From an uncultured Clostridium sp. (GTDB lineage Bacteria; Bacillota; Clostridia; Lachnospirales; Lachnospiraceae): a stretch of 64,000 nt of DNA. The stretch spans positions 54,623-118,622 of the forward strand of contig CAZJAS010000002.1 of NCBI GenBank assembly GCA_964544135.1. The letters run 5' to 3'. The notes under the pieces are model-generated. The model was given only the letters and a program-made list of their open reading frames with translations. It was not told the origin of the DNA and did not search any database. Numbering within the stretch: position 1 is the first letter of the stretch; each line of letters opens with the position of its first letter. Positions 1-64,000 of this stretch are shown piece by piece. Made by a program: the position numbers and the translations under genes.

Positions 1-40
1 TATCTTCTGCCACCAAGCAGGCAAATTCTTTCTTTGTCAT
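1..40 (-). CDS. 5' end of a CDS running off the window (MTKKEFACLVAED...); product not assignable from 13 residues
   Basis: ATG at 40-38 (minus) 7 nt downstream of GAGGA (rc of 48-52); frame open to window edge. Confidence 0.35.
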   Translation of the reverse strand, partial: MTKKEFACLVAED

Positions 41-251
41 CTTAGTATCCTCTTAATATCACAAACCGATTTGTGATACTGTCACTTCCTTTATATTGCA
101 GTTATTTCTTATACCGTTTACGTCACTTCTTTTTATATTAACATGATTTTTTATATTGAGCAATTATTGAGGCATTATTTGTATTGATTTCATTCTCAAA
201 ATGTGATAAATTTTATATGTTATATAAAATTTCACATTGGAGGATGGGTTA

Positions 252-725
252 TTGAAAAATAGATTGCTATTTCTCCTGTCGGTATTAACATTAAGCTTTA
301 TATTGACAGGCTGTGGTGAAGACCCAAAGTTAACTAAATTTAAAAAGGATATTGATACTTTCTGTAACGATATTGCTGTTATCGATACAAATATTAACAG
401 TATTGATGCACAGGCCGAAACAGCCAAGGACGAGCTTTTGGGTTATTTAGACCAGCTGGATTTGTCCTTTCAGGTACTGGGCAATATTACTGCTCCCGAA
501 GAATATGCCTACATAGAAGAGCTTGCCGATGAAGCCAGCAGTTATATGACGACTGCGGTTGAATCCTATCATGAAGCTCTTAGCAATAATTCTTATAATG
601 AGTATACAGCTGAATATGCCAGAGAAAACTATGAACGGGCATATAAACGTGTAACCGTCATCTTAAAGCTATTACATGGCGAAGAAATTACGGATGATGA
701 TGTTATCATTGAAGAAATAGAATAA
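252..725 (+). CDS. putative lipoprotein, unknown function
   Basis: Signal peptide MKNRLLFLLSVLTLSFILTG/C with lipobox; TTG at 252 lies 8 nt after GGAGG (239-243); track ORF 237..725 begins at an upstream in-frame TTG. Confidence 0.6.
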   Translation: MKNRLLFLLSVLTLSFILTGCGEDPKLTKFKKDIDTFCNDIAVIDTNINSIDAQAETAKDELLGYLDQLDLSFQVLGNITAPEEYAYIEELADEASSYMTTAVESYHEALSNNSYNEYTAEYARENYERAYKRVTVILKLLHGEEITDDDVIIEEIE

Positions 726-737
726 TCATTTCCAAAT

Positions 738-763
738 AAAAAAACCGCAGTTGCGGTTTTTTA
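738..763. terminator. bidirectional intrinsic terminator between convergent genes
   Basis: aaaaccgca-gt-tgcggtttt hairpin (741-760) flanked by A-run and T-run. Confidence 0.6.
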
Positions 764-1552
764 TTGCTCCAAATCAGAAAGCGGTCTGAATTCATATCCC
801 ATCTCTTCCCACTTAGTGAGTAATTCATCTAATATCTCTCCATTTGTCTGGGATGTACTATGTAAAAGAACGATAGCCCCCGGATGAATCCTGCCAAGCA
901 GTTTTTCAAAGGCTTCCTCCTTCGTGGGCTGTTTATCCTGATACCAATCCACATAGGCCAAACTCCAGAAAAATGTTTGATATCCCAAGTCTTTTGCCAT
1001 CTTTAGATTGGCGGTGCTATATTTACCCTGGGGAGGTCTGTAATACATGGCCATATCCTGCCCGGTTATCTCTTTAAATAGTAAAGATACATCATCCATT
1101 TCCTTTTGAAAAGAATCTTTATCTGATATTTGAGTCATATCGGGGTGATGATAAGTGTGATTACCTACCGAATGCCCTTCATCCACCATTCTCTTTACCA
1201 TTTCCGGTGCCGATTCCAAAAAATGTCCTACTACAAAAAAAGTAGCGGGTACCTCATGCTTTTTTAATGCATCCAAAATAGGCTCTGTATTCCCATTTTC
1301 ATAGCCGCAGTCAAAAGTCAGGTAAATCACCTTACTGCCGTTATCTCCTACGTAATAAGCGTTATATTTTTGAAGCTCATCTTGAGAAACATTCCCGGTA
1401 GGCTGTGATCCCTCTTGTCCAAATCCAAGCCCCCAATTATCTGTTTTCAATATCTTATCAGAGGATGTTTCCAAGTGCTTCACTACATATCCCGCCGTCC
1501 TGCCTAAAAAAAACATGGCACAAAATAATAATAAAACTAATATTTTTTTCAT
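761..1552 (-). CDS. pdaA: polysaccharide deacetylase (NodB domain), PdaA-like delta-lactam-biosynthetic de-N-acetylase
   Basis: YLTFDCGYENGNT...FFVVGHF...EGHSVGNHTYHHPDM NodB motifs closely resembling B. subtilis PdaA; ATG at 1552 gives signal peptide MKKILVLLLFCAMFF (track start 1579 is TTG). Confidence 0.75.
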   Translation of the reverse strand: MKKILVLLLFCAMFFLGRTAGYVVKHLETSSDKILKTDNWGLGFGQEGSQPTGNVSQDELQKYNAYYVGDNGSKVIYLTFDCGYENGNTEPILDALKKHEVPATFFVVGHFLESAPEMVKRMVDEGHSVGNHTYHHPDMTQISDKDSFQKEMDDVSLLFKEITGQDMAMYYRPPQGKYSTANLKMAKDLGYQTFFWSLAYVDWYQDKQPTKEEAFEKLLGRIHPGAIVLLHSTSQTNGEILDELLTKWEEMGYEFRPLSDLEQ

Positions 1553-1604
1553 AAAAGCCCTTGTATTGCTTTTATACAATTATATTAAGATGGTATGAAA
1601 ATTA

Positions 1605-2417
1605 TTATTTATTTTTATCGATATATTTTTGAATCATTTTGCCTCTAAGCAGTACAATTCCGATTGGTATTAACAATATACTGATTATTTGTGATGTGGA
1701 AAACATACCAATCTTCCCTCGCAAAATATCTCCTCTTAACATTTCCAGAATATAGCGGGTAACCGTATAATATAAGATATAAATACCCATCAGCTGACCG
1801 GGACGCATTTTCTTTCGTCGTAATATGAATAATAATATAACAAACATAATAAAATTCAATCCTGCTTCTATCAACTGAACCGGAACCCTTGGCACTTGGC
1901 TTAATTCCGGAATCAGTTCATTATAGGGAAAATAAACACAGCCGAAGCCATGATATTCAATACCATAGCAGCATCCGGATAAAAAACAGCCGATTCTTCC
2001 GAATCCATGTACAAGGGGAATAAGGGGTGCATATATATCTAAATATCCCGCATAGGACACCTTATATTGTCTGCAGTACAAATACACGCCTATAAAAGCA
2101 CCGATTAAGCCCCCATAAAAAACAAGTCCGCCAAATGCATATGAAATAGCGTCCGCCGGAGATATCTTCCACAATTTTAAATATACATTAAAATTCATCA
2201 CGATATTAGGGACTTTAGTCATGAAAAATAATAATTTTGCACCTATTAACACACCGATTACGCCATAGATAGAACCATAGGTTATATCTGCCTTACTTAT
2301 CTTAAAATCAGGTGCCAGCCTTCTGGCTATACATACAGCCACTAAAAATCCTATTATAAAAATCGGCCCATATAGGGGTAAATTAATTTTGTCTGTTATG
2401 CTTATATATGGGAACAT
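1605..2417 (-). CDS. lgt: prolipoprotein diacylglyceryl transferase
   Basis: Polytopic membrane protein with Lgt-type GRIGCFLSGCCYG motif, typical length. Confidence 0.85.
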   Translation of the reverse strand: MFPYISITDKINLPLYGPIFIIGFLVAVCIARRLAPDFKISKADITYGSIYGVIGVLIGAKLLFFMTKVPNIVMNFNVYLKLWKISPADAISYAFGGLVFYGGLIGAFIGVYLYCRQYKVSYAGYLDIYAPLIPLVHGFGRIGCFLSGCCYGIEYHGFGCVYFPYNELIPELSQVPRVPVQLIEAGLNFIMFVILLFILRRKKMRPGQLMGIYILYYTVTRYILEMLRGDILRGKIGMFSTSQIISILLIPIGIVLLRGKMIQKYIDKNK

Positions 2418-2433
2418 CTCATCTCCTCTGCTT

Positions 2434-2466
2434 TAAAAAAGCTGTTGCTTATGCAACAGCTTTTTA
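2434..2466 (-). terminator. intrinsic terminator downstream of the zinc-ribbon membrane protein gene
   Basis: gctgttgc-ttat-gcaacagc stem (2441-2460) followed on minus strand by T-run. Confidence 0.6.
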
Positions 2467-2500
2467 CTTTAAGTGATCGATTCATATTATATCCAAATTA

Positions 2501-3109
2501 TTAATACCAATTATCCAATATATCGTATAAATCACCTACTGATCTGTTAAAATCATTCCGCATTAAACAAGGTCCGCCTACACATCCATAGCAGGTATAA
2601 CCTGTTCCGCCGTTCATCGTACTTTCGGTGGCACCACAGATACCGCAGCCCACTGCAAAAATTATACCGATTACAAGACCGATTATACCGCAGATAAATC
2701 CTGCATTCCCCTTAGCATTATTTGTTTCTTTTTTAGCATTGATGCCTAAAACAATCGCAACAATACCTAATACTACAGAAATACCGGCACCGAATATACC
2801 GAACATAAAGCTGCCAAGCACTCCGATTGCAATACTCAAAGCACCGCATATTGTTGCAATTAATGCATTGGTATTTTTATTGTTTCCGTTTGGTGCAATC
2901 GGTGTCTGATAAGGGTTTGAATTGTATACAGGCGCTGTATTATACATCTGTGAAGCATTGTCAACCGGTGCTGCATTATCTACAGGTACTGCATTGTTAA
3001 TGGATGAAGCATTGTCCGTGGGCAATGGATTCCCTGACAAATTAACACCACAATTGGGACATACATGATAGCCTTCGGCTAGCTGATTACCACAATTACT
3101 ACAAAACAT
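2501..3109 (-). CDS. zinc-ribbon plus DUF4190-type membrane protein
   Basis: N-terminal CxxC...CxxC (MFCSNCGNQL...HVCPNCG), low-complexity N/P/V-rich linker, Gly-rich TM pair typical of DUF4190, Cys-rich tail. Confidence 0.6.
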   Translation of the reverse strand: MFCSNCGNQLAEGYHVCPNCGVNLSGNPLPTDNASSINNAVPVDNAAPVDNASQMYNTAPVYNSNPYQTPIAPNGNNKNTNALIATICGALSIAIGVLGSFMFGIFGAGISVVLGIVAIVLGINAKKETNNAKGNAGFICGIIGLVIGIIFAVGCGICGATESTMNGGTGYTCYGCVGGPCLMRNDFNRSVGDLYDILDNWY

Positions 3110-3238
3110 TTTATTTCCTCCTCTAAGAATCTTATGTAACTTCAGTTACAAATAGCAGTAAACAATAAGAAATCAATCAATACAAATATACCAATCTGCT
3201 TTTTAAAAGTCAATATGCTTTTCAGATTTTCTCTCTGT

Positions 3239-3658
3239 TTAAATAGGCAGTATATGAAATCCTAATTTTAAAACATTTTTAATTATAAAATTTAATATAA
3301 TAATAATTAATGCGCCAAACAAAAACCATGAGTGAAATTGAATTCCTTTGATACGCCCCCTGCTGATCAAATGAAGCGTATGAGAAATCATAAACACACC
3401 ATAAATAGCCGCTGCATATAAAACCACCGGATGATAGTATAATGATGCAAAGATATCACCCGCCATTAATGCCTTTACCGCACGGCTTCCTCCGCATCCA
3501 AAGCAATACAGTCCAAAACGACTATAAAACACACATGAGGGGAATAAACCTTTATCCACTCCGTCTACATAATATAGAAGCAGGGGAACACCTAAGATAA
3601 ATACAATAAAACCTGCTATATATAACCCCTGCTCTAATTGAATCCCTTTCTTAGACAT
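3239..3658 (-). CDS. DUF2752-like membrane protein
   Basis: Small polytopic protein with CxFxxxxGLYCxGCGGSRA motif characteristic of DUF2752; overlaps upstream gene by 8 nt. Confidence 0.55.
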   Translation of the reverse strand: MSKKGIQLEQGLYIAGFIVFILGVPLLLYYVDGVDKGLFPSCVFYSRFGLYCFGCGGSRAVKALMAGDIFASLYYHPVVLYAAAIYGVFMISHTLHLISRGRIKGIQFHSWFLFGALIIIILNFIIKNVLKLGFHILPI

Positions 3659-4184
3659 ATATGTATATTAATATGAAAAAGAAGTAGAACGTGCTTAATA
3701 AAATTCCCAATGTGCTGCATATTAAACCTGCAATAGCCATGCTCTTTCCATTATATTTCTTAACAAGAGCTATGATACTGAAGATAAGACCGGGAATTGC
3801 CACTATTAAATTAAAAAATGTAGTAAAACAAATTAAAATCGATACGATACCGCAAACCATACCGGTTATGGAGATACCAATCATCCCATTTCCACTTTGG
3901 GGCTGTACACCTTGATAGGAATATTGCATATTCATATAAGGCTGTTGCTGCGGCATATTGCCCATTCCATAATTCTGATTGGCATAATTGTAATTTCCCT
4001 GCTGTTGTGCATATGTAGTCCGATTATCCGCATAGGGATTGTTATATGTCTGGTATCCCTGTGTATTACCCTGATAGCTTGGTCCCTGCATAGGTCCCTG
4101 TTCAACTGTATTGGATGTATTTGCTGTTCCTGTATCAATTTCCTGCGTATTGCTGTTTTGATTATTTAATTGATTGTTATCCAT
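3651..4184 (-). CDS. DUF4190-type membrane protein with Q/N/Y-rich low-complexity N-terminal half
   Basis: About 100 aa of Q/N/Y/G/M-rich sequence followed by two TM helices (GISITGMVCGIVSIL...ALVKK...). Confidence 0.55.
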   Translation of the reverse strand: MDNNQLNNQNSNTQEIDTGTANTSNTVEQGPMQGPSYQGNTQGYQTYNNPYADNRTTYAQQQGNYNYANQNYGMGNMPQQQPYMNMQYSYQGVQPQSGNGMIGISITGMVCGIVSILICFTTFFNLIVAIPGLIFSIIALVKKYNGKSMAIAGLICSTLGILLSTFYFFFILIYIYV

Positions 4185-4215
4185 AGCGCATCCTTTCCTT
4201 TGGGATTCTTAATAA

Positions 4216-5904
4216 TTACACATTCTCTACTGCACTCTTTAGTTCATTCGCCATGCTGTGTACCGATTGTGTTTGGGCTGCTATTTCCTGTGTATTGGCA
4301 GCAATTGTCGTAATTTTCTCATTCATCCGATTGATATTTTCAATCAAGTTCTTCATTGACTGTATGCTTGCATTAATCTTGGGAATCGTTTCCTCTGATT
4401 GCTCATGGTTTTCTACTGTCAGTGTCTTTATGGAATCTGATAAATGTCTGATTTCACTGGCTACTACAGCAAATCCTCTTCCCTGCTCCCCCGCTCTTGC
4501 CGCTTCTATAGAAGCATTTAAGGATAATAGATTCGTCTGCCCTGCTATAGCTGATATATCATTATTAGTATTCAGATATATTTTAATCAAGTTTGATATG
4601 GTATTCAAGGATTCTTCCAACATATAACAATATTGGGTGATATCTTGAATTTCACTTGCCAAGCCCGATGCCTCGATTGCAGAGGTTTCATTCGCTTCAT
4701 CTAATTCCGTTACTGCATTACTCAAGGATGCGAACTCTTCAAAAATTACCTCCAGCTTCTGGTTATGAGTAATCTGTAAACGCTTCTCCTGATCATGAAG
4801 CTGTTCGATTTTTTCTTTTTCCTGCTCAGCTAAATCCTTAACATAATGAACACAATTATCTTTTCTATTTACATGATTGAAAATAGCAATTGTCATTTCC
4901 GCGCAGGAATCGTATCCGCAGGATCCGCAATTAATGGTACGGGAATTATGATCAAATTTATACATATCATTATAAATTATTTCCGTATCAGCCGGTGTGG
5001 GCTGCTTTATTAAAATATGCTGGTCACTGTATCTTCTCATGAAATCACTAAGGTTAAGCTCTGAAAAGAACTTCATTAAATTGGCTAAACGTTCCTCATG
5101 AGATGCCTTCGTCGTCCATGGGCTTGCTTGTTTTTTACCAAAAAGACCTTTCTTTTTCACTTGTTTATTGTCCAATTCTCTCATGGCACCTAAGGTTAGA
5201 ATCACATCATCCGTATTCTTCTCCGGCTCTGTTGCGGTACCATAAATACATCCCTTACTACAGTTTAATATATCCACCATGAAAGGCTGCATTTTATTTT
5301 CTTTTACTCTATGTAAATATTCATGAAGATAATGATATGCTTCCTTCTCACCCTCTACCTGTCTGACTACTTGGCTTTTACCCAGAAAATGCTCTACATT
5401 TTCCCTTAAACCGCCGGGCATAGGATATAATGAACCTAATCCATAATCCAACTCATCATTATATTCTTCACAGTCTTCATAATTACCTTTTATTTTTTCC
5501 AATAATTTTAAAAATGTTACGTTATAGCTTACATAACCTTCGCAATTACTGTCCATAATTTCCATTTTTTTTGCAATACAGGGACTTATAAAAGCAATCT
5601 CGTCCTGTATACCTAAATATTTCTTCATATAAATTGCCATACACATCATTGGACTGTGTATCGGTACCATTCTGGGAATTAATTCAGGTATATATTTTTC
5701 TACATAATTTACAACTGCGGGACAAGGTTGAGAAATTCCACCCAGAAAATTATTCTCGGTTATGTATTTTAAATAACCCCATGTTGTAATATCTGCACCG
5801 TAAGATACACTATAAATATGATTTACGCCTTTTTGCTTTAAATATCCTAAAATCTTTTTATATTCTTTTGGATAATTGACTAAAAAAGCAGGTGCCACAA
5901 TCAC
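4216..5904 (-). CDS. [FeFe]-hydrogenase-like (sensory type) domain fused to a methyl-accepting chemotaxis signalling domain; reading frame stays open upstream to 6009 and the gene is probably frame-disrupted (see 5972..6118)
   Basis: H-cluster-like motifs SQPCPAV / SPCIAKKME / [10 protein letters not shown]-terminal MCP hairpin [35 protein letters not shown]. Track start 5904 is GTG with no RBS. Confidence 0.7.
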
Positions 5905-5971
5905 AGAGATTTTTTTACCGCCTGAAAGATCTCCAAAAAAGCGTTCCGTATCATCGTAATAACCTCTTGCC

Positions 5972-6118
5972 TCATGAGTACATGCATGAAAGCATGCACC
6001 GCAAGTTATCTACCGTTACTTTCCCCAATTCCGTTGCATTATTTGAAGTTAATACCGGACATTCCTTTACACATTTATTACATCCGGTGCACTGATCGTT
6101 TGTATAAATTAATTTCAT
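5972..6118 (-). other. orphaned N-terminal 4Fe-4S ferredoxin module of the hydrogenase-like chemoreceptor gene, in a different frame from the gene body
   Basis: ATG at 6118 with AGAGGGA RBS. Encodes MKLIYTNDQCTGCNKCVKECP...GKVTVDN, then runs to a stop. The remainder of the second cluster ([13 protein letters not shown]...) is in the frame of 4216..5904. Confidence 0.6.
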
Positions 6119-6178
6119 AGTTTTCCCTCTTTACATGAAAGGGGATCTCAAAACTTGAGAATCCCCTCTTGTTCTTTT

Positions 6179-7189
6179 TTAGAATTTCCCCTCTTTCGCT
6201 GCTTCTTCAATTAAAACAGCAACCGCAACAGTAGCACCAACCATAGGGTTGTTGCCCATACCGATCAGTCCCATCATTTCCACATGAGCCGGGACGGAAG
6301 AAGAGCCGGCAAACTGAGCATCGGAATGCATACGCCCCAATGTATCGGTAAAACCATAAGAAGCCGGACCTGCAGCCATATTATCGGGATGCAAGGTACG
6401 TCCTGTTCCGCCGCCGGAAGCAACGGAGAAATATTTCTTATCCGCTTCAATTCTTTCTTTCTTATAGGTACCTGCAACAGGGTGCTGGAATCTGGTTGGA
6501 TTAGTAGAGTTACCGGTTATGGAAACATCTACGTTTTCTTTCCACATAATGGATACTCCCTCAGGAACACTGTTTGCGCCATAGCAGTTTACCTTAGCAC
6601 GAAGTCCTTCTGAATAGGCAATTCTTTCCACCTCCGTAACAGTATTGGTAGAAGAATCATAAGCGGTTTCTACATAAGTAAATCCGTTAATACGAGAAAT
6701 AATTTTTGCGGCATCCTTGCCTAAGCCGTTTAAGATAACACGCAAATGTTTCTGGCGCACCTTGTTGGCCTTTTCAGCAATACCGATTGCTCCCTCAGCT
6801 GCAGCAAAGGACTCATGTCCTGCCAAAAAGCAGAAGCAGTCTGTTTCTTCTTCTAAGAGCATCTTACCAAGATTACCATGTCCGATACCAACCTTACGGG
6901 TATCCGCTACAGAACCCGGAATACAAAATGCCTGCAAGCCCTTACCGATTGCCTTTGCAGCATCTGCAGCTCTTCTGCAATCCAACTTAATTGCGATAGC
7001 CGCTCCTACTATGTAAGCCCAACATGCATTTTCAAAACAAATAGGCTGGATACTCTTCACTTGTTCATATACATCCAAACCGGCATCTTTAGTAATCTTC
7101 TCTGCCTCTTCAATAGAGGAGATACCATAGCTGTTTAATACAGCATTAATTTTATCAATACGTCTTTCAAATGATTCAAATAAAGCCAT
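6179..7189 (-). CDS. GGGtGRT family protein (function unknown)
   Basis: Eponymous motif SVASGGGTGRTLHPDN present; length about 336 aa typical of the family. Confidence 0.8.
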   Translation of the reverse strand: MALFESFERRIDKINAVLNSYGISSIEEAEKITKDAGLDVYEQVKSIQPICFENACWAYIVGAAIAIKLDCRRAADAAKAIGKGLQAFCIPGSVADTRKVGIGHGNLGKMLLEEETDCFCFLAGHESFAAAEGAIGIAEKANKVRQKHLRVILNGLGKDAAKIISRINGFTYVETAYDSSTNTVTEVERIAYSEGLRAKVNCYGANSVPEGVSIMWKENVDVSITGNSTNPTRFQHPVAGTYKKERIEADKKYFSVASGGGTGRTLHPDNMAAGPASYGFTDTLGRMHSDAQFAGSSSVPAHVEMMGLIGMGNNPMVGATVAVAVLIEEAAKEGKF

Positions 7190-7204
7190 TTTTCATCCTC
7201 CTCC

Positions 7205-7897
7205 TTATTCTTTTCTGGGATCAATTATCTTAACAGCATCATCTACACGGCCATACTGACCACATGATTTTTCATATGCGGTATTCGGATCATCGCCCTT
7301 TTTAATGAAATCTGTCATCTTGCCAAGACTTACGAATTTATATCCGATAATCTGGTCGTCTTTATCAAGAGCAATGCCGGTTACATAGCCTTCTGCCATT
7401 TCCAGATAACGCGGCCCTTTCTTTAAGGTGCCATACATGGTGCCCACCTGGCTTCTTAATCCCTTGCCAAGGTCTTCTAATCCCGCACCTATAGGCAGGC
7501 CGCCCTCGGAGAATGCACTCTGGGTACGTCCATAAACAATCTGTAAAAACAGTTCTCTCATGGCGGTGTTAATTGCATCACATACAAGGTCTGTATTTAA
7601 AGCTTCCATAACAGTAAGACCGGGAAGGATTTCGGCAGCCATTGCTGCAGAATGGGTCATACCGGAACAGCCGATTGTCTCTACCAATGCTTCCTGAATA
7701 ATGCCCTCCTTAACATTTAGGGTCAGCTTACACGCACCCTGTTGAGGAGCACACCAGCCTACGCCATGCGTTAAACCGGAAATATCTTCCACCTTTTTTA
7801 CCTGAACCCAATTAGCTTCTTCAGGAATCGGTGCACTTCCATGATGCACGCCCTGTGCAACTACGCACATTTCTTCAACTTCCTTTGAGTATATCAT
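7205..7897 (-). CDS. NifU/IscU-like iron-sulfur cluster scaffold-related protein
   Basis: IscU-like Cys positions (GWCAPQQGAC, IGCSGMTHSAA); usual partner of GGGtGRT genes in anaerobes. Confidence 0.6.
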   Translation of the reverse strand: MIYSKEVEEMCVVAQGVHHGSAPIPEEANWVQVKKVEDISGLTHGVGWCAPQQGACKLTLNVKEGIIQEALVETIGCSGMTHSAAMAAEILPGLTVMEALNTDLVCDAINTAMRELFLQIVYGRTQSAFSEGGLPIGAGLEDLGKGLRSQVGTMYGTLKKGPRYLEMAEGYVTGIALDKDDQIIGYKFVSLGKMTDFIKKGDDPNTAYEKSCGQYGRVDDAVKIIDPRKE

Positions 7898-7983
7898 TTA
7901 AAATCTCCTTTCAAAATAAATATGGTATTTATTTATCATTTTCATAGTGTATTCTCTCATACTTACACCAAAAAATCCAGTGT

Positions 7984-8035
7984 TTTTTCTAAATCATGAC
8001 ATTACTGAGTTTTTCTAAATCATGACATTACTGAG
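7984..8035. repeat. perfect 26-bp tandem duplication spanning the stop codon of the upstream hexapeptide-transferase gene
   Basis: tttttctaaatcatgacattactgag at 7984-8009 and again at 8010-8035. Confidence 0.95.
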
Positions 8036-8705
8036 CTTTAATAATTATATTATTTTGGTTTTTATAGATAGAGTTACAGGGGATAAATCCTCTTACACTG
8101 GAAGTGGGATAAATACTACTTCCCTTTCCGATTATGGTACCGGGGTTTAAGACACTGTTACAACCGATCTCAACATGATCTCCCAACATAGCACCCATTT
8201 TCCTTAGTCCTGTGGTAATGCTTTCCTCGCAAGCACTGACCTCTACCAATGTCTTATCACTCTTTACATTCGATGTTACCGCACCTGCTCCCATATGGGA
8301 TTTATAACCTAAAACACTGTCTCCCACATAGTTATAATGAGGTACTTGTACTTCGTTAAAAAGTATCACATTTTTTAATTCTGTGGAATTGCCCACAACA
8401 GCACCTTTTCCTACAATGGCATTCCCACGAATATAAGCACAATGTCTGATTTGGGCATCCTCATCCACGATTAGCGGTCCGTTCAGGCATGCGGTGGGAG
8501 CAACCTTGGCCGATTTTGCAACCCAGATATCTTCTCCTATTTTCTCAAACATATCCGGGGATAAAGAATTACCCAATTCTAAAATGAAATCATGAATCTT
8601 TTGTAATACCTCCCATGGGTACACAGCATGGGCAAACAGTTCTGCCGCAATGGTTTCTTCAAGAGTAAATAGATTTTCAATTTTAATTGCTTCCATTTTC
8701 ACCAT
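8028..8705 (-). CDS. hexapeptide-repeat (left-handed beta-helix) transferase, GlmU C-terminal-domain-like
   Basis: Repeated [LIV]-G-x-x-x-x hexapeptides (IVGKGAVVGNSTELKNVILFNEVQV...GDHVEIGCNSVLNPGTIIGKGSSI). Confidence 0.55.
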   Translation of the reverse strand: MVKMEAIKIENLFTLEETIAAELFAHAVYPWEVLQKIHDFILELGNSLSPDMFEKIGEDIWVAKSAKVAPTACLNGPLIVDEDAQIRHCAYIRGNAIVGKGAVVGNSTELKNVILFNEVQVPHYNYVGDSVLGYKSHMGAGAVTSNVKSDKTLVEVSACEESITTGLRKMGAMLGDHVEIGCNSVLNPGTIIGKGSSIYPTSSVRGFIPCNSIYKNQNNIIIKAQ

Positions 8706-8706
8706 C

Positions 8707-10770
8707 CTATTTTTTATAATTAACTGCTACGGCATCAAATTTATGATAGAGTGCATTTTGATTTGCCAATTGCTTTACTGCATTGGTTCTCCTAGATACA
8801 AAGCCATCAAGCTTTTCCATATATTCCTCTTCGGTAATACTGCCATCTGCCACTAAAGTCAAGCCCTTTTCCCAGCTTGCGGTAAGTGCAGGTTCCAGCA
8901 AGGGCTTAATTGAGCTGTCCACCACATCATAAATCATTTCTCCCATCAGCGTAGGTGTTAAAATCTGTGTTTTCTTATTCAGTGCCAAATATTCTATATG
9001 TACTAATTTTTTAAGTATCTCCGCACGGGTTGCGGAAGTACCGATGCCTGAGCCTTTTATCTGTGCCCTTAAATCATCATCTTCAATTAATTGCCCTGCA
9101 TTTTCCATTGCAAGTATCATATTTCCTGAATTATATCGCTTAGGCGGTGAGGTTTCACCTTCCTTAATCACAAGCTCTTTCAGAGGTATACTGTCTCCCT
9201 TTTTTAAATGCTTCAGCTGCTCCATAAAAGCCTCATCGCATTTATTTTCTTCCTCTGTTTTTACGTCTTCCCCATTGTCCTCTTCACTTGTTTTAGCATT
9301 TGTTTTCTCAACCTTTTGGGTATCGATATCTTCCTTCTTTTTGATGAAGGAATATTGCATTATGGATAAATAACCTTCTTCAATCAATACCTTGAAATTA
9401 GAAAAGAATTTCTCTGCCTTCTGATCCACAATCATTGATACCTTTTGATATACGGCAGGGGGATAAAAAATACATAGAAAACGGCGTACGATTACTTCAT
9501 ATACCTTAGCGGATGTAGGTTTTAGGCCGGACAGTGCACCCAATCCCTGTCCTGTAGGAATAATGGCATAATGATCGGTGATCTGTTTATCGTTTACATA
9601 TCGGGTTTTTGTAATATTCTTATAACTTCCGCTTGCTATGATTTGTTCCGCGAAAGGAGCAGCAAGAGAATAATGTTTCAACCCGGCTAAGTTTTTGTAT
9701 ATTTCCTTGGCAACAGAAGTGGATAAAACTCTTGCATCTGTTCTCGGATAAGTAACCAGCTTTTTTTCATACAGTTCCTGTATAATCTGCAAGGTTTGAT
9801 CCGGACTGATTTTAAAGAATTTGGAACAATCATTTTGAAGCTCGGCCAGATTATATAGCAGGGGTGCATTTTTTACTTCTTTTTTCCGCTCTATGCTATG
9901 AACCACCGGCTCTTTCTTATCTTCTTCCTCTAATAGTAAAAAAGCTTTCAGCTCTTCTGCATGGATTCTCTCCTTGAAACCATTTTCTTTGTATAATAGC
10001 GGGGATTCGAAATACTTTGATCCCTGTACGGCACGCCATTCCCCTTCAAAGTCTTTCCCTGCGTATGAGAAGCTTCCCAATAGGCGGTAAAAGGGAGTTT
10101 TTACAAACATTCTGATTTCCCGTTCTCTGCTGACCACCATACCCAGCACACAGGTCATAACGCGTCCTACCGAAACAACTGCTCGGTCACGTTTTAAATA
10201 TCCCTTTATCGCATTCCCGTATTTTAAAGTCAGCACCCTGGAAAAATTGATACCCATGAGATAGTCTTCCTTCGCACGCAAATAGGCGGCTGCAGATAAA
10301 TTATCATATTCAGATAAATCCTTAGCTTCCCTGATTCCCCTCAAAATCTCATCTTCAGTTTGAGAGTCAATCCAAACTCTTCTTCGTTCCTTGCCTTTTA
10401 CTCCCGCCATCTGCTCTACCAGACGATATATATATTCTCCTTCCCGTCCCGAGTCGGTGCACACATAGATAAGGTCTACGTCTTTACGTAATAACAGATT
10501 TTTCACTATAGTAAACTGTTTTTTAACATTATCAATGACTTCGTACTTAAATTCTTTTGGTATAAAGGGAATAGTATCATAGGACCATCTTTTATAGATG
10601 GCATCATAGGCATCCGGATAGCTCATTGTCACCAAATGTCCCACACACCAGGTCACAATGGACTCTTCCGATTCCAGATACCCATCCTTCCCGGCCATAT
10701 TCTGTTTCAATGCTTTTGCGAATTCTCTTGCGACGCTTGGTTTCTCTGCTATATATAAACTCTTTCCCAC
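8707..10770 (-). CDS. topB: DNA topoisomerase III
   Basis: Toprim N-terminus (LYIAEKPS), type IA active-site region LVTYPRTDARVLS, about 690 aa. Confidence 0.85.
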   Translation of the reverse strand: MGKSLYIAEKPSVAREFAKALKQNMAGKDGYLESEESIVTWCVGHLVTMSYPDAYDAIYKRWSYDTIPFIPKEFKYEVIDNVKKQFTIVKNLLLRKDVDLIYVCTDSGREGEYIYRLVEQMAGVKGKERRRVWIDSQTEDEILRGIREAKDLSEYDNLSAAAYLRAKEDYLMGINFSRVLTLKYGNAIKGYLKRDRAVVSVGRVMTCVLGMVVSREREIRMFVKTPFYRLLGSFSYAGKDFEGEWRAVQGSKYFESPLLYKENGFKERIHAEELKAFLLLEEEDKKEPVVHSIERKKEVKNAPLLYNLAELQNDCSKFFKISPDQTLQIIQELYEKKLVTYPRTDARVLSTSVAKEIYKNLAGLKHYSLAAPFAEQIIASGSYKNITKTRYVNDKQITDHYAIIPTGQGLGALSGLKPTSAKVYEVIVRRFLCIFYPPAVYQKVSMIVDQKAEKFFSNFKVLIEEGYLSIMQYSFIKKKEDIDTQKVEKTNAKTSEEDNGEDVKTEEENKCDEAFMEQLKHLKKGDSIPLKELVIKEGETSPPKRYNSGNMILAMENAGQLIEDDDLRAQIKGSGIGTSATRAEILKKLVHIEYLALNKKTQILTPTLMGEMIYDVVDSSIKPLLEPALTASWEKGLTLVADGSITEEEYMEKLDGFVSRRTNAVKQLANQNALYHKFDAVAVNYKK

Positions 10771-10778
10771 TATTTCTC

Positions 10779-12143
10779 CTATAATTCATTCATAGAAACA
10801 AGAGTAAGATTTTTCTTTACCTTTGCTTCTAAATTTAGTTTTTCATCAAAACGACCTACGGAATATAAAAATACATATCCGGCATCCAATCTTGCTTTTC
10901 CTGCAAGATAGAGCAGTTTTTCATAATCGTCATAGGTCATTATCGGTTTATCATAATTGCATAGTGCTAAAAGAGTGTGTGCATCTTCATCCTGCAAAAT
11001 AATATCAATATTTCCTACCTTGCCTACCCACTCCCCTGCCCTGTCATATACAAAAGGCAGCATATGGCGTTCATTCATTTCTTCCATACGCTCCATACAA
11101 ACATCTTTAAAATATTCCGCAACATGTGTTTTTATTCCGGACTCAATATAGGTCAAATAAAAAGTGCTGGGTGCCTCTGCTTTTAAGCTGCTTAAATGCG
11201 GATACATAAATTTATAGTAAAAATGCACAAACCGGCTGCTGATGCGATAAATCCCCTTTTGTACATTGGCATGACCCTCTGTATCATAGGAATAAATCTT
11301 CTCCACTAATTCAAGCTCCATTAAATTCTTTAAATAAACACTTATTTTAGCTCTGGAAAATCCGGTATGCAGGTATAAATCGTTTAATTTATAGCAGCCA
11401 TTTGCAATCGATGCCAAAATCGTATTATAGACCGCTGTTTCACGAAGCTCTTCTGATAAGATTCTTTCTCCCTCGCTATAAAGAGGACTGGAAGCTGTCA
11501 ATAAATTATTTATTATATTTTGCTTTATTGTGATTTTATCGTTAAAATGCTTCCACAGACCGGGAATCCCACCAAAGATAGCATAGGCTTCAATACATTG
11601 CTGCTTATTAAAACCCGGAAAAAAATCCACACAATCCCTGAATTTTAATTCCTTCACCTTTAAAAGACCTGACAATTCATAGGCTGCTTCTCCGATTTTT
11701 TGAATCATGCTGTTTTCCACCCAGCTAACCGAAGAGCTACAGAAAATAACCAGCACCTGTTTTCTGTTCCATTGCTTATGTACAAAGGAAATCAATTCCT
11801 TCATAAAAGAGGTTCCGGCTTTAATCATATATTGAAACTCATCTATTACAATGACTTTTTTACCTTCATGTTTATGTGTAATGGCAGTGAAAATTTCTTC
11901 ATAGGCAGGATATTTTGATACTCTTATCCCTTCCTCTGCCAATTCACCTCCCCACTGATAGACCTGTTCTTTTTCGGAACAGGAGCGCGCCATATAAAAG
12001 CTTACGGGTTTTCCCTGAGAAAATTCCCTGATAAGCGATTTCTTTCCAATATTTCTTTGACCATAAACCACTACAATCTGACTGCCATCCCTATCATAAT
12101 AGTAATTTAGCTGCTTTAATTCTGCGCTGCGTCCTAACAGCAT
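10779..12143 (-). CDS. AAA-type ATPase (Arch_ATPase/DUF234-like), function unknown
   Basis: Walker A-like GQRNIGKKS, Walker B VIVIDEFQ, C-terminal winged-helix/DUF234-like region. Confidence 0.6.
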   Translation of the reverse strand: MLLGRSAELKQLNYYYDRDGSQIVVVYGQRNIGKKSLIREFSQGKPVSFYMARSCSEKEQVYQWGGELAEEGIRVSKYPAYEEIFTAITHKHEGKKVIVIDEFQYMIKAGTSFMKELISFVHKQWNRKQVLVIFCSSSVSWVENSMIQKIGEAAYELSGLLKVKELKFRDCVDFFPGFNKQQCIEAYAIFGGIPGLWKHFNDKITIKQNIINNLLTASSPLYSEGERILSEELRETAVYNTILASIANGCYKLNDLYLHTGFSRAKISVYLKNLMELELVEKIYSYDTEGHANVQKGIYRISSRFVHFYYKFMYPHLSSLKAEAPSTFYLTYIESGIKTHVAEYFKDVCMERMEEMNERHMLPFVYDRAGEWVGKVGNIDIILQDEDAHTLLALCNYDKPIMTYDDYEKLLYLAGKARLDAGYVFLYSVGRFDEKLNLEAKVKKNLTLVSMNEL

Positions 12144-12158
12144 AGTATTTCCCCCATT

Positions 12159-13895
12159 TTACAATTGCTTTATCAATAATTGTTCTATATCCTCTTCCGC
12201 CATGGGTCTGCCTAACAAAAATCCCTGAATCACGTCACAGCCGATCTGATTCATATAGGCGAGCTGTTCTTTTGTTTCCACACCCTCTGCTACCGATTCA
12301 TAACCTAATTTATTAACCATAGTAACGATTGATTCTGTTATAATCCTATTGGAATCATCCGTACATACCTTATCTATAAAGCTTTTGTCAATCTTAAGCG
12401 TGTCTATGGGTAATCCGTTTAAATAGGACAGGGATGAAAAGCCGGTTCCAAAATCATCTAACGATATTCTGACACCATAGTCCCTGAGAGCAACTAATTT
12501 CTCTTTTACCTCGGTAAAATCTTCTATCAAAACGCTCTCCGTTATTTCCAGTTCTATTTCATTGGGTAAAACATCATATTTTTGAATCATTCCAATTAAT
12601 TTTTCCACAAAATCCTTGCGTTTATATTGGATAGAGGAAATATTAATTGACATTATCAAAGGATGTCCATACTTACGCTTCCATTCCGCATAATGCCTTA
12701 TGCTTTCTTCCATGACCCAGTTTCCGATAGGAATAATCGTGCCGTTCTTTTCAGCTATGGGTATGAATATGGATGGACTTATCATTTTATTATCTTCAAC
12801 CTTCCAGCGTATCAGAGCTTCTACTCCCCGCAACCTATGAGAATCATTATAATACTGGGGTTGAAAATGCAAACAGAAGTTTTTATTAAATACTGCATCC
12901 TTAAGTCTATTCTCAATATCTACCGTTTGTAGAAACTCGTGTAAAATAGGTGCATTAAAGTACTGGATAGATGCTTTACCGTTTGTTTTTGCTTTAAACA
13001 TAACAATTTCCGCACAATTAATCAGCTCTAATGCCGTTCTGGAGGCTTCCGGATATTCAGCCACTCCAACGCTCACAGTAAGCCTGATATCCATTCCATT
13101 GCTTAAAACAAATCCTTTTGCAATTCTCTCCTGAATGCTTTTATATATATGTTCCACGCTTCTGATCCCACAGGGATCATAAATAGCCATACAATAAATA
13201 TCACGGTTCATATGACAAACAATCACATTTTCATTGGAAAAGGTTCCCAGGAATTGCCCATACTGCTGCACTACCTCATCACCGACGATTAATCCCATTC
13301 CGTCATTAATTTTCCTGAAATCATCAATGTCAATAAACAGAACACTGATTATACTCTGCTCATCTTCTGCACGCCTTACAAATTCACCCAAAAGCTTCAC
13401 AAAATAGTTTCGATTATAAAGACCTGTCAAGCCGTCATAATAAGCCATATATTTAAGCTCTTCATTCTGCGTCTTAAACTTGGTGATATCTCTGATGCAG
13501 ACAATTTTATCCGTTGGATTTCCTGATTCATCATAGTTAATTCTTGTTTCAAACTCCAGCCACACTCTGCCGTTCTTTAAACGGCATTCCACACTCCCGC
13601 GTTCACTTCCCGTTTTCTCTAAAAATAATATATCCCGCACAGCCATGATATAATTATCTTCTAACTCATCAAAAATAAGGGGAATCTCTTTGACTTCTTT
13701 GACTCTAAAATTAAAATGTGTATCCCAATTTCCAAGTGTTACTACTTCATTTTTATCAAAACCGTAATATAAGAAGGCATTATTTGATGTATCGCAAATC
13801 AAACGAAACATTTTGTCACGCCCATTTAATTTTTGATTCATTGCTTTTAACAAATCCATCTGATACCGCAGTTCGTCCATCTCTAATGCCTCCAA
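12159..13895 (-). CDS. PAS-GGDEF(degenerate)-EAL protein, predicted c-di-GMP phosphodiesterase
   Basis: EAL motifs intact (EALIRW, DDFGTGFSSLSYL, KIDKSF, EGVET, QGFLLGRP); GGDEF signature position reads NRDIY; TTG start. Confidence 0.8.
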   Translation of the reverse strand: MEALEMDELRYQMDLLKAMNQKLNGRDKMFRLICDTSNNAFLYYGFDKNEVVTLGNWDTHFNFRVKEVKEIPLIFDELEDNYIMAVRDILFLEKTGSERGSVECRLKNGRVWLEFETRINYDESGNPTDKIVCIRDITKFKTQNEELKYMAYYDGLTGLYNRNYFVKLLGEFVRRAEDEQSIISVLFIDIDDFRKINDGMGLIVGDEVVQQYGQFLGTFSNENVIVCHMNRDIYCMAIYDPCGIRSVEHIYKSIQERIAKGFVLSNGMDIRLTVSVGVAEYPEASRTALELINCAEIVMFKAKTNGKASIQYFNAPILHEFLQTVDIENRLKDAVFNKNFCLHFQPQYYNDSHRLRGVEALIRWKVEDNKMISPSIFIPIAEKNGTIIPIGNWVMEESIRHYAEWKRKYGHPLIMSINISSIQYKRKDFVEKLIGMIQKYDVLPNEIELEITESVLIEDFTEVKEKLVALRDYGVRISLDDFGTGFSSLSYLNGLPIDTLKIDKSFIDKVCTDDSNRIITESIVTMVNKLGYESVAEGVETKEQLAYMNQIGCDVIQGFLLGRPMAEEDIEQLLIKQL

Positions 13896-13921
13896 TATTG
13901 CTGTTCTTAATTATTGTCATA

Positions 13922-15007
13922 CTATTTTTTTGCGATATATCCCTGTACTTTTAAAAGCTCAGCGCATAATACAGCTCCTCCGGCTGCTCCACGCACTGTA
14001 TTGTGGGATAATCCCACAAATTTCCAGTCATATACACTATCCTCACGTATACGCCCCACACTGACTCCCATTCCATGTTCATAATTAACATCCATACTGA
14101 CCTGAGGGCGGTTATCTTCTTCTAAGTATTGAATGAACTGTTTGGGTGCAGAAGGCAGGTCAAGCTCCTGAGGAACCCCTTTGAATGTAACCAGCTTTTC
14201 AATCAACTGCTCTTTTGTGGGTTTTTTCTTAAACTTTACAAAAACCGCTGCTGTATGTCCGTCTAATACCGGTACACGGATACACTGGCAGGTAATTACA
14301 GGTGATTGAGCCGGTACGATAACACCGTCCTTAACTTCACCCCAGATACGAAGAGGCTCTTTTTCGGATTTTTCTTCTTCTCCACCGATATAAGGAATGA
14401 TATTACCTAACATCTCCGGCCATTCCTTAAAGGTCTTGCTTGCACCTGAAATTGCCTGATAGGTAGTTGCCACCACTTCATAGGGCTCGAATTCCTTCCA
14501 AGCATTCAGTACCGGTGCATAACTCTGGATTGAGCAGTTGGGTTTTACAGCCACAAAGCCTCTTGTGGTCCCCAGACGCTTTTTCTGAAACTCGATTACC
14601 TTCATATGCTCGGGGTTGATTTCAGGTACTACCATGGGTACATCAGGTGTCCATCTATGCGCGCTGTTGTTAGATACCACCGGTGTTTCGGTCTTTGCAT
14701 ATGCATCTTCAATAGCTTGTATTTCTTCTTTCCCCATGTCAACGGCACTGAACACAAAATCTACCTGTGCCGCCACCTTTTCTACTTCATTTACATTCAT
14801 AATTTCAATGTTTTTTACTTTTTCAGGCATGGGCTCTTGCATCTTCCATTTGTCGCCCACTACTTCCCCATATGTTCTCCCTGCAGAACGGGAACTTGCT
14901 GCAATGGCGGTCACCTCAAACCATGGATGATTATCTAACAGAGATATAAAACGCTGTCCTACCATACCTGTGCCGCCCAAAATTCCGACTTTTAATTTTT
15001 CACACAT
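13922..15007 (-). CDS. asd: aspartate-semialdehyde dehydrogenase
   Basis: GGTGMVGQRF Rossmann N-terminus, active-site NCSIQ region, about 360 aa. Confidence 0.85.
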   Translation of the reverse strand: MCEKLKVGILGGTGMVGQRFISLLDNHPWFEVTAIAASSRSAGRTYGEVVGDKWKMQEPMPEKVKNIEIMNVNEVEKVAAQVDFVFSAVDMGKEEIQAIEDAYAKTETPVVSNNSAHRWTPDVPMVVPEINPEHMKVIEFQKKRLGTTRGFVAVKPNCSIQSYAPVLNAWKEFEPYEVVATTYQAISGASKTFKEWPEMLGNIIPYIGGEEEKSEKEPLRIWGEVKDGVIVPAQSPVITCQCIRVPVLDGHTAAVFVKFKKKPTKEQLIEKLVTFKGVPQELDLPSAPKQFIQYLEEDNRPQVSMDVNYEHGMGVSVGRIREDSVYDWKFVGLSHNTVRGAAGGAVLCAELLKVQGYIAKK

Positions 15008-15026
15008 AATTCTCTCCTCATTTCTA

Positions 15027-16415
15027 TTATATTTTCCATTCTTCAGCTATATATTCTTTATTGATTTTAATAACTTCTTTCATGGCCATTGAACCCGGCG
15101 CTCCCAGTGTCAGACGTTTTTCCACACAGATTTTTAAACTTACAGCATCATAAATATCCGGTTCAAATTTATCACTAACCGATTTTAGCTCATCCATACT
15201 AAGAAGGTCAATACTTTTTTCTTTTTCAATACAGTAAAGCACTAATTTACCTATTATACTATGGGCATCTCTAAAAGGCACGCCTCTATTCACCAAGTAA
15301 TCCGCCGCATCGGTTGCATTCGTAAAACCGTTCATTGCACTTTTTGCCATAATATCCTTGTTGAACTTCATGGTTTGTATCATTCCGGTAAATAATTCTG
15401 TACAAGTTTCCACCGTATTGATGGCATCAAAGGTCAATTCCTTATCCTCCTGCATATCTTTATTATATGCTAAGGGAAGGCCTTTCATTGTGGTAAGCAA
15501 TGCCATCAGAGCACCGTATACCCTGCCGGTTTTACCTCTTACCAGCTCGGCAATATCAGGGTTCTTCTTTTGTGGCATAATACTGCTCCCCGTTGAAAAA
15601 GTGTCGTCTATTTCTATAAAACGGTATTCATCGGAATTCCATATGATAATTTCCTCTGAGAATCGGGAAAGATGCATCATAATCGTGGAAAGCGCCGATA
15701 AAAACTCTATGAGATAATCCCTGTCCGACACGGAATCCATACTGTTTAATGTAGGACCTTCAAATCCGAGCAAAGAAGCCGTATAATTCCGATCTAAGGG
15801 ATAGGTGGTCCCTGCAAGTGCACCCGAACCTAAGGGGCAATAATTCATCCTGACATAAATATCCTTAAGACGCATCCTATCACGTTTAAACATCTCAAAA
15901 TAGGCTCCGAAATGATGTGCCAAGGTTACCGGCTGCGCCTTCTGCAGATGGGTAAAACCCGGCATATAGGTATCCAGATTTTCTTCCATAACCTGCAATA
16001 TTGCATGGAGCAAATCCTTTAGAATATTATCGATAATAAGCACATGTGCTCTTGTATATAACCGCATGTCCAAGGCTACCTGATCATTTCTGCTGCGTCC
16101 TGTATGTAGCTTCTTACCCGCATCCCCAATCCTGCTGATTAAGGTTGCTTCCACAAAACTATGAATATCCTCTTGTGATTCGTCTATAAAAAGCCTGCCG
16201 CTTTCCACATCCTCACGGATGCCCGCCAGACCTTTTACTATGGCATCTTTTTCGTCAGGTGTTAATATCCCCTGCTTTCCTAACATCACCGCATGGGCAA
16301 CGCTGCCTTCAATATCCTGTACAAATAAGTTTTTATCAAAGCTGATAGACGCGTTAAAATCAAAGACCTTTTGATCTGTGGCTTTCGTAAAACGCCCTCC
16401 CCATAACTGTGCCAT
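15027..16415 (-). CDS. argH: argininosuccinate lyase
   Basis: MAQLWGGRF start, fumarase/lyase signature GSSIMPQKKNPD. Confidence 0.9.
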   Translation of the reverse strand: MAQLWGGRFTKATDQKVFDFNASISFDKNLFVQDIEGSVAHAVMLGKQGILTPDEKDAIVKGLAGIREDVESGRLFIDESQEDIHSFVEATLISRIGDAGKKLHTGRSRNDQVALDMRLYTRAHVLIIDNILKDLLHAILQVMEENLDTYMPGFTHLQKAQPVTLAHHFGAYFEMFKRDRMRLKDIYVRMNYCPLGSGALAGTTYPLDRNYTASLLGFEGPTLNSMDSVSDRDYLIEFLSALSTIMMHLSRFSEEIIIWNSDEYRFIEIDDTFSTGSSIMPQKKNPDIAELVRGKTGRVYGALMALLTTMKGLPLAYNKDMQEDKELTFDAINTVETCTELFTGMIQTMKFNKDIMAKSAMNGFTNATDAADYLVNRGVPFRDAHSIIGKLVLYCIEKEKSIDLLSMDELKSVSDKFEPDIYDAVSLKICVEKRLTLGAPGSMAMKEVIKINKEYIAEEWKI

Positions 16416-16555
16416 AAATTTCCCTCCGTAAAGTTAAATCTAAATTTGATGGTAACATAAAAACGGCTTTGTTGCAATACAGCGAACCAAATATCTTTAC
16501 ACCATTCTACTTATTTTTCATAGAATAATAATAAAACAGGAAAGGAATTTTTTCC

Positions 16556-17335
16556 ATGCCGGAATCTCTGCTGCAATTAAAAAACATCTGCTACTCATAT
16601 CACAGTCTGCAGATAGAAACGCCGGCTCTTTTGAATGTATCCTTTCATATTGACCCGGGAGAATTCGTTGCCATTGTAGGTCCCAGCGGTTGTGGCAAGT
16701 CTACACTGCTGTCAATTATAGCAGGTTTGCTTACTCCTGAAGAAGGCACAATTGTTTTTCGCAATCCTGACGGTTCCTTAAACTATCCTCAAATAGGATA
16801 TATGCTTCAAAGAGACCATTTATTTGAATGGCGCACTGTCTATCAAAATGCTATTTTAGGATTGGAAGTGGCTCGTAAACTTACAAAAGAAAACACAGAC
16901 AGAGTACTTGAAATGATGACGGATTATGATTTATACAAATTTAAAGATAAAAAACCTAGCGAACTATCCGGCGGCATGAAGCAGCGGGCGGCTCTTATCA
17001 GAACTCTTGCTCTTAATCCTCAGTTGCTCTTATTGGATGAGCCCTTCAGTGCCCTAGATTACCAGACCAGACTCATGGTCAGTGCTGATATTTGTCGTAT
17101 CATCCGTAAAACGGGGAAAACTGCTATTTTGATTACCCATGATCTATCAGAAGCAATCAGTCTGGCAGATCGGATCATCATATTAAGCCAACGCCCCGCT
17201 ACCGTAAAGTTTGAAGTTCCTATTCACCTTACACTGCCGGATGATTCCTCCTTAGCTTCCAGAAACGCCCCGGAATTCAGTTATTATTTTAATCTATTAT
17301 GGGAGGCGTTGTCTGATGAAAAAAAAGAAATCTAG
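16556..17335 (+). CDS. ABC transporter ATP-binding protein (NitT/TauT-like)
   Basis: Walker A GPSGCGKST, signature LSGGMKQR, Walker B LLLLDEPF. Confidence 0.8.
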   Translation: MPESLLQLKNICYSYHSLQIETPALLNVSFHIDPGEFVAIVGPSGCGKSTLLSIIAGLLTPEEGTIVFRNPDGSLNYPQIGYMLQRDHLFEWRTVYQNAILGLEVARKLTKENTDRVLEMMTDYDLYKFKDKKPSELSGGMKQRAALIRTLALNPQLLLLDEPFSALDYQTRLMVSADICRIIRKTGKTAILITHDLSEAISLADRIIILSQRPATVKFEVPIHLTLPDDSSLASRNAPEFSYYFNLLWEALSDEKKEI

Positions 17336-18140
17336 CACAGTAACGGAATTATCACGGCAGGAAAAATTTATCAGAAATCATAAACGATACCACAATAAAA
17401 TATCTACCTGTCGTTTTCTTATTTTTATATCTTTTCTTATTTTATGGGAAACTGCTGCGAATTTAGGTTGGATAGACTCTTTTTTCTTTTCCAGCCCATC
17501 CAGGGTTCTCCTTTGTTTTTTTGATTTAGTTATGAAGAAATCTCTGTTTATGCATATCGGTATTACTTTGTATGAAACACTTTTAAGTTTCTTATTGGTC
17601 ATTGTAGTCGGAATGGGTGCTGCCACACTGCTTTGGTACTCTACCGGTATTTCCGAAATTTTAGAACCTTATCTGGTTGTGCTAAACAGTCTTCCGAAAT
17701 CGGCTTTGGCACCGCTGTTCATTGTTTGGCTGGGAACAGGAACCACAACTATAATCGTGGCGGGTATCTCCGTTGCTGTATTTGGCTCCATTATCAGCTT
17801 ATATACCGGCTTTAAGCATGTGGACAATGAAAAAATAACCTTGATTCATACTCTGGGCGGAAATAAAAAGGATGCTTTTCTCAAGGTCGTACTGCCTGGC
17901 AGTATCCCAACCATCCTAAGTACTATGAAGGTAAATATAGGGCTTGCACTGGTTGGCGTTATCATAGGTGAATTCCTGGCTGCCAGAAGAGGACTTGGCT
18001 ATTTGATTATTTACGGCTCACAAGTCTTCCAAATGAATATGGTAATTACCTCCATCATTCTTTTGTGCATCATTGCAATGGCCTTGTATATGGGGATACA
18101 GTGGGCGGAACATTTTTATAAAAAACATCTTAATCTTTAA
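17316..18140 (+). CDS. ABC transporter permease (NitT/TauT-like)
   Basis: Six-TM BPD-type permease overlapping the ATPase gene by 20 nt. Confidence 0.75.
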   Translation: MKKKKSSTVTELSRQEKFIRNHKRYHNKISTCRFLIFISFLILWETAANLGWIDSFFFSSPSRVLLCFFDLVMKKSLFMHIGITLYETLLSFLLVIVVGMGAATLLWYSTGISEILEPYLVVLNSLPKSALAPLFIVWLGTGTTTIIVAGISVAVFGSIISLYTGFKHVDNEKITLIHTLGGNKKDAFLKVVLPGSIPTILSTMKVNIGLALVGVIIGEFLAARRGLGYLIIYGSQVFQMNMVITSIILLCIIAMALYMGIQWAEHFYKKHLNL

Positions 18141-18159
18141 TTTATTACGATACAGATAC

Positions 18160-18190
18160 AAAAAAACGGGAAACCTCGTCTCCCGTTTTA
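18160..18190. terminator. bidirectional intrinsic terminator
   Basis: aaaacggga-loop-tcccgtttt hairpin between convergent genes. Confidence 0.55.
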
Positions 18191-18199
18191 CATAATAGT

Positions 18200-18535
18200 T
18201 TATTTATTAGCAGAAATTTCGCGAAGTGCGATTGAAATAGATTCCTTTACCGTAGCATCGGTTTCTTTTCCTGAACGATGCAATAAGTAAGTCTTGCAAT
18301 ACTCCGTTCCCATTTTCCCCAAACACAGTGCTGCTGCACTTCTGATTTCCGGATTATCATGGTCTATGCTATGCGCTACTGTATTTACCGAATCTTCGTC
18401 TTTGATATTCCCCAGAGCTTCCATAGCTGCCTTTACAATCTCTAAATCTTTTGAATTTAGAAATTTAATCACTTTGGCTGATTTTCTTTTTTCTTCAAGT
18501 TTTTTAATCTTTTGTAATGTACGACTGTTGTCCAT
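18200..18535 (-). CDS. HEAT-repeat protein
   Basis: PBS-lyase/HEAT-like repeats (AAMEALGNIKDEDSV..., NPEIRSAAALCLGKMG). Confidence 0.6.
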   Translation of the reverse strand: MDNSRTLQKIKKLEEKRKSAKVIKFLNSKDLEIVKAAMEALGNIKDEDSVNTVAHSIDHDNPEIRSAAALCLGKMGTEYCKTYLLHRSGKETDATVKESISIALREISANK

Positions 18536-18714
18536 TTTAATACCTTCTTTCGTGTTAATTTTATATGTTTCTATTAATAATAAACTAAATTCAAATTAAT
18601 TACAATTAAAATAGTATAAATTTTATATTATCACTAGTATTGTCAGTTAACTTTTTTTTGAATTATTATAGAATCTCTCAAAGCGTTTTTTAAATAGTGA
18701 GCTTTCCAAAAATA

Positions 18715-18748
18715 AGAAAGCCTTAGAAAATAATTTCTAAGGCTTTCT
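18715..18748 (-). terminator. intrinsic terminator after tRNA-Thr (perfect 15-bp stem)
   Basis: agaaagccttagaaa-ataa-tttctaaggctttct; T-run follows on the minus strand, and also on the plus strand. Confidence 0.75.
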
Positions 18749-18755
18749 TTTTAAG

Positions 18756-18828
18756 AGCTGAAAAAGGGACTCGAACCCTCGACCCCTTCATTACGAGTGA
18801 AGTACTCTACCAACTGAGCTATTTCAGC
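18756..18828 (-). tRNA. tRNA-Thr (anticodon CGT)
   Basis: Folded by hand: acceptor GCTGAAA/TTTCAGC, D arm GCTC-AGTTGGTA-GAGT, anticodon arm CTTCA-CTCGTAA-TGAAG, T arm GAGGG-TTCGAGT-CCCTT; 73 nt, no encoded CCA. Confidence 0.9.
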
Positions 18829-18849
18829 ACGTGACATGACGTCACAACA

Positions 18850-19728
18850 TTAGTTATTATAATCTGTAGCGTTAAAAAATGCAACCGGAATTTTTATTTC
18901 TGCCTCATCCAGAACATATTTTGTTTTTTCTGTCAATCTCCATTTCGTATCCCAATAATCTTCTTTTTTGACCCAGCAGCGAATACACAGCTTAATACGG
19001 TATTCAGCCAGTTCATCTACAAAAACAAATAGTTCCTGCTCCTTTATGGTGAAGGGATCCTCCTTAAGCATATCGGTAAGTGCTTCCTTGGCTTTCTTAA
19101 TATCCGAGTCATAGGCAATGCCTACAAAAATATCCAGCCTTCTGGAGGCAGCTTCTGTAACATTGGTCATACTATTGTTAGCAAGTGCACCATTGGGCAA
19201 CACAATCACACGATTATCCGGTGTAATAAGCTTCGTATAAAAAAGCTGGATTTCAGATACCGTGCCTTCATTTCCACTACTGTCCTCTTTAATATAGTCT
19301 CCAATTTTAAATGGTTTTAAGAGTAGGATTAGCATACCGCCCGCAAAATTAGAAAGGCTCCCCTGAATTGCCAGACCGATAGCCACACCGGCTGAGCCAA
19401 GCAAAGCGATAATACTGGTTGCCGCTACTCCAAAGCTTGCCGCAATCATAAATATCAGAATCACATATAAAATCACTTTAAGAAGTGAATCCAAAAACTG
19501 AATGACTCCTATATCCGCTTTGGTACGTTTCAGAGATTTTTTAATGATACGGCGAATCAGCTTTATGACCTGAACACCTATTAAAAACAATATAATGGAC
19601 AGCACTATCCTGATTCCAAGCTGTAATGCCTTTTCAGGCAATTCTTTTAAATATGCTTCCATAACTCTCGGTTCTATTTGCGGAAGTTTGAGTCCATCCT
19701 GCATATCTGTCAGCATCACATATTTCAT
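18850..19728 (-). CDS. mechanosensitive ion channel family protein (MscS-like)
   Basis: Three TM helices plus MscS beta-domain (FKIGDYI...GTVSEIQLFYTKLITPDNRVIVLPNG). Confidence 0.8.
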   Translation of the reverse strand: MKYVMLTDMQDGLKLPQIEPRVMEAYLKELPEKALQLGIRIVLSIILFLIGVQVIKLIRRIIKKSLKRTKADIGVIQFLDSLLKVILYVILIFMIAASFGVAATSIIALLGSAGVAIGLAIQGSLSNFAGGMLILLLKPFKIGDYIKEDSSGNEGTVSEIQLFYTKLITPDNRVIVLPNGALANNSMTNVTEAASRRLDIFVGIAYDSDIKKAKEALTDMLKEDPFTIKEQELFVFVDELAEYRIKLCIRCWVKKEDYWDTKWRLTEKTKYVLDEAEIKIPVAFFNATDYNN

Positions 19729-21947
19729 GTCTTTTTATTCTCCTTTTTCACATCCGGCTTATAGGATAAAATACTCAAGGAAAGAGGTGCCAGCTTAATC
19801 TTTATGGAATAAGGCCTGTCATCCCATTCTTTTTCTGCCGTCTTTTTTATCCTGGCATTTACGATACCCGATCCGCCAAAATCCTTATGATCGGTATTCA
19901 GTATTTCCTTATACCCGCCTTTATAGGGTACTCCGATTTGCAGTTCTATTGGTATTCCCGAGAAGTTTGCGGCAACCACCAAGGTATCTTCTTTCTTTTT
20001 CCCTTTTCGCATAAAGGTTAAAAAACATTCTTTGGAAGCAATACTGTTAATCCATTCAAAGCCTTCGGGTTTGTTGTCTAATTCATACAAGGCCGGATAG
20101 GTAAGATACAGCTCATTTAGGGCCTTTACAAGCTCTGCCACTCCCTTATGCTCCGGATATTGCAGCAGTTCCCATTCCACCTGACGCTTTTCATTCCATT
20201 CATCAAATTCACCGATATCTTGTCCCATAAAAATCAGTTTTTTACCGGGGTGGGCCATCATATATCCATAAGTAAGCCGCAGCCCTGCGAATTTTTGCTC
20301 CCTCTCTCCCGGCATTTTTCCAATAAGAGAGGATTTACCATGTACCACTTCATCATGGGATAAAACCAACATGAAACGTTCGCTATAGGCATAAATCATG
20401 CTGAAAGCCAGTTCTCCATGGTGGTAGCTTCTAAAAAACGGATCAAAACGGATATATCGGAGATAGTCGTTCATCCAGCCCATATTCCATTTAAGATCAA
20501 ATCCCAGGCCTCCTTCGTTTAAATCACCTGTAATCATGGGCCAGGCCGTGCTTTCCTCCGCAATACTTAATACTCCGGGGTTTCGCTTTTTTAAAATCGA
20601 ATTTAAATGCTTAATAAATTCAATGGCCTCCAGATTTTCATTACCCCCATAGATATTTGCCACCCATTCCCCGTCATTTTTACCGTAATCTAAATAAAGC
20701 ATAGAGGCGATCGCATCCATACGGATACCATCCGCATGGAATTTTTCCACCCAGAAAAGTGCGTTGGCAATGAGATAATTTTTTACCTGAGGACGTCCGT
20801 AATTATAAATCAAGGTACCCCAGTGCGGATGTGAATTCTGTCTTTTATCAAGATGCTCATAGAGACAGGTTCCATCAAAATTAGACAGGCCATAAGTATC
20901 TCTTGGGAAATGAGCCGGTACCCAATCTAATATCACTCCTATCCCCGCTTTGTGAAGCTCATTCACAAAATACATGAAGTCCTTAGGAGAACCATATCTG
21001 GATGTAGGTGCATAGTAACCTATCACCTGATATCCCCATGATGCATCCAGAGGATGTTCCATAACAGGCATAAGCTCTACATGGGTATAGCCCATAGTAA
21101 GAACATAATCTATCACCTTAGGAGCAATCTCTCTATAGTTTGCATATTCTCCGCCTTCTGTGGGTTTTGTAAAACTGCCCAAATACAATTCATATACACT
21201 CATGGGAGCATTTGGCTTTTGACGCTGTTTTCTTTCCTTCAGCCATATTTTATCCTCCCATTTAAAATCGCGCAAATCAGCTACCACGGATGCCGTTTCC
21301 GGTCTAAGCTGTGCCGAATTACCATAGGGATCTGCTTTTAAATAGGTTAATCCACCCTTTAGCTTTATTTCGAATTTATAATTATCCCCCTCCTTTGCAC
21401 CGGGTATAAAGATTTCAAAAATACCGGTAGGGGATTTCTTCATTTGATGCACCCTTCCGTCCCATTTATTAAAATCACCAACCGTACTCACCCTTATGGC
21501 AGAAGGAGCCCATACCGCAAAATAAACACCTTCCTCCCCTTCTGATTTCATAGGGTGTGCACCCATTTTTTCATAGACGGTATAATGAATGCCATGGGCA
21601 AAGGCCAGCTCATCCTCCTCTGTTATCAGGGAAGCATGTCGATAGGCATCCTGCCTCACTTCTATATTGCCGTCGGGATAGGTAATGATATAGCGGTATG
21701 CGCCAATCTCCTTACCCTGTAATAAAACAGCAAAAAAGCCTTCCTCATCCACCCTTTCCATAACCTTCTCAGTTAAATTCTCTATCGATTGAATCGCAAC
21801 CGTTTCTGCACCGGGACAAAATGTCTGTATCAATGTATTGGCACCCGAAATATGCGGTCCCAATAGTGCATGCGGGTCTGAAGCTTCCGAGTAAATTATT
21901 TCTTCGATTGCAGGCCAGTTCATCAGCTTATATAATTTGTTGTTCAT
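19725..21947 (-). CDS. glgB: 1,4-alpha-glucan branching enzyme
   Basis: GH13 regions intact (DWVPAHF, ADGIRMDAIASMLY, IAEESTAWP, LSHDEV); about 740 aa. Confidence 0.9.
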   Translation of the reverse strand: MNNKLYKLMNWPAIEEIIYSEASDPHALLGPHISGANTLIQTFCPGAETVAIQSIENLTEKVMERVDEEGFFAVLLQGKEIGAYRYIITYPDGNIEVRQDAYRHASLITEEDELAFAHGIHYTVYEKMGAHPMKSEGEEGVYFAVWAPSAIRVSTVGDFNKWDGRVHQMKKSPTGIFEIFIPGAKEGDNYKFEIKLKGGLTYLKADPYGNSAQLRPETASVVADLRDFKWEDKIWLKERKQRQKPNAPMSVYELYLGSFTKPTEGGEYANYREIAPKVIDYVLTMGYTHVELMPVMEHPLDASWGYQVIGYYAPTSRYGSPKDFMYFVNELHKAGIGVILDWVPAHFPRDTYGLSNFDGTCLYEHLDKRQNSHPHWGTLIYNYGRPQVKNYLIANALFWVEKFHADGIRMDAIASMLYLDYGKNDGEWVANIYGGNENLEAIEFIKHLNSILKKRNPGVLSIAEESTAWPMITGDLNEGGLGFDLKWNMGWMNDYLRYIRFDPFFRSYHHGELAFSMIYAYSERFMLVLSHDEVVHGKSSLIGKMPGEREQKFAGLRLTYGYMMAHPGKKLIFMGQDIGEFDEWNEKRQVEWELLQYPEHKGVAELVKALNELYLTYPALYELDNKPEGFEWINSIASKECFLTFMRKGKKKEDTLVVAANFSGIPIELQIGVPYKGGYKEILNTDHKDFGGSGIVNARIKKTAEKEWDDRPYSIKIKLAPLSLSILSYKPDVKKENKKT

Positions 21948-21976
21948 CCTAATCCCTCCCTCTGATACATCGCTTT

Positions 21977-23215
21977 TTATGTCAAACTATGAATAAACAA
22001 TCCGCTTCTTAGCTTCGGCTCAAACCAGGTAGATTTAGGCGGCATCAAAAGCCCGGCATCCGCTACCGCAAACAGTTCTTCTATGGAAGTCGGATACATT
22101 GCAAATGCTATCTCCATATCCGTATGTACTCTTCTTTCCAATTCCTTCAGTCCTCTGATACCACCCACAAAATCTATCCGATGATCTGTCTTGGGGTCTT
22201 GAATGCCCAAAACCGGCTCCAGTACATAATCCTGTAAAAAGGATACATCCAGATTCTTAACAGGATCCATGCTTCTTAATCCTTCCTCTGCCGTGAGAAG
22301 ATACCAAGTATCCTGTAAAAACAGACCTATTTCTCCTTTATTTTCGGGTTGTACAGGTATGGGGCCTTTTTTATCTACTTTAAAAACACCTGAAATCTTT
22401 TCTAAAAACTGCTTCGCAGATAAACCGTTTAAATCCTTTACCACCCTATTATAATCCATGATTAACAATTCGCTGTCGGGAAATAAGACGGAAAGAAAAT
22501 AATTAAATTCTTCATTTCCAGTATAGTTTTTATATTTTTCTCTTCTTTTAAGCCCTACCTTCACGGCAGATGCACAACGGTGATGCCCGTCTGCAATATA
22601 GATACTCCCCATATCTTTAAAAATAGCTGCTATTTGCTCTTTTTCTTCTTTACTTTCTATTACAAAAACCCTATGCCTTATGGCATCATCCGATACAAAA
22701 TCATAGAGAGGCTCTTTTCTTTGATTCTTTTCTACAATCTGCTTTAAATCATCCCTATCCCTATATGCCAGAAAGATCGGACCTGTTTGTGCATCCAAAG
22801 TATCCACATGCCGGATTCTGTCTTCTTCCTTATCCGCTCTTGTATTCTCATGCTTTTTAATAATTCCATTACAATAATCATCAATAGAAGCACATGCCAC
22901 AATACCCGTCTGGCTTCTGCCGTTCATCACAAGCTGGTATAAATAAAAACAAGGGGTTTCCTCTTTTACAAATTCACCTTTTTCGATTTGGTCCCCAAGC
23001 ATTTGCTTTGCCTTTTTATAAACACGTTCATCATAAATATCCATTTCTTCGCTAAACTGTGTTTCCGCTCTGTCGATCCGCAAAAAGGAACGAGGCTCCT
23101 TTTCCACAACTGCCTTTGCCTCCTGTCTGTTATATACATCATACGGAAGCGCTGCTATGTTGCTCTCTAATCCCTTCGCCGGTCTGATAGCCTTAAAAGG
23201 CTTTATATCTGCCAT
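21977..23215 (-). CDS. DUF1015 family protein
   Basis: MADIKPFKAIRP...ALPYDVY N-terminus typical of DUF1015; ATG at 23215 preceded by GGAGA (track start 23248 is TTG). Confidence 0.7.
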   Translation of the reverse strand: MADIKPFKAIRPAKGLESNIAALPYDVYNRQEAKAVVEKEPRSFLRIDRAETQFSEEMDIYDERVYKKAKQMLGDQIEKGEFVKEETPCFYLYQLVMNGRSQTGIVACASIDDYCNGIIKKHENTRADKEEDRIRHVDTLDAQTGPIFLAYRDRDDLKQIVEKNQRKEPLYDFVSDDAIRHRVFVIESKEEKEQIAAIFKDMGSIYIADGHHRCASAVKVGLKRREKYKNYTGNEEFNYFLSVLFPDSELLIMDYNRVVKDLNGLSAKQFLEKISGVFKVDKKGPIPVQPENKGEIGLFLQDTWYLLTAEEGLRSMDPVKNLDVSFLQDYVLEPVLGIQDPKTDHRIDFVGGIRGLKELERRVHTDMEIAFAMYPTSIEELFAVADAGLLMPPKSTWFEPKLRSGLFIHSLT

Positions 23216-23300
23216 TTGTTTGTCTCCTTTTGTGTTTTCATTCTGCAATAAATTATGCTGTTTCCTTATTTTATCAAAAATTGCTATACATCACAAGTAA

Positions 23301-23642
23301 ATGGTGCTAAAATATCGAAGAAGGCAAAGAAACTTTTATAAAAGAAAAGGATGTGATTGTTTGACAGCAGAAGACAGAAAGATATTGGCCCGAATCAATA
23401 AATATGCCGAAGAAGTAATGGCTGATATTGATCCACAGAAGGTACAGGTTTCCTCGCAGTTAGAAAAGCTTCGTCCTATCCTACAGGAGATTGCTACAGA
23501 ACAGGGAGTCAGCCTGGAAGATTTTTTCATACGCTATATGGACTTGCAAAGCGAAGCCGCTTGTTTGGCTAATGATAAATTTCGTACCGCATTTGAAGAT
23601 GATTTAAACGGTGACGGAGGACAACCTTTCCTCTTTCGTTAA
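23301..23642 (+). CDS. small hypothetical protein (start uncertain: ATG 23301 without RBS, or TTG 23361 nine nt after AAAGGA)
   Basis: Open frame followed by a terminator; no recognisable motifs. Confidence 0.4.
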   Translation: MVLKYRRRQRNFYKRKGCDCLTAEDRKILARINKYAEEVMADIDPQKVQVSSQLEKLRPILQEIATEQGVSLEDFFIRYMDLQSEAACLANDKFRTAFEDDLNGDGGQPFLFR

Positions 23643-23664
23643 TAAATCAATATATCATCACAAG

Positions 23665-23700
23665 AAAACAGTGTATACCCATGAAGGCATACACTGTTTT
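23665..23700. terminator. bidirectional intrinsic terminator
   Basis: aaaacagtgtat-12 nt loop-atacactgtttt between convergent genes. Confidence 0.6.
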
Positions 23701-23719
23701 TCATTGCTAAAGAGATTTG

Positions 23720-26275
23720 TTAAGGAGACTTCGTTGTCAGGTAAATAACACCCATCCAATAATATCCGAATAATTTTTTATCACTATCCATGGTCTCATA
23801 TACTTCTTGACCTATTCTATTAAATATATCATCATTTAAAGCGTACTCTGTACGAAGAAGTGCCGTACCTCTCTCATTAATCTGTTCAGCCAATTTTTCA
23901 CTGATTTCATCATAATCAAAATACATTTCATTGATTCGGTAATATTCTCTATTGCCATTTGTTGCCGTATAGTTTCTTAGATAACGGTCTATCGCATAAT
24001 CCTTATCCTCACTCAAGGTGCTGCTTCCGGCTTCATCCGGCAGGTTGAGTAAAGCATTTGTTAAAAATTCATTATCATTGTTGGTGACATCTAAAATTTC
24101 CCATTCACCGTCAATCTTCACTTTATTCCATGCATGGGGGAGATTCCCCTCTAACACGCCTGTAACCACAATACATTCCAGGCCGGCCGCATCGGCTAAA
24201 AGCTTAAAGGCACCTGCATAGCCTGCACAAACGCATTTACCGTTTATCAGCGCACCATATGCAGTAAAGGAATCTTTGTATTTACTGTCTACTTCTCTAA
24301 AATCATTCTCTTCTGCATTTACAAGTGCATCCTCATCATATTCGCAATTATCACAAAGATATTGGTTAATTGCCAGTTCCTTTTCCAAATCAGTCATATC
24401 AGGCGTAATAATCTGCGATATTATTTCGATGACCTTCTCTTTGATTTCATCTTGCTTCATTACCATTTCTTGTGCCGTATCTTCATAAACCACCTTAACA
24501 GCCGTTCCTGACCGATTCACCCGATAGCCGGTAATTCCTAAAATCAGTGCATTCTGATAATAGGCTTCTAAAAGCGAATCCGACAGAAGTTCAAAATCAG
24601 CTGCCTCATCAAAAGCAGATACATCAATGATGGAAACACCCGCAAGCATGTTCTGTGCAAGATATTCCGACAGAGCACTATTGGCAGTAATCTCAAAGCT
24701 GACCTCTCTGACCTGGGTTTCTGCAATTTCATCTTCTCCGAATTCAATATCGGTGCTAAGCTTTACTTCTCCCGCCCGCTTACGAAGCATATCTTCCCGC
24801 TCTTCTATATAGCCAAGGTCTTTTTTGAAATTATCTTCATCATAATCCAGAACCAATGCATAGTCTTCAAAAGGAGTGCCTTCAATCTTATAGGGGATTT
24901 TCAGTACTTTAACATTTTCACCACTCTTATAATTGCCTTCTTCATCTATATTAATATACCGGTCTTCAATCACCATCGCATTTTCTGTGTCATAATCAAT
25001 CAGCTTCATAACAGTCATACCGTTGGCCATGGTAATATAGCTATAGCTCATCAAATCATCGATCTCATCATACCGTTCATAAGAAAAACCGTTCGCTTCC
25101 CAGGTATTATAAGCTATCATGACGGGTATATTTTCTTGTATGTCCAGAATGTCCAATGTATTACTCATCATGGAAGTACCTTCTTTAGAAATTGCAATGA
25201 CACAATAGCTATACCTATCATCCTCGTTGAATCGATATGGAGGTGATTCTTCATATTGCTCCGTCAATTGATCTGTTTTGAAATTATCATACCAGTCATC
25301 CTCTGCCACGATATAATTCATAAATCTCCAGTTGGTAGTGGTTGAGCCAAATTCAGGCGCTTCTGAAGTCCAATTATTATCTTCCACATTGGCAATCACA
25401 TAGAGACTGCCGTTAGCCCCGTATTCTTCACTGGTATTAATGCTGCAAACAAAGTATTCCTCTGCTCCCTCCACTTCTGTCCATGAAAGATGCAATCTTC
25501 CGTCATCCGTAAAGGAATGCGTCATTCTGGGGGTATCCGCAAGCTCGCCTTCTATAGTTACTACCTGAACAAGAGGTTCATCCAGTTTTTTACCTGTTTC
25601 CCAATCAATATAAGAGGCTAAATATAAGGTACCTGCATTTCCCCATGCTGTACCGGTATCAAACGGAAAGAAAAAGATATCATCATGTTGGTAACGTCTT
25701 ACGATATCCGTACTCATACCCGTAACCTGAATCAAGCCATCCGGATAAATGGAAGGGGATATGGTTAATTCATTCCTATCCTCATCATAAGACCATTTCG
25801 GACCCGCCGAATACTTCAATTCGGGATCCAAATATAAATCCGCAATTTCATACCAATACGTTATATCCAAATCATCCAAATCAAAGCCTGTTTTCAATAC
25901 AATGGATTCATCTCTGGAAAGTCCTTTAATGGCAGTACCATAAGTATAGCCATAGGGCGATGTCTCTTCCCCGTATTTGTCCATTGTCATACTTGCAAGA
26001 TAATTGCTTGTAATATAGTTTCCTTCTACAAACTCTTCCGCCTCTATCTCCGCATCTTGAGGAGCTGTTGTTTCATCGTTTTGAGATACTTCCCCATTAT
26101 CTGCATTGGCCTGCGTTGTATTGTTATTTTTGCTTGTATTTTGGCTGCGTCCCAAAGCAAGACCGCCTCCAAACATTCCGGCAAGTAATGCCATACAAAG
26201 CAATATGGGCAAAAGCGCCCCGCCCTTTTTATTATTTTTTAGTTCCATTTTAAATAGTTTGTTATCAATTCTCAT
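23720..26275 (-). CDS. large membrane-anchored transglutaminase-like (Cys protease fold) domain protein
   Basis: N-terminal TM; C-terminal core CVCAGYAGAFKLLADAAG...HAWNKVKIDGEWEILDVTN (Cys-His-Asp). Confidence 0.7.
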   Translation of the reverse strand: MRIDNKLFKMELKNNKKGGALLPILLCMALLAGMFGGGLALGRSQNTSKNNNTTQANADNGEVSQNDETTAPQDAEIEAEEFVEGNYITSNYLASMTMDKYGEETSPYGYTYGTAIKGLSRDESIVLKTGFDLDDLDITYWYEIADLYLDPELKYSAGPKWSYDEDRNELTISPSIYPDGLIQVTGMSTDIVRRYQHDDIFFFPFDTGTAWGNAGTLYLASYIDWETGKKLDEPLVQVVTIEGELADTPRMTHSFTDDGRLHLSWTEVEGAEEYFVCSINTSEEYGANGSLYVIANVEDNNWTSEAPEFGSTTTNWRFMNYIVAEDDWYDNFKTDQLTEQYEESPPYRFNEDDRYSYCVIAISKEGTSMMSNTLDILDIQENIPVMIAYNTWEANGFSYERYDEIDDLMSYSYITMANGMTVMKLIDYDTENAMVIEDRYINIDEEGNYKSGENVKVLKIPYKIEGTPFEDYALVLDYDEDNFKKDLGYIEEREDMLRKRAGEVKLSTDIEFGEDEIAETQVREVSFEITANSALSEYLAQNMLAGVSIIDVSAFDEAADFELLSDSLLEAYYQNALILGITGYRVNRSGTAVKVVYEDTAQEMVMKQDEIKEKVIEIISQIITPDMTDLEKELAINQYLCDNCEYDEDALVNAEENDFREVDSKYKDSFTAYGALINGKCVCAGYAGAFKLLADAAGLECIVVTGVLEGNLPHAWNKVKIDGEWEILDVTNNDNEFLTNALLNLPDEAGSSTLSEDKDYAIDRYLRNYTATNGNREYYRINEMYFDYDEISEKLAEQINERGTALLRTEYALNDDIFNRIGQEVYETMDSDKKLFGYYWMGVIYLTTKSP

Positions 26276-26328
26276 AGTTTTTCCTCATCGCGCTGTGGCG
26301 CATGTGCAAAATAATCCAATATCCTCTC

Positions 26329-26841
26329 TTACTGCTTAAGCATCTGTTTTATAATTTCCTTAAAGTCTTCCTTCTTGGTCATCTCTCCCTTTACCACCAC
26401 ATAGGTGTTTTCACTTTCAAAAGCAGCCATATAGGTATTGTTATCTCCAATCGCAAATATGACCTGATAATCGTTGATTGCTTCCGTCCATGAAGTATCC
26501 CGGGTAAACTCCAAAGGCAGTATGGACATATGCATTATTTCTATCTGCTCCCCCAGAAAAATTTGGCTTCCCTGATTACCCAAATATATTTTGGGACTTT
26601 CTTGCTTTGTATCCGTCCACTGCCTTGTAAGAGGAAATGCCAATAGGCAAACAAACAGCAGAGCCGCAGCAGCAATTGCATATCCGTAATAAACCTTTCT
26701 TTTCTTTTTTTGAATCAGTCTTTGTTCTTCCATAGACATTTTGTTCTTCGTTTGCAAAATCAAATTATTTGGCGCATGCAAACTGTTTATTTCTGTTTTA
26801 TACTGATCTATTAAGCTCTGCTCCCTATCATTTTCCTTCAT
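26329..26841 (-). CDS. putative anti-sigma factor (single-pass membrane protein)
   Basis: 4-nt ATGA overlap with upstream ECF sigma gene; cytoplasmic N-terminus, one TM (YGYAIAAAALLFVCLLAF), extracytoplasmic C-terminus. Confidence 0.5.
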   Translation of the reverse strand: MKENDREQSLIDQYKTEINSLHAPNNLILQTKNKMSMEEQRLIQKKKRKVYYGYAIAAAALLFVCLLAFPLTRQWTDTKQESPKIYLGNQGSQIFLGEQIEIMHMSILPLEFTRDTSWTEAINDYQVIFAIGDNNTYMAAFESENTYVVVKGEMTKKEDFKEIIKQMLKQ

Positions 26842-27356
26842 AGCAATTCTCCTCCCTTCAGCTTTATTTTTAATATCTCCCTGGCGCGATGCAGCCTGGA
26901 CTTTACCGTGGAGCTTTTCTCTCCAAGAATATTTCCAATCTGTTCCACGCTCATCTCCTCATAATAAAACAAATAAATCACATTTCGATATTTCTCAGGC
27001 AGACTGCCCACCGCAGCTCTTACCGGAGAATCCTCATTTTCTATTCTTTCATAATCTGCTGCAGTCTTTTCATCCGATGTATTTTCTTCTTCCTGTATGT
27101 TAGAAAACACTTTTCTGTTCCAAAAGCTTCCCTGCTGTTTTCTGGCACAATTAATCGTCACCCGTAAAAGCCATGCTTTTAGATGCTCTTGCGATGATAT
27201 TCTGTCCCGGTATCGTACCAAGCGGATGAATACCTCCTGAAATACATCCTGGGCATCTTCGCGGTTGCCCATTTCGTTTACCGCTAACCGATATACCATG
27301 TCAGCATATTTCTCTATAATTTCATCCGTTGTAAGTTTGAGCCTATCACAATTCAT
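26838..27356 (-). CDS. ECF-type RNA polymerase sigma-70 family factor
   Basis: Region 2 (DAQDVFQEVFIRL) and region 4 (YEEMSVEQIGNILGEKSSTVKSRLHRAR) motifs, about 170 aa. Confidence 0.8.
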   Translation of the reverse strand: MNCDRLKLTTDEIIEKYADMVYRLAVNEMGNREDAQDVFQEVFIRLVRYRDRISSQEHLKAWLLRVTINCARKQQGSFWNRKVFSNIQEEENTSDEKTAADYERIENEDSPVRAAVGSLPEKYRNVIYLFYYEEMSVEQIGNILGEKSSTVKSRLHRAREILKIKLKGGELL

Positions 27357-27428
27357 TTGTTTTCTCCCGATAATTATTTATCCGTATACTAAAGTATATC
27401 TTACCGAAAGAATTTTTCCAACCGTATT

Positions 27429-28463
27429 TTATTCTTTTACGATACCGTTTGCCAGAATTTCTTCTGCTAAGACAAACACATCCACGGTACAATCGGGAAG
27501 CGCTATTACATTTACCGAATAAGCATACGCACCGGAAGTTATAATATAGATTTCTGTTTTATCCTCATAGTCCTCCTCCATTGTTTGAAAACTGATTTTA
27601 ACTGCCCTTCCCAAGCAAGTAGTACCGTAATCACTAATCTCCATATTATAAGCGGAATCACCAAAATTTTCTTGGAAAAATTCCTTTGTTTCATCCATAT
27701 CCAGAAAATAATCGTCCAAATCTATATTATCCGAACCCATATATTCTCTGTATATGCTGATAACACAACCTGCAAAAGCAGCGTCTCCATAAGGTGCATA
27801 GGCATAATCACTGTAATCACCGTAGTTATAATCCCGTTCCCAATCCGCAGGCAGATCAAACATTAAAAATCCTGTGGTAACGGTTTGTAGATCGAGATTT
27901 GCATTCTCTAAAAAATTATCTAATCTTTTTTGTGCTTCCCGGGCATCCCATTCAATATCAAAATTGTAAAAAGCCTCTAGTTCAGCAATCACTTCTTCCG
28001 TCTTCTGCGTAGCATCTTCCAAATTGACTTCAATTTCAACTAGTACCATCTCATCATTTGACAGCTCCGTCAAAAAATAAGTACAGTACACGGGGATATA
28101 GATATCATTCCATTTGTCATAAATGCAATAATTAGCGGTTACCCTTGCTCCGTTTTCCAGTTGTTCTACTTCCGATATCGTAAAATCTTTATAAGAAGTA
28201 TTGTAAAACTCATCAAAAACGGTATCGGCATAATATTCTAAATTCTCCTTGGGCGTATAATTCTCCCTTTCATACTGGATATAAGGATTGAGTGTAACAA
28301 TAAAATCCAAACCAATATTATCGGTATAAGCAGCATTCCCGTTTATGCTTGTATAATCCGCAATGGGAATGAATACTTTAAGCTCCCCGCTTATTGTTTT
28401 TTCATCACTAAACAGATAATCATCAGGTCCGGTTACCAGAGTCTCACAGCGTAAATGTTTCAC
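27429..28463 (-). CDS. acidic D/E/Y-rich hypothetical protein, no signal peptide; GTG start, possibly 5'-truncated
   Basis: Long open frame on the coding strand of the neighbourhood; in-frame stop two codons upstream of GTG 28463. Confidence 0.45.
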   Translation of the reverse strand: MKHLRCETLVTGPDDYLFSDEKTISGELKVFIPIADYTSINGNAAYTDNIGLDFIVTLNPYIQYERENYTPKENLEYYADTVFDEFYNTSYKDFTISEVEQLENGARVTANYCIYDKWNDIYIPVYCTYFLTELSNDEMVLVEIEVNLEDATQKTEEVIAELEAFYNFDIEWDAREAQKRLDNFLENANLDLQTVTTGFLMFDLPADWERDYNYGDYSDYAYAPYGDAAFAGCVISIYREYMGSDNIDLDDYFLDMDETKEFFQENFGDSAYNMEISDYGTTCLGRAVKISFQTMEEDYEDKTEIYIITSGAYAYSVNVIALPDCTVDVFVLAEEILANGIVKE

Positions 28464-28542
28464 AATTACCTATTACTTTTTAGGCTTTCATAAGTAATAC
28501 CCCTGAGGTATGAAAAAGGTTGCATAAATTTAAAAATAATAT

Positions 28543-28588
28543 AAAAAAGGCAGAAATACCAAATTTCTAGGTATCCCTGCCTTTTTTG
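28543..28588 (-). terminator. intrinsic terminator downstream of serA
   Basis: aaggcag..atacc / ggtat..ctgcctt hairpin followed on the minus strand by a T-run. Confidence 0.55.
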
Positions 28589-28669
28589 TTCATGCTTTAT
28601 TCTTGTCTTTATTTTCTTGTTTAAAATTGTAATCTAACTATCCTGCTTTATCAATCATAACCAATCAAA

Positions 28670-29833
28670 TTAATGTACCACTCTGACACGGAATACACCG
28701 TCAATGGCACTTAACTTTTCTACAAGCTCGGGTGTTGCGGGACTTTCTACATCCAGCATGGTATAGGCACATTCACCCTTTGACTTATTTGTCATATCAC
28801 TGATATTAATACCGTTTTCACCGATACAACCGGTAAACTTAGTAATCATATTAGCTATATTTTTATGGAAAATAGCAATCCTGCCGGCCTTCATACATAC
28901 CCCCATATCACAATTCGGGTAGTTTACACTGTTTTTAATATTACCGTTTTGCAGATAATCCATCATAGATTTCACTGCCATAACAGCACAGTTGTCCTCC
29001 GATTCCTCGGTAGACGCTCCCAAATGCGGAATTACAATACAGCCTTCTTTTCCCGCTGTCAGAGGATTGGGGAAATCGGTTACGTATTTATATACTTTAC
29101 CGCTTTCGATTGCCGCTAACACATCCTCTTCGTTTGCAAGCAAATCCCTTGCAAAGTTTAAAATAACCACTCCGTCCTTCATCATAGTGAGAGCCTGCTT
29201 GTTTATCATGCCTTTTGTAGCCTCTAAAAGGGGTACATGAATGGTAATATAATCGCAATCCCTATAAATATCTTCTACATTTACAACATGCTTTACATCG
29301 CGGCTTAGGCTCCATGCGGCATCCACCGATAAATACGGATCATATCCATAGACCTCCATACCCAAATGTCTTGCTGCATTCGCTACCTTAATACCGATTG
29401 CTCCCAGACCGATAATGCCCAGCTTTTTGCCCATAAGCTCCGTGCCGGCAAAATTCTTTTTCACTTTTTCAACGGTCTTTGCAATATTTTCATCAGAAGC
29501 ATTGGCTTTTACCCATTCAATACCTCCAACTACATCCCTGGCGGCCAAAAACATAGCAGAAAGAACCATTTCCTTAACACCGTTTGCATTTGCACCGGGT
29601 GTATTAAATACTACAATCCCTTTTTCCGCACATTGTTCCAATGGAATATTATTGACACCTGCACCCGCTCTTGCCACAGCAAGAAGATTTTGAGGCAGTT
29701 CCATTTCATGCATGGATGCACTTCTGACCAAAACACCCTGTGCCTCGTTGATATCATCGGTTTTTATGTATTCCTCGGTAAATTTGTTCAATCCCACTTT
29801 AGAAATGGGGTTTAGGCAATAATATTGAAACAT
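28670..29833 (-). CDS. serA: D-3-phosphoglycerate dehydrogenase
   Basis: 2-hydroxyacid dehydrogenase fold (GIIGLGAIG), C-terminal ACT-like domain. ATG at 29833 preceded by GGAGGAG. Confidence 0.8.
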   Translation of the reverse strand: MFQYYCLNPISKVGLNKFTEEYIKTDDINEAQGVLVRSASMHEMELPQNLLAVARAGAGVNNIPLEQCAEKGIVVFNTPGANANGVKEMVLSAMFLAARDVVGGIEWVKANASDENIAKTVEKVKKNFAGTELMGKKLGIIGLGAIGIKVANAARHLGMEVYGYDPYLSVDAAWSLSRDVKHVVNVEDIYRDCDYITIHVPLLEATKGMINKQALTMMKDGVVILNFARDLLANEEDVLAAIESGKVYKYVTDFPNPLTAGKEGCIVIPHLGASTEESEDNCAVMAVKSMMDYLQNGNIKNSVNYPNCDMGVCMKAGRIAIFHKNIANMITKFTGCIGENGINISDMTNKSKGECAYTMLDVESPATPELVEKLSAIDGVFRVRVVH

Positions 29834-29843
29834 TTTTCTCCTC

Positions 29844-30923
29844 CTATGCGTTCTTATTCTCAAATTCCTTCATAAATTCCACTAATTTCTTAACACCTTC
29901 AATGGGCATTGCATTGTAAATGCTGGCACGCATGCCACCTACACTTCTATGACCCTTTAGGTTTACAAAACCGGCCGCTTCCGCTTCTTTCACAAAAAGA
30001 GCATCCAGCTCCTGATTGCCCGTGATAAAAGGTACATTCATCAGAGAACGGTCTTCTTTTCTGACAGTTCCACGAAACAGCTTACTTTCATCTAAATAAT
30101 CATACAGTACCTTGGCTTTCTTTTCATTATAATCCTTCATAGCAGCCAAACCGCCCTGTTTTTTTAACCATTTAAATACCTTACCACAGATATAGATACC
30201 ATAAGCCGGTGGTGTATTGTATAAGGATTCATTGTCTGCGTGAATTTTATATTTAAACATAGTAGGAGTTCCGGGTAATACATCCTCCGTAATCAAATCC
30301 TCTCTGATAATTACGATTACCACACCCGCCGGACCGATATTCTTCTGCACCCCGCCATAAATAAGACCGTATTTACTCACATCTACAGGTTCGGATAAAA
30401 AACAGGAAGAAACGTCCGCTACAAGCAGCTTTCCCTTTGTATTAGGAAGTGTTTTGAATTTCGTACCGTAAATAGTATTGTTTTCACATATATAAACATA
30501 GTCCGCATCCTCACTGATAGGAAGATCCGAACAATCCGGTATATACGAAAAAGTTTCGTCCTCACTGGTGGCAATCTTATTTGCTTTACCGTAAATAGCT
30601 GCCTCCTGATATGCTTTCTTTGCCCACTGTCCAGTTACAATATAGTCGGCAACCTTATTCTTCATCAAATTCATAGGAATCATAGAAAATTGGGAACTGG
30701 CTCCCCCCTGTAAAAAAAGAACCTTATAATTGTCGGGGATGTTCATAAGCTCCCTTAAGTCCGCTTCCGCATCCTTAATCACCTTATCATATGTCTTTGA
30801 TCGATGGCTCATCTCCATAACCGACATACCGCTTCCCTGATAATCCAGCATCTCATCTGCCGCTTCTCTTAATACTTCCTCAGGTAATACTGCCGGTCCC
30901 GCTGAAAAATTATAAACTCTCAC
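29844..30923 (-). CDS. serC: phosphoserine aminotransferase
   Basis: MRVYNFSAGPAVLPEEVL N-terminus, class-V aminotransferase; GTG start 9 nt after GGAGG. Confidence 0.9.
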   Translation of the reverse strand: MRVYNFSAGPAVLPEEVLREAADEMLDYQGSGMSVMEMSHRSKTYDKVIKDAEADLRELMNIPDNYKVLFLQGGASSQFSMIPMNLMKNKVADYIVTGQWAKKAYQEAAIYGKANKIATSEDETFSYIPDCSDLPISEDADYVYICENNTIYGTKFKTLPNTKGKLLVADVSSCFLSEPVDVSKYGLIYGGVQKNIGPAGVVIVIIREDLITEDVLPGTPTMFKYKIHADNESLYNTPPAYGIYICGKVFKWLKKQGGLAAMKDYNEKKAKVLYDYLDESKLFRGTVRKEDRSLMNVPFITGNQELDALFVKEAEAAGFVNLKGHRSVGGMRASIYNAMPIEGVKKLVEFMKEFENKNA

Positions 30924-30998
30924 GTTACATACCTCCTCATATTAATATCTTTTTCTTTATTTTTATACATACTTAGCTAATTTCCGAACATGGGTATT

Positions 30999-31027
30999 AT
31001 TGTATACTCTGCCAATCCTTTAGTCAA
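30999..31027 (-). promoter_or_regulatory. candidate sigma-A promoter of serC-serA
   Basis: TTGACT-17 nt-TACAAT read on the minus strand. Confidence 0.4.
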
Positions 31028-31072
31028 CTGCATTGTTAAATTTTTCGCATACATAAGTCTTATTACCACTGA

Positions 31073-32431
31073 TCAGTAAAACATAATAACCGGAATCCCT
31101 ATTTCCAACATATCATAAAGCTCTTCCATCACAGAGGACGGTACATTGATACAGCCATGGGAACCATTTGTTTTATAAATCTCTTCACCGAATTTTTTTC
31201 TCCAGGATGCATCATGGATTCCGATGCTCCCTGCTACCGGCACCCAGTATTTCACAGGCGATTCATAACCCGGTCCTCTGAGAACACGGTTTCTTTGCTT
31301 ATCATATACAAAATTAACTCCCGAGGGCGTACCCATCCTTTGTCCCGTATGTCCCGTTACAATATCCGATTCAAACAGAAGCTCTCCCTCTTCATAATAA
31401 TACAGCTTCTGCATAGTCATATCAACTTCCACATAAGTATCTTTGATATCTTCTTTTCCTCTTACATAAGCTATTTTTTCATAAGCCGGAATATGCACTT
31501 CTTTTACATGATTTAGAATTGCCTGTGTCAAATATGCAATCTCTGCATTTCTGTCTATCTTATTACCGTAGGTACCGCCTTCAATGGTGATATTTTCTCC
31601 CCTGGTAGATTGAAAGGTACGGGTAGTATTATAGGTATTGTATTCCTTACAGAGTTCATCAATAAAAGCTTCCACACTCCCCTCGCGAAGAATGGGATTT
31701 CCTTCTTCATTTACCTCTATCCAGCCGCTAATAGTTTCCGGTCCGATGGGTATGAGAGTATCTCCCATATGATAAGTAATCTTACAGTCCACAAAAGCTG
31801 AGATTTTATCATATAAAGCCAGTGTTTCCAGCATTTTTGCCGTATAAGGCAAATCCTCATAGCAGGAGGATACATCAACCTCCATATTGCCCTGCTGTAA
31901 GGAATTCTTTACAAGGTCAATGGCCATATCCTCATTAAACACATTCTTTCTTCCGTCATAAAGAATATAACCTTCTTCCGGACGTATTTCCACAATATCT
32001 TCTTTTTTATTATCCTGAAACAAACCACTTTCTTTTAATGCCTCTTTTAATAAGTTTTCATCAATGTTTATAGTAGGAGATATTTCCTTATGACTGGAGC
32101 CCAAAATATACTGCATCCAATAAAACGGAGCCTGCCCCATTTTTATGCCCTTTAGTTGACTTGTGTAGTCAATTTCAAATCGAATACTCGAGAGAGGAAT
32201 TTCATAGGAACGGCCGAAAGCATCCTGTACGGAAAAACTTTCTCTCCCGCACAGTTCTATTAATTCCGAGTTTACTTCTTCTACGGATTTTCCCGTGCAG
32301 TAAATACTGTTAATAAAGATTCCCGGTCCGAATCCTTTCCTGTAATAAAATACTGCAGTAAAAAATAATAGGAATAAAACAGCAGCTACAGGAATGGCAA
32401 ACCATAGGACAGGCACTATTTTCTTTTTCAT
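31073..32431 (-). CDS. L,D-transpeptidase family protein (YkuD domain)
   Basis: N-terminal TM; C-terminal YkuD motif GIHDASW...GSHGCINVP. Confidence 0.75.
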   Translation of the reverse strand: MKKKIVPVLWFAIPVAAVLFLLFFTAVFYYRKGFGPGIFINSIYCTGKSVEEVNSELIELCGRESFSVQDAFGRSYEIPLSSIRFEIDYTSQLKGIKMGQAPFYWMQYILGSSHKEISPTINIDENLLKEALKESGLFQDNKKEDIVEIRPEEGYILYDGRKNVFNEDMAIDLVKNSLQQGNMEVDVSSCYEDLPYTAKMLETLALYDKISAFVDCKITYHMGDTLIPIGPETISGWIEVNEEGNPILREGSVEAFIDELCKEYNTYNTTRTFQSTRGENITIEGGTYGNKIDRNAEIAYLTQAILNHVKEVHIPAYEKIAYVRGKEDIKDTYVEVDMTMQKLYYYEEGELLFESDIVTGHTGQRMGTPSGVNFVYDKQRNRVLRGPGYESPVKYWVPVAGSIGIHDASWRKKFGEEIYKTNGSHGCINVPSSVMEELYDMLEIGIPVIMFY

Positions 32432-32451
32432 TTCCCCTCTTTTTCAAAGCT

Positions 32452-34125
32452 TTATGCTTTTATATCATCTTCATCAAAAGCCTCACTGATAGGTGCACCG
32501 GAAGGTACCATGGGGAATACCTTATCATCTTCCGATATCATACACTCTATTACAACAGGTGCATTTAAGGAAATAGCTTTTTCCAGTGCCGGTGCAAATT
32601 CTTCTTTCGTAGTTACCCGAATCGCGGTACAACCAAGTCCTTCCGATACCTTACAGAAATCCACCTTATCATCCAGTATGGTTTGGGAATATCTTTTATC
32701 ATAAAACAGGGTTTGCCACTGGCGAACCATACCCAATACATGATTGTTGATAATAACCTGGATAATGGGAATATGATAACGGCTTGCTGTAGCCAATTCG
32801 TTCATATTCATACGGAAGCAGCCGTCACCCGCAATATTGATGCAGATTTTATCGGGACGTCCCACCTTAGCTCCGATACAGGCTCCCAGCCCGTATCCCA
32901 TGGTCCCCAATCCGCCCGAGGATAGAAAGGTTCTCGGTTCCTTATATTTATAATGCTGTGCCGCCCACATTTGATGCTGCCCAACATCTGTACTGATCAC
33001 AGCCTTACCGTCTGTGATACGATCAATCTCCTCAATGATATAAGGACAGGAAAGCTTTTCCTTATTGTATTTTAAAGGGTGTTTTACCTTTAATTCTTTA
33101 ATATATGCCATCCACTCGGGATGCTCCTGTTTCTCTAATAGAGCGTTAAGCTCCTGCAAAACGGATTTTAAATCCCCCACAACACTTAGTGATGCCTGAA
33201 TATTCTTGCCGATTTCCGCTGCATCAATATCGATATGAAGTACCTTCGCATTGTTGGCAAAGGTTTTGGGGTTGCCGATAACACGATCCGAAAAACGTGC
33301 TCCCAGCGCTATTAATAGATCGCATTCACTGACTCCGAAATTGGAAGTCTTGGTTCCATGCATGCCGATCATTCCGGTATATCTTTCACTTCCTGCATCA
33401 AAAGCACCTTTCCCCATCAGTGTATCGCAAACAGGTGCATCAATGATTTCGGCAAACTCTTTTACTTGCTCGGCCGCACCGGAAATAATAGCCCCTCCAC
33501 CCAAGTAAATATAGGGCTTTTTGGCATTGCGGATTAACCTGGCCGCTTTTTCCAAGTCACTTTCCGTATAGTTGTTTACCGTTTCCGGTTCAGTAGCAGG
33601 CACCGGTGTATATTCACAGGTATTTGCCGTTACATCCTTGGTAATATCCACCAGCACCGGACCGGGACGTCCTGTTTTTGCAATTTTAAAAGCTTTTCTA
33701 AGCGTATCCGCCAGAATATTGATATCCTTTACAATATAACCATGCTTAGTAATCGGCATGGTGACACCGGCTATATCCACTTCCTGAAATGTATCCTTAC
33801 CCAAAAGAGGCAAATTCACATTCGCCGTGATTGCCACCATGGGAACGGAATCCATATAAGCGGTTGCAATCCCGGTAACTAAATTAGTGGCTCCCGGACC
33901 GCTGGTTGCCAGGCAAACTCCTACTTTTCCGGTTGCTCTGGCATAACCGTCCGCCGCATGGGATGCTCCCTGCTCATGGGATGTAAGTATGTGATTGATT
34001 TCATCGCTATGTTTATAAAGAGCATCATAGATGTTTAGTATCGTACCGCCCGGGTATCCGAACACAGTATCAACACCCTGCTCCTTCAGGCATGCAATAA
34101 CGATTTCCGCACCAGTAAGTTGCAT
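32452..34125 (-). CDS. ilvB: acetolactate synthase, large subunit (biosynthetic type)
   Basis: ThDP enzyme motifs (GYPGG, GGLGTMGYGL, GDGCFRMN), about 557 aa. Confidence 0.9.
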   Translation of the reverse strand: MQLTGAEIVIACLKEQGVDTVFGYPGGTILNIYDALYKHSDEINHILTSHEQGASHAADGYARATGKVGVCLATSGPGATNLVTGIATAYMDSVPMVAITANVNLPLLGKDTFQEVDIAGVTMPITKHGYIVKDINILADTLRKAFKIAKTGRPGPVLVDITKDVTANTCEYTPVPATEPETVNNYTESDLEKAARLIRNAKKPYIYLGGGAIISGAAEQVKEFAEIIDAPVCDTLMGKGAFDAGSERYTGMIGMHGTKTSNFGVSECDLLIALGARFSDRVIGNPKTFANNAKVLHIDIDAAEIGKNIQASLSVVGDLKSVLQELNALLEKQEHPEWMAYIKELKVKHPLKYNKEKLSCPYIIEEIDRITDGKAVISTDVGQHQMWAAQHYKYKEPRTFLSSGGLGTMGYGLGACIGAKVGRPDKICINIAGDGCFRMNMNELATASRYHIPIIQVIINNHVLGMVRQWQTLFYDKRYSQTILDDKVDFCKVSEGLGCTAIRVTTKEEFAPALEKAISLNAPVVIECMISEDDKVFPMVPSGAPISEAFDEDDIKA

Positions 34126-34166
34126 ATTGAATCCTCCGTTTATTATTATTTATATTTATCTTTTAT

Positions 34167-35834
34167 TTACTTCTTATATTCTAATATAGCTCCCCGATTA
34201 CCGCTTGTTACAAGCTCCCGGTAACGTGCAAGATAGCCCGTGGTTATCTTCGGTTCACGAGGCTGCCATGCAGCTTTTCTCTCTGCCATTTCTTCATCGG
34301 AAACCTTTACATCCAGAGTGTTTTGGGGAATGTTGATGCTGATGATATCGCCTTCCTTTACAAGAGCAATCGGACCGCCTACAGCCGCTTCGGGTGAAAC
34401 ATGCCCGATGGAAGCCCCTCTGGAAGCCCCTGAAAAACGACCGTCCGTTATCAGTGCTACCGAAGAACCCAGGCCCATGCCCGCAATAGCCGAAGTGGGA
34501 TTTAACATTTCTCTCATACCGGGACCGCCTTTGGGCCCTTCATAACGTATTACCACCACATCACCCGATACTATTTTTCCTTCTCTGATTGCACTGATCG
34601 CATCCTCTTCACAATCAAATACTCTTGCAGGTCCCTCATGCACCATCATTTCGGGAACTACGGCAGAACGCTTCACCACACCGCTGTCAGGTGCCAAATT
34701 ACCCTTCAGTACCGCAATGCCTCCGGTCTCGGAATAAGGGTTCTCTATGGGTCTGATAACCGTCTCATCCTTATTTATGGCATTTGCAATATTTTCACCC
34801 ACCGTCTTACCGGTAGCGGTAATTAAATCCAGATTAAGAAGATTTCGTTTGGACAACTCCCACATTACGGCATATACGCCGCCCGCTTCATTTAAGTCCT
34901 CCATATAGGTAGGACCCGCGGGTGCCAAATGACAAAGGTTAGGTGTTATTTTGGAAAGCTCATTTGCAATATCCAGATTTAAATCAACACCCGCCTCATG
35001 AGCAATCGCCGGCAGATGTAACATGGTATTCGTAGAACATCCCAGTGCCATATCCACGATGAGCGCATTTGAAAATGCCTCATTTGTCATAATATCCCTG
35101 GGCTTAATATCTTTCTCTATCAACTCCATTATCTTCATTCCAGCATGCTTTGCCAGTCGAATCCTCTCGGAATAAACCGCAGGAATCGTACCGTTACCGC
35201 GCAATCCCATACCGATTGCTTCCGTAAGGCAGTTCATGGAGTTAGCCGTATACATACCGGAGCAGGAACCACAGGTTGGGCAAGCCTTTTCCTCATACTC
35301 ACAAAGGATTTCCATTGACATGGTACCCGCCGCCACACTGCCCACCGCTTCAAACATGGAGGAAAGGCTCGTTTTCTCACCCTTTACCCTGCCTGCCAGC
35401 ATAGGCCCGCCGGATACAAAAATAGTAGGAATATTTAACCTTGCCGCCGCCATTAAAAGCCCCGGTACATTCTTATCGCAGTTAGGAATACAAACCAGTC
35501 CGTCAAAGCCATGTGCCATAGCCATACATTCCGTACTGTCGGCAATCAAATCTCTGGTAACAAGAGAGTATTTCATACCGATATGGCCCATTGCAATACC
35601 GTCACAAACGGCTATTGCGGGAAACATAACCGGTGTACCGCCTGCCATTGCCACGCCCAGCCTAACCGCCTCTGTAATTTTATCCAAATTCATATGTCCC
35701 GGAACAATTTCATTATAGGAGCTTACAATTCCGATTAACGGTCTCTTTCTCTCCTCTTCCGTAAAGCCCAATGCATTAAACAAACTTCTGTGGGGCGCCT
35801 GCTCGGTGCCCGTCATAACAGAATCACTTCTCAT
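34167..35834 (-). CDS. ilvD: dihydroxy-acid dehydratase
   Basis: IlvD/Edd signatures ([25 protein letters not shown]). ATG at 35834 preceded by AGGAG. Confidence 0.9.
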
Positions 35835-35863
35835 ATTATCTCCTTCTGCCAACCTGCGGCTTA

Positions 35864-37096
35864 TTAATAACGATTATCGAATACTCGGGTGGATTTCTTT
35901 TCACTTCTGTGTAATTCACCGATTTCCACCGGTTTGACTTTTACTAAAACACCGATTTTATATTTAAAATTCTCTATGATTTCCCGCTCCAATTCATATT
36001 TATTGGCTCCGGGATTTATCTCCACAAAGAGAGTGCAGATATCCCTTCCCTCCAAATGATCAATCATAAACTGGTACTCGCTGGAAACACCCTGAATCTG
36101 GGATAGCATTTCATCTATCTGGCTGGGGAAGATATTCACTCCCTTCACCTTTACCATATCATCGGTACGCCCTAAAATAGTATCTATCCTGGGAAATTTG
36201 CTTCCGCAGGAGCAGGTTCCCGTAATCACTCTGGTCAAATCATGGGTGCGGTAACGAATCAAGGGAGCCCCCTGCTTCTTAAGGGTCGTAATAACCAATT
36301 CTCCGATTTCACCGTCGGGCACCGCTTCGCCCGTTTTGGGATTTACAATTTCAAAATAAATATAATCCGTCCACATATGCATACCGCATTCATGCTCACA
36401 GCTCATACCGATACCGGGACCATAAATCTCAGTCAATCCGTATACATCATAAAGCTTTACTCCCAGCTCGCTGGCAATGCGCTTTCTCATCTTATCGCCC
36501 CATCTCTCCGAGCCTATGATGCCTTTCTTTAGATAAATCCTGTCTCCGATTTCCCTCTTTGCAATTTCTTCTGCCAACAGCAGGGCATAGGAGGATGTAG
36601 CACATAGTACTGTGGATTTTAAATCCATCATCATACGAAGCTGTTTATCCGTATTTCCCGGACCCATGGGAATTACCATGGCACCCAAGCGCTCCGCTCC
36701 TGTTTGAAATCCGATACCTGCCGTCCATAGGCCGTATCCCGGTGTAATATGGATACGATCCAAATTGGTAACGCCGGCCATTTCATAGCAGCGCTTAAAC
36801 ATCTTGGCCCAATCCTCCACATCCTGTGCGGTATAGGGAATTATGACGGGTGTGCCCGTAGTTCCGGAAGAAGAATGGATTCTGACGATCTCTTCCTCGG
36901 GAACCGCTTGTAAACCAAGGGGATATGCTTCCCGCAAATCACCCTTCCATGTAAAAGGAAGTTTTGCAAAATCCTCCGGTGTATTGATAGAATCAATATC
37001 TACCTCTTTAAACTTATCTTTATAAAAGCACTCTTTACCGGTCAGGTTTTTAAGCTGTGCCTTGATAAGAGAAAATTGTTCTTCTGTCATTTTCAT
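35864..37096 (-). CDS. phenylacetate-CoA ligase family protein (PaaK-like adenylate-forming enzyme)
   Basis: Adenylation motifs [13 protein letters not shown]; about 410 aa; 4-nt overlap with iorB. Confidence 0.7.
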
Positions 37097-37680
37097 ATTC
37101 TGACTTCTCCTTCTGCCATTCTTACTGCCTGTAAATTAATTTCTTTGAATTTTTCCGGTATCTTTATTTCAATGGCATTCTTTAATTCCTCTATATTCAT
37201 GGACAGCGCTCCTGTTTGAGCGGCAGCGGCTAAAAGAACCATATTGAGCACCTTAGAGGAACCGCATTTCTTGCATATGGCATCACCGTCAACCACTACC
37301 AGATTCTTGACCCGGCTTTTTAAAAAATTAAGCATTAATTCGCCTTTATAAGTACTTCCCGATAAGGTATCCGTTACGGGTTTTATCGCTTTAGAATTCA
37401 CAATAACTGTACCGTCATTTTTCAGAAAGGATAGGCATCTGACCGCTTCCGCAGGTTCAAATGCTATCAGCACATCGGCGCCGCCTTTGGGAATGAGCGG
37501 AGAACTGACATTGTTTCCGACACGTACATGACTGACCACACAGCCGCCCCTTTGGGCCATTCCGATGGTTTCCGCTGTCCTGACATTTTCCCCTTTTTCC
37601 ATGGCGGCAAAAGCAAGCATCTTAGAAGCGAGTACCGTTCCCTGTCCGCCAACTCCGCATAACAAACAACTATTTGTCAC
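37093..37680 (-). CDS. iorB: indolepyruvate:ferredoxin oxidoreductase, beta subunit
   Basis: GVGGQGTVLAS N-terminus of the 2-oxoacid:Fd oxidoreductase gamma-like domain; directly downstream of iorA. Confidence 0.75.
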   Translation of the reverse strand: MTNSCLLCGVGGQGTVLASKMLAFAAMEKGENVRTAETIGMAQRGGCVVSHVRVGNNVSSPLIPKGGADVLIAFEPAEAVRCLSFLKNDGTVIVNSKAIKPVTDTLSGSTYKGELMLNFLKSRVKNLVVVDGDAICKKCGSSKVLNMVLLAAAAQTGALSMNIEELKNAIEIKIPEKFKEINLQAVRMAEGEVRI

Positions 37681-37684
37681 AGTC

Positions 37685-39520
37685 TCACTCTCCTTTTCCT
37701 ACGCTTGTAATTGCCTTTGTGGGACAAATTTGTGCGCATAATGTGCAGCCATAGCATAACGAGGGTTCAATCTTTACTTTATTATCCTGTAGTACAATAG
37801 CCGGACAACCCAAATCCTTGATGCATTTTTTGCATAGGATACATTTATCATCCTTTACAGTATAGCAGTCCGAAGGTTTGCTGACCGCAATACAGGGTGA
37901 TTTGAAAATAATTGCTTTGACACCGCTTTTGCTTGCAGCTTCGGATACCGCTTTTATAGCCTCTGTCTGATGAAAAGGATTCACCGTTGCCATATAGGTA
38001 ACACCGATTGCTTCTAAAATCTTTTCTATACTAACCTTTGCCGTAATATCTCCCATCATGGTTTTTCCCGTTCCGGGATGTGGCTGATGTCCCGTCATAG
38101 CTGTTGTGGAATTATCCAATACAATCAAAATAATATCCGTACGATTATAAACGGCATTGACTACACCAGTCATACCGGATGCAAAGAAAGTAGAGTCTCC
38201 GATAAAGGAAAAATGCAAAGTATCCGGCTCGATTCTATGTAAGCCCTGAGCAATGGTCACATCCGCCCCCATACAAAGGCAGGTATCCACCATATTAAGA
38301 GGTTTTGCATTACCCAGTGTATAGCAACCGATATCTCCGGAAAAAACCGCTTTTCTTCCCTTCATTGCCTGCTTCACCGCATAGAAGGACGCTCTGTGGG
38401 GACAGCCGGCACATAATACGGGAGGTCTTATGGGAAGTTCGGGAAATTCTTCATCCCCTTGAATCAGTTCTGCGGGCCTCTCTTTTTCAAATAAATCCGC
38501 AAGTAAGATTCTTACGGATTCCACCGTATTCTCTCCTGCAGCCTGCACTGTTTTATCTGCTTTACCATGTATCACAACCGGCAAATGATGCTTTCCGCAT
38601 AAATAAACCAATTCTCTTTCTATCACCGGATCCAATTCTTCTATACAGAGAACCTCATCCACCTGCTTTAGAAATTCAAGCGCCAGACGTTCCGGAAACG
38701 GAAAAGGAGTTCCTATTTTTAACAGTTTAATATTATTTTTCTCATAGCCGTCCATCTCTATGGCTTCTGAGGTATAAGCATAACTGATACCTCCTGTTGC
38801 TATCCCTAGGCGCTTTCCCTGCTTCTCATCAATACCATAGTCAATAAGCTTATTTCCTGCGTAATCAGAAAAATAATCTCCTATCTTCGGATTTCTTTCT
38901 TCAATTTTAAGATGATTTAAGTAAGATGTACGAGGGAAAATCACAAACCGGTTTGTATCCTTTACAAATCCCTCCGGAATGTTTCTATAACGCTTTGTTC
39001 GGTCTATTTCCATAGATGCGCATCCGTGGCATACCCTTGTCGTGGGGCGCAGCAATACGGGCGTATTGTATTTTTCAGATATGACAAAGGCTTCCTGTAC
39101 CATTTCATAAGCTTCCTCGGGAGAAGAAGGATCAAAAACCGGTATCTTTGCAAAAGCTGCGAAAGTCCTGGTATCCTGTTCCGTTTGGGAAGACATGGGC
39201 CCCGGATCGTCTGCCGACACAATTACAAGGCCGCCCTTTACTCCCACATAAGCCAGGCTCATAAGAGGATCCGATGCCACATTTAATCCTACCTGCTTCA
39301 TGGTTACCAATGCCCTTGCTCCCGCATAAGCGGCGCCGGCCGCCACTTCAAGTGCAGCCTTTTCATTGACAGACCATTCCACGTATATATTTTCATCTTT
39401 TTCTTTTGCCACTGTTTCCAAAATCTCTGTAGAAGGAGTTCCCGGATATCCTGCAACCAAATTAACTCCTGCCTGTATGGCTCCCATGGCAATTGCTTCA
39501 TTACCCATTAACAACTGCAT
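37685..39520 (-). CDS. iorA: indolepyruvate:ferredoxin oxidoreductase, alpha subunit
   Basis: MGNEAIAMGAIQAGV...GYPGTPSTEI N-terminus, ThDP motif GDSTFF, C-terminal 2x[4Fe-4S] (CILCKKCI...CYGCTLCAQICP). Confidence 0.8.
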   Translation of the reverse strand: MQLLMGNEAIAMGAIQAGVNLVAGYPGTPSTEILETVAKEKDENIYVEWSVNEKAALEVAAGAAYAGARALVTMKQVGLNVASDPLMSLAYVGVKGGLVIVSADDPGPMSSQTEQDTRTFAAFAKIPVFDPSSPEEAYEMVQEAFVISEKYNTPVLLRPTTRVCHGCASMEIDRTKRYRNIPEGFVKDTNRFVIFPRTSYLNHLKIEERNPKIGDYFSDYAGNKLIDYGIDEKQGKRLGIATGGISYAYTSEAIEMDGYEKNNIKLLKIGTPFPFPERLALEFLKQVDEVLCIEELDPVIERELVYLCGKHHLPVVIHGKADKTVQAAGENTVESVRILLADLFEKERPAELIQGDEEFPELPIRPPVLCAGCPHRASFYAVKQAMKGRKAVFSGDIGCYTLGNAKPLNMVDTCLCMGADVTIAQGLHRIEPDTLHFSFIGDSTFFASGMTGVVNAVYNRTDIILIVLDNSTTAMTGHQPHPGTGKTMMGDITAKVSIEKILEAIGVTYMATVNPFHQTEAIKAVSEAASKSGVKAIIFKSPCIAVSKPSDCYTVKDDKCILCKKCIKDLGCPAIVLQDNKVKIEPSLCYGCTLCAQICPTKAITSVGKGE

Positions 39521-39532
39521 ATTAACTACCTC

Positions 39533-40615
39533 TTAGATTCTCTCCGCTATCAAAGTCCCCATTTGGGAACAGCCTGTTTGCCTGCAGCCCGCAGACATAA
39601 TATCACCGGTTCGGTAGCCTTCCCTTAAGACTGTTTCCACAGCCTCTTCAATGGCATCGGCTGCCTCATCCAAATCAAAACTATAACGCAGCATCATGGA
39701 TGCGCTTAATATAGTAGCGATGGGATTCGCAATATCCTGCCCTGCTATATCCGGTGCCGAACCATGACTGGGCTCATACAAACCGAATTTGGTATCATTT
39801 AAGGATGCCGATGCCAGCATACCGATAGAACCGGTCACCATACTTGCCTCATCGGACAAAATATCCCCGAACATATTCTCTGTCAATATAACATCGAATT
39901 GTGCCGGATTCCTAACAAGCTGCATGGCACAATTATCTACCAGCATATGCTCCAGAGTAACCTCCGGATAATCCTTCGCAACCTCTTCCACTACCTGACG
40001 CCATAATCTGGAAGAATCCAGTACATTGGCTTTATCCACACTGGTTACCTTGCATCTTCTCTTTTTTGCAATGTCAAACCCTTTTATAGCGATTCTACGA
40101 ACTTCCGTTTCATCATAAGTAAGTGTATCGGTAGCCTTACGAATACCGTTTTCCACTACCGTCCTGCGCTCTCCGAAATACAGACCCCCGGTCAGCTCTC
40201 TCATGATCATAATATCAAATCCTTCTGCGCTGATTTCTTCTCTTAACGGACATGCCTCAGCAAGTTCCTTATATAAATAAGCGGGTCTTAAATTAGCAAA
40301 TAAATTAAGCTCTTTACGAATTTTTAATAGTCCCGCTTCCGGTCTCTTTTCTGGAGAAAGCTTATACCAGGGAGAAGTCGTTGTATCCCCTCCGATCGAA
40401 CCCATGAGTACCGCGTCCGCTGCTTTAGCAGCAACGATTGCTTCCTCGGTCAAAGGAATTCCATGCACGTCAATAGAGGCTCCACCCATTAGAATATCTG
40501 TAAATTCAGGGGTAAATCCAAATTTTTTACCGGCCTTACCCAAAACTTTTTTTGCCTGGGCTATAATTTCCGGTCCGATCCCGTCACCGGGAATACAAGT
40601 AATCTTCAAATTCAT
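39533..40615 (-). CDS. leuB: 3-isopropylmalate dehydrogenase
   Basis: [11 protein letters not shown]-terminus, [12 protein letters not shown] signature. Confidence 0.9.
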
Positions 40616-40686
40616 TATGTAACTCCTTTTTTCTTATCTATTCTCATCATGCTGTGACGTGGTGCAGTAATAAAATTGCTTTTTTA

Positions 40687-40715
40687 ATAATACCCTACTA
40701 ATAGGAAAAATTCAA
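40687..40715 (-). promoter_or_regulatory. candidate sigma-A promoter of the leuB-iorAB-ilvDB operon
   Basis: TTGAAT-17 nt-TATTAT on the minus strand, directly after the yajC terminator. Confidence 0.45.
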
Positions 40716-40722
40716 TATAAAA

Positions 40723-40760
40723 GCAAAAAGTGTTGAAACCCTATCGGATTTCAACACTTC
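40723..40760 (-). terminator. intrinsic terminator downstream of yajC
   Basis: aagtgttgaaa-loop-tttcaacactt (40728-40759) followed by a T-run on the minus strand. Confidence 0.7.
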
Positions 40761-40782
40761 TAAGATTCTCTTTACTGTGTCA

Positions 40783-41091
40783 TTATGCCTCTCCGGGCTT
40801 TTCCACACGACTGATTGCCGATTTTTCCATAGGAATACGACAATTTTTGTTGTTACCAAATTCCACTATAATGGTATCATCATTAATATCTATTACTATG
40901 CCGATAAAACCCGATGTGGTAAGTACGCAATCTCCTGTTTCCAAAGAAGAAACCATAGCCGCATGTTTCTTTTGTTGTTTTTTTTGTGGTCTTGCAAAGA
41001 AAAAATACATTGCACCAATGATAAGTCCGTAAAAAATAACGATCCCGAATATGCTCATGCCACCCACATCACCACTCAATAAAATACCCAT
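40783..41091 (-). CDS. yajC: preprotein translocase subunit YajC
   Basis: Single TM then RPQKKQQKKH...GDCVLTTSGFIGIVIDINDDTIIVE. ATG at 41091 preceded by AGGAGG; longer track ORF (to 41175) lacks an RBS. Confidence 0.8.
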   Translation of the reverse strand: MGILLSGDVGGMSIFGIVIFYGLIIGAMYFFFARPQKKQQKKHAAMVSSLETGDCVLTTSGFIGIVIDINDDTIIVEFGNNKNCRIPMEKSAISRVEKPGEA

Positions 41092-41209
41092 GTTCTGTCC
41101 TCCTGTATTCCTTACACCACGTCCAATCCGCATATTTCGAAGATTGTCCGGATATCTATTGCATATCATACACAAATTCTAACCGAAGGGCAAGTACTTT
41201 ATAAAAATT

Positions 41210-42343
41210 TTATCCCTCTCTCGATGTGATGTTTTCCAGTTTATTCTTTTTATAGGAAGTAAACTCTTCCCTTTCCAAGGCATGTCTTATTTCTTGCATC
41301 ATGGTATTGTAAAAATATAGATTGTGGAGTACGCATAGACGCATCCCCAGCATTTCCTTTGCCTTTAATAAATGACGGATATAAGCCCTTGAGTATCTCC
41401 TGCAGGCCGGACAGTTACAGCCTTCTTCAATGGGGCGTTCATCCGTTTCATATCTGGCATTGAAAAGATTTCGTTTTCCGCGGTTGGTATAAAGATGTCC
41501 GTGTCTTCCGTTTCTTGTAGGGTATACACAGTCAAAAAAATCCACACCTCTTTCCACACCTTCTAATATATTGGCAGGGGTTCCCACTCCCATCAGATAG
41601 GTTGGTTTGTTTTTAGGAAGATAGGGTATGGTCTCATCTAAAATATGATACATCTCTTCATGGCTTTCTCCCACTGCCAATCCGCCGATTGCATAGCCGT
41701 CCAGCTCAATTTCGGATATGGTTTTTGCATGCTCGATACGGATATCGGAAAAGATAGCCCCCTGGTTAATCCCAAACAGCATTTGCTTTTTATTGATGGT
41801 ATCCTCCGATTCATTTAACCGGTCCATCTCTTTTTTGCACCGCTTTAGCCATCTGGTGGTTCGTTCTACTGAATCCTGTACATAAGCTCTTTCTGCTTTG
41901 GCACTTGGGCATTCATCAAAAGCCATCGCTATGGTGGAAGCCAAATTGGATTGGATCTGCATGCTTTCTTCCGGTCCCATAAAAATCTTTCTTCCGTCTA
42001 TATGAGAATTAAAATAAACCCCTTCCTCTTTGATTTTACGAAGCTTTGCCAACGAAAAAACCTGAAAACCTCCCGAATCCGTAAGTATCGGTTTATCCCA
42101 TGACATAAATTTATGAATACCGCCCATCTGCTTAATAATATGATCTCCCGGCCTTACATGTAAATGGTAAGTATTGGATAATTCCACCTGTGTACCGATA
42201 CCTTCCAAATCTTCGGTGGATACTGCCCCTTTAATGGCAGCCGCTGTTCCTACGTTCATAAAAACAGGTGTTTCTATCACTCCGTGAACTGTGTGGAGTT
42301 GGCCTCTCTTAGCTCGACCCTCCTGCTTTAATAAACGATACAT
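41210..42343 (-). CDS. tgt: tRNA-guanine transglycosylase (queuine tRNA-ribosyltransferase)
   Basis: TPVFMNVGT, DSGGFQ, zinc site CxCxxC...H (CNCPACRRYSRAYIRH). Confidence 0.9.
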   Translation of the reverse strand: MYRLLKQEGRAKRGQLHTVHGVIETPVFMNVGTAAAIKGAVSTEDLEGIGTQVELSNTYHLHVRPGDHIIKQMGGIHKFMSWDKPILTDSGGFQVFSLAKLRKIKEEGVYFNSHIDGRKIFMGPEESMQIQSNLASTIAMAFDECPSAKAERAYVQDSVERTTRWLKRCKKEMDRLNESEDTINKKQMLFGINQGAIFSDIRIEHAKTISEIELDGYAIGGLAVGESHEEMYHILDETIPYLPKNKPTYLMGVGTPANILEGVERGVDFFDCVYPTRNGRHGHLYTNRGKRNLFNARYETDERPIEEGCNCPACRRYSRAYIRHLLKAKEMLGMRLCVLHNLYFYNTMMQEIRHALEREEFTSYKKNKLENITSREG

Positions 42344-42346
42344 AAT

Positions 42347-43387
42347 CTATAAATCCTCCCAGAACTCTTCTAGTGTAATATCCTTATTTGTAATAACCGT
42401 AGCCGCTTCTAACCCAACATATCGAAAATGCCATGGTTCATATTGAATACCGGTAATATATTCTTTCCCTTCGGGATACCGTAAAATAAAACCATATTCC
42501 CAACTATGTTCTGCCAGCCATTTGCCGGTTTCCGTTTCTGCAAATCCTGCATTCAGGCTCTTATAGGTACTGCTGTAAAAATCAATCGCCAATCCGATTC
42601 TATGCTCACTTGCATTCGGAGAGGTTACTCTCAAAGAAGCTGTTTTGTAAGCATCCATATAGGACATGCCCAAATTCATATAGCTGTTAATCTTTTTCTT
42701 GAAAAGATAAGTTTGGCGATTGTAATCCCTGTAAGGAGAGCAAATAACCAAATCCACTCCATCATCCTTTGCTCCCTGCATCATGGCAAGTAAATCCTCT
42801 AAAATCCTTTCATCACATTTCATATTCCCACTGATGGTACCCAGCGGAAAGTTATAATCCTCAGGTATGGAATGCTGTTTATTTATTAATATCAATCTCC
42901 AGTCCGTTGCATCAAAGGAATAGTCAAAGTAATCGGTTGTTACGATATCGGATATCTCATTATTAGTTTCTATCCTATCAATATTATTGTCCTCAAGAAT
43001 CTCTTCCAATGTGTAAATATCAGGTTCTTCATCAGAAAGGTAATCCATATCTTCATATTCTTCAATGGCATCCACATCAATAAAAGCAACCTCTTGGGCA
43101 TTGATTTCCTGTTCTGCCATAAGCTGGGCACCGTCTTCTGCCGGGGATGTTATAGGAATTTGTTCATGCAGGCTTTCCGGAGATGCAAAGCTTGAGCCGG
43201 TCACTAAAAAAATCAACAGTAAAACTACACAGGAATAACGTTTGCCATTGGAGGCAATATTGTTACCTATGTAATACAAAGAAAGCAATACCGTCATATA
43301 TAACATCACGGGCACCTTCATCCAACTATGTTTTTTTATTATCCCCATACAATGAGATTTTATTTTTTGTTTTACAGGTTTTTCCAT
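42347..43387 (-). CDS. VanY-like D-alanyl-D-alanine carboxypeptidase (M15 family), membrane anchored; start uncertain (track: 43438)
   Basis: SPYRDYNRQ, SEHRIGLAIDF, EPWHFRYVG motifs; N-terminal TM and acidic linker. Confidence 0.7.
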   Translation of the reverse strand: MEKPVKQKIKSHCMGIIKKHSWMKVPVMLYMTVLLSLYYIGNNIASNGKRYSCVVLLLIFLVTGSSFASPESLHEQIPITSPAEDGAQLMAEQEINAQEVAFIDVDAIEEYEDMDYLSDEEPDIYTLEEILEDNNIDRIETNNEISDIVTTDYFDYSFDATDWRLILINKQHSIPEDYNFPLGTISGNMKCDERILEDLLAMMQGAKDDGVDLVICSPYRDYNRQTYLFKKKINSYMNLGMSYMDAYKTASLRVTSPNASEHRIGLAIDFYSSTYKSLNAGFAETETGKWLAEHSWEYGFILRYPEGKEYITGIQYEPWHFRYVGLEAATVITNKDITLEEFWEDL

Positions 43388-43493
43388 ATTTTTCTCACTT
43401 AAATATATTTGAATACACCTACTGATATAATAGCACATTTATTACCCTAATGCACCACTTTTCTACTTTTTAGTACAAAATATCACATTTATA

Positions 43494-43522
43494 TTGGCAT
43501 CTTTTCAGATTTGTATTATATT
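43494..43522 (+). promoter_or_regulatory. candidate sigma-A promoter of aroC
   Basis: TTGGCA-17 nt-TATATT. Confidence 0.4.
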
Positions 43523-43570
43523 CTATTGTATAGTAAACTCAAAGATAGAAAATGCATGAAGGAGGCTGTT

Positions 43571-44671
43571 ATGGCTGGTTCAACATATGGTACTATTTTT
43601 AAAATCACAACATGGGGAGAGTCCCATGGAAAAGCACTTGGTGTGGTTGTGGACGGATGTCCCGCAGGTCTGCCTCTTTCAGAAGCGGATATTCAACCAT
43701 ACCTTGACAGGCGTAAGCCCGGAAAAAGCAGCATATCCACTACCCGCAGGGAAGAGGATGAAGTAGAAATCCTTTCCGGTGTTTTTGAGGGCTGTACCAC
43801 CGGTGCTCCAATATCAATGCTTGTAAAAAATACATCCCAACGCTCAGGAGACTATAGTGAAATTTCTTCCTATTACAGGCCGGGACATGCAGACTTTACC
43901 TTTGATGCCAAATACGGTTTTCGTGATTATAGGGGCGGCGGACGTTCCTCCGGTCGTGAAACCATAAGCCGTGTTGCCGCAGGTGCCATTGCTGCAAAGC
44001 TTTTATGCGAGCTGGGAATTACGGTTACCGCCTATACTCGATCTCTGGGTCCTATAGAAGCTGATTTGTCAGTATTTGACAAGGATGCAATTTTAACCAC
44101 AATAACCGCCATGCCTGATAAAAAAGCCTCTGCACTTGCAGAATCCTATTTAAAAGAAACCATGTCAGAGCTTAACTCTTTGGGCGGCGTTATGGAATGT
44201 ATCGTAGAAGGCTTGCCTGCAGGCATCGGAGATCCGGTCTTTGAAAAGCTTGATGCTAATTTAAGCAAGGCTATTATGTCCATCGGTGCCGTGAAAGCCG
44301 TGGAAATCGGAGATGGTATTTTAGTTTCCAAATCCAAAGGCAGCGAAAATAATGATGCTTTCTACATGGACGGCTCTTCTGTCAGTAAAAAAGCCAATCA
44401 TGCAGGGGGTATCCTGGGTGGTATCAGTGACGGTAGTCCCATCCTAGTCCGTGCTCATGTAAAGCCCACTCCTTCTATTTTTCAAAAACAAGACACTGTT
44501 AATAAAAACGGAGAAAATATTTCAGTACAAATTAAAGGACGTCATGATCCGGTCATTGTTCCCAGAGCTGTTGTCATTATGGAATCCATGATAGCCATTA
44601 CCATTATAGACGCACTCATGGTGAATATGAGTGCACAGACAAAAAACCTCATCTCATTTTATAAAAAGTAA
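43571..44671 (+). CDS. aroC: chorismate synthase
   Basis: FKITTWGESHG, GGGRSSGRETISRV signatures. ATG at 43571 follows GAAGGAGG. Confidence 0.9.
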   Translation: MAGSTYGTIFKITTWGESHGKALGVVVDGCPAGLPLSEADIQPYLDRRKPGKSSISTTRREEDEVEILSGVFEGCTTGAPISMLVKNTSQRSGDYSEISSYYRPGHADFTFDAKYGFRDYRGGGRSSGRETISRVAAGAIAAKLLCELGITVTAYTRSLGPIEADLSVFDKDAILTTITAMPDKKASALAESYLKETMSELNSLGGVMECIVEGLPAGIGDPVFEKLDANLSKAIMSIGAVKAVEIGDGILVSKSKGSENNDAFYMDGSSVSKKANHAGGILGGISDGSPILVRAHVKPTPSIFQKQDTVNKNGENISVQIKGRHDPVIVPRAVVIMESMIAITIIDALMVNMSAQTKNLISFYKK

Positions 44672-44727
44672 CTTTGTAGGCAATTGCAATACTCATTTTA
44701 AGTGCCTAAAAGGAACTTGCTTTACAA

Positions 44728-44768
44728 AAAGGGTATTCTCAAAGCCTATTGTTTTGAGAATACCCTTT
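44728..44768. terminator. bidirectional intrinsic terminator
   Basis: 16-bp stem aaagggtattctcaaa / tttgagaatacccttt with 9-nt loop. Confidence 0.7.
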
Positions 44769-44791
44769 ATGTATTGAATCAATATTGTATA

Positions 44792-45403
44792 TTATTTCTC
44801 TACACCCCTTGCGGAATAATAGTCATTAAATTTTTTGTTAATTACATCTCTTGTCTGATAACAAATAGCGGGTAATTTGCCTCCCCATGTTTTTTCTGCC
44901 TCAGCATATCCTTTTTCAATTGCCGCCTGCATTTCTTTCATCTTACCAACATCATCCCCTGCCAAAGCGCTTGCAAAATCAAACATACGGTCTGCTGTTT
45001 GCTTCACACCATAGTAACCATTCTCTGAAATATCCGCCTGAGCCTGTGCTTTGGTTGCAGGATCTACATTATACTTACCGCTTGCTAAAAATTTCCAAAT
45101 CCCATTTGCCTGACCATATGCATTCGTCTGTTTAGAGAGCATCTGATCCACTAAGGAAACAAGCTGACTTTGTCTGTAATCCGCATCTGCTTTCAATTTG
45201 GATACCAGTGCCTGCCTGTCTTCTGCACTCATCTTGTTAACCTTGTACGTCGCATTCTTATTGCTGTCCTGTGACGCTTCATAAACCGCTCCCGCTTCTG
45301 TTGCATTGGAAGCTACATCTGTTTTTGTTTCATTTGTCTTTGCCGCGTAATCACCTGCATAAGCCTGTGTTGTTGCATTCGAATTCACTACACCTACACT
45401 CAT
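44792..45403 (-). CDS. hypothetical protein (no family recognised)
   Basis: 203-aa open frame with its own terminator; no signal peptide or motif identified. Confidence 0.45.
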   Translation of the reverse strand: MSVGVVNSNATTQAYAGDYAAKTNETKTDVASNATEAGAVYEASQDSNKNATYKVNKMSAEDRQALVSKLKADADYRQSQLVSLVDQMLSKQTNAYGQANGIWKFLASGKYNVDPATKAQAQADISENGYYGVKQTADRMFDFASALAGDDVGKMKEMQAAIEKGYAEAEKTWGGKLPAICYQTRDVINKKFNDYYSARGVEK

Positions 45404-45492
45404 ATATTTTTCCTCCTTGATTGGCTGGATGCAATTCCTTTTGCATCATATTTAGACTACTATTTTCTATATCGGACAGATAAGAGTTTTTA

Positions 45493-46554
45493 TTAACCCT
45501 CTATCTTATAAAATGTAATACAATTAGGCCTATCCACCAAAATTTCTCTGGTAGACATCATAATTACCTTCTTATCTAAATCCACGGAGAAAAAAGTCAT
45601 GGTATCGGAAGCATGATTTAAGGAAACCAGATGCTTATTATCCGGAAACATTGCCACATCCTTTGGATAATCACCGCTTATGGGAAGACAGAGCAGCTTA
45701 TCCAGCAGGCCGGTACTACTATCTGTTTTATAAATTGCCACTGTATTCTCTCCTGCTGTAGAGGTCAGTAAATAATCATAGTCTTGTGAAAAGGATAGCG
45801 CACTGGCAGAGGATCCATAGTCATTTTCATTCGTCTCTGTTGTACTCACGGTCTGTATTCTTTCAAAATAGGGGTTCCCGTTTTCTTCCGTATAAGCGTA
45901 AACCGTAATATTACAGGCTAATTCATGCACAATATAGATATATCTGCCATCTTTTGAAATCTTAATATGCCTGGGTGCAGATTCAATATCACCACGTACC
46001 ACATCCGCAAGCTTTAAAGTGCCTTTATTTACATCAAAGCGATATACATTGACATGATCCATTCCCTGGTCTGCAACCAAAAGATATTTATTATCATGTG
46101 TCATCCTGGCACAATTAATATGGGGCCTGAAATTACGTTCTGTCACACTGCCCAATCCTTTATGAAATATCTCATCTGTAATATCACCGATGGAGCCGTC
46201 TTCATTTAACTTTAATACGGTAAGCTTTCCGTCATGATAACCGGCTACAAAGAGATATTTGTCTTCATAGTCAGTAGAAAGATAACAGCCCCGCATGCCG
46301 TTGATAGGTGCAAAGTTAATTAAATCCAGGCTGCCGTCTTTTAATATGGTATATGCCTCTACGCCAAAATCCGTTATAGAGTACAAATAGTTGTTTTTCT
46401 TGGAAGTAGTAACATAGGATGAGTTGGTAATTTCCACCTGATCCTTCTCCACAAAGCTGCCATTTTCAATATCCACATCATAAATTTTAATGCCATGCTT
46501 ATCTCCCATTGTATAGGTAGCAACATATGCCACGTACTTTTCCTTATTAGCCAT
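45493..46554 (-). CDS. lactonase family beta-propeller protein (6-phosphogluconolactonase-like)
   Basis: Repetitive beta-propeller pattern, N-terminus YVATYT..., length about 350 aa as in YbhE-type lactonases. Confidence 0.55.
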   Translation of the reverse strand: MANKEKYVAYVATYTMGDKHGIKIYDVDIENGSFVEKDQVEITNSSYVTTSKKNNYLYSITDFGVEAYTILKDGSLDLINFAPINGMRGCYLSTDYEDKYLFVAGYHDGKLTVLKLNEDGSIGDITDEIFHKGLGSVTERNFRPHINCARMTHDNKYLLVADQGMDHVNVYRFDVNKGTLKLADVVRGDIESAPRHIKISKDGRYIYIVHELACNITVYAYTEENGNPYFERIQTVSTTETNENDYGSSASALSFSQDYDYLLTSTAGENTVAIYKTDSSTGLLDKLLCLPISGDYPKDVAMFPDNKHLVSLNHASDTMTFFSVDLDKKVIMMSTREILVDRPNCITFYKIEG

Positions 46555-46777
46555 ATAGAATCCTCCGTATCTGTCATTCTTAAGAATAAATATAACATAT
46601 TATCCCTTTTTTGTTAATCGTAATCTTACTAATTGCTTAGTTTTTCTTATTTTACATAATTTTACACGAGACTTGAAAAATTGCGTTGCTTTTTCTAACG
46701 TTTCAGTATAAAATTAAGCGGAAAATAGGTACCCGTATTTGTACTCTGTTTTCACTACTTTCGGGAGGTTTGCAAAC

Positions 46778-47851
46778 ATGAATCATGTATTGGTAAATCT
46801 GGAGCATATATCCAAATCATATAATGGTCAGATGGTGCTTGATGATTTGAATTTATATATAAGAGAAAATGAGTTTTTGACACTGTTAGGTCCCAGTGGC
46901 TGCGGCAAAACAACTACACTGCGTATTTTGGGCGGCTTTGAACGTCCTGATTCCGGTAAAGTTATATTTAAAAACAAGGATATCACCAATCTTCCTGCCA
47001 ACAAACGTTTGTTAAATACTGTTTTTCAAAAGTATGCTCTTTTTTCGCATATGAATATTGCTGAAAATATTGCTTTCGGTTTGAAAATAAAAAATAAAAG
47101 TAAATCTTATATAGACGATAAAATCAAATATGCTCTTAAGCTTGTTAACCTTGACGGCTACGAAAAAAGAATGCCCGATTCCCTTTCCGGTGGACAACAA
47201 CAGCGTATTGCCATCGCTAGGGCGATTGTAAATGAACCCAAGCTTCTGCTATTAGATGAGCCCCTGGGTGCTCTTGATCTTAAGCTGCGACAGGATATGC
47301 AATATGAATTGATCCGTTTAAAAAACGAACTGGGTATTACCTTTATTTATGTTACCCATGATCAGGAAGAAGCCCTTACCATGTCTGATACTATCGTGGT
47401 TATGAACCAAGGCTATATCCAGCAAATAGGTACTCCGGAACGTATTTATAATGAGCCTGAAAATGCTTTTGTAGCGGATTTTATCGGTGATAGCAATATT
47501 ATCGGAGCTACCATGATACAGGACGAATTGGTAGAAATCCTAGGTGCCCGCTTTGCCTGCATGGATAAAGGCTTCGGGCAAAATAAACCCGTGGACGTAG
47601 TAATCCGTCCGGAAGACGTTGAGCTGGTGAAGCCGGAAGTAGGCACTATAAGCGGTTTGGTATCTCATATTATATTTAAGGGTGTTCATTATGAAATGGA
47701 GGTGCAGGCATGCGGCTTTGAATGGCTGGTACATTCTACCCATATGTTCCCTGTGGGCACTCCGGTTGGTATTATAGTTGATCCTTATAATATCCAAATA
47801 ATGCAGAAACCAAAATCAGAAGATGAGGAGGCAGTTAAAATAGATGAATAA
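46778..47851 (+). CDS. potA: spermidine/putrescine ABC transporter ATP-binding protein
   Basis: Walker [19 protein letters not shown]-terminal TOBE-like domain. ATG at 46778 follows GGGAGG. Confidence 0.85.
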
Positions 47852-48656
47852 AAAAATGCTCTCCCTGCCCTACCTGTTTTGGTGTATTGCCTTTATAGTT
47901 ATCCCTCTTTGTATGGTGCTATATTATGGCTTGACTGATAAAACAGGGGCTTTTACACTTTCTAATATTACCGCAATTGCGACTGCAGAGCATTCCAAGG
48001 CTCTGTGGTTTTCACTGTTGCTTTCATTGGCAAGCACAGTTATTTGCCTGCTGCTATCCTATCCCCTTGCCAGAATTTTATCAAATATGAATGTAAGTCA
48101 GCATTCTTTTATTGTACTTATTTTTATTCTTCCCATGTGGATGAATTTTTTGCTGCGAACTATGGCATGGCAGACGCTTCTGGAAAAAAACGGGGTTATT
48201 AATTCTATCTTACATTATTTGCATCTGCCCTCCCTAAATATTATTAATACCCCATCCGCTATTATTTTGGGTATGGTATATAACTTTCTGCCCTTTATGG
48301 TATTACCCATTTATAATTCACTCACGAAGATTGACCCCAATGTTATAAATGCCGCAAAGGATTTGGGTGCGGGCTCTTTTCAGACCTTTATCAGAATCAT
48401 ATTTCCGTTAAGCCTGCCGGGCATTATCAGCGGCATCACCATGGTCTTTGTACCTGCACTGACTACCTTTGTTATTTCTACCCTGCTTGGGGGAAGTAAA
48501 ATACTGCTGATCGGCAATGTGATTGAACAAGAATTTACGCAAACGGGCAACTGGCATCTGGGAAGCGGGCTCTCCATCGTTCTTATGGCATTTATTCACA
48601 TAAATATAGTTTTATCGGTTATTTTTGACAAGAATGGGGAGGGAAATGCTATATGA
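47844..48656 (+). CDS. potB: spermidine/putrescine ABC transporter permease
   Basis: BPD-type permease, overlaps potA and potC. Confidence 0.8.
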
Positions 48657-49426
48657 AAAATACATTACGCCGTATTTATATCTTCCTCATTATTTTGTTT
48701 TTATATGCCCCAATCGGAACTCTTACCATCCTATCCTTTAATGCGAGTAAGTCCCGTACAAAATGGGGTGGTTTTACTCTAAAATGGTATCAAGCGCTCT
48801 TTGAAAATGAACAGATTCTACATGCTCTTTGGAATACGCTTGCTATTGCTTTATTATCTTCCTTATTTGCCACCATAATCGGCACTATCGCCTGTTTGGC
48901 CATGCAGGGTATGAAAAAAAGAAATCGAGCCATTATAATTGGTATTACTAATATTCCTATGCTGAATGCTGAAATTTTAACGGGTATATCCCTTATGCTA
49001 TTATTTATAGTGCTGGGGGTACAATTCGGATTTTTTACCATCTTACTGGCTCATATTACCTTTAATATCCCTTATGTGATATTAAGTGTTATGCCCAGAA
49101 TCAAACAGCTTAATCCCAGTATTTATGAAGCGGCCTTAGACTTGGGCTGCTCTCCTTTCCAGGCATTTTTTAAAGTCATTTTTCCGGATATCCTTCCGGG
49201 AGTACTTTCTGGATTTTTAATGGCTTTTACTATGTCTTTAGATGATTTTATCATTACTCATTTTACAAAAGGCCCCGGTATCGATACTTTGTCCACCAAG
49301 ATTTATACAGAGGTCAAAAAAGGAATTAAACCTGAAATGTATGCCCTGTCCACCATTATCTTCCTCACCGTGCTGGTGTTGCTGATTTTGATAAATAGGA
49401 CACCTAAAGAAAAAGTGCAAAAATAA
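48653..49426 (+). CDS. potC: spermidine/putrescine ABC transporter permease
   Basis: BPD-type permease with EAALDLG motif. Confidence 0.8.
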   Translation: MKNTLRRIYIFLIILFLYAPIGTLTILSFNASKSRTKWGGFTLKWYQALFENEQILHALWNTLAIALLSSLFATIIGTIACLAMQGMKKRNRAIIIGITNIPMLNAEILTGISLMLLFIVLGVQFGFFTILLAHITFNIPYVILSVMPRIKQLNPSIYEAALDLGCSPFQAFFKVIFPDILPGVLSGFLMAFTMSLDDFIITHFTKGPGIDTLSTKIYTEVKKGIKPEMYALSTIIFLTVLVLLILINRTPKEKVQK

Positions 49427-49458
49427 TAATTTAATTATGCACACAAGGAGGAAATTAT

Positions 49459-50529
49459 ATGAAAAAACGAATTTTACCGGTTATCTGTATTCTAATAACA
49501 GCATTTTTGCTTTCCGGTTGTGGTTCTGCCGACAAGTTTCCAAACGGAGTTGTATATGTTTATAACTGGGGAGAATACATCGATAAGGAAACCATAAATC
49601 TTTTTGAACAAGAAACTGGGATTCAGGTTATATATGATGAATTTGAAACAAACGAAACCATGTATCCTAAGGTAGAGGCCGGTGCGTCAAATTATGATGT
49701 GGTCTGTCCTTCCGATTACATGATTCAGAAAATGATAGACAATGATTTATTAGCAGAGTTAAACTGGGATAACCTTCCCAATGCAAAAGCCAATATCGGT
49801 GCTCAGTATTATGAGCAGGCGAATGCTTTTGATATGGGAAATAAATATTGTGTTCCCTATTGCTGGGGGACCGTAGGTATCCTATATAATACCACGATGG
49901 TAGATGAGCCTGTAAATAGCTGGTCCATTCTGTGGAACGATAAATACAAAGACAGCATACTGATGCAGGAATCCGTTCGTGACCTTTTTATGGTTGCCCT
50001 TAAGGAATTGGGATATTCCATGAACAGCACCGATGAAGCTGAGCTTCAGGAGGCTAAGGATCTCTTAATTGAGCAAAAGCCCCTTGTGCAAGCTTATGTT
50101 ATCGACCAAGTAAGGGATAAGATGATCGGCGGTGAAGCCGCTCTTGGTGTCATCTACTCAGGTGAAGCAATTTACACCCAAAGGGAAAATGAGGATCTGG
50201 AATATGTCATCCCCGAGGAAGGCACTAATGTATGGATTGATGGCTGGGTGATTCCTAAGAATGCATCCAATAAAGAAAATGCCGAGAAATTTATTGATTT
50301 TATGTGCCGCGGGGATATTGCATTACTTAATTTTGAATATATTACTTATTCCACTCCCAATACCGCAGCCAAGGAATTGATTGAGGACGAAAGCATTAAA
50401 AATTCCGAGATAGCCTTTCCTGATTTATCTCAATATAATAATATGGAAACCTTTTCCTATCTCGGGGAAGATGCAGACACTCTGTATAATAATCTCTGGA
50501 AAGAAATCAAATCCTATACATCTTATTAA
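49459..50529 (+). CDS. potD: spermidine/putrescine-binding lipoprotein
   Basis: Lipoprotein signal (LLSGC), PotD-like YNWGEYI motif. Confidence 0.8.
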   Translation: MKKRILPVICILITAFLLSGCGSADKFPNGVVYVYNWGEYIDKETINLFEQETGIQVIYDEFETNETMYPKVEAGASNYDVVCPSDYMIQKMIDNDLLAELNWDNLPNAKANIGAQYYEQANAFDMGNKYCVPYCWGTVGILYNTTMVDEPVNSWSILWNDKYKDSILMQESVRDLFMVALKELGYSMNSTDEAELQEAKDLLIEQKPLVQAYVIDQVRDKMIGGEAALGVIYSGEAIYTQRENEDLEYVIPEEGTNVWIDGWVIPKNASNKENAEKFIDFMCRGDIALLNFEYITYSTPNTAAKELIEDESIKNSEIAFPDLSQYNNMETFSYLGEDADTLYNNLWKEIKSYTSY

Positions 50530-50576
50530 AATTTACGGCATGATTCATTGAGTTAATATATCACTTGATTTATTAC

Positions 50577-50612
50577 AAAAAATCCCGTTGGATCATCATC
50601 CAACGGGGTTTT
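50577..50612. terminator. bidirectional intrinsic terminator
   Basis: cccgttggat-catc-atccaacggg (50584-50607) flanked by A-run and T-run. Confidence 0.75.
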
Positions 50613-50614
50613 TA

Positions 50615-50974
50615 TTATTTTAACACTTCATTTAATGCGTTGATAACCTGCTCCGGTTTATAGGGCTTACATATAAATTCTTTTGCACCCTCTTTTAAAG
50701 ATTCCACTAACATAGAGGATTGTCCCGCTGCAGTCAGCATAATAACTTTTGCATTTTTATCGTAATTCATTATTCCTTTCAGACAACTGATACCATCCTT
50801 TACCGGCATGGTAATATCCATAGTAACAGCATCGGGCTTTGTTTCCTTATAAAGGTTAATTCCTTCTTCCCCGTTTCCTGCTTCTCCCACTATCTCATGA
50901 CCGATGCCTTCTAATATCCCTCTCAGCATACGCCTTGACATTCTTGAATCATCTACAATTAAAATCTTAGCCAT
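50615..50974 (-). CDS. cheY: CheY-like single-domain response regulator
   Basis: ILIVDDS, phospho-acceptor TMDITMP, conserved K in CKPYK; 119 aa. Confidence 0.8.
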   Translation of the reverse strand: MAKILIVDDSRMSRRMLRGILEGIGHEIVGEAGNGEEGINLYKETKPDAVTMDITMPVKDGISCLKGIMNYDKNAKVIMLTAAGQSSMLVESLKEGAKEFICKPYKPEQVINALNEVLK

Positions 50975-50986
50975 TACCTTCTCCTC

Positions 50987-51880
50987 CTATCTTTGTCCCC
51001 AAATTATAAAAAGTGCTTCTTTGCCTCCTATAAAAATCGGAATACTACATATTTCTAAATCTTTAATCTCATAGTCGGTTTCAAAGAATATAGGGGGCAG
51101 TAATTGGGAATTGATTCCGCTCTTGCTTAATGCAGCGGCATAAAGGCCGTTCACACAGTTTAAAAACTCTGCAGCCGCATCCAGAACATCTTCTACTTCA
51201 AGTTCGAATTGATCCTTACAAAACTTGTGACTGAGAATAGAAAGCCCGCCGTCCACTTCTGCTAATCCTGTTACCAGTTCTTTAAATCCCATTATGGGCT
51301 TTGAATAACCCACTGTTTTTTGAAATGCTGATTCTTTTATGGAAATCTCATTTGAAAGAACCGCTTTTCCTATGTAAATCTGCCTATCAACACAGCGAAT
51401 CAATGTTCTTACCAGCACACCTGCAATATCCGCAAAGGCCATTGCTTCACGAGGCAGAAACATCGGTACAATCCGCTCCGGCTGATCGCTTCTTAAATCC
51501 TCCATCTCGGATTTGGTAAAACCATGTTGTTTCTGGAAGCTATCCATAACCTCTTCCAGCTCCTCCATCTCCAAAAGCTCTGCATCCACCAGTGCCTGTG
51601 CAAATGCCAGATAGGCATTACCTTGTTTTTTTAAAAGATTGCTAATCTGTATCTCTGTCAGGTATCCTTTTTCCACAGCAATATCGCCGAACCGTTTGTC
51701 CGTAATCGCTTGAAAACGATTTACCTCATCCGCCTGCTCAACTGTCATCATTCCTTCTATAACAGCAAGCAAACCCATTTTTACCCTGACCTCATTCAGC
51801 CTTGCAATCACCTTATCAAGTTGTTCCCCGGTAATCTTATTAATTTCTACAAGATAGTTTCCCAATATGTGCTCTACCAT
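50987..51880 (-). CDS. CheX/CheC-family phosphatase domain protein with N-terminal MshEN-like (T2SSE_N) repeat domain
   Basis: C-terminal DAAAEFLN...PP fits the CheC/CheX D-x3-E-x2-N-x(about 22)-P motif. N-terminal 24-aa motifs KMGLLAVIEGMMTVEQADEVNRFQ and RFGDIAVEKGYLTEIQISNLLKKQ are separated by 5 aa. Confidence 0.6.
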   Translation of the reverse strand: MVEHILGNYLVEINKITGEQLDKVIARLNEVRVKMGLLAVIEGMMTVEQADEVNRFQAITDKRFGDIAVEKGYLTEIQISNLLKKQGNAYLAFAQALVDAELLEMEELEEVMDSFQKQHGFTKSEMEDLRSDQPERIVPMFLPREAMAFADIAGVLVRTLIRCVDRQIYIGKAVLSNEISIKESAFQKTVGYSKPIMGFKELVTGLAEVDGGLSILSHKFCKDQFELEVEDVLDAAAEFLNCVNGLYAAALSKSGINSQLLPPIFFETDYEIKDLEICSIPIFIGGKEALFIIWGQR

Positions 51881-52007
51881 AGCCTTCTCCCTTCTTCCCT
51901 AACAATAAAGAATTTTTCTTTATTCGTCATTAATTACAATTATATACAATAACAATAAATATTTCCACCATATTGTATAAAATAAATTATTAAGTTGTTA
52001 AATAAGC

Positions 52008-52045
52008 AAAAAAATGCCGAAACAACAGAAGTTGTACCGGCATTT
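52008..52045 (-). terminator. intrinsic terminator downstream of the Cys-rich repeat gene
   Basis: aaatgccg...cggcattt stem with inner acaac/gttgt pairing; T-run follows on the minus strand. Confidence 0.65.
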
Positions 52046-52055
52046 CAAGCAATTT

Positions 52056-52493
52056 TTACTTCTCTTCACACCCACAGGTATCCCCATTTGAATAATTACT
52101 TCTGGTCCATGGAGGAGACATCATATTTCTGTCCCTATCGCAGTCTCTGCCATCACGGTTTCTGTCTCTGTCACAATCCCTGTCACAGTCTCTCTTACAG
52201 TCTCTGTCACAGTCTTTCTTACAGTCTCTATCGCAGTCTCTGTCACAGTCTCTATCGCAGTCTCTGTCACAGTCTCTGTCACAATTTTTATTGCAGTTAT
52301 TATTGCAGCCACAACCACTATTGCCGCCACATACATTACCGCCACAACCACTATTGCGGCTACATACTTTTCTGCAACATTTTTTCTTGCGACAACCTAC
52401 ATTACAACCGCAGCCGCTGTTACAGTTATTGCCTTCGGAAATTCCGCAACCGTTATTGCAACATGCTAGAAAAAGAATAATCCAACAACACAT
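52056..52493 (-). CDS. extremely cysteine-rich tandem-repeat protein (C-D-R-D repeats), no recognised family
   Basis: About 145 aa from ATG 52493 with about 30 Cys. Same strand as flanking genes and followed by a minus-oriented terminator. Track ORF extends to a TTG at 52547 that overlaps the upstream gene. Confidence 0.55.
   Translation of the reverse strand: MCCWIILFLACCNNGCGISEGNNCNSGCGCNVGCRKKKCCRKVCSRNSGCGGNVCGGNSGCGCNNNCNKNCDRDCDRDCDRDCDRDCDRDCKKDCDRDCKRDCDRDCDRDRNRDGRDCDRDRNMMSPPWTRSNYSNGDTCGCEEK
52137..52283. repeat. 12-nt in-frame tandem repeat array (consensus gtcacagtctct; encodes CDRD on the minus strand)
   Basis: Eight consecutive 12-nt units plus a 6-nt partial unit over 52182-52283, preceded by one further copy at 52137-52148 and degenerate copies over 52149-52181. 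Confidence 0.9.
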
Positions 52494-52518
52494 ATTACAT
52501 TCCCATTTCTGAATTGAT

Positions 52519-53082
52519 TTACTGTATCTTATTCTCTTCCCCTCCAAAATGTGACAATAGGAACTCTTTTTTTATAAATTTAAATGTCTGCTTTTCACCC
52601 AGATTTGAAAGCATGGTCAGAAGCATCTCAAGATTATTTCTTGTAAATTCATGTATGGGGGCCGGGTCCTTCCCTGACCTAAAATATTGCAGCGGTGCAT
52701 CATCTGAATAGTCTTCGCCCAAATATACTTTACAGGCTGCAATTCTATCCATAACCATTTCCGCAATATAACGCTTTGGCATTGGTGCAGGTGCCATACC
52801 GCCCTGTCCGCCTTTTAAAGAATAGTCTATCCAATATTCGTAATGATGCTTATTACGCCCCTTATGATGGAGCCAAGCGGTGGAATATCCATTTGATTCC
52901 CGCTCCGCATTATTGGGGCTTCTGTTTCCCTGATAATATTTAGCACCGACTATAAATTCACTGGGACTATATTTTGAAAGATCATGAAATAGCCCCTGCC
53001 AATATAAACCTACCGCAAAGCATCCTTTTAATACCAGCCATTTATGGTAGGTAATTGTTTTAAAGTGTTTCCACGCTTTCAT
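52519..53082 (-). CDS. conserved hypothetical protein, DUF5662-like (family assignment from memory)
   Basis: FHDLSKYSP and WLHHKGRNKHHYEYW motifs; overlaps the GlgX-like gene by 23 nt. Confidence 0.5.
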   Translation of the reverse strand: MKAWKHFKTITYHKWLVLKGCFAVGLYWQGLFHDLSKYSPSEFIVGAKYYQGNRSPNNAERESNGYSTAWLHHKGRNKHHYEYWIDYSLKGGQGGMAPAPMPKRYIAEMVMDRIAACKVYLGEDYSDDAPLQYFRSGKDPAPIHEFTRNNLEMLLTMLSNLGEKQTFKFIKKEFLLSHFGGEENKIQ

Positions 53083-54970
53083 GTTTTACTGCACTTCCCC
53101 TTCTCTTCCGACCACCTTTTTGCTTGATTTCCTTACTTTTAAATAGACAGATACACCTTTCGGGCATCCTTATTTTAAGCTGTTCTTCTACATCCCTCAG
53201 TTGTAATGTGTCGTTTTCTGAAGTCATGCATAATTCCCAACTCATCCCTTTTGGCAAATTGGGCATTGCAAAATCATGCTCTTCCCAATGCATATTATAT
53301 ACTACATAAAAGAAATCATCAGGCGTTTTTTTATCTTTATAGGCATATTTCCCACAATACATGATTCCAAGCTGTCTGCTGTAACCGGATGTATTTGGTT
53401 TCCAAGGAACCTCTCCGTGATAGGATAAATCAGGATAGCCACATGCCCCATAATCCATCATCCTAAGCTCTTTCTCCTGCCTGAGCACCGGATGCTCCTT
53501 CCTCAGAAGTATTAATTTTTGGGTAAAGTCAAATATTTCTTTTTTAGTATCCAAGTCTTTCCAATTTAACCAAGTAGTGATATTATCCTGGCAATAGGGA
53601 TTATTATTTCCCTCCTGTGAATTCCCAAACTCATCCCCCATAAACAATAGAGGAGTCGCCTGTGACAGAAAAAGTATCATCAGCGCATTCTTAATCTGCT
53701 TGATCCTAAGTGCCATAACCTTTTTTTTACGGGAACGGCCTTCCTGTCCGCAGTTCCAGCTGGCATTATATTCATTACCGTCCCGATTATCTTCTCCGTT
53801 TTTATCATTATGCTTTTGATCGTAAGAAACCAAATCCATGAGAGTAAAACCATCATAATTAGTCAAATAATTTATCTTGCCGCAACCCATGGGATTATAC
53901 CGCAAATGATACATGGCAGACGGTAATGTACCTTCTTCCCCTTTTAAAAAACGCCTCATGGCATACCGATAATCATCCTGATATTCCGCAATATAACGCA
54001 TGCCTGCAGCTCTTCCTTTTTCGGAATCTCTCATCAGCTCTGTTTTATTTTCGGAAAAATTGTAATACCAGAGCTTGGTTTTTGCAAGTGCGGGATCTTC
54101 GGCTAACACACCTGTATTAATATTTTCTCCCTTTAAATGAAAGCCATCCACATGGTAATTGATCACCCAGTATCGCAATATTTCGGGAATTTCTCTTTCC
54201 GGTACTTTCTTTGTAAAATAAAATTGTAAAACAACTTCTATCTTATTTTTATGCAATTCTTTTACCATATACTTAAACTCTGATAATGCATCCTTCGTAT
54301 AAGCATAACTGTTTTTGGGACTGTAATAATATCCTCCTGTATAGCCCCAATAATTAATTTTATTTTCTACAGGAATTGATGCATCCTCAAAAGGATTTTC
54401 AACCTTTTTTTTCTTTTCTATTTCGGGAAATTCATAGATTGGCTGCAACTCCAATGTTGTAATTCCTAACTCCTTTAAATAGGGGATTTTTTCTACAAGC
54501 CCACTAAAGGTTCCCCTTGCCTTTACCTTAGAGGATGCATGTTTTGTAAAACCTCTCACATGCAGACAATAGCATATACTTTGATCATACGGGATTCGCG
54601 GATTAATATCCTCCTTCCATTCACTGTCTCCTTTGGGAAAAAGTGCCGGTCTGATATTACCTGCAAAAGAGGGAATTTCTGCATAACGATATCCGCCAAG
54701 AAATGCCTTTCCCCTCACGTCCGTTATGAGTCTGTCTTCCTCATAAAAACAATAAGCCTTATCTTCCCGAGAAATACCGCTTATGTACATGCATTTAATA
54801 TTTCCAATGGTATATTCCTCAGCAAATGGAATTCTCTTCCATTCCTTCATCGTATCTTTAAAAAACAGAACAACCCCACAATCCGTTCTTGTACTCACAT
54901 AGGCAAAGTTTACACCTTCTTTATCTATATGTATCCCTAAAGGATATGGCATCCCTTTTGTGATATTCAT
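53060..54970 (-). CDS. GlgX/isoamylase-like GH13 protein with non-canonical catalytic residues (possible pseudoenzyme)
   Basis: Collinear with GlgX (YPLGI..GVNFA, HVRGFT, LRYWV..HVDGF, DGFTLMDLVSYDQKHN), but region II reads VDGFHLKGE instead of VDGFRFDLA. Confidence 0.7.
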   Translation of the reverse strand: MNITKGMPYPLGIHIDKEGVNFAYVSTRTDCGVVLFFKDTMKEWKRIPFAEEYTIGNIKCMYISGISREDKAYCFYEEDRLITDVRGKAFLGGYRYAEIPSFAGNIRPALFPKGDSEWKEDINPRIPYDQSICYCLHVRGFTKHASSKVKARGTFSGLVEKIPYLKELGITTLELQPIYEFPEIEKKKKVENPFEDASIPVENKINYWGYTGGYYYSPKNSYAYTKDALSEFKYMVKELHKNKIEVVLQFYFTKKVPEREIPEILRYWVINYHVDGFHLKGENINTGVLAEDPALAKTKLWYYNFSENKTELMRDSEKGRAAGMRYIAEYQDDYRYAMRRFLKGEEGTLPSAMYHLRYNPMGCGKINYLTNYDGFTLMDLVSYDQKHNDKNGEDNRDGNEYNASWNCGQEGRSRKKKVMALRIKQIKNALMILFLSQATPLLFMGDEFGNSQEGNNNPYCQDNITTWLNWKDLDTKKEIFDFTQKLILLRKEHPVLRQEKELRMMDYGACGYPDLSYHGEVPWKPNTSGYSRQLGIMYCGKYAYKDKKTPDDFFYVVYNMHWEEHDFAMPNLPKGMSWELCMTSENDTLQLRDVEEQLKIRMPERCICLFKSKEIKQKGGRKRRGSAVKHESVETL

Positions 54971-55100
54971 GGTTAAACATTCCCTTCTTATAAAAAATAA
55001 TAGCTATTTTGATATTATATCACATCCTCACCCACCTCTTCCATTCTATTTTAGAAAAACAGCAAAAGCTCTTAAGTAATTTAATTTTCTAATAAAACTA

Positions 55101-55129
55101 TTTGCACGCCGGGCAGGAACAAGTTATAA
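55101..55129 (+). promoter_or_regulatory. candidate sigma-A promoter of the DUF1292 gene
   Basis: TTGCAC-17 nt-TATAAT. Confidence 0.5.
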
Positions 55130-55157
55130 TAAGAAAAAAGCACAAAAGGAGACCGTT

Positions 55158-55481
55158 ATGGGTGAAAACGATTATGCTGATGAAGAAATGACTGTTGAAC
55201 TGGAATTAGAAAGTGGTGAACATGTAACATGTGCCATCATTACAATACTCACAGTCAATAAGAAGGATTATATCGTCCTCCTGCCTCTCGATGAAAACGG
55301 AGAAAATGCAGACGGAGAAGTATGGTTCTATGGTTATAAAGAAGATGAATCGGATACCAATATAGAGCCGGAGCTTAGATATATTGAGGATGATGATGAA
55401 TACGAAGCTGTTTCCGATGCTTTTGACGAGTTTCTTGATAATCAGGAATTTGACGAGCTGGTGGAAAGCGAAGAGGAATAA
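55158..55481 (+). CDS. DUF1292 family acidic protein
   Basis: VTCAIITILTVNKKDYIVLLPLDENGE...EVWFYGY...IEDDDEYEAVSDAFDEF pattern typical of DUF1292. Confidence 0.7.
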   Translation: MGENDYADEEMTVELELESGEHVTCAIITILTVNKKDYIVLLPLDENGENADGEVWFYGYKEDESDTNIEPELRYIEDDDEYEAVSDAFDEFLDNQEFDELVESEEE

Positions 55482-57331
55482 GTTTTATTGAGCGTGTTTA
55501 GAAATCTGGATGGCAGTCTTGGATGATCCTTTGTGCCTGTAAGGTATAAAATCTCCAAGGCTGCTTTAGCGCGTGTCATTCCTACATAAAAAAGCCTACG
55601 CTCCTCTTCCTCCGCTTCCTTACCGGGTGATTTTCCATAGGGTATCCTGCCCTCATTTACCCCGGGAATACATACATAAGAAAATTCAAGTCCCTTGCTT
55701 GCATGCATTGTCATAAGCTGTACACCCTCCCTGTTTTGGGAGATGTTACCTATCCTTACCTCTTCCTGCTTACTATAAGCAAGCCATTCCGATATTTGCT
55801 TAAATCCTTTTGCTTCTGATTGCACTTCATCCAGAAGCTCTTTCCATTCATCATATAATTCCTGTTTCGTTCCGGCTTTTCCCCGCAGCCAAATATCATA
55901 TCCTATTATTTTTCGTACAAAATTAATTGCTAAGAAGGGGGACAATCTTCCTATTTGAATCATCTGTTTTCTTAATAGTGCTACCGCTGCTGCAATCTCT
56001 TTTTTACCGCTATTCCTATATTGCTCTTCTATTTGCTCCAAATCAACTTCTTCTTCCCAAATGCTTTCCCTGCTGATATATCTGACCGGCTTATTCATGA
56101 TCTGCAGAAAAATCCGTCTCTCTCTTTCTCCTATTGCCAGCTTTAAATATGCGGCGATATCCTGTACCGCAAAATGGGCATAGCGGCTTTTGATTCCTTC
56201 CTTTAGTATATAAGGAATATTTTCCTTTGCTAGATGGGGGATCAGATACTCTATATCCCTGTTGGTCCTGAAAATAACAGCCATTTCATTCAGAGGAAGC
56301 TGTTTGGAAAGGGAAAGAATATGACTACTTAAATAGAGATATTGCTTTTCCCTGTCCGGAAAAGATTTGATGAGAACAGGCTTTATGTCAGCATATTGGT
56401 TTTCTGTTCCGGAAGCATACATCTTTTTAATAAATCTGTTTTTGTTTTCTATAATTACGGTGTTAGCCGCCAGAACAATTTCTTCTCTACTCCTGTAATT
56501 CGCCTCTAAATAAACTTTTTTTAGTCCCGGATAATCTTTTTCAAACTGCTGCATAATGCCGGGACTCGCACCTCTGAAACCATAAATTGACTGATCATCA
56601 TCTCCTACCACAAATAAATTATTTTGAGGCATAGCCAGCATTTTTAAGACCTCATATTGCACTCTATTGCTATCTTGGAATTCATCCACCAATAGATAGG
56701 TAAATCTTTTTTGCCATTTAGATAATATTGCCGGTTCTTTTTTAAACAGCTCCAAACAGCGTACCAGCATATCGTCAAAATCCATCTTACCAAGAGCTGC
56801 AGTCTGTTTCAGATAAATAGATTCATATCTTTCATAATCCGATTTTTCCAAATAGGCAGGAATCGGGAGCTCTTCCGGCTGAAATCCATTTTTGCGTAAG
56901 CTGATACAAGAAAGGATTTCATCTAATCCTTCCGGTTCTTTTTTATTCGTATTAATTTGGTCTTTTAAGATGGAATACAGGATACGGCGCTTTTCGCTTA
57001 TAGACAACAGGCAGTCGTTTCTGAAATGATAACGCTCCTGTAGGATATGATAATAGATTGCATGAAAGGTTCCGAAGGCTACGGGAAAAACTCCGCCTTT
57101 CATTTCTCTGATAAATCTATGCTGCATAGAAAGGGCAGCCGCTTTTGTATATGTAATTACTAATATGGAAGAAGGAGGCACTTTATATTGTTCTATGAGG
57201 TGCTTTACCCGTCCGATGAGCACCGTAGTCTTGCCGCTTCCCGGTCCGGCCAATATCATAGCCGGACCAAAGTGATGGCAAAGGGCTTCTTTTTGTGCCC
57301 GATTCATCTTATTTTCTACTATTTCAGGCAT
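55442..57331 (-). CDS. UvrD/PcrA/Rep-family ATP-dependent DNA helicase
   Basis: Walker A GPGSGKTT, motif [12 protein letters not shown], motif VI-like YVGMTRAK. Confidence 0.8.
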
Positions 57332-58781
57332 TTTTCAGCTTTTCAATTCCTATTCTGATGCGTCTGCAGGATTCTTCCTTGCCCAGTATCTCCATAATTT
57401 CCGTAGCTCCTGCTGGTGTCATCTGTTTACCGGACACAGCGGTCCTGATCGGCCACATAACATAACCGTTCTTACAGCCCTTCTCCTCCACAAAGGAAAT
57501 TAATTTCTGATATAACGCATCGCTTGTATAATTTTCTTCCTCTTCCAATATCGGTAATAATTCGGTCAACACTTCCAAAGAGGAAGCCGTATCCGTTTTC
57601 ATTTTTTTATGGGTATACATAGTAATAGGATACTCCAGAAGTTCATTAAAGAAATCAACCTGCTCCTTAATATCCCAAAACACTTCGATTCTGGTCTTAA
57701 CCATTGCTGCAATTTTCTTTAAATCAAATCCATCCTTTAGACTCTCTTTTAAATAAGGCTCTGCCATTTGATAGAAAGTATCAAAATCCATTGCTTTTAG
57801 ATACTCACCATTCATCCATTTTAACTTTACAATATCAAAAACCGCCGGTGATTTACTGATTCTATGGTAATCAAAATCGGCAATCAACTCCTGTAAAGAG
57901 AAAATTTCCCGGTTATCCTCCGGGCTCCAGCCCAGTAGCGCAATATAGTTTACAATAGCCTCTGCTAAAAAACCCTGTTCCAATAAATCCTCAAATGAAG
58001 CATGTCCGCTTCTTTTTGAAAGCTTCTTATGATTTTCATCTGTAATCAAAGGTAAATGCACATAAACAGGAACTTGCCAGCCAAATGCTTCATAAAGCCT
58101 TTGATACTTAGGTGAGGAGGACAAATATTCATTTCCCCTTACCACATGGGTAATATTCATCGTATGGTCATCCACCACATTTGCAAAATTGTAGGTAGGA
58201 TATCCGTCGGATTTCATTAAAATCATATCATCCAATTCACTATTACTAACTGTAATATCACCATAAAGCTCATCATGAAAGGTGGTTGTCCCTTCCGTGG
58301 GATTATTCTGTCTGATCACAAAAGGAATCTTTTGCTCCAGCTTCTTATTTACTTCTTCATGGGAAAGAGAGAGGCAGTGCTTGTCATATGTCATAATCTC
58401 CTTGCCCTCTACCACTTCTGTTTTTAATGTTGAAAGCCTCTCCTTATCACAAAAACAGTAATATGCCTCTCCCCTTTCGACCAATTCCTTTGCATATTTC
58501 ATATAGATACCGGTCTTCATACGCTCACTTTGCACATAGGGGCCAAATCCACCGTCTTTATCGGGTCCTTCATCATGTATCAGTCCCGTCTGCTCCAATG
58601 TACGGTAAATGATTTCAGTGGCTCCTTCCACAAAACGTTCTTGATCCGTATCTTCAATGCGCAGCATAAAATCACCGCCCGCATGCTTGGCAATCAAAAA
58701 TTCATATAATGCAGAACGCAGATTACCCACATGCATTTTTCCTGTGGGACTGGGCGCATACCTTGTTCTGATTTTCGTCAT
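57324..58781 (-). CDS. gltX: glutamate--tRNA ligase
   Basis: [19 protein letters not shown] (HIGH-type), KLSKRSG (KMSKS). Confidence 0.9.
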
Positions 58782-58862
58782 ATCTTCCTCCGTTCCGGGT
58801 TTTATCCCTGCATGTCACTATTGCTCATTGTAAAATATTTCCTATGAAATGGCAATGTAAAT

Positions 58863-60356
58863 TTAAGCATCCGGTACTTTTTTAACAGCCTTAGATTTGA
58901 ATTTCTCCAATTCTCTTTTTGCCTGCGGCAAGGCGATATTGGTTCCCGCTCCGGCAATACAGCCTCCGGGGCATGCCATGCCTTCGATCAGACAACCGTT
59001 CTTCTTGCCCGCCTTTGCCAAAAGCAGCATCTTTTTACATTCGGTAAGGCTTTCCGCATGCTCAATATGCACTTCCGTGCCCGGATAATATTCTTTGATA
59101 CAATCTTCTATGGCGCTTGCAACTCCGCCTGCAATACCGTATCCACGCCCTGCAGCCGTGGCATCCTGCATTTCATCCATCTCTTTTATTTCATCCAGTA
59201 AAATTCCCTTTGCCTCAAACATACCGGTTAATTCTTCAAAAGTAATTACAAAATCCACATCCGAACGTACCGTTTTACGGGAAGCCTCCAATTTTTTAGA
59301 GGCACAGGGACCGATAAAAACCACACTGGCATCGGGATGCTCTTTCTTGATAATCCTTGCGGTCGCTACCATAGGTGTCAATTCATTACTGATTTTATCT
59401 ATGGTTTCGGGAAACATATTTTTTGCCATAACAGACCAAGCCGGACAACAAGAGGTAAGAGAAAAGGCTTGATTTCCGCTGGCCACTTCCTTTACATAAT
59501 GCTCTGCTTCCGCCATACAGCCTAAATCCGCACCGAGTGCCGTTTCATATACATCCGCAAACCCCAATTCCTTTAACATGGTCTTAAATATTTCCGGTGT
59601 AACCGCCGGACCGAACTGACCTACAAAGGAAGGAGCTACCTGTGCAATGATTTTCCTTCCGGACTGCATGGAACGAATCAGCTGAAAAATCTGAGATTTA
59701 TCCGCAATAGCACCGAAAGGACAGCTTACCATACACTGCCCGCAGGAAACACAGGTTTCGTTGTCTATGGTTGCCCTATTATGCATATCATTTTTAATGG
59801 CATTGACACCGCAGGCCTTTGCACATGGTCTTTCTCTATGAGTAACCGCATCATACGGACAAATATCCTTGCATTTTCCGCATTTAATACACTTTTCCTG
59901 ATTGATTAAGGATTTGCCGTTAACCATGGTTACCGCTCCCACAGGACATACTTCACGGCAGGGATGTGCCACACAGCCCATACAGGTATTGGTTACTTCA
60001 TAACGATTTTCAGGGCAGGCATTACAAGCCGACGGAATCACCTGCATCAGGGGCGGTTCATAATATTTTTCATCTATATTGCTTTCTTCCAGTCCCTGTG
60101 TCAAATGTCCCGGTCTCTCTCTGTCTTCCGGTCTTAATGACATACCCATGGCAAGACGGATTCGTTCTCTGATAATCGCTCTGTCCCGATATACGCCGTC
60201 CCAGTATACCGACTCATCATAGTCCACTATTTTATATGGCAATGCCTCCATATCATCTTTTAAATTGGTTGAATTGTAGGCAAGTTTTGCTACCTCTGTA
60301 AATACCCTTCTTCTGCGTTGCCTGACCGGAGTATCAATACCTCTCATGCTGCTCAT
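58863..60356 (-). CDS. monomeric [FeFe]-hydrogenase (group B-like) with multiple 4Fe-4S domains
   Basis: Complete H-cluster motifs TSCCPAW, GPCASKKLE, EGMACPGGCIAGAG, plus several CxxCxxCxxxCP ferredoxin clusters. Confidence 0.75.
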   Translation of the reverse strand: MSSMRGIDTPVRQRRRRVFTEVAKLAYNSTNLKDDMEALPYKIVDYDESVYWDGVYRDRAIIRERIRLAMGMSLRPEDRERPGHLTQGLEESNIDEKYYEPPLMQVIPSACNACPENRYEVTNTCMGCVAHPCREVCPVGAVTMVNGKSLINQEKCIKCGKCKDICPYDAVTHRERPCAKACGVNAIKNDMHNRATIDNETCVSCGQCMVSCPFGAIADKSQIFQLIRSMQSGRKIIAQVAPSFVGQFGPAVTPEIFKTMLKELGFADVYETALGADLGCMAEAEHYVKEVASGNQAFSLTSCCPAWSVMAKNMFPETIDKISNELTPMVATARIIKKEHPDASVVFIGPCASKKLEASRKTVRSDVDFVITFEELTGMFEAKGILLDEIKEMDEMQDATAAGRGYGIAGGVASAIEDCIKEYYPGTEVHIEHAESLTECKKMLLLAKAGKKNGCLIEGMACPGGCIAGAGTNIALPQAKRELEKFKSKAVKKVPDA

Positions 60357-60371
60357 TTTAATTCCTCCTGC

Positions 60372-60432
60372 AAAAATAAAATCCCTGTTGTTTATGATTC
60401 ATACTATTTTAGTAAACCATAAACTCACAGGG
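60372..60432 (-). terminator. intrinsic terminator downstream of feoB
   Basis: ccctgt/acaggg outer and gtttatg/cataaac inner stems, T-rich tract on the minus strand. Confidence 0.5.
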
Positions 60433-60470
60433 AAATCAAGCATATTGTTAAAAAAATATCAGGTGAACTT

Positions 60471-62474
60471 TTAACCCATAAAAAGACTTCCGATCTGAAA
60501 TACCAGTACGGACGCAGCCCAAGCCAGTATTACCTGGAATGCCATAAGTCCCATCGTAAATTTAAGAGAACCGCTTTCTTTCTTTATGGTAGCCATAGCT
60601 GCGATACAAGGTATATATAAAAGACAAAACAACATAAGACAGTAGGCATTTAAAGGTCCAAAGGCAGGATTTGCCGCCTGTACATTCGCCATAATAGTCT
60701 CCATACCGGCAGCGGAGTTCGCATTTGCCACACCAAAAAGCACGGAAAAACTGCTTACTACCACTTCCTTTGCGGAGATACCTGCTATGAGTGCTACCGC
60801 AATCTGCCACATTCCCAATCCCGCCGGTGCCAAAATCGGTACAAGTAATCTTCCGATCACCGCACCAAAGCTGTCAGTGGGAGTCTCCACCATTCCTTTC
60901 AAACCAAAATTTAAAATAAACCATATTATGATGGAAGCAATAAATATAGTGGTTCCCGCTTTACTGATATAATCCCTCAGCTTCTTCCATACATAGATAC
61001 GCACCGTTCTGGCATTGGGTCTTTTATACTCCGGAAGCTCAATCAGTAGAGAGTCATTTTCCTTTCCTTTTTCAGCCCGGTTTATTACAAGTGCTGTCAT
61101 GATTGCTACCACCATACCAATGATATAAAAGGAAAATGCTACCAAACCTGCATGGTCGGGAAAAAACATATCTGAAAATATGACATAAATAGGCAATCTG
61201 GCAGAGCAAGACATAAAGGGCGTAATAATCATTGTTTTTCTTCTGTCTTGTTCCGTTTCTAACGTCCTTGCTGCCATAATAGCAGGCACCGTACAACCAA
61301 AGCCCAGTATCATAGGCAGAAACGCCTTACCCGATAAACCAACCTTGCCCATAATAGAGTCCATTACATAAGCAACTCTGGACATATAACCGCTATCCTC
61401 TAAAATGGCAAGTGCCAAAAAGAGAATGAATATATTGGGAATAAATGTAAGTATCCCCCCTACTCCCGCTATAATACCATCTACAATAAGAGAAATCAGC
61501 CAGTCTGCCGTACCGATACCCTGAAGTAAATCTAAGGAAGCTACGGATAATAAATTCAAGGCCGATTCAAATACGCCTTTTAACATATCTCCCACTGCAA
61601 ATGTGAGAAAAAATACCAATCCCATAATAAATAGGAACACAGGAAGCCCCAACCACCGGCTTGTCAGTATTTTATCCACCTTATCCGTGGCTACTTCCTT
61701 TCTGTCTTTATGAAACAGAACCTCCTTTACCACAGATTCTATATAGGTATATTTACAACTGATAATATCCTTTTCATAACTCTTATCCACAATATTAGTG
61801 ATTTGAATGGGATGCTCTTTTAAAACCTCCTCATCCTCCACTAAAAGCTTGATAGCATGCCATCTGCAGGAAGAATGGGTGGGATAATGTGCCTGCATCA
61901 TAACTTCCAGCTTTTCAATCTTATTTTCTATTTCCCTTGGATACTGTAGAATATATTCCGCATTTTTCCCTTCCTCATAATGATGAATCACTGCATGAAG
62001 CAAAATATCAAGTCCCGTTCTTTTAGCCGCAGAAACAGGCACTACCGGAATATCTCCTAACATTTCCGGCAGGCGATGGAGGTCTATTTCCATTCCCCTC
62101 TCCTTGATAATATCCATCATATTCAGGGCCAACACTACCGGCTTGCCCAATTCCAAAAGCTGTAAAGTCAGGTATAGGTTTCTCTCCATGCTGGAGGCAT
62201 CTACAATATTGATAATGACATCAATCTCATCATCCATTACACATTTTCTTGTGACTTTTTCTTCCATCGTGTAGCTGCTCAAGGAATAAATACCCGGTGT
62301 GTCCACCAAAGTAATATTCATTCCCTCATATGAGGTTTGCCCTTCCACCTTCTCTACGGTCACACCGGGCCAGTTTGCAACCTTAAGCCTGGATCCGGTT
62401 AAAGCGTTAAATAGTGTGGTCTTTCCGCTGTTTGGATTTCCCACACAGGCAACACGAATACTCTTTTCACTCAT
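60471..62474 (-). CDS. feoB: ferrous iron transport protein B
   Basis: N-terminal G-domain GNPNSGKTT, DTPG, polytopic C-terminal permease. ATG at 62474 is 9 nt after GGAGG. Confidence 0.9.
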   Translation of the reverse strand: MSEKSIRVACVGNPNSGKTTLFNALTGSRLKVANWPGVTVEKVEGQTSYEGMNITLVDTPGIYSLSSYTMEEKVTRKCVMDDEIDVIINIVDASSMERNLYLTLQLLELGKPVVLALNMMDIIKERGMEIDLHRLPEMLGDIPVVPVSAAKRTGLDILLHAVIHHYEEGKNAEYILQYPREIENKIEKLEVMMQAHYPTHSSCRWHAIKLLVEDEEVLKEHPIQITNIVDKSYEKDIISCKYTYIESVVKEVLFHKDRKEVATDKVDKILTSRWLGLPVFLFIMGLVFFLTFAVGDMLKGVFESALNLLSVASLDLLQGIGTADWLISLIVDGIIAGVGGILTFIPNIFILFLALAILEDSGYMSRVAYVMDSIMGKVGLSGKAFLPMILGFGCTVPAIMAARTLETEQDRRKTMIITPFMSCSARLPIYVIFSDMFFPDHAGLVAFSFYIIGMVVAIMTALVINRAEKGKENDSLLIELPEYKRPNARTVRIYVWKKLRDYISKAGTTIFIASIIIWFILNFGLKGMVETPTDSFGAVIGRLLVPILAPAGLGMWQIAVALIAGISAKEVVVSSFSVLFGVANANSAAGMETIMANVQAANPAFGPLNAYCLMLFCLLYIPCIAAMATIKKESGSLKFTMGLMAFQVILAWAASVLVFQIGSLFMG

Positions 62475-62700
62475 GATCATGATCCTCCATGACTTCTATA
62501 TTGGAGGAAAGGTGTTTCCCCAGCGCAAGTCTCGTACCTCTGACTTTAATAATCAGCGCCCCTCTTTTTTTTCTGTTGAGCACCTTAATCCTTGTACCGT
62601 CATTCAGTCCAAGCGCCTGCAAACGTCTGGTTACCGCTTCTTCCACATATAAACCCTTTATGGTATATTCTTTGTCTTTTTTCGCCTCGTATAAAGTCAT
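62467..62700 (-). CDS. feoA: ferrous iron transport protein A
   Basis: Small SH3-like FeoA (RRLQALGLNDGTRIKVLNRK). ATG at 62700 preceded by GGAGG; overlaps feoB start. Confidence 0.8.
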   Translation of the reverse strand: MTLYEAKKDKEYTIKGLYVEEAVTRRLQALGLNDGTRIKVLNRKKRGALIIKVRGTRLALGKHLSSNIEVMEDHDHE

Positions 62701-62725
62701 GTTAACGCCTCCATTTACAGTAAAA

Positions 62726-62754
62726 ATTATATGCTGTTCGTCATGGCTTGTCAA
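62726..62754 (-). promoter_or_regulatory. consensus sigma-A promoter of feoAB
   Basis: TTGACA-17 nt-TATAAT read on the minus strand, about 25 nt upstream of the feoA ATG. Confidence 0.65.
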
Positions 62755-62861
62755 GGTCATATGTAACTAACCGATAGTTTCATCGTTTGGGGTAACGGAC
62801 CGGAAACCACCACATATAATACTATAAAAATAATCTACAAATTTTATGAAAGGAAACATTT

Positions 62862-63032
62862 ATGCAAGACTATACTTTTGATGAATATATTGACCGTTAT
62901 CCGGTTGCTATGGCTTATGTTCCCTGGCAGCATCTTACAAATATATATGAGAATTTAGAAGATGCTTTTTATACAGGCACCATATTCCCTGAACTTAACA
63001 AACCTTTCACCGGAAGGAGGGTGGTTTCATGA
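62862..63032 (+). CDS. cotJA: spore coat-associated protein CotJA (56 aa, below the track's length cutoff)
   Basis: MQDYTFDEYIDRYPVAMAYVPWQ...LEDAFYTGTIFPELNKPF matches the CotJA pattern; ATGA overlap with cotJB. Confidence 0.75.
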   Translation: MQDYTFDEYIDRYPVAMAYVPWQHLTNIYENLEDAFYTGTIFPELNKPFTGRRVVS

Positions 63033-63310
63033 ACGGAAAACTTTCGGAAAAGGATCGCATGCTGAAGGATATCAGTATCATTGATTTTACCCTTGTGGAT
63101 TTAATTGAATATTTAGACACCCACCCATGTGATAAAAAGGCTATGGAATTTTTTAACCACTATGCCCATATTAAAAACCAAATGATGCAGGATTTTGCTG
63201 CACGCTATTATCCGTTAACTGCGGAACTTTCTGATGATACGAGAGAATGGAGCTGGGTGCTTTCACCCATGCCGTGGGAATATTCTGCTAATGAAGGAGG
63301 TTGTCGATAA
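63029..63310 (+). CDS. cotJB: spore coat protein CotJB
   Basis: IIDFTLVDLIEYLDTHPCDKKAMEFFNHY... typical CotJB; TAATG overlap with cotJC. Confidence 0.8.
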   Translation: MNGKLSEKDRMLKDISIIDFTLVDLIEYLDTHPCDKKAMEFFNHYAHIKNQMMQDFAARYYPLTAELSDDTREWSWVLSPMPWEYSANEGGCR

Positions 63311-63957
63311 TGTGGAAATATGAAAAAAGATTACAATTTCCTGTTAATATAAAGGAACCCAATGCTAAGCTGGCACAAAGTATTATGTCTCAATACGGCG
63401 GACCTGACGGAGAAATGGGCGCAAGTATGCGCTATTTATCCCAGCGTTATGCCACACCCTACAGAGAAGTAGCAGGACTGCTTACCGATATCGGTACAGA
63501 AGAACTGGCCCATCTTGAAATGGTTGCCACCATTGTACACCAACTCACCAGAAATCTTTCTATGGAAGAAATTGAAAAAAGCGGCTTCGCACCCTACTAT
63601 ACCGACCATACCGTAGGCATTTGGCCCCAGGCTGCAGGCGGCATACCTTTTAATGCTTGCGAATTCCAAAGTAAGGGCGATATCATAACGGATTTATTTG
63701 AAGATATGGCTGCGGAACAAAAAGCCCGCTCGACTTATGACAATATTCTGCGTCTGGTTAGAGATGTGCCGGATGTTTGTGAGCCTATTAAATTCTTACG
63801 TGCCAGAGAGATTGTTCATTTCCAGCGTTTCGGTGAAGCACTCCGCATTACACAGGATAAATTGGATTCTAAAAACTTCTATGCCTTTAACCCCGGATTT
63901 GATACCGTTCAGGGTGGTATGGACTGTAATAAGAAATGTAACTGTGGAAACAGGTAA
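63310..63957 (+). CDS. cotJC: spore coat protein CotJC (manganese catalase family)
   Basis: MWKYEKRLQFPV...GGPDGEMGASMRYLSQRY...EELAHLEMV di-metal ligand pattern. Confidence 0.85.
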   Translation: MWKYEKRLQFPVNIKEPNAKLAQSIMSQYGGPDGEMGASMRYLSQRYATPYREVAGLLTDIGTEELAHLEMVATIVHQLTRNLSMEEIEKSGFAPYYTDHTVGIWPQAAGGIPFNACEFQSKGDIITDLFEDMAAEQKARSTYDNILRLVRDVPDVCEPIKFLRAREIVHFQRFGEALRITQDKLDSKNFYAFNPGFDTVQGGMDCNKKCNCGNR

Positions 63958-64000
63958 GTCATTTCTTTATTCTTTTATATATAAATATTATAACACCGTC

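Follow-up and report, generated by a model that had tools for sequence, protein, structure and literature searches.

A gene on the minus strand of the window, by which we mean the whole stretch of 64,000 nucleotides that was analysed, encodes a small cysteine-rich protein consisting of three modules. The protein belongs to a conserved family, and the gene is preceded by a conserved element that appears to match the class of promoters that depend on the late mother-cell sigma factor sigma-K. We regard it as an even bet that the protein is produced late in sporulation in the mother cell and belongs to the spore surface, where its function would be analogous to that of CdeM or CotG without homology to either.

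The gene and its product

The original prediction was that the minus-strand frame codes for about 145 amino acids with about 30 cysteines, and the exact count agrees with it. The frame extends from the ATG at 52493 to the stop codon at 52056-52058, and the product of 145 residues contains 30 Cys (20.7%), 23 Asp, 18 Asn, 18 Arg and 16 Gly. The features of the locus are as follows:

52056..52493, minus strand: CDS for the Cys-rich modular protein of 145 aa, with the stop codon at 52056-52058 (ORF list and translation)
52458..52493, minus strand: codons 1-12, N-terminal hydrophobic segment MCCWIILFLACC (family consensus MNCxW-LLLLFCC)
52284..52457, minus strand: codons 13-70, block of low complexity rich in Gly, Asn and Cys, containing CGC motifs and an 18-nt repeat
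52164..52283, minus strand: 12-nt tandem array, ten C-[DK]-[RK]-D units, aa 71-110 (Tandem Repeats Finder)
52125..52163, minus strand: degenerate repeat tail RNRDGRDCDRDRN, aa 111-123 (translation)
52059..52124, minus strand: codons 124-145, conserved C-terminal module MMSPPWTRSNYSNGDTCGCEEK (family alignments)
52525..52552, minus strand: putative sigma-K-type promoter ACATTTTGGAGGGGAAGAGAATAAGATA, with -35 'AC', a 17-nt spacer and -10 'AATAAGATA'
52500..52504, minus strand: weak Shine-Dalgarno sequence GGGAA, 7-11 nt upstream of the ATG
52008..52046, minus strand: rho-independent terminator, seven U residues behind a GC-rich hairpin (-21.1 kcal/mol, z = -5.9)

The short hydrophobic N-terminus and the Gly/Asn/Cys block had been described before and are both present in the translation. 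The latter contains 3.3 copies of the 18-nt repeat (52301-52357). For the 12-nt array, the period and the ten units stood, and its limits had to be corrected from 52137-52283 to 52164-52283 (10.0 copies, 80% matches, score 163), the former limit at 52137 reaching over degenerate units (RNRD, GRDC). The motif C-[DK]-[RK]-D occurs 11 times in total, i.e. ten times in tandem and once apart at aa 118-121. Moreover, repeat units 2-3 and 4-5 form an identical 24-nt pair, which points to a recent duplication.

The first of the three modules is an N-terminal hydrophobic helix of about 10 residues that is flanked by Cys. It is followed by a low-complexity spacer, which is Cys/Gly/Asn-rich at first and Asp/Arg-rich thereafter, and by the C-terminal module PPPW-x-RSNYSNGDTCGCEEK. 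AlphaFold2 models (15 and 76 sequences) reached pLDDT values of 48 and 51. Their sole confident element is the helix at residues 3-12/13 (pLDDT 73-80); the Gly/Asn/Cys block stays below 50, and the spacer is predicted to be mostly disordered.

The frame with both conserved termini is unbroken in all related loci examined. Intact ORFs with both termini were found in 18 of 18 lineages with GC contents of 34-54%, which are not independent because these proteins are confined to a single bacterial family, for the most part within the same conserved gene block. Substitutions in the conserved C-terminus are distributed over the codon positions as 298/219/601, and this dominance of the third position indicates that selection acts on the protein. 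The sense frame is the sole frame that is open end to end across all lineages; the antisense frames, which are open for 125-140 codons at the locus in the window, are interrupted in lineages L010-L012. The comparison of the two strands across relatives that had been proposed thus came out in favour of the sense frame. Since frame, termini, position of the ribosome-binding site, promoter and terminator are kept across the 18 lineages, the claim of a real gene and not a repeat artefact is borne out. No paralogue of the gene was found within the 64-kb window, and the protein is missing from a collection of 15 billion protein sequences, in which the products of the neighbouring genes are present.

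A variable family with conserved termini

About 88 small proteins of 66-156 aa have a common plan, which consists of the N-terminal MNCxW-LLLLFCC helix, a hypervariable low-complexity middle of C/G/N and D/R residues and the C-terminal motif PPPW...[DE][TS]CGCEEK. All named carriers are Lachnospiraceae, to which the family seems to be restricted. The profile searches took in 1.84 and 5.8 billion proteins and matched small proteins only, and two scans of JGI metagenome contigs found no relatives. As stated in the original prediction, the protein cannot be placed in a recognised family: Pfam, NCBIfam and the PDB yielded no relatives but low-complexity noise, which in the PDB sequence search was due to RD repeats (Mediator subunit, protein Red).

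Composition and N-termini were compared in 76 family members. The hydrophobic segment is conserved in 66 of them; it starts around residue 3, has a median length of 9 residues (range 6-12) and is not preceded by K or R in 70 of 75 members. For this reason, a Sec-type secreted or membrane-spanning protein was rejected. A lipoprotein was rejected as well, given the missing K/R and a mismatch to the lipobox [LVI][ASTVI][GAS]C, most members having LLFC, LLLC or LFCC with a bulky residue at -1; the window copy has FLAC-C at this position. The C-terminal module is the most conserved part of the family, and its conserved residues show synonymous codon changes. Neither the N-terminal helix nor the C-terminal PPPW...CGCEEK motif had been singled out by the earlier note. 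These two conserved parts are presumably functional.

The middle of the protein behaves differently. The family contains 8-30 cysteines per protein (8.6-20.7%, median 13.4%), with only 8-9 in L010 and L011, and the window copy is the extreme, the most Cys-rich of the 76. CxC motifs occur at a median of 4 per protein; one CGC is kept at the very C-terminal end, and a second is often present near the N-terminal block. The window copy carries a net charge of +1, the family median being -4. Orthologues have D/R(/C) repeats that differ in kind and length, some middles being pure DR repeats; their Gly/Asn/Cys block varies in sequence as well as in length, and the length of the spacer differs among lineages by whole codons. 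In the source genome, the 12-nt unit has been amplified to ten CDRD copies, and the array is a lineage-specific expansion of the hypervariable spacer. Thus, the CDRD array and a cysteine content of one-fifth, which had been taken as the defining traits, do not define the family. The anticipated in-frame variation in repeat length was indeed seen: orthologues range from 92 to 182 aa, and L014 and L022 differ by an in-frame block of 120 nt between flanks that are 100% identical, a difference that may also reflect assembly collapse.

A conserved sporulation-type promoter

The putative promoter in the window overlaps the last codons of the DUF5662 gene, and the transcription start is predicted near 52519-52520. 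The conserved element AC-N16/17-[C/A]ATAnnnTA ends 27-36 nt before the ATG. Counted within -75 to -21 of the start codon, it is present in 17 of the 18 lineages vs. 2 of 160 control genes of the same loci, and its genome-wide frequency is about 0.016 per 120 nt. The element is also kept where it is non-coding and lies in true intergenic DNA (L003, L005, L014, L015, L017, L025, L027), and L018 and L019 have the canonical form AC-16-CATAnnnTA. Furthermore, the strict element is found upstream of cotJA in the window (62795-62821). Upstream of the GlgX-like gene, a sigma-A promoter of the form TGnTATAAT is conserved instead, with no match to the sigma-K type (0/14).

In C. difficile, the sigma-K consensus has AC at -35 and a -10 like CATATAAT, and cdeC, cdeM and the cotJ-like operons are part of the sigma-K regulon (PMC3789822). 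The promoters of CD1133, cotE and cotA resemble the element described here in the -35 'AC' (often xCACA or AACA) and the spacer of 16-17 nt, and C. difficile sigma-K promoters share with it the -10 [C/A]ATAnnnTA and, about 5 nt further on, a start region rich in A; in form, the CD1133 promoter (CTCACA...GAATATACTATAAATA) is almost identical to the element in the window. AATA in place of CATA might be regarded as a bar to sigma-K, which is lifted by the mapped C. difficile promoters, about 10 of 25 having AATA (Table S7, PMC3789822). However, the C. difficile promoters have been mapped, whereas the Lachnospiraceae element was assigned from sequence alone. Thus, the element matches the sigma-K-dependent class as far as a short AT-rich motif, by which sigma-E and sigma-K cannot be separated with certainty, allows such an assignment.

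Other sigma factors explain the element less well. With GAATA as the -35 of a sigma-G/F promoter, the CAGAAAT found 17-18 nt downstream is unlike CATnnTA and the start would hit the ribosome-binding site, and for sigma-H there is no conserved AGGA 11-12 nt upstream. A weak sigma-A reading, GTCACA-18-TAAGAT, is possible. It was rejected, as a generic sigma-70 scan made no call at 52525..52552 on the minus strand, the invariant A before and after TAnnnT is left unexplained and the sigma-A promoters of these loci have the form TGnTATAAT.

A purine-rich GGA/GAG is found at the position of the ribosome-binding site in all lineages, with a strong AAGGAG in L019 and L020. The minus-oriented terminator that had been noticed behind the ORF is confirmed at 52008-52046: none of 200 shuffled sequences folds as stably, and a hairpin directly follows the stop codon in most related loci inspected. 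A search of Rfam at the locus returned just two sub-threshold sRNA matches at 50495-50616, near a terminator hairpin at 50578-50613.

Gene neighbourhood and competing explanations

The neighbours of the gene code for a DUF5662 protein, a GlgX-like protein, a CheX-like protein and CheY. The first two had been named correctly, DUF5662 matching PF18907 (E = 3.5e-37) and the GlgX-like product being a GH13 protein. DUF5662 had no match in the PDB, and the literature search found no papers on it. The order GlgX-like gene, DUF5662 gene, Cys-rich gene is retained in 16 of the 18 lineages, also in those whose downstream genes are different. In L018, DUF5662 is missing and the Cys-rich gene directly follows the GlgX-like gene; in L020/L021 it stands alone. 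The proposed synteny is therefore real, but the exceptions (L018, L020) reveal that it is not obligatory.

This arrangement bears on an explanation that we consider unlikely, although better placed than those treated below, namely that the gene is transcribed together with the GlgX-like and DUF5662 genes in vegetative cells and that its small product is associated with the membrane. The N-helix would then be an anchor in the cytoplasmic membrane, and the Cys/Asp/Arg tail would aid the handling of glycogen (granulose) or envelope-linked redox chemistry. It would account for the retained gene order and for the position immediately behind the GlgX-like gene in L018. Moreover, the DUF5662 gene and the Cys-rich gene are only 23 nt apart in the window, and because there is no terminator between them, the longer spacers of relatives included, vegetative read-through from the strong sigma-A promoter of the GlgX-like operon is possible. 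The helix is also the one structurally confident element in the AlphaFold2 models. However, a purely co-transcribed gene would not need a conserved promoter and ribosome-binding site of its own, and the gene occurs alone in L020/L021 and without DUF5662 in L018. The hydrophobic run is short for a membrane span and lacks flanking positive charges. Furthermore, the adjacency to the GlgX-like gene may simply be inherited, because the gltX-uvrD-DUF1292-glgX block is syntenic as a whole.

It is rather improbable that the protein is a metallothionein-like metal-thiolate protein, whose CxC motifs and Asp-rich repeats would serve as ligands for Zn, Cu, Fe or Ca, either to buffer metal or redox stress or to load metal into the spore. 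The cysteine content, the CxC motifs and the conserved C-terminal CGC would suit such a role, the Asp-rich repeats could bind divalent cations, and sporulation-specific expression would fit it, too. However, the number and spacing of the cysteines vary among orthologues, down to the 8-9 Cys of L010 and L011 and the pure DR middles, there is no match to metallothionein or any other metal-binding family, the AlphaFold2 models contain no compact Cys cluster, and the Asp charge is offset by Arg, giving the median net charge of -4. The idea of a metal or Fe-S protein was not supported with regard to a defined site, as Cys number and spacing are not conserved beyond the terminal CxC motifs.

The chances are slimmer still for a RiPP or a secreted Cys-rich peptide precursor with the conserved C-terminal 20 residues as its core, a role that had also been proposed and that was not supported. 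The protein is small and Cys-rich and has a conserved C-terminal segment and N-terminus, but in 18 contexts no adjacent radical-SAM or other maturase, leader peptidase or dedicated exporter was found. The only radical-SAM gene is located several genes off in L019 and has UPF0004-Radical_SAM-TRAM domains; we take it to code for a MiaB-like tRNA-modifying enzyme. In addition, the hydrophobic N-terminus is unlike typical leader peptides and has no Sec-type charged region, and leader and core are not typically separated by a long hypervariable spacer.

Finally, repeat DNA keeps several frames open, including the antisense frames in the window, and the protein is absent from the 15-billion-sequence collection though its neighbours are present; yet the suggestion that there is no gene, the frame having arisen by chance from a stop-free repeat or the true product being antisense (51995-52480, plus strand), is effectively refuted by the intact orthologues, the synonymous changes in the conserved terminal peptides and the interruption of this antisense ORF in other lineages, and is contradicted by the minus-strand orientation of promoter, ribosome-binding site and terminator and by about 88 homologues called independently.

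A candidate protein of the spore surface

The genome contains the endospore-specific pdaA and cotJABC. Both had been listed in the original prediction and both were recovered, pdaA with 302 bits against a curated cut-off of 298 (TIGR02884) and cotJABC with CotJA, CotJB and CotJC. The protein is a good candidate for a coat or exosporium component because its gene has its own late-sporulation-type promoter; the corresponding earlier idea is supported by the conservation of this promoter, indirectly and as read from the sequence. The promoter would be read by the late mother-cell sigma-K, or possibly by sigma-E, and the protein would therefore be made in the mother cell late in sporulation and may be deposited in the outer spore layers, i.e. 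coat or exosporium. The two conserved termini could serve for anchoring or contacts with partners, with the repeat region as a variable spacer between them. We infer that the cysteines might form intermolecular disulfide cross-links once the spore has left the reducing cytoplasm. In function, the protein would be the Lachnospiraceae counterpart of CdeM/CdeC from C. difficile or of the CotG-like proteins of Bacillus, without homology to them.

CdeM is a protein of 161 aa with 8.7% Cys, no domains and N/G/C-rich as well as other short repeats, and it is needed for exosporium morphogenesis (PMC6101409). CD1581 and CD1067 (CdeM and CdeC) belong to the sigma-K regulon (PMC3789822). The protein described here is similar to CdeM in being small, Cys-rich, free of known domains and lineage-restricted and in carrying short repeats, and its gene has the same promoter type. 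It differs from CdeM and CdeC in its hydrophobic N-terminal helix, the PPPW...CGCEEK C-terminus and the Asp/Arg repeat spacer. No homology to CdeM or CdeC was detected, as judged indirectly from the profile searches and from the reported absence of both proteins from Lachnospiraceae (PMC6101409).

In CotG, the termini interact and the central repeats serve to space them (PMC9765600). Both CotG and the Cys-rich protein have conserved N- and C-termini around central tandem repeats that grow by elongation of mini-units and are predicted to be disordered, and in both families the sequence and number of the repeats vary among members. However, the repeats of CotG carry a strong positive charge and are phosphorylated by CotH, a kinase whose gene lies beside cotG, whereas those of the Cys-rich protein are charge-balanced (D about equal to R) and contain many Cys. 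No cotH was found within 6 kb on either side of the Cys-rich gene, and the two families are not homologous.

The tiny sporulation proteins of the YjcZ family (TIGR01732) are small and Gly-rich and have one hydrophobic segment. The likeness, which is no more than a lead, lies in the small size, the low complexity, the single short hydrophobic segment and an association with sporulation by name. However, the modules are arranged differently, the conserved C-terminal motif is not the same, neither the window protein nor any of 26 members matched TIGR01732 at E <= 1, and a literature search on YjcZ gave nothing useful.

The strongly hydrophobic N-terminus is atypical of known coat proteins and could instead insert into a membrane. 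It is conceivable, though doubtful for the combination as a whole, that the protein is an unrecognised spore-envelope scaffold specific to the Lachnospiraceae. The N-helix would tether the disordered, Cys-rich chain with its Asp-Arg charge pattern to the outer forespore membrane or to a hydrophobic coat layer, the invariant PPPW...CGCEEK tail would recruit a partner or metal, and fast in-frame gain and loss of repeats would tune the thickness or permeability of the spore surface or its interaction with the host between gut strains. If true, such a scaffold would take the functional place of the CdeC/CdeM/CotG systems, which are absent from the Lachnospiraceae.

Significance

Among the spore-forming commensals of the mammalian gut, Lachnospiraceae rank with the most abundant, and they are believed to pass from host to host as spores. 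A literature search found no studies of spore-surface proteins of this family. The Cys-rich gene, whose product is absent from the 15-billion-sequence collection, is an example of how annotation can miss small repeat-rich genes. Its conserved tail yields the candidate tryptic marker peptide SNYSNGDTCGCEEK, or alternatively SNYANGDTCGCEEK, for existing metaproteomes, and the in-frame repeats may serve in strain typing. Taken with the sigma-K-type promoter, the conserved family provides a concrete candidate for an outer-layer component of the spores of Lachnospiraceae.

The Cys-rich gene and its family

The Cys-rich ORF extends on the minus strand from an ATG at 52493 to a stop codon at 52056-52058 and encodes 145 aa (MCCWIILFLACC...SPPWTRSNYSNGDTCGCEEK), among them 30 Cys (20.7%), 23 Asp, 18 Asn, 18 Arg and 16 Gly. 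Of its 11 C-[DK]-[RK]-D tetrapeptides, ten follow one another without interruption at residues 71-110. The gene contains two repeat arrays and is followed by a terminator:

52164-52283, minus strand: CDRD-coding array (Tandem Repeats Finder, period 12 nt, 10.0 copies)
52301-52357, minus strand: 18-nt repeat inside the Gly/Asn/Cys block (Tandem Repeats Finder)
52008-52046, minus strand: terminator of the Cys-rich gene (folds at -21.1 kcal/mol, z = -5.9)

Units 2-3 and 4-5 of the CDRD array share the same 24-nt sequence, suggesting a recent duplication. Upstream lie a DUF5662 gene (PF18907, E = 3.5e-37) and a GlgX-like gene, a divergent GH13 member whose 327 bits fall short of the GlgX equivalog cut-off (640.9), and pdaA and cotJA/B/C are found within the window. 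Thus, the original prediction had described the ORF, its repeats, terminator and neighbours and the spore genes correctly.

A search of 5.8 billion proteins yielded 14 relatives. An exhaustive search of 1.84 billion representatives with a family profile gave 35 matches, of which about 20 were judged to be true members by sequence, and a broader 26-member profile revealed 88 members. All members have 66-156 aa and lack a Pfam domain, and every named one is a "hypothetical protein" of Lachnospiraceae, including one from Acetatifactor. The C-terminal pattern was matched in only 7 of the 185,579 species of a species-representative genome set, all of them uncultured Lachnospiraceae, and no relatives were found in JGI metagenome contigs. 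As had been stated before, the protein has no recognisable relatives among described families: Pfam and NCBIfam models returned nothing beyond RD/SD low-complexity noise for the family members, and a PDB sequence search revealed no relative. This Lachnospiraceae-restricted family with its architecture is in neither Pfam nor NCBIfam.

Related loci, identified by L numbers and representing 18 lineages, were compared. The first 15 loci collected all have an intact ORF of 92-182 aa that keeps the two termini in one frame, and the full protein is also encoded in the later, more divergent loci. Changes in the C-terminal 21 codons are mostly at third positions (298/219/601 by codon position), and the conserved C-terminal residues show synonymous codon variation across loci. 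Only the sense frame runs through uninterrupted in all lineages; as the repeats are free of stop codons, parts of the antisense frames are often open as well, yet these frames are broken in L010-L012. Thus, the ORF is a real gene, as proposed, and a member of a family, and it is this frame rather than the opposite strand that the relatives keep.

Conserved ends and a variable middle

Common to the family are an N-terminal module, M-N/C-C-x-W/I-(I/L)LLLL-F/G-CC-GG, and a C-terminal module, PPPW...[DE][TS]CGCE(EK), separated by a low-complexity middle that is first C/G/N-rich and then D/R/N/E-rich. Across 76 members, Cys makes up 8.6-20.7% of the residues (median 13.4%), the window copy having the highest share, and some orthologues are nearly Cys-free in the repeat region, which has, for example, pure DRDRDR runs in L009 and Gly/Asn-rich runs in L010-L012. 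Judged from this range and these orthologues, the CDRD repeat is a hypervariable spacer that has expanded in one lineage and not a defining trait. The one-fifth-Cys CDRD protein originally described exists, but it is the termini that the family conserves.

The hydrophobic run at the N-terminus starts at about residue 3, has a median length of 9 and, in 70 of 75 members, is not preceded by K/R. It is too short and too uncharged to be a classical signal peptide or to span a membrane, and most members lack a lipobox, so that the lipoprotein reading was rejected. For the window copy, AlphaFold2 predicted a helix at residues 3-12 as the sole element; the mean pLDDT was 47.8 with 15 and 51.3 with 76 sequences, and the low value is thus not due to alignment depth. 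In the chain following the helix, about one-third of the residues are charged, and the net charge is close to zero. The architecture with its predicted disorder is shown and can best be summed up as a short hydrophobic helix, a predicted-disordered chain and a conserved 20-residue tail.

Orthologues differ chiefly by in-frame gain or loss of repeat units, and variation in repeat length between lineages is thereby shown. For instance, the genes of L014 (5659-6108) and L022 (3001-3330) lie between flanks that are 100% identical for 2,500 nt to either side, but a clean in-frame block of 120 nt in the repeat region sets them apart, giving 149 aa (with the MCNW start typical of the family; 151 aa as called) versus 109 aa. 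These differences support the length polymorphism that had been predicted. For this pair, the difference is either a real strain polymorphism or a repeat collapse in short-read assembly. The L023 protein has 101 aa, and its flanks are 90-93% identical to those of L014/L022.

A public collection of 15 billion protein sequences has no entry identical to the protein encoded here, whichever start codon is taken, but it does include the CheX-like and CheY neighbours (from NCBI and Logan assemblies). In the window's species, gene callers seem to have skipped the gene every time. The DUF5662 product as called in the window is also absent from this collection, possibly due to a different start call.

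Promoter and ribosome-binding site

Alignment of the regions upstream of the family genes revealed a conserved block, which is not mere coding conservation because it is retained where the DUF5662 gene stops earlier. The sigma-K-type element AC-N16/17-[C/A]ATAnnnTA was found in 17 of 18 lineages, its end lying 27-36 nt before the ATG in each of them. In L018 and L019 it takes the canonical form, CATAnnnTA preceded by AC at 16 nt, and L020 has CATAATCTA but no AC. Among other genes of the same loci (at least 150 aa, searched from -75 to -21), the element occurs in 2 of 160; genome-wide, there are about 0.016 matches per 120 nt. None of 14 regions upstream of the GlgX-like gene contains it; most of these carry a conserved housekeeping extended -10, TGnTATAAT. 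A generic sigma-70 scan upstream of the Cys-rich gene gave no match on its own strand.

In C. difficile, cdeC (CD1067), cdeM (CD1581) and cotJ-like operons belong to the sigma-K regulon (PMC3789822). By our reading, about 10 of 25 mapped sigma-K promoters of this organism have AATA instead of CATA, including those of CD1133, cotE, cotA, CD1891 and CD3613 (PMC3789822 Table S7), and the CD1133 promoter, CTCACA...GAATATACTATAAATA, is nearly equal in form to the family element. Since AATA is so frequent there, the "A" variant carried by the majority of the family is normal for sigma-K. A strict element, AC-16-CATATAATA, at 62795-62821 (plus strand), 40 nt before cotJA (62862), provides a positive control within the same genome.

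Transcription is predicted to start at about 52519-52520, so that the 5' UTR would have about 25 nt. The ribosome-binding site is purine-rich and occupies a conserved position, with a weak GGGAA in the window copy and a strong AAGGAG in L019 and L020. Promoter form, ribosome-binding site position and terminator are conserved. Read-through from upstream is possible because no terminator was found between the DUF5662 and Cys-rich genes.

Further observations in the window were the following:

16501-16527, plus strand: strict sigma-K-type element, 28 nt before an ABC-transporter ATPase gene (16556-17335), which may be sporulation-regulated unless the element occurs by chance
7205-7897: NifU-like ORF with a relaxed sigma-K-type motif 23 nt upstream
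6179-7189, minus strand: GGGtGRT-family protein (PF14057, E = 6e-187) adjoining the NifU-like ORF
26838-27356, minus strand: ECF-type sigma factor
26329-26841, minus strand: overlapping 170-aa ORF without family that follows the ECF-type gene and could be its anti-sigma factor
63301-63957: CotJC with a Cys-rich C-terminal tail, GGMDCNKKCNCGNR

Genomic context

In close relatives, gltX, a uvrD-like gene, DUF1292 (opposite strand), the GlgX-like, DUF5662, Cys-rich, CheX-like and CheY genes and potABCD (opposite strand) are all syntenic. In divergent loci, the downstream side differs (pseudouridine synthase in L015, lactonase in L017 and L027, GtrA and others in L019), and these loci keep the GlgX-like/DUF5662/Cys-rich trio. 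Adjacency to the pair, which the original prediction had suggested tracing, is therefore the usual arrangement, but in L018 the Cys-rich gene directly follows the GlgX-like gene without DUF5662, and in L020/L021 it is solitary, flanked by genes of opposite orientation. Thus, the association is frequent but not obligatory. In none of the loci examined does a maturase, exporter or cotH-like gene adjoin the Cys-rich gene.

The 3' end of the GlgX-like gene (53060-54970, minus strand) overlaps the start of the DUF5662 gene (52519-53082, minus strand) by 23 nt; the DUF5662 product has an HD-like motif, FHDLSK...HHKGRNKHHYEYW, and no relative among PDB sequences. The conserved TGnTATAAT promoter serves this operon. 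The CheX-like protein (50987-51880, minus strand) contains a c-di-GMP-binding motif of the MshE type (NF053729; 46 bits, cut-off 38), and a single-domain CheY-like receiver (50615-50974, minus strand) follows directly. Because this pair is kept in most syntenic loci, it suggests a c-di-GMP-responsive CheY phosphatase module. Between the convergent potD (plus) and CheY (minus) genes, a perfect hairpin of 16 bp (50578-50613), flanked by a T-run at either end, looks like a bidirectional terminator; sub-threshold Rfam matches to the rli38 and ncr1175 sRNAs at this site probably arise from the hairpin itself.

A candidate protein of the spore surface

The most economical reading, to which we give even chances, places the Cys-rich protein in the outer layers of the spore as a late product of the mother cell, because a sigma-K-type promoter precedes its gene in an organism with pdaA and cotJABC, because the product is small, domain-less, Cys-rich and of low complexity, and because its plan is modular, with conserved ends and a variable repeat spacer. 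Sigma-K would read the promoter late in the mother cell and the product would be placed on the spore surface, where its Cys residues could form disulfide cross-links and its two termini may mediate anchoring or partner contacts.

A vegetative membrane-associated partner of the GlgX-like and DUF5662 proteins would fit the frequent trio but not the loci in which the gene stands without them, and is rather unlikely. A metal-thiolate protein, which would be compatible with a spore role, is more doubtful still. We give very little credit to a peptide precursor; an adjacent maturase or exporter gene was found in none of the loci examined. A repeat artefact can practically be dismissed in view of the intact sense frame.

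As an outer-layer protein of the spore, the Cys-rich protein would have known parallels. The repeats of the Bacillus coat protein CotG are a spacer between interacting termini (PMC9765600), and the family likewise has conserved ends with a variable repeat spacer between them. The C. difficile exosporium protein CdeM, with 161 aa, 8.7% Cys and N/G/C-rich repeats, is required for exosporium morphogenesis (PMC6101409) and resembles the small, Cys-rich family proteins in composition. Neither is homologous to the family, and CdeC and CdeM are reported to be absent from Lachnospiraceae (PMC6101409). Lineage-specific, repeat-rich and Cys-rich candidate spore-surface proteins are a known kind; the present candidate is not startling, but it is directly testable and useful for sporulation research on gut commensals.
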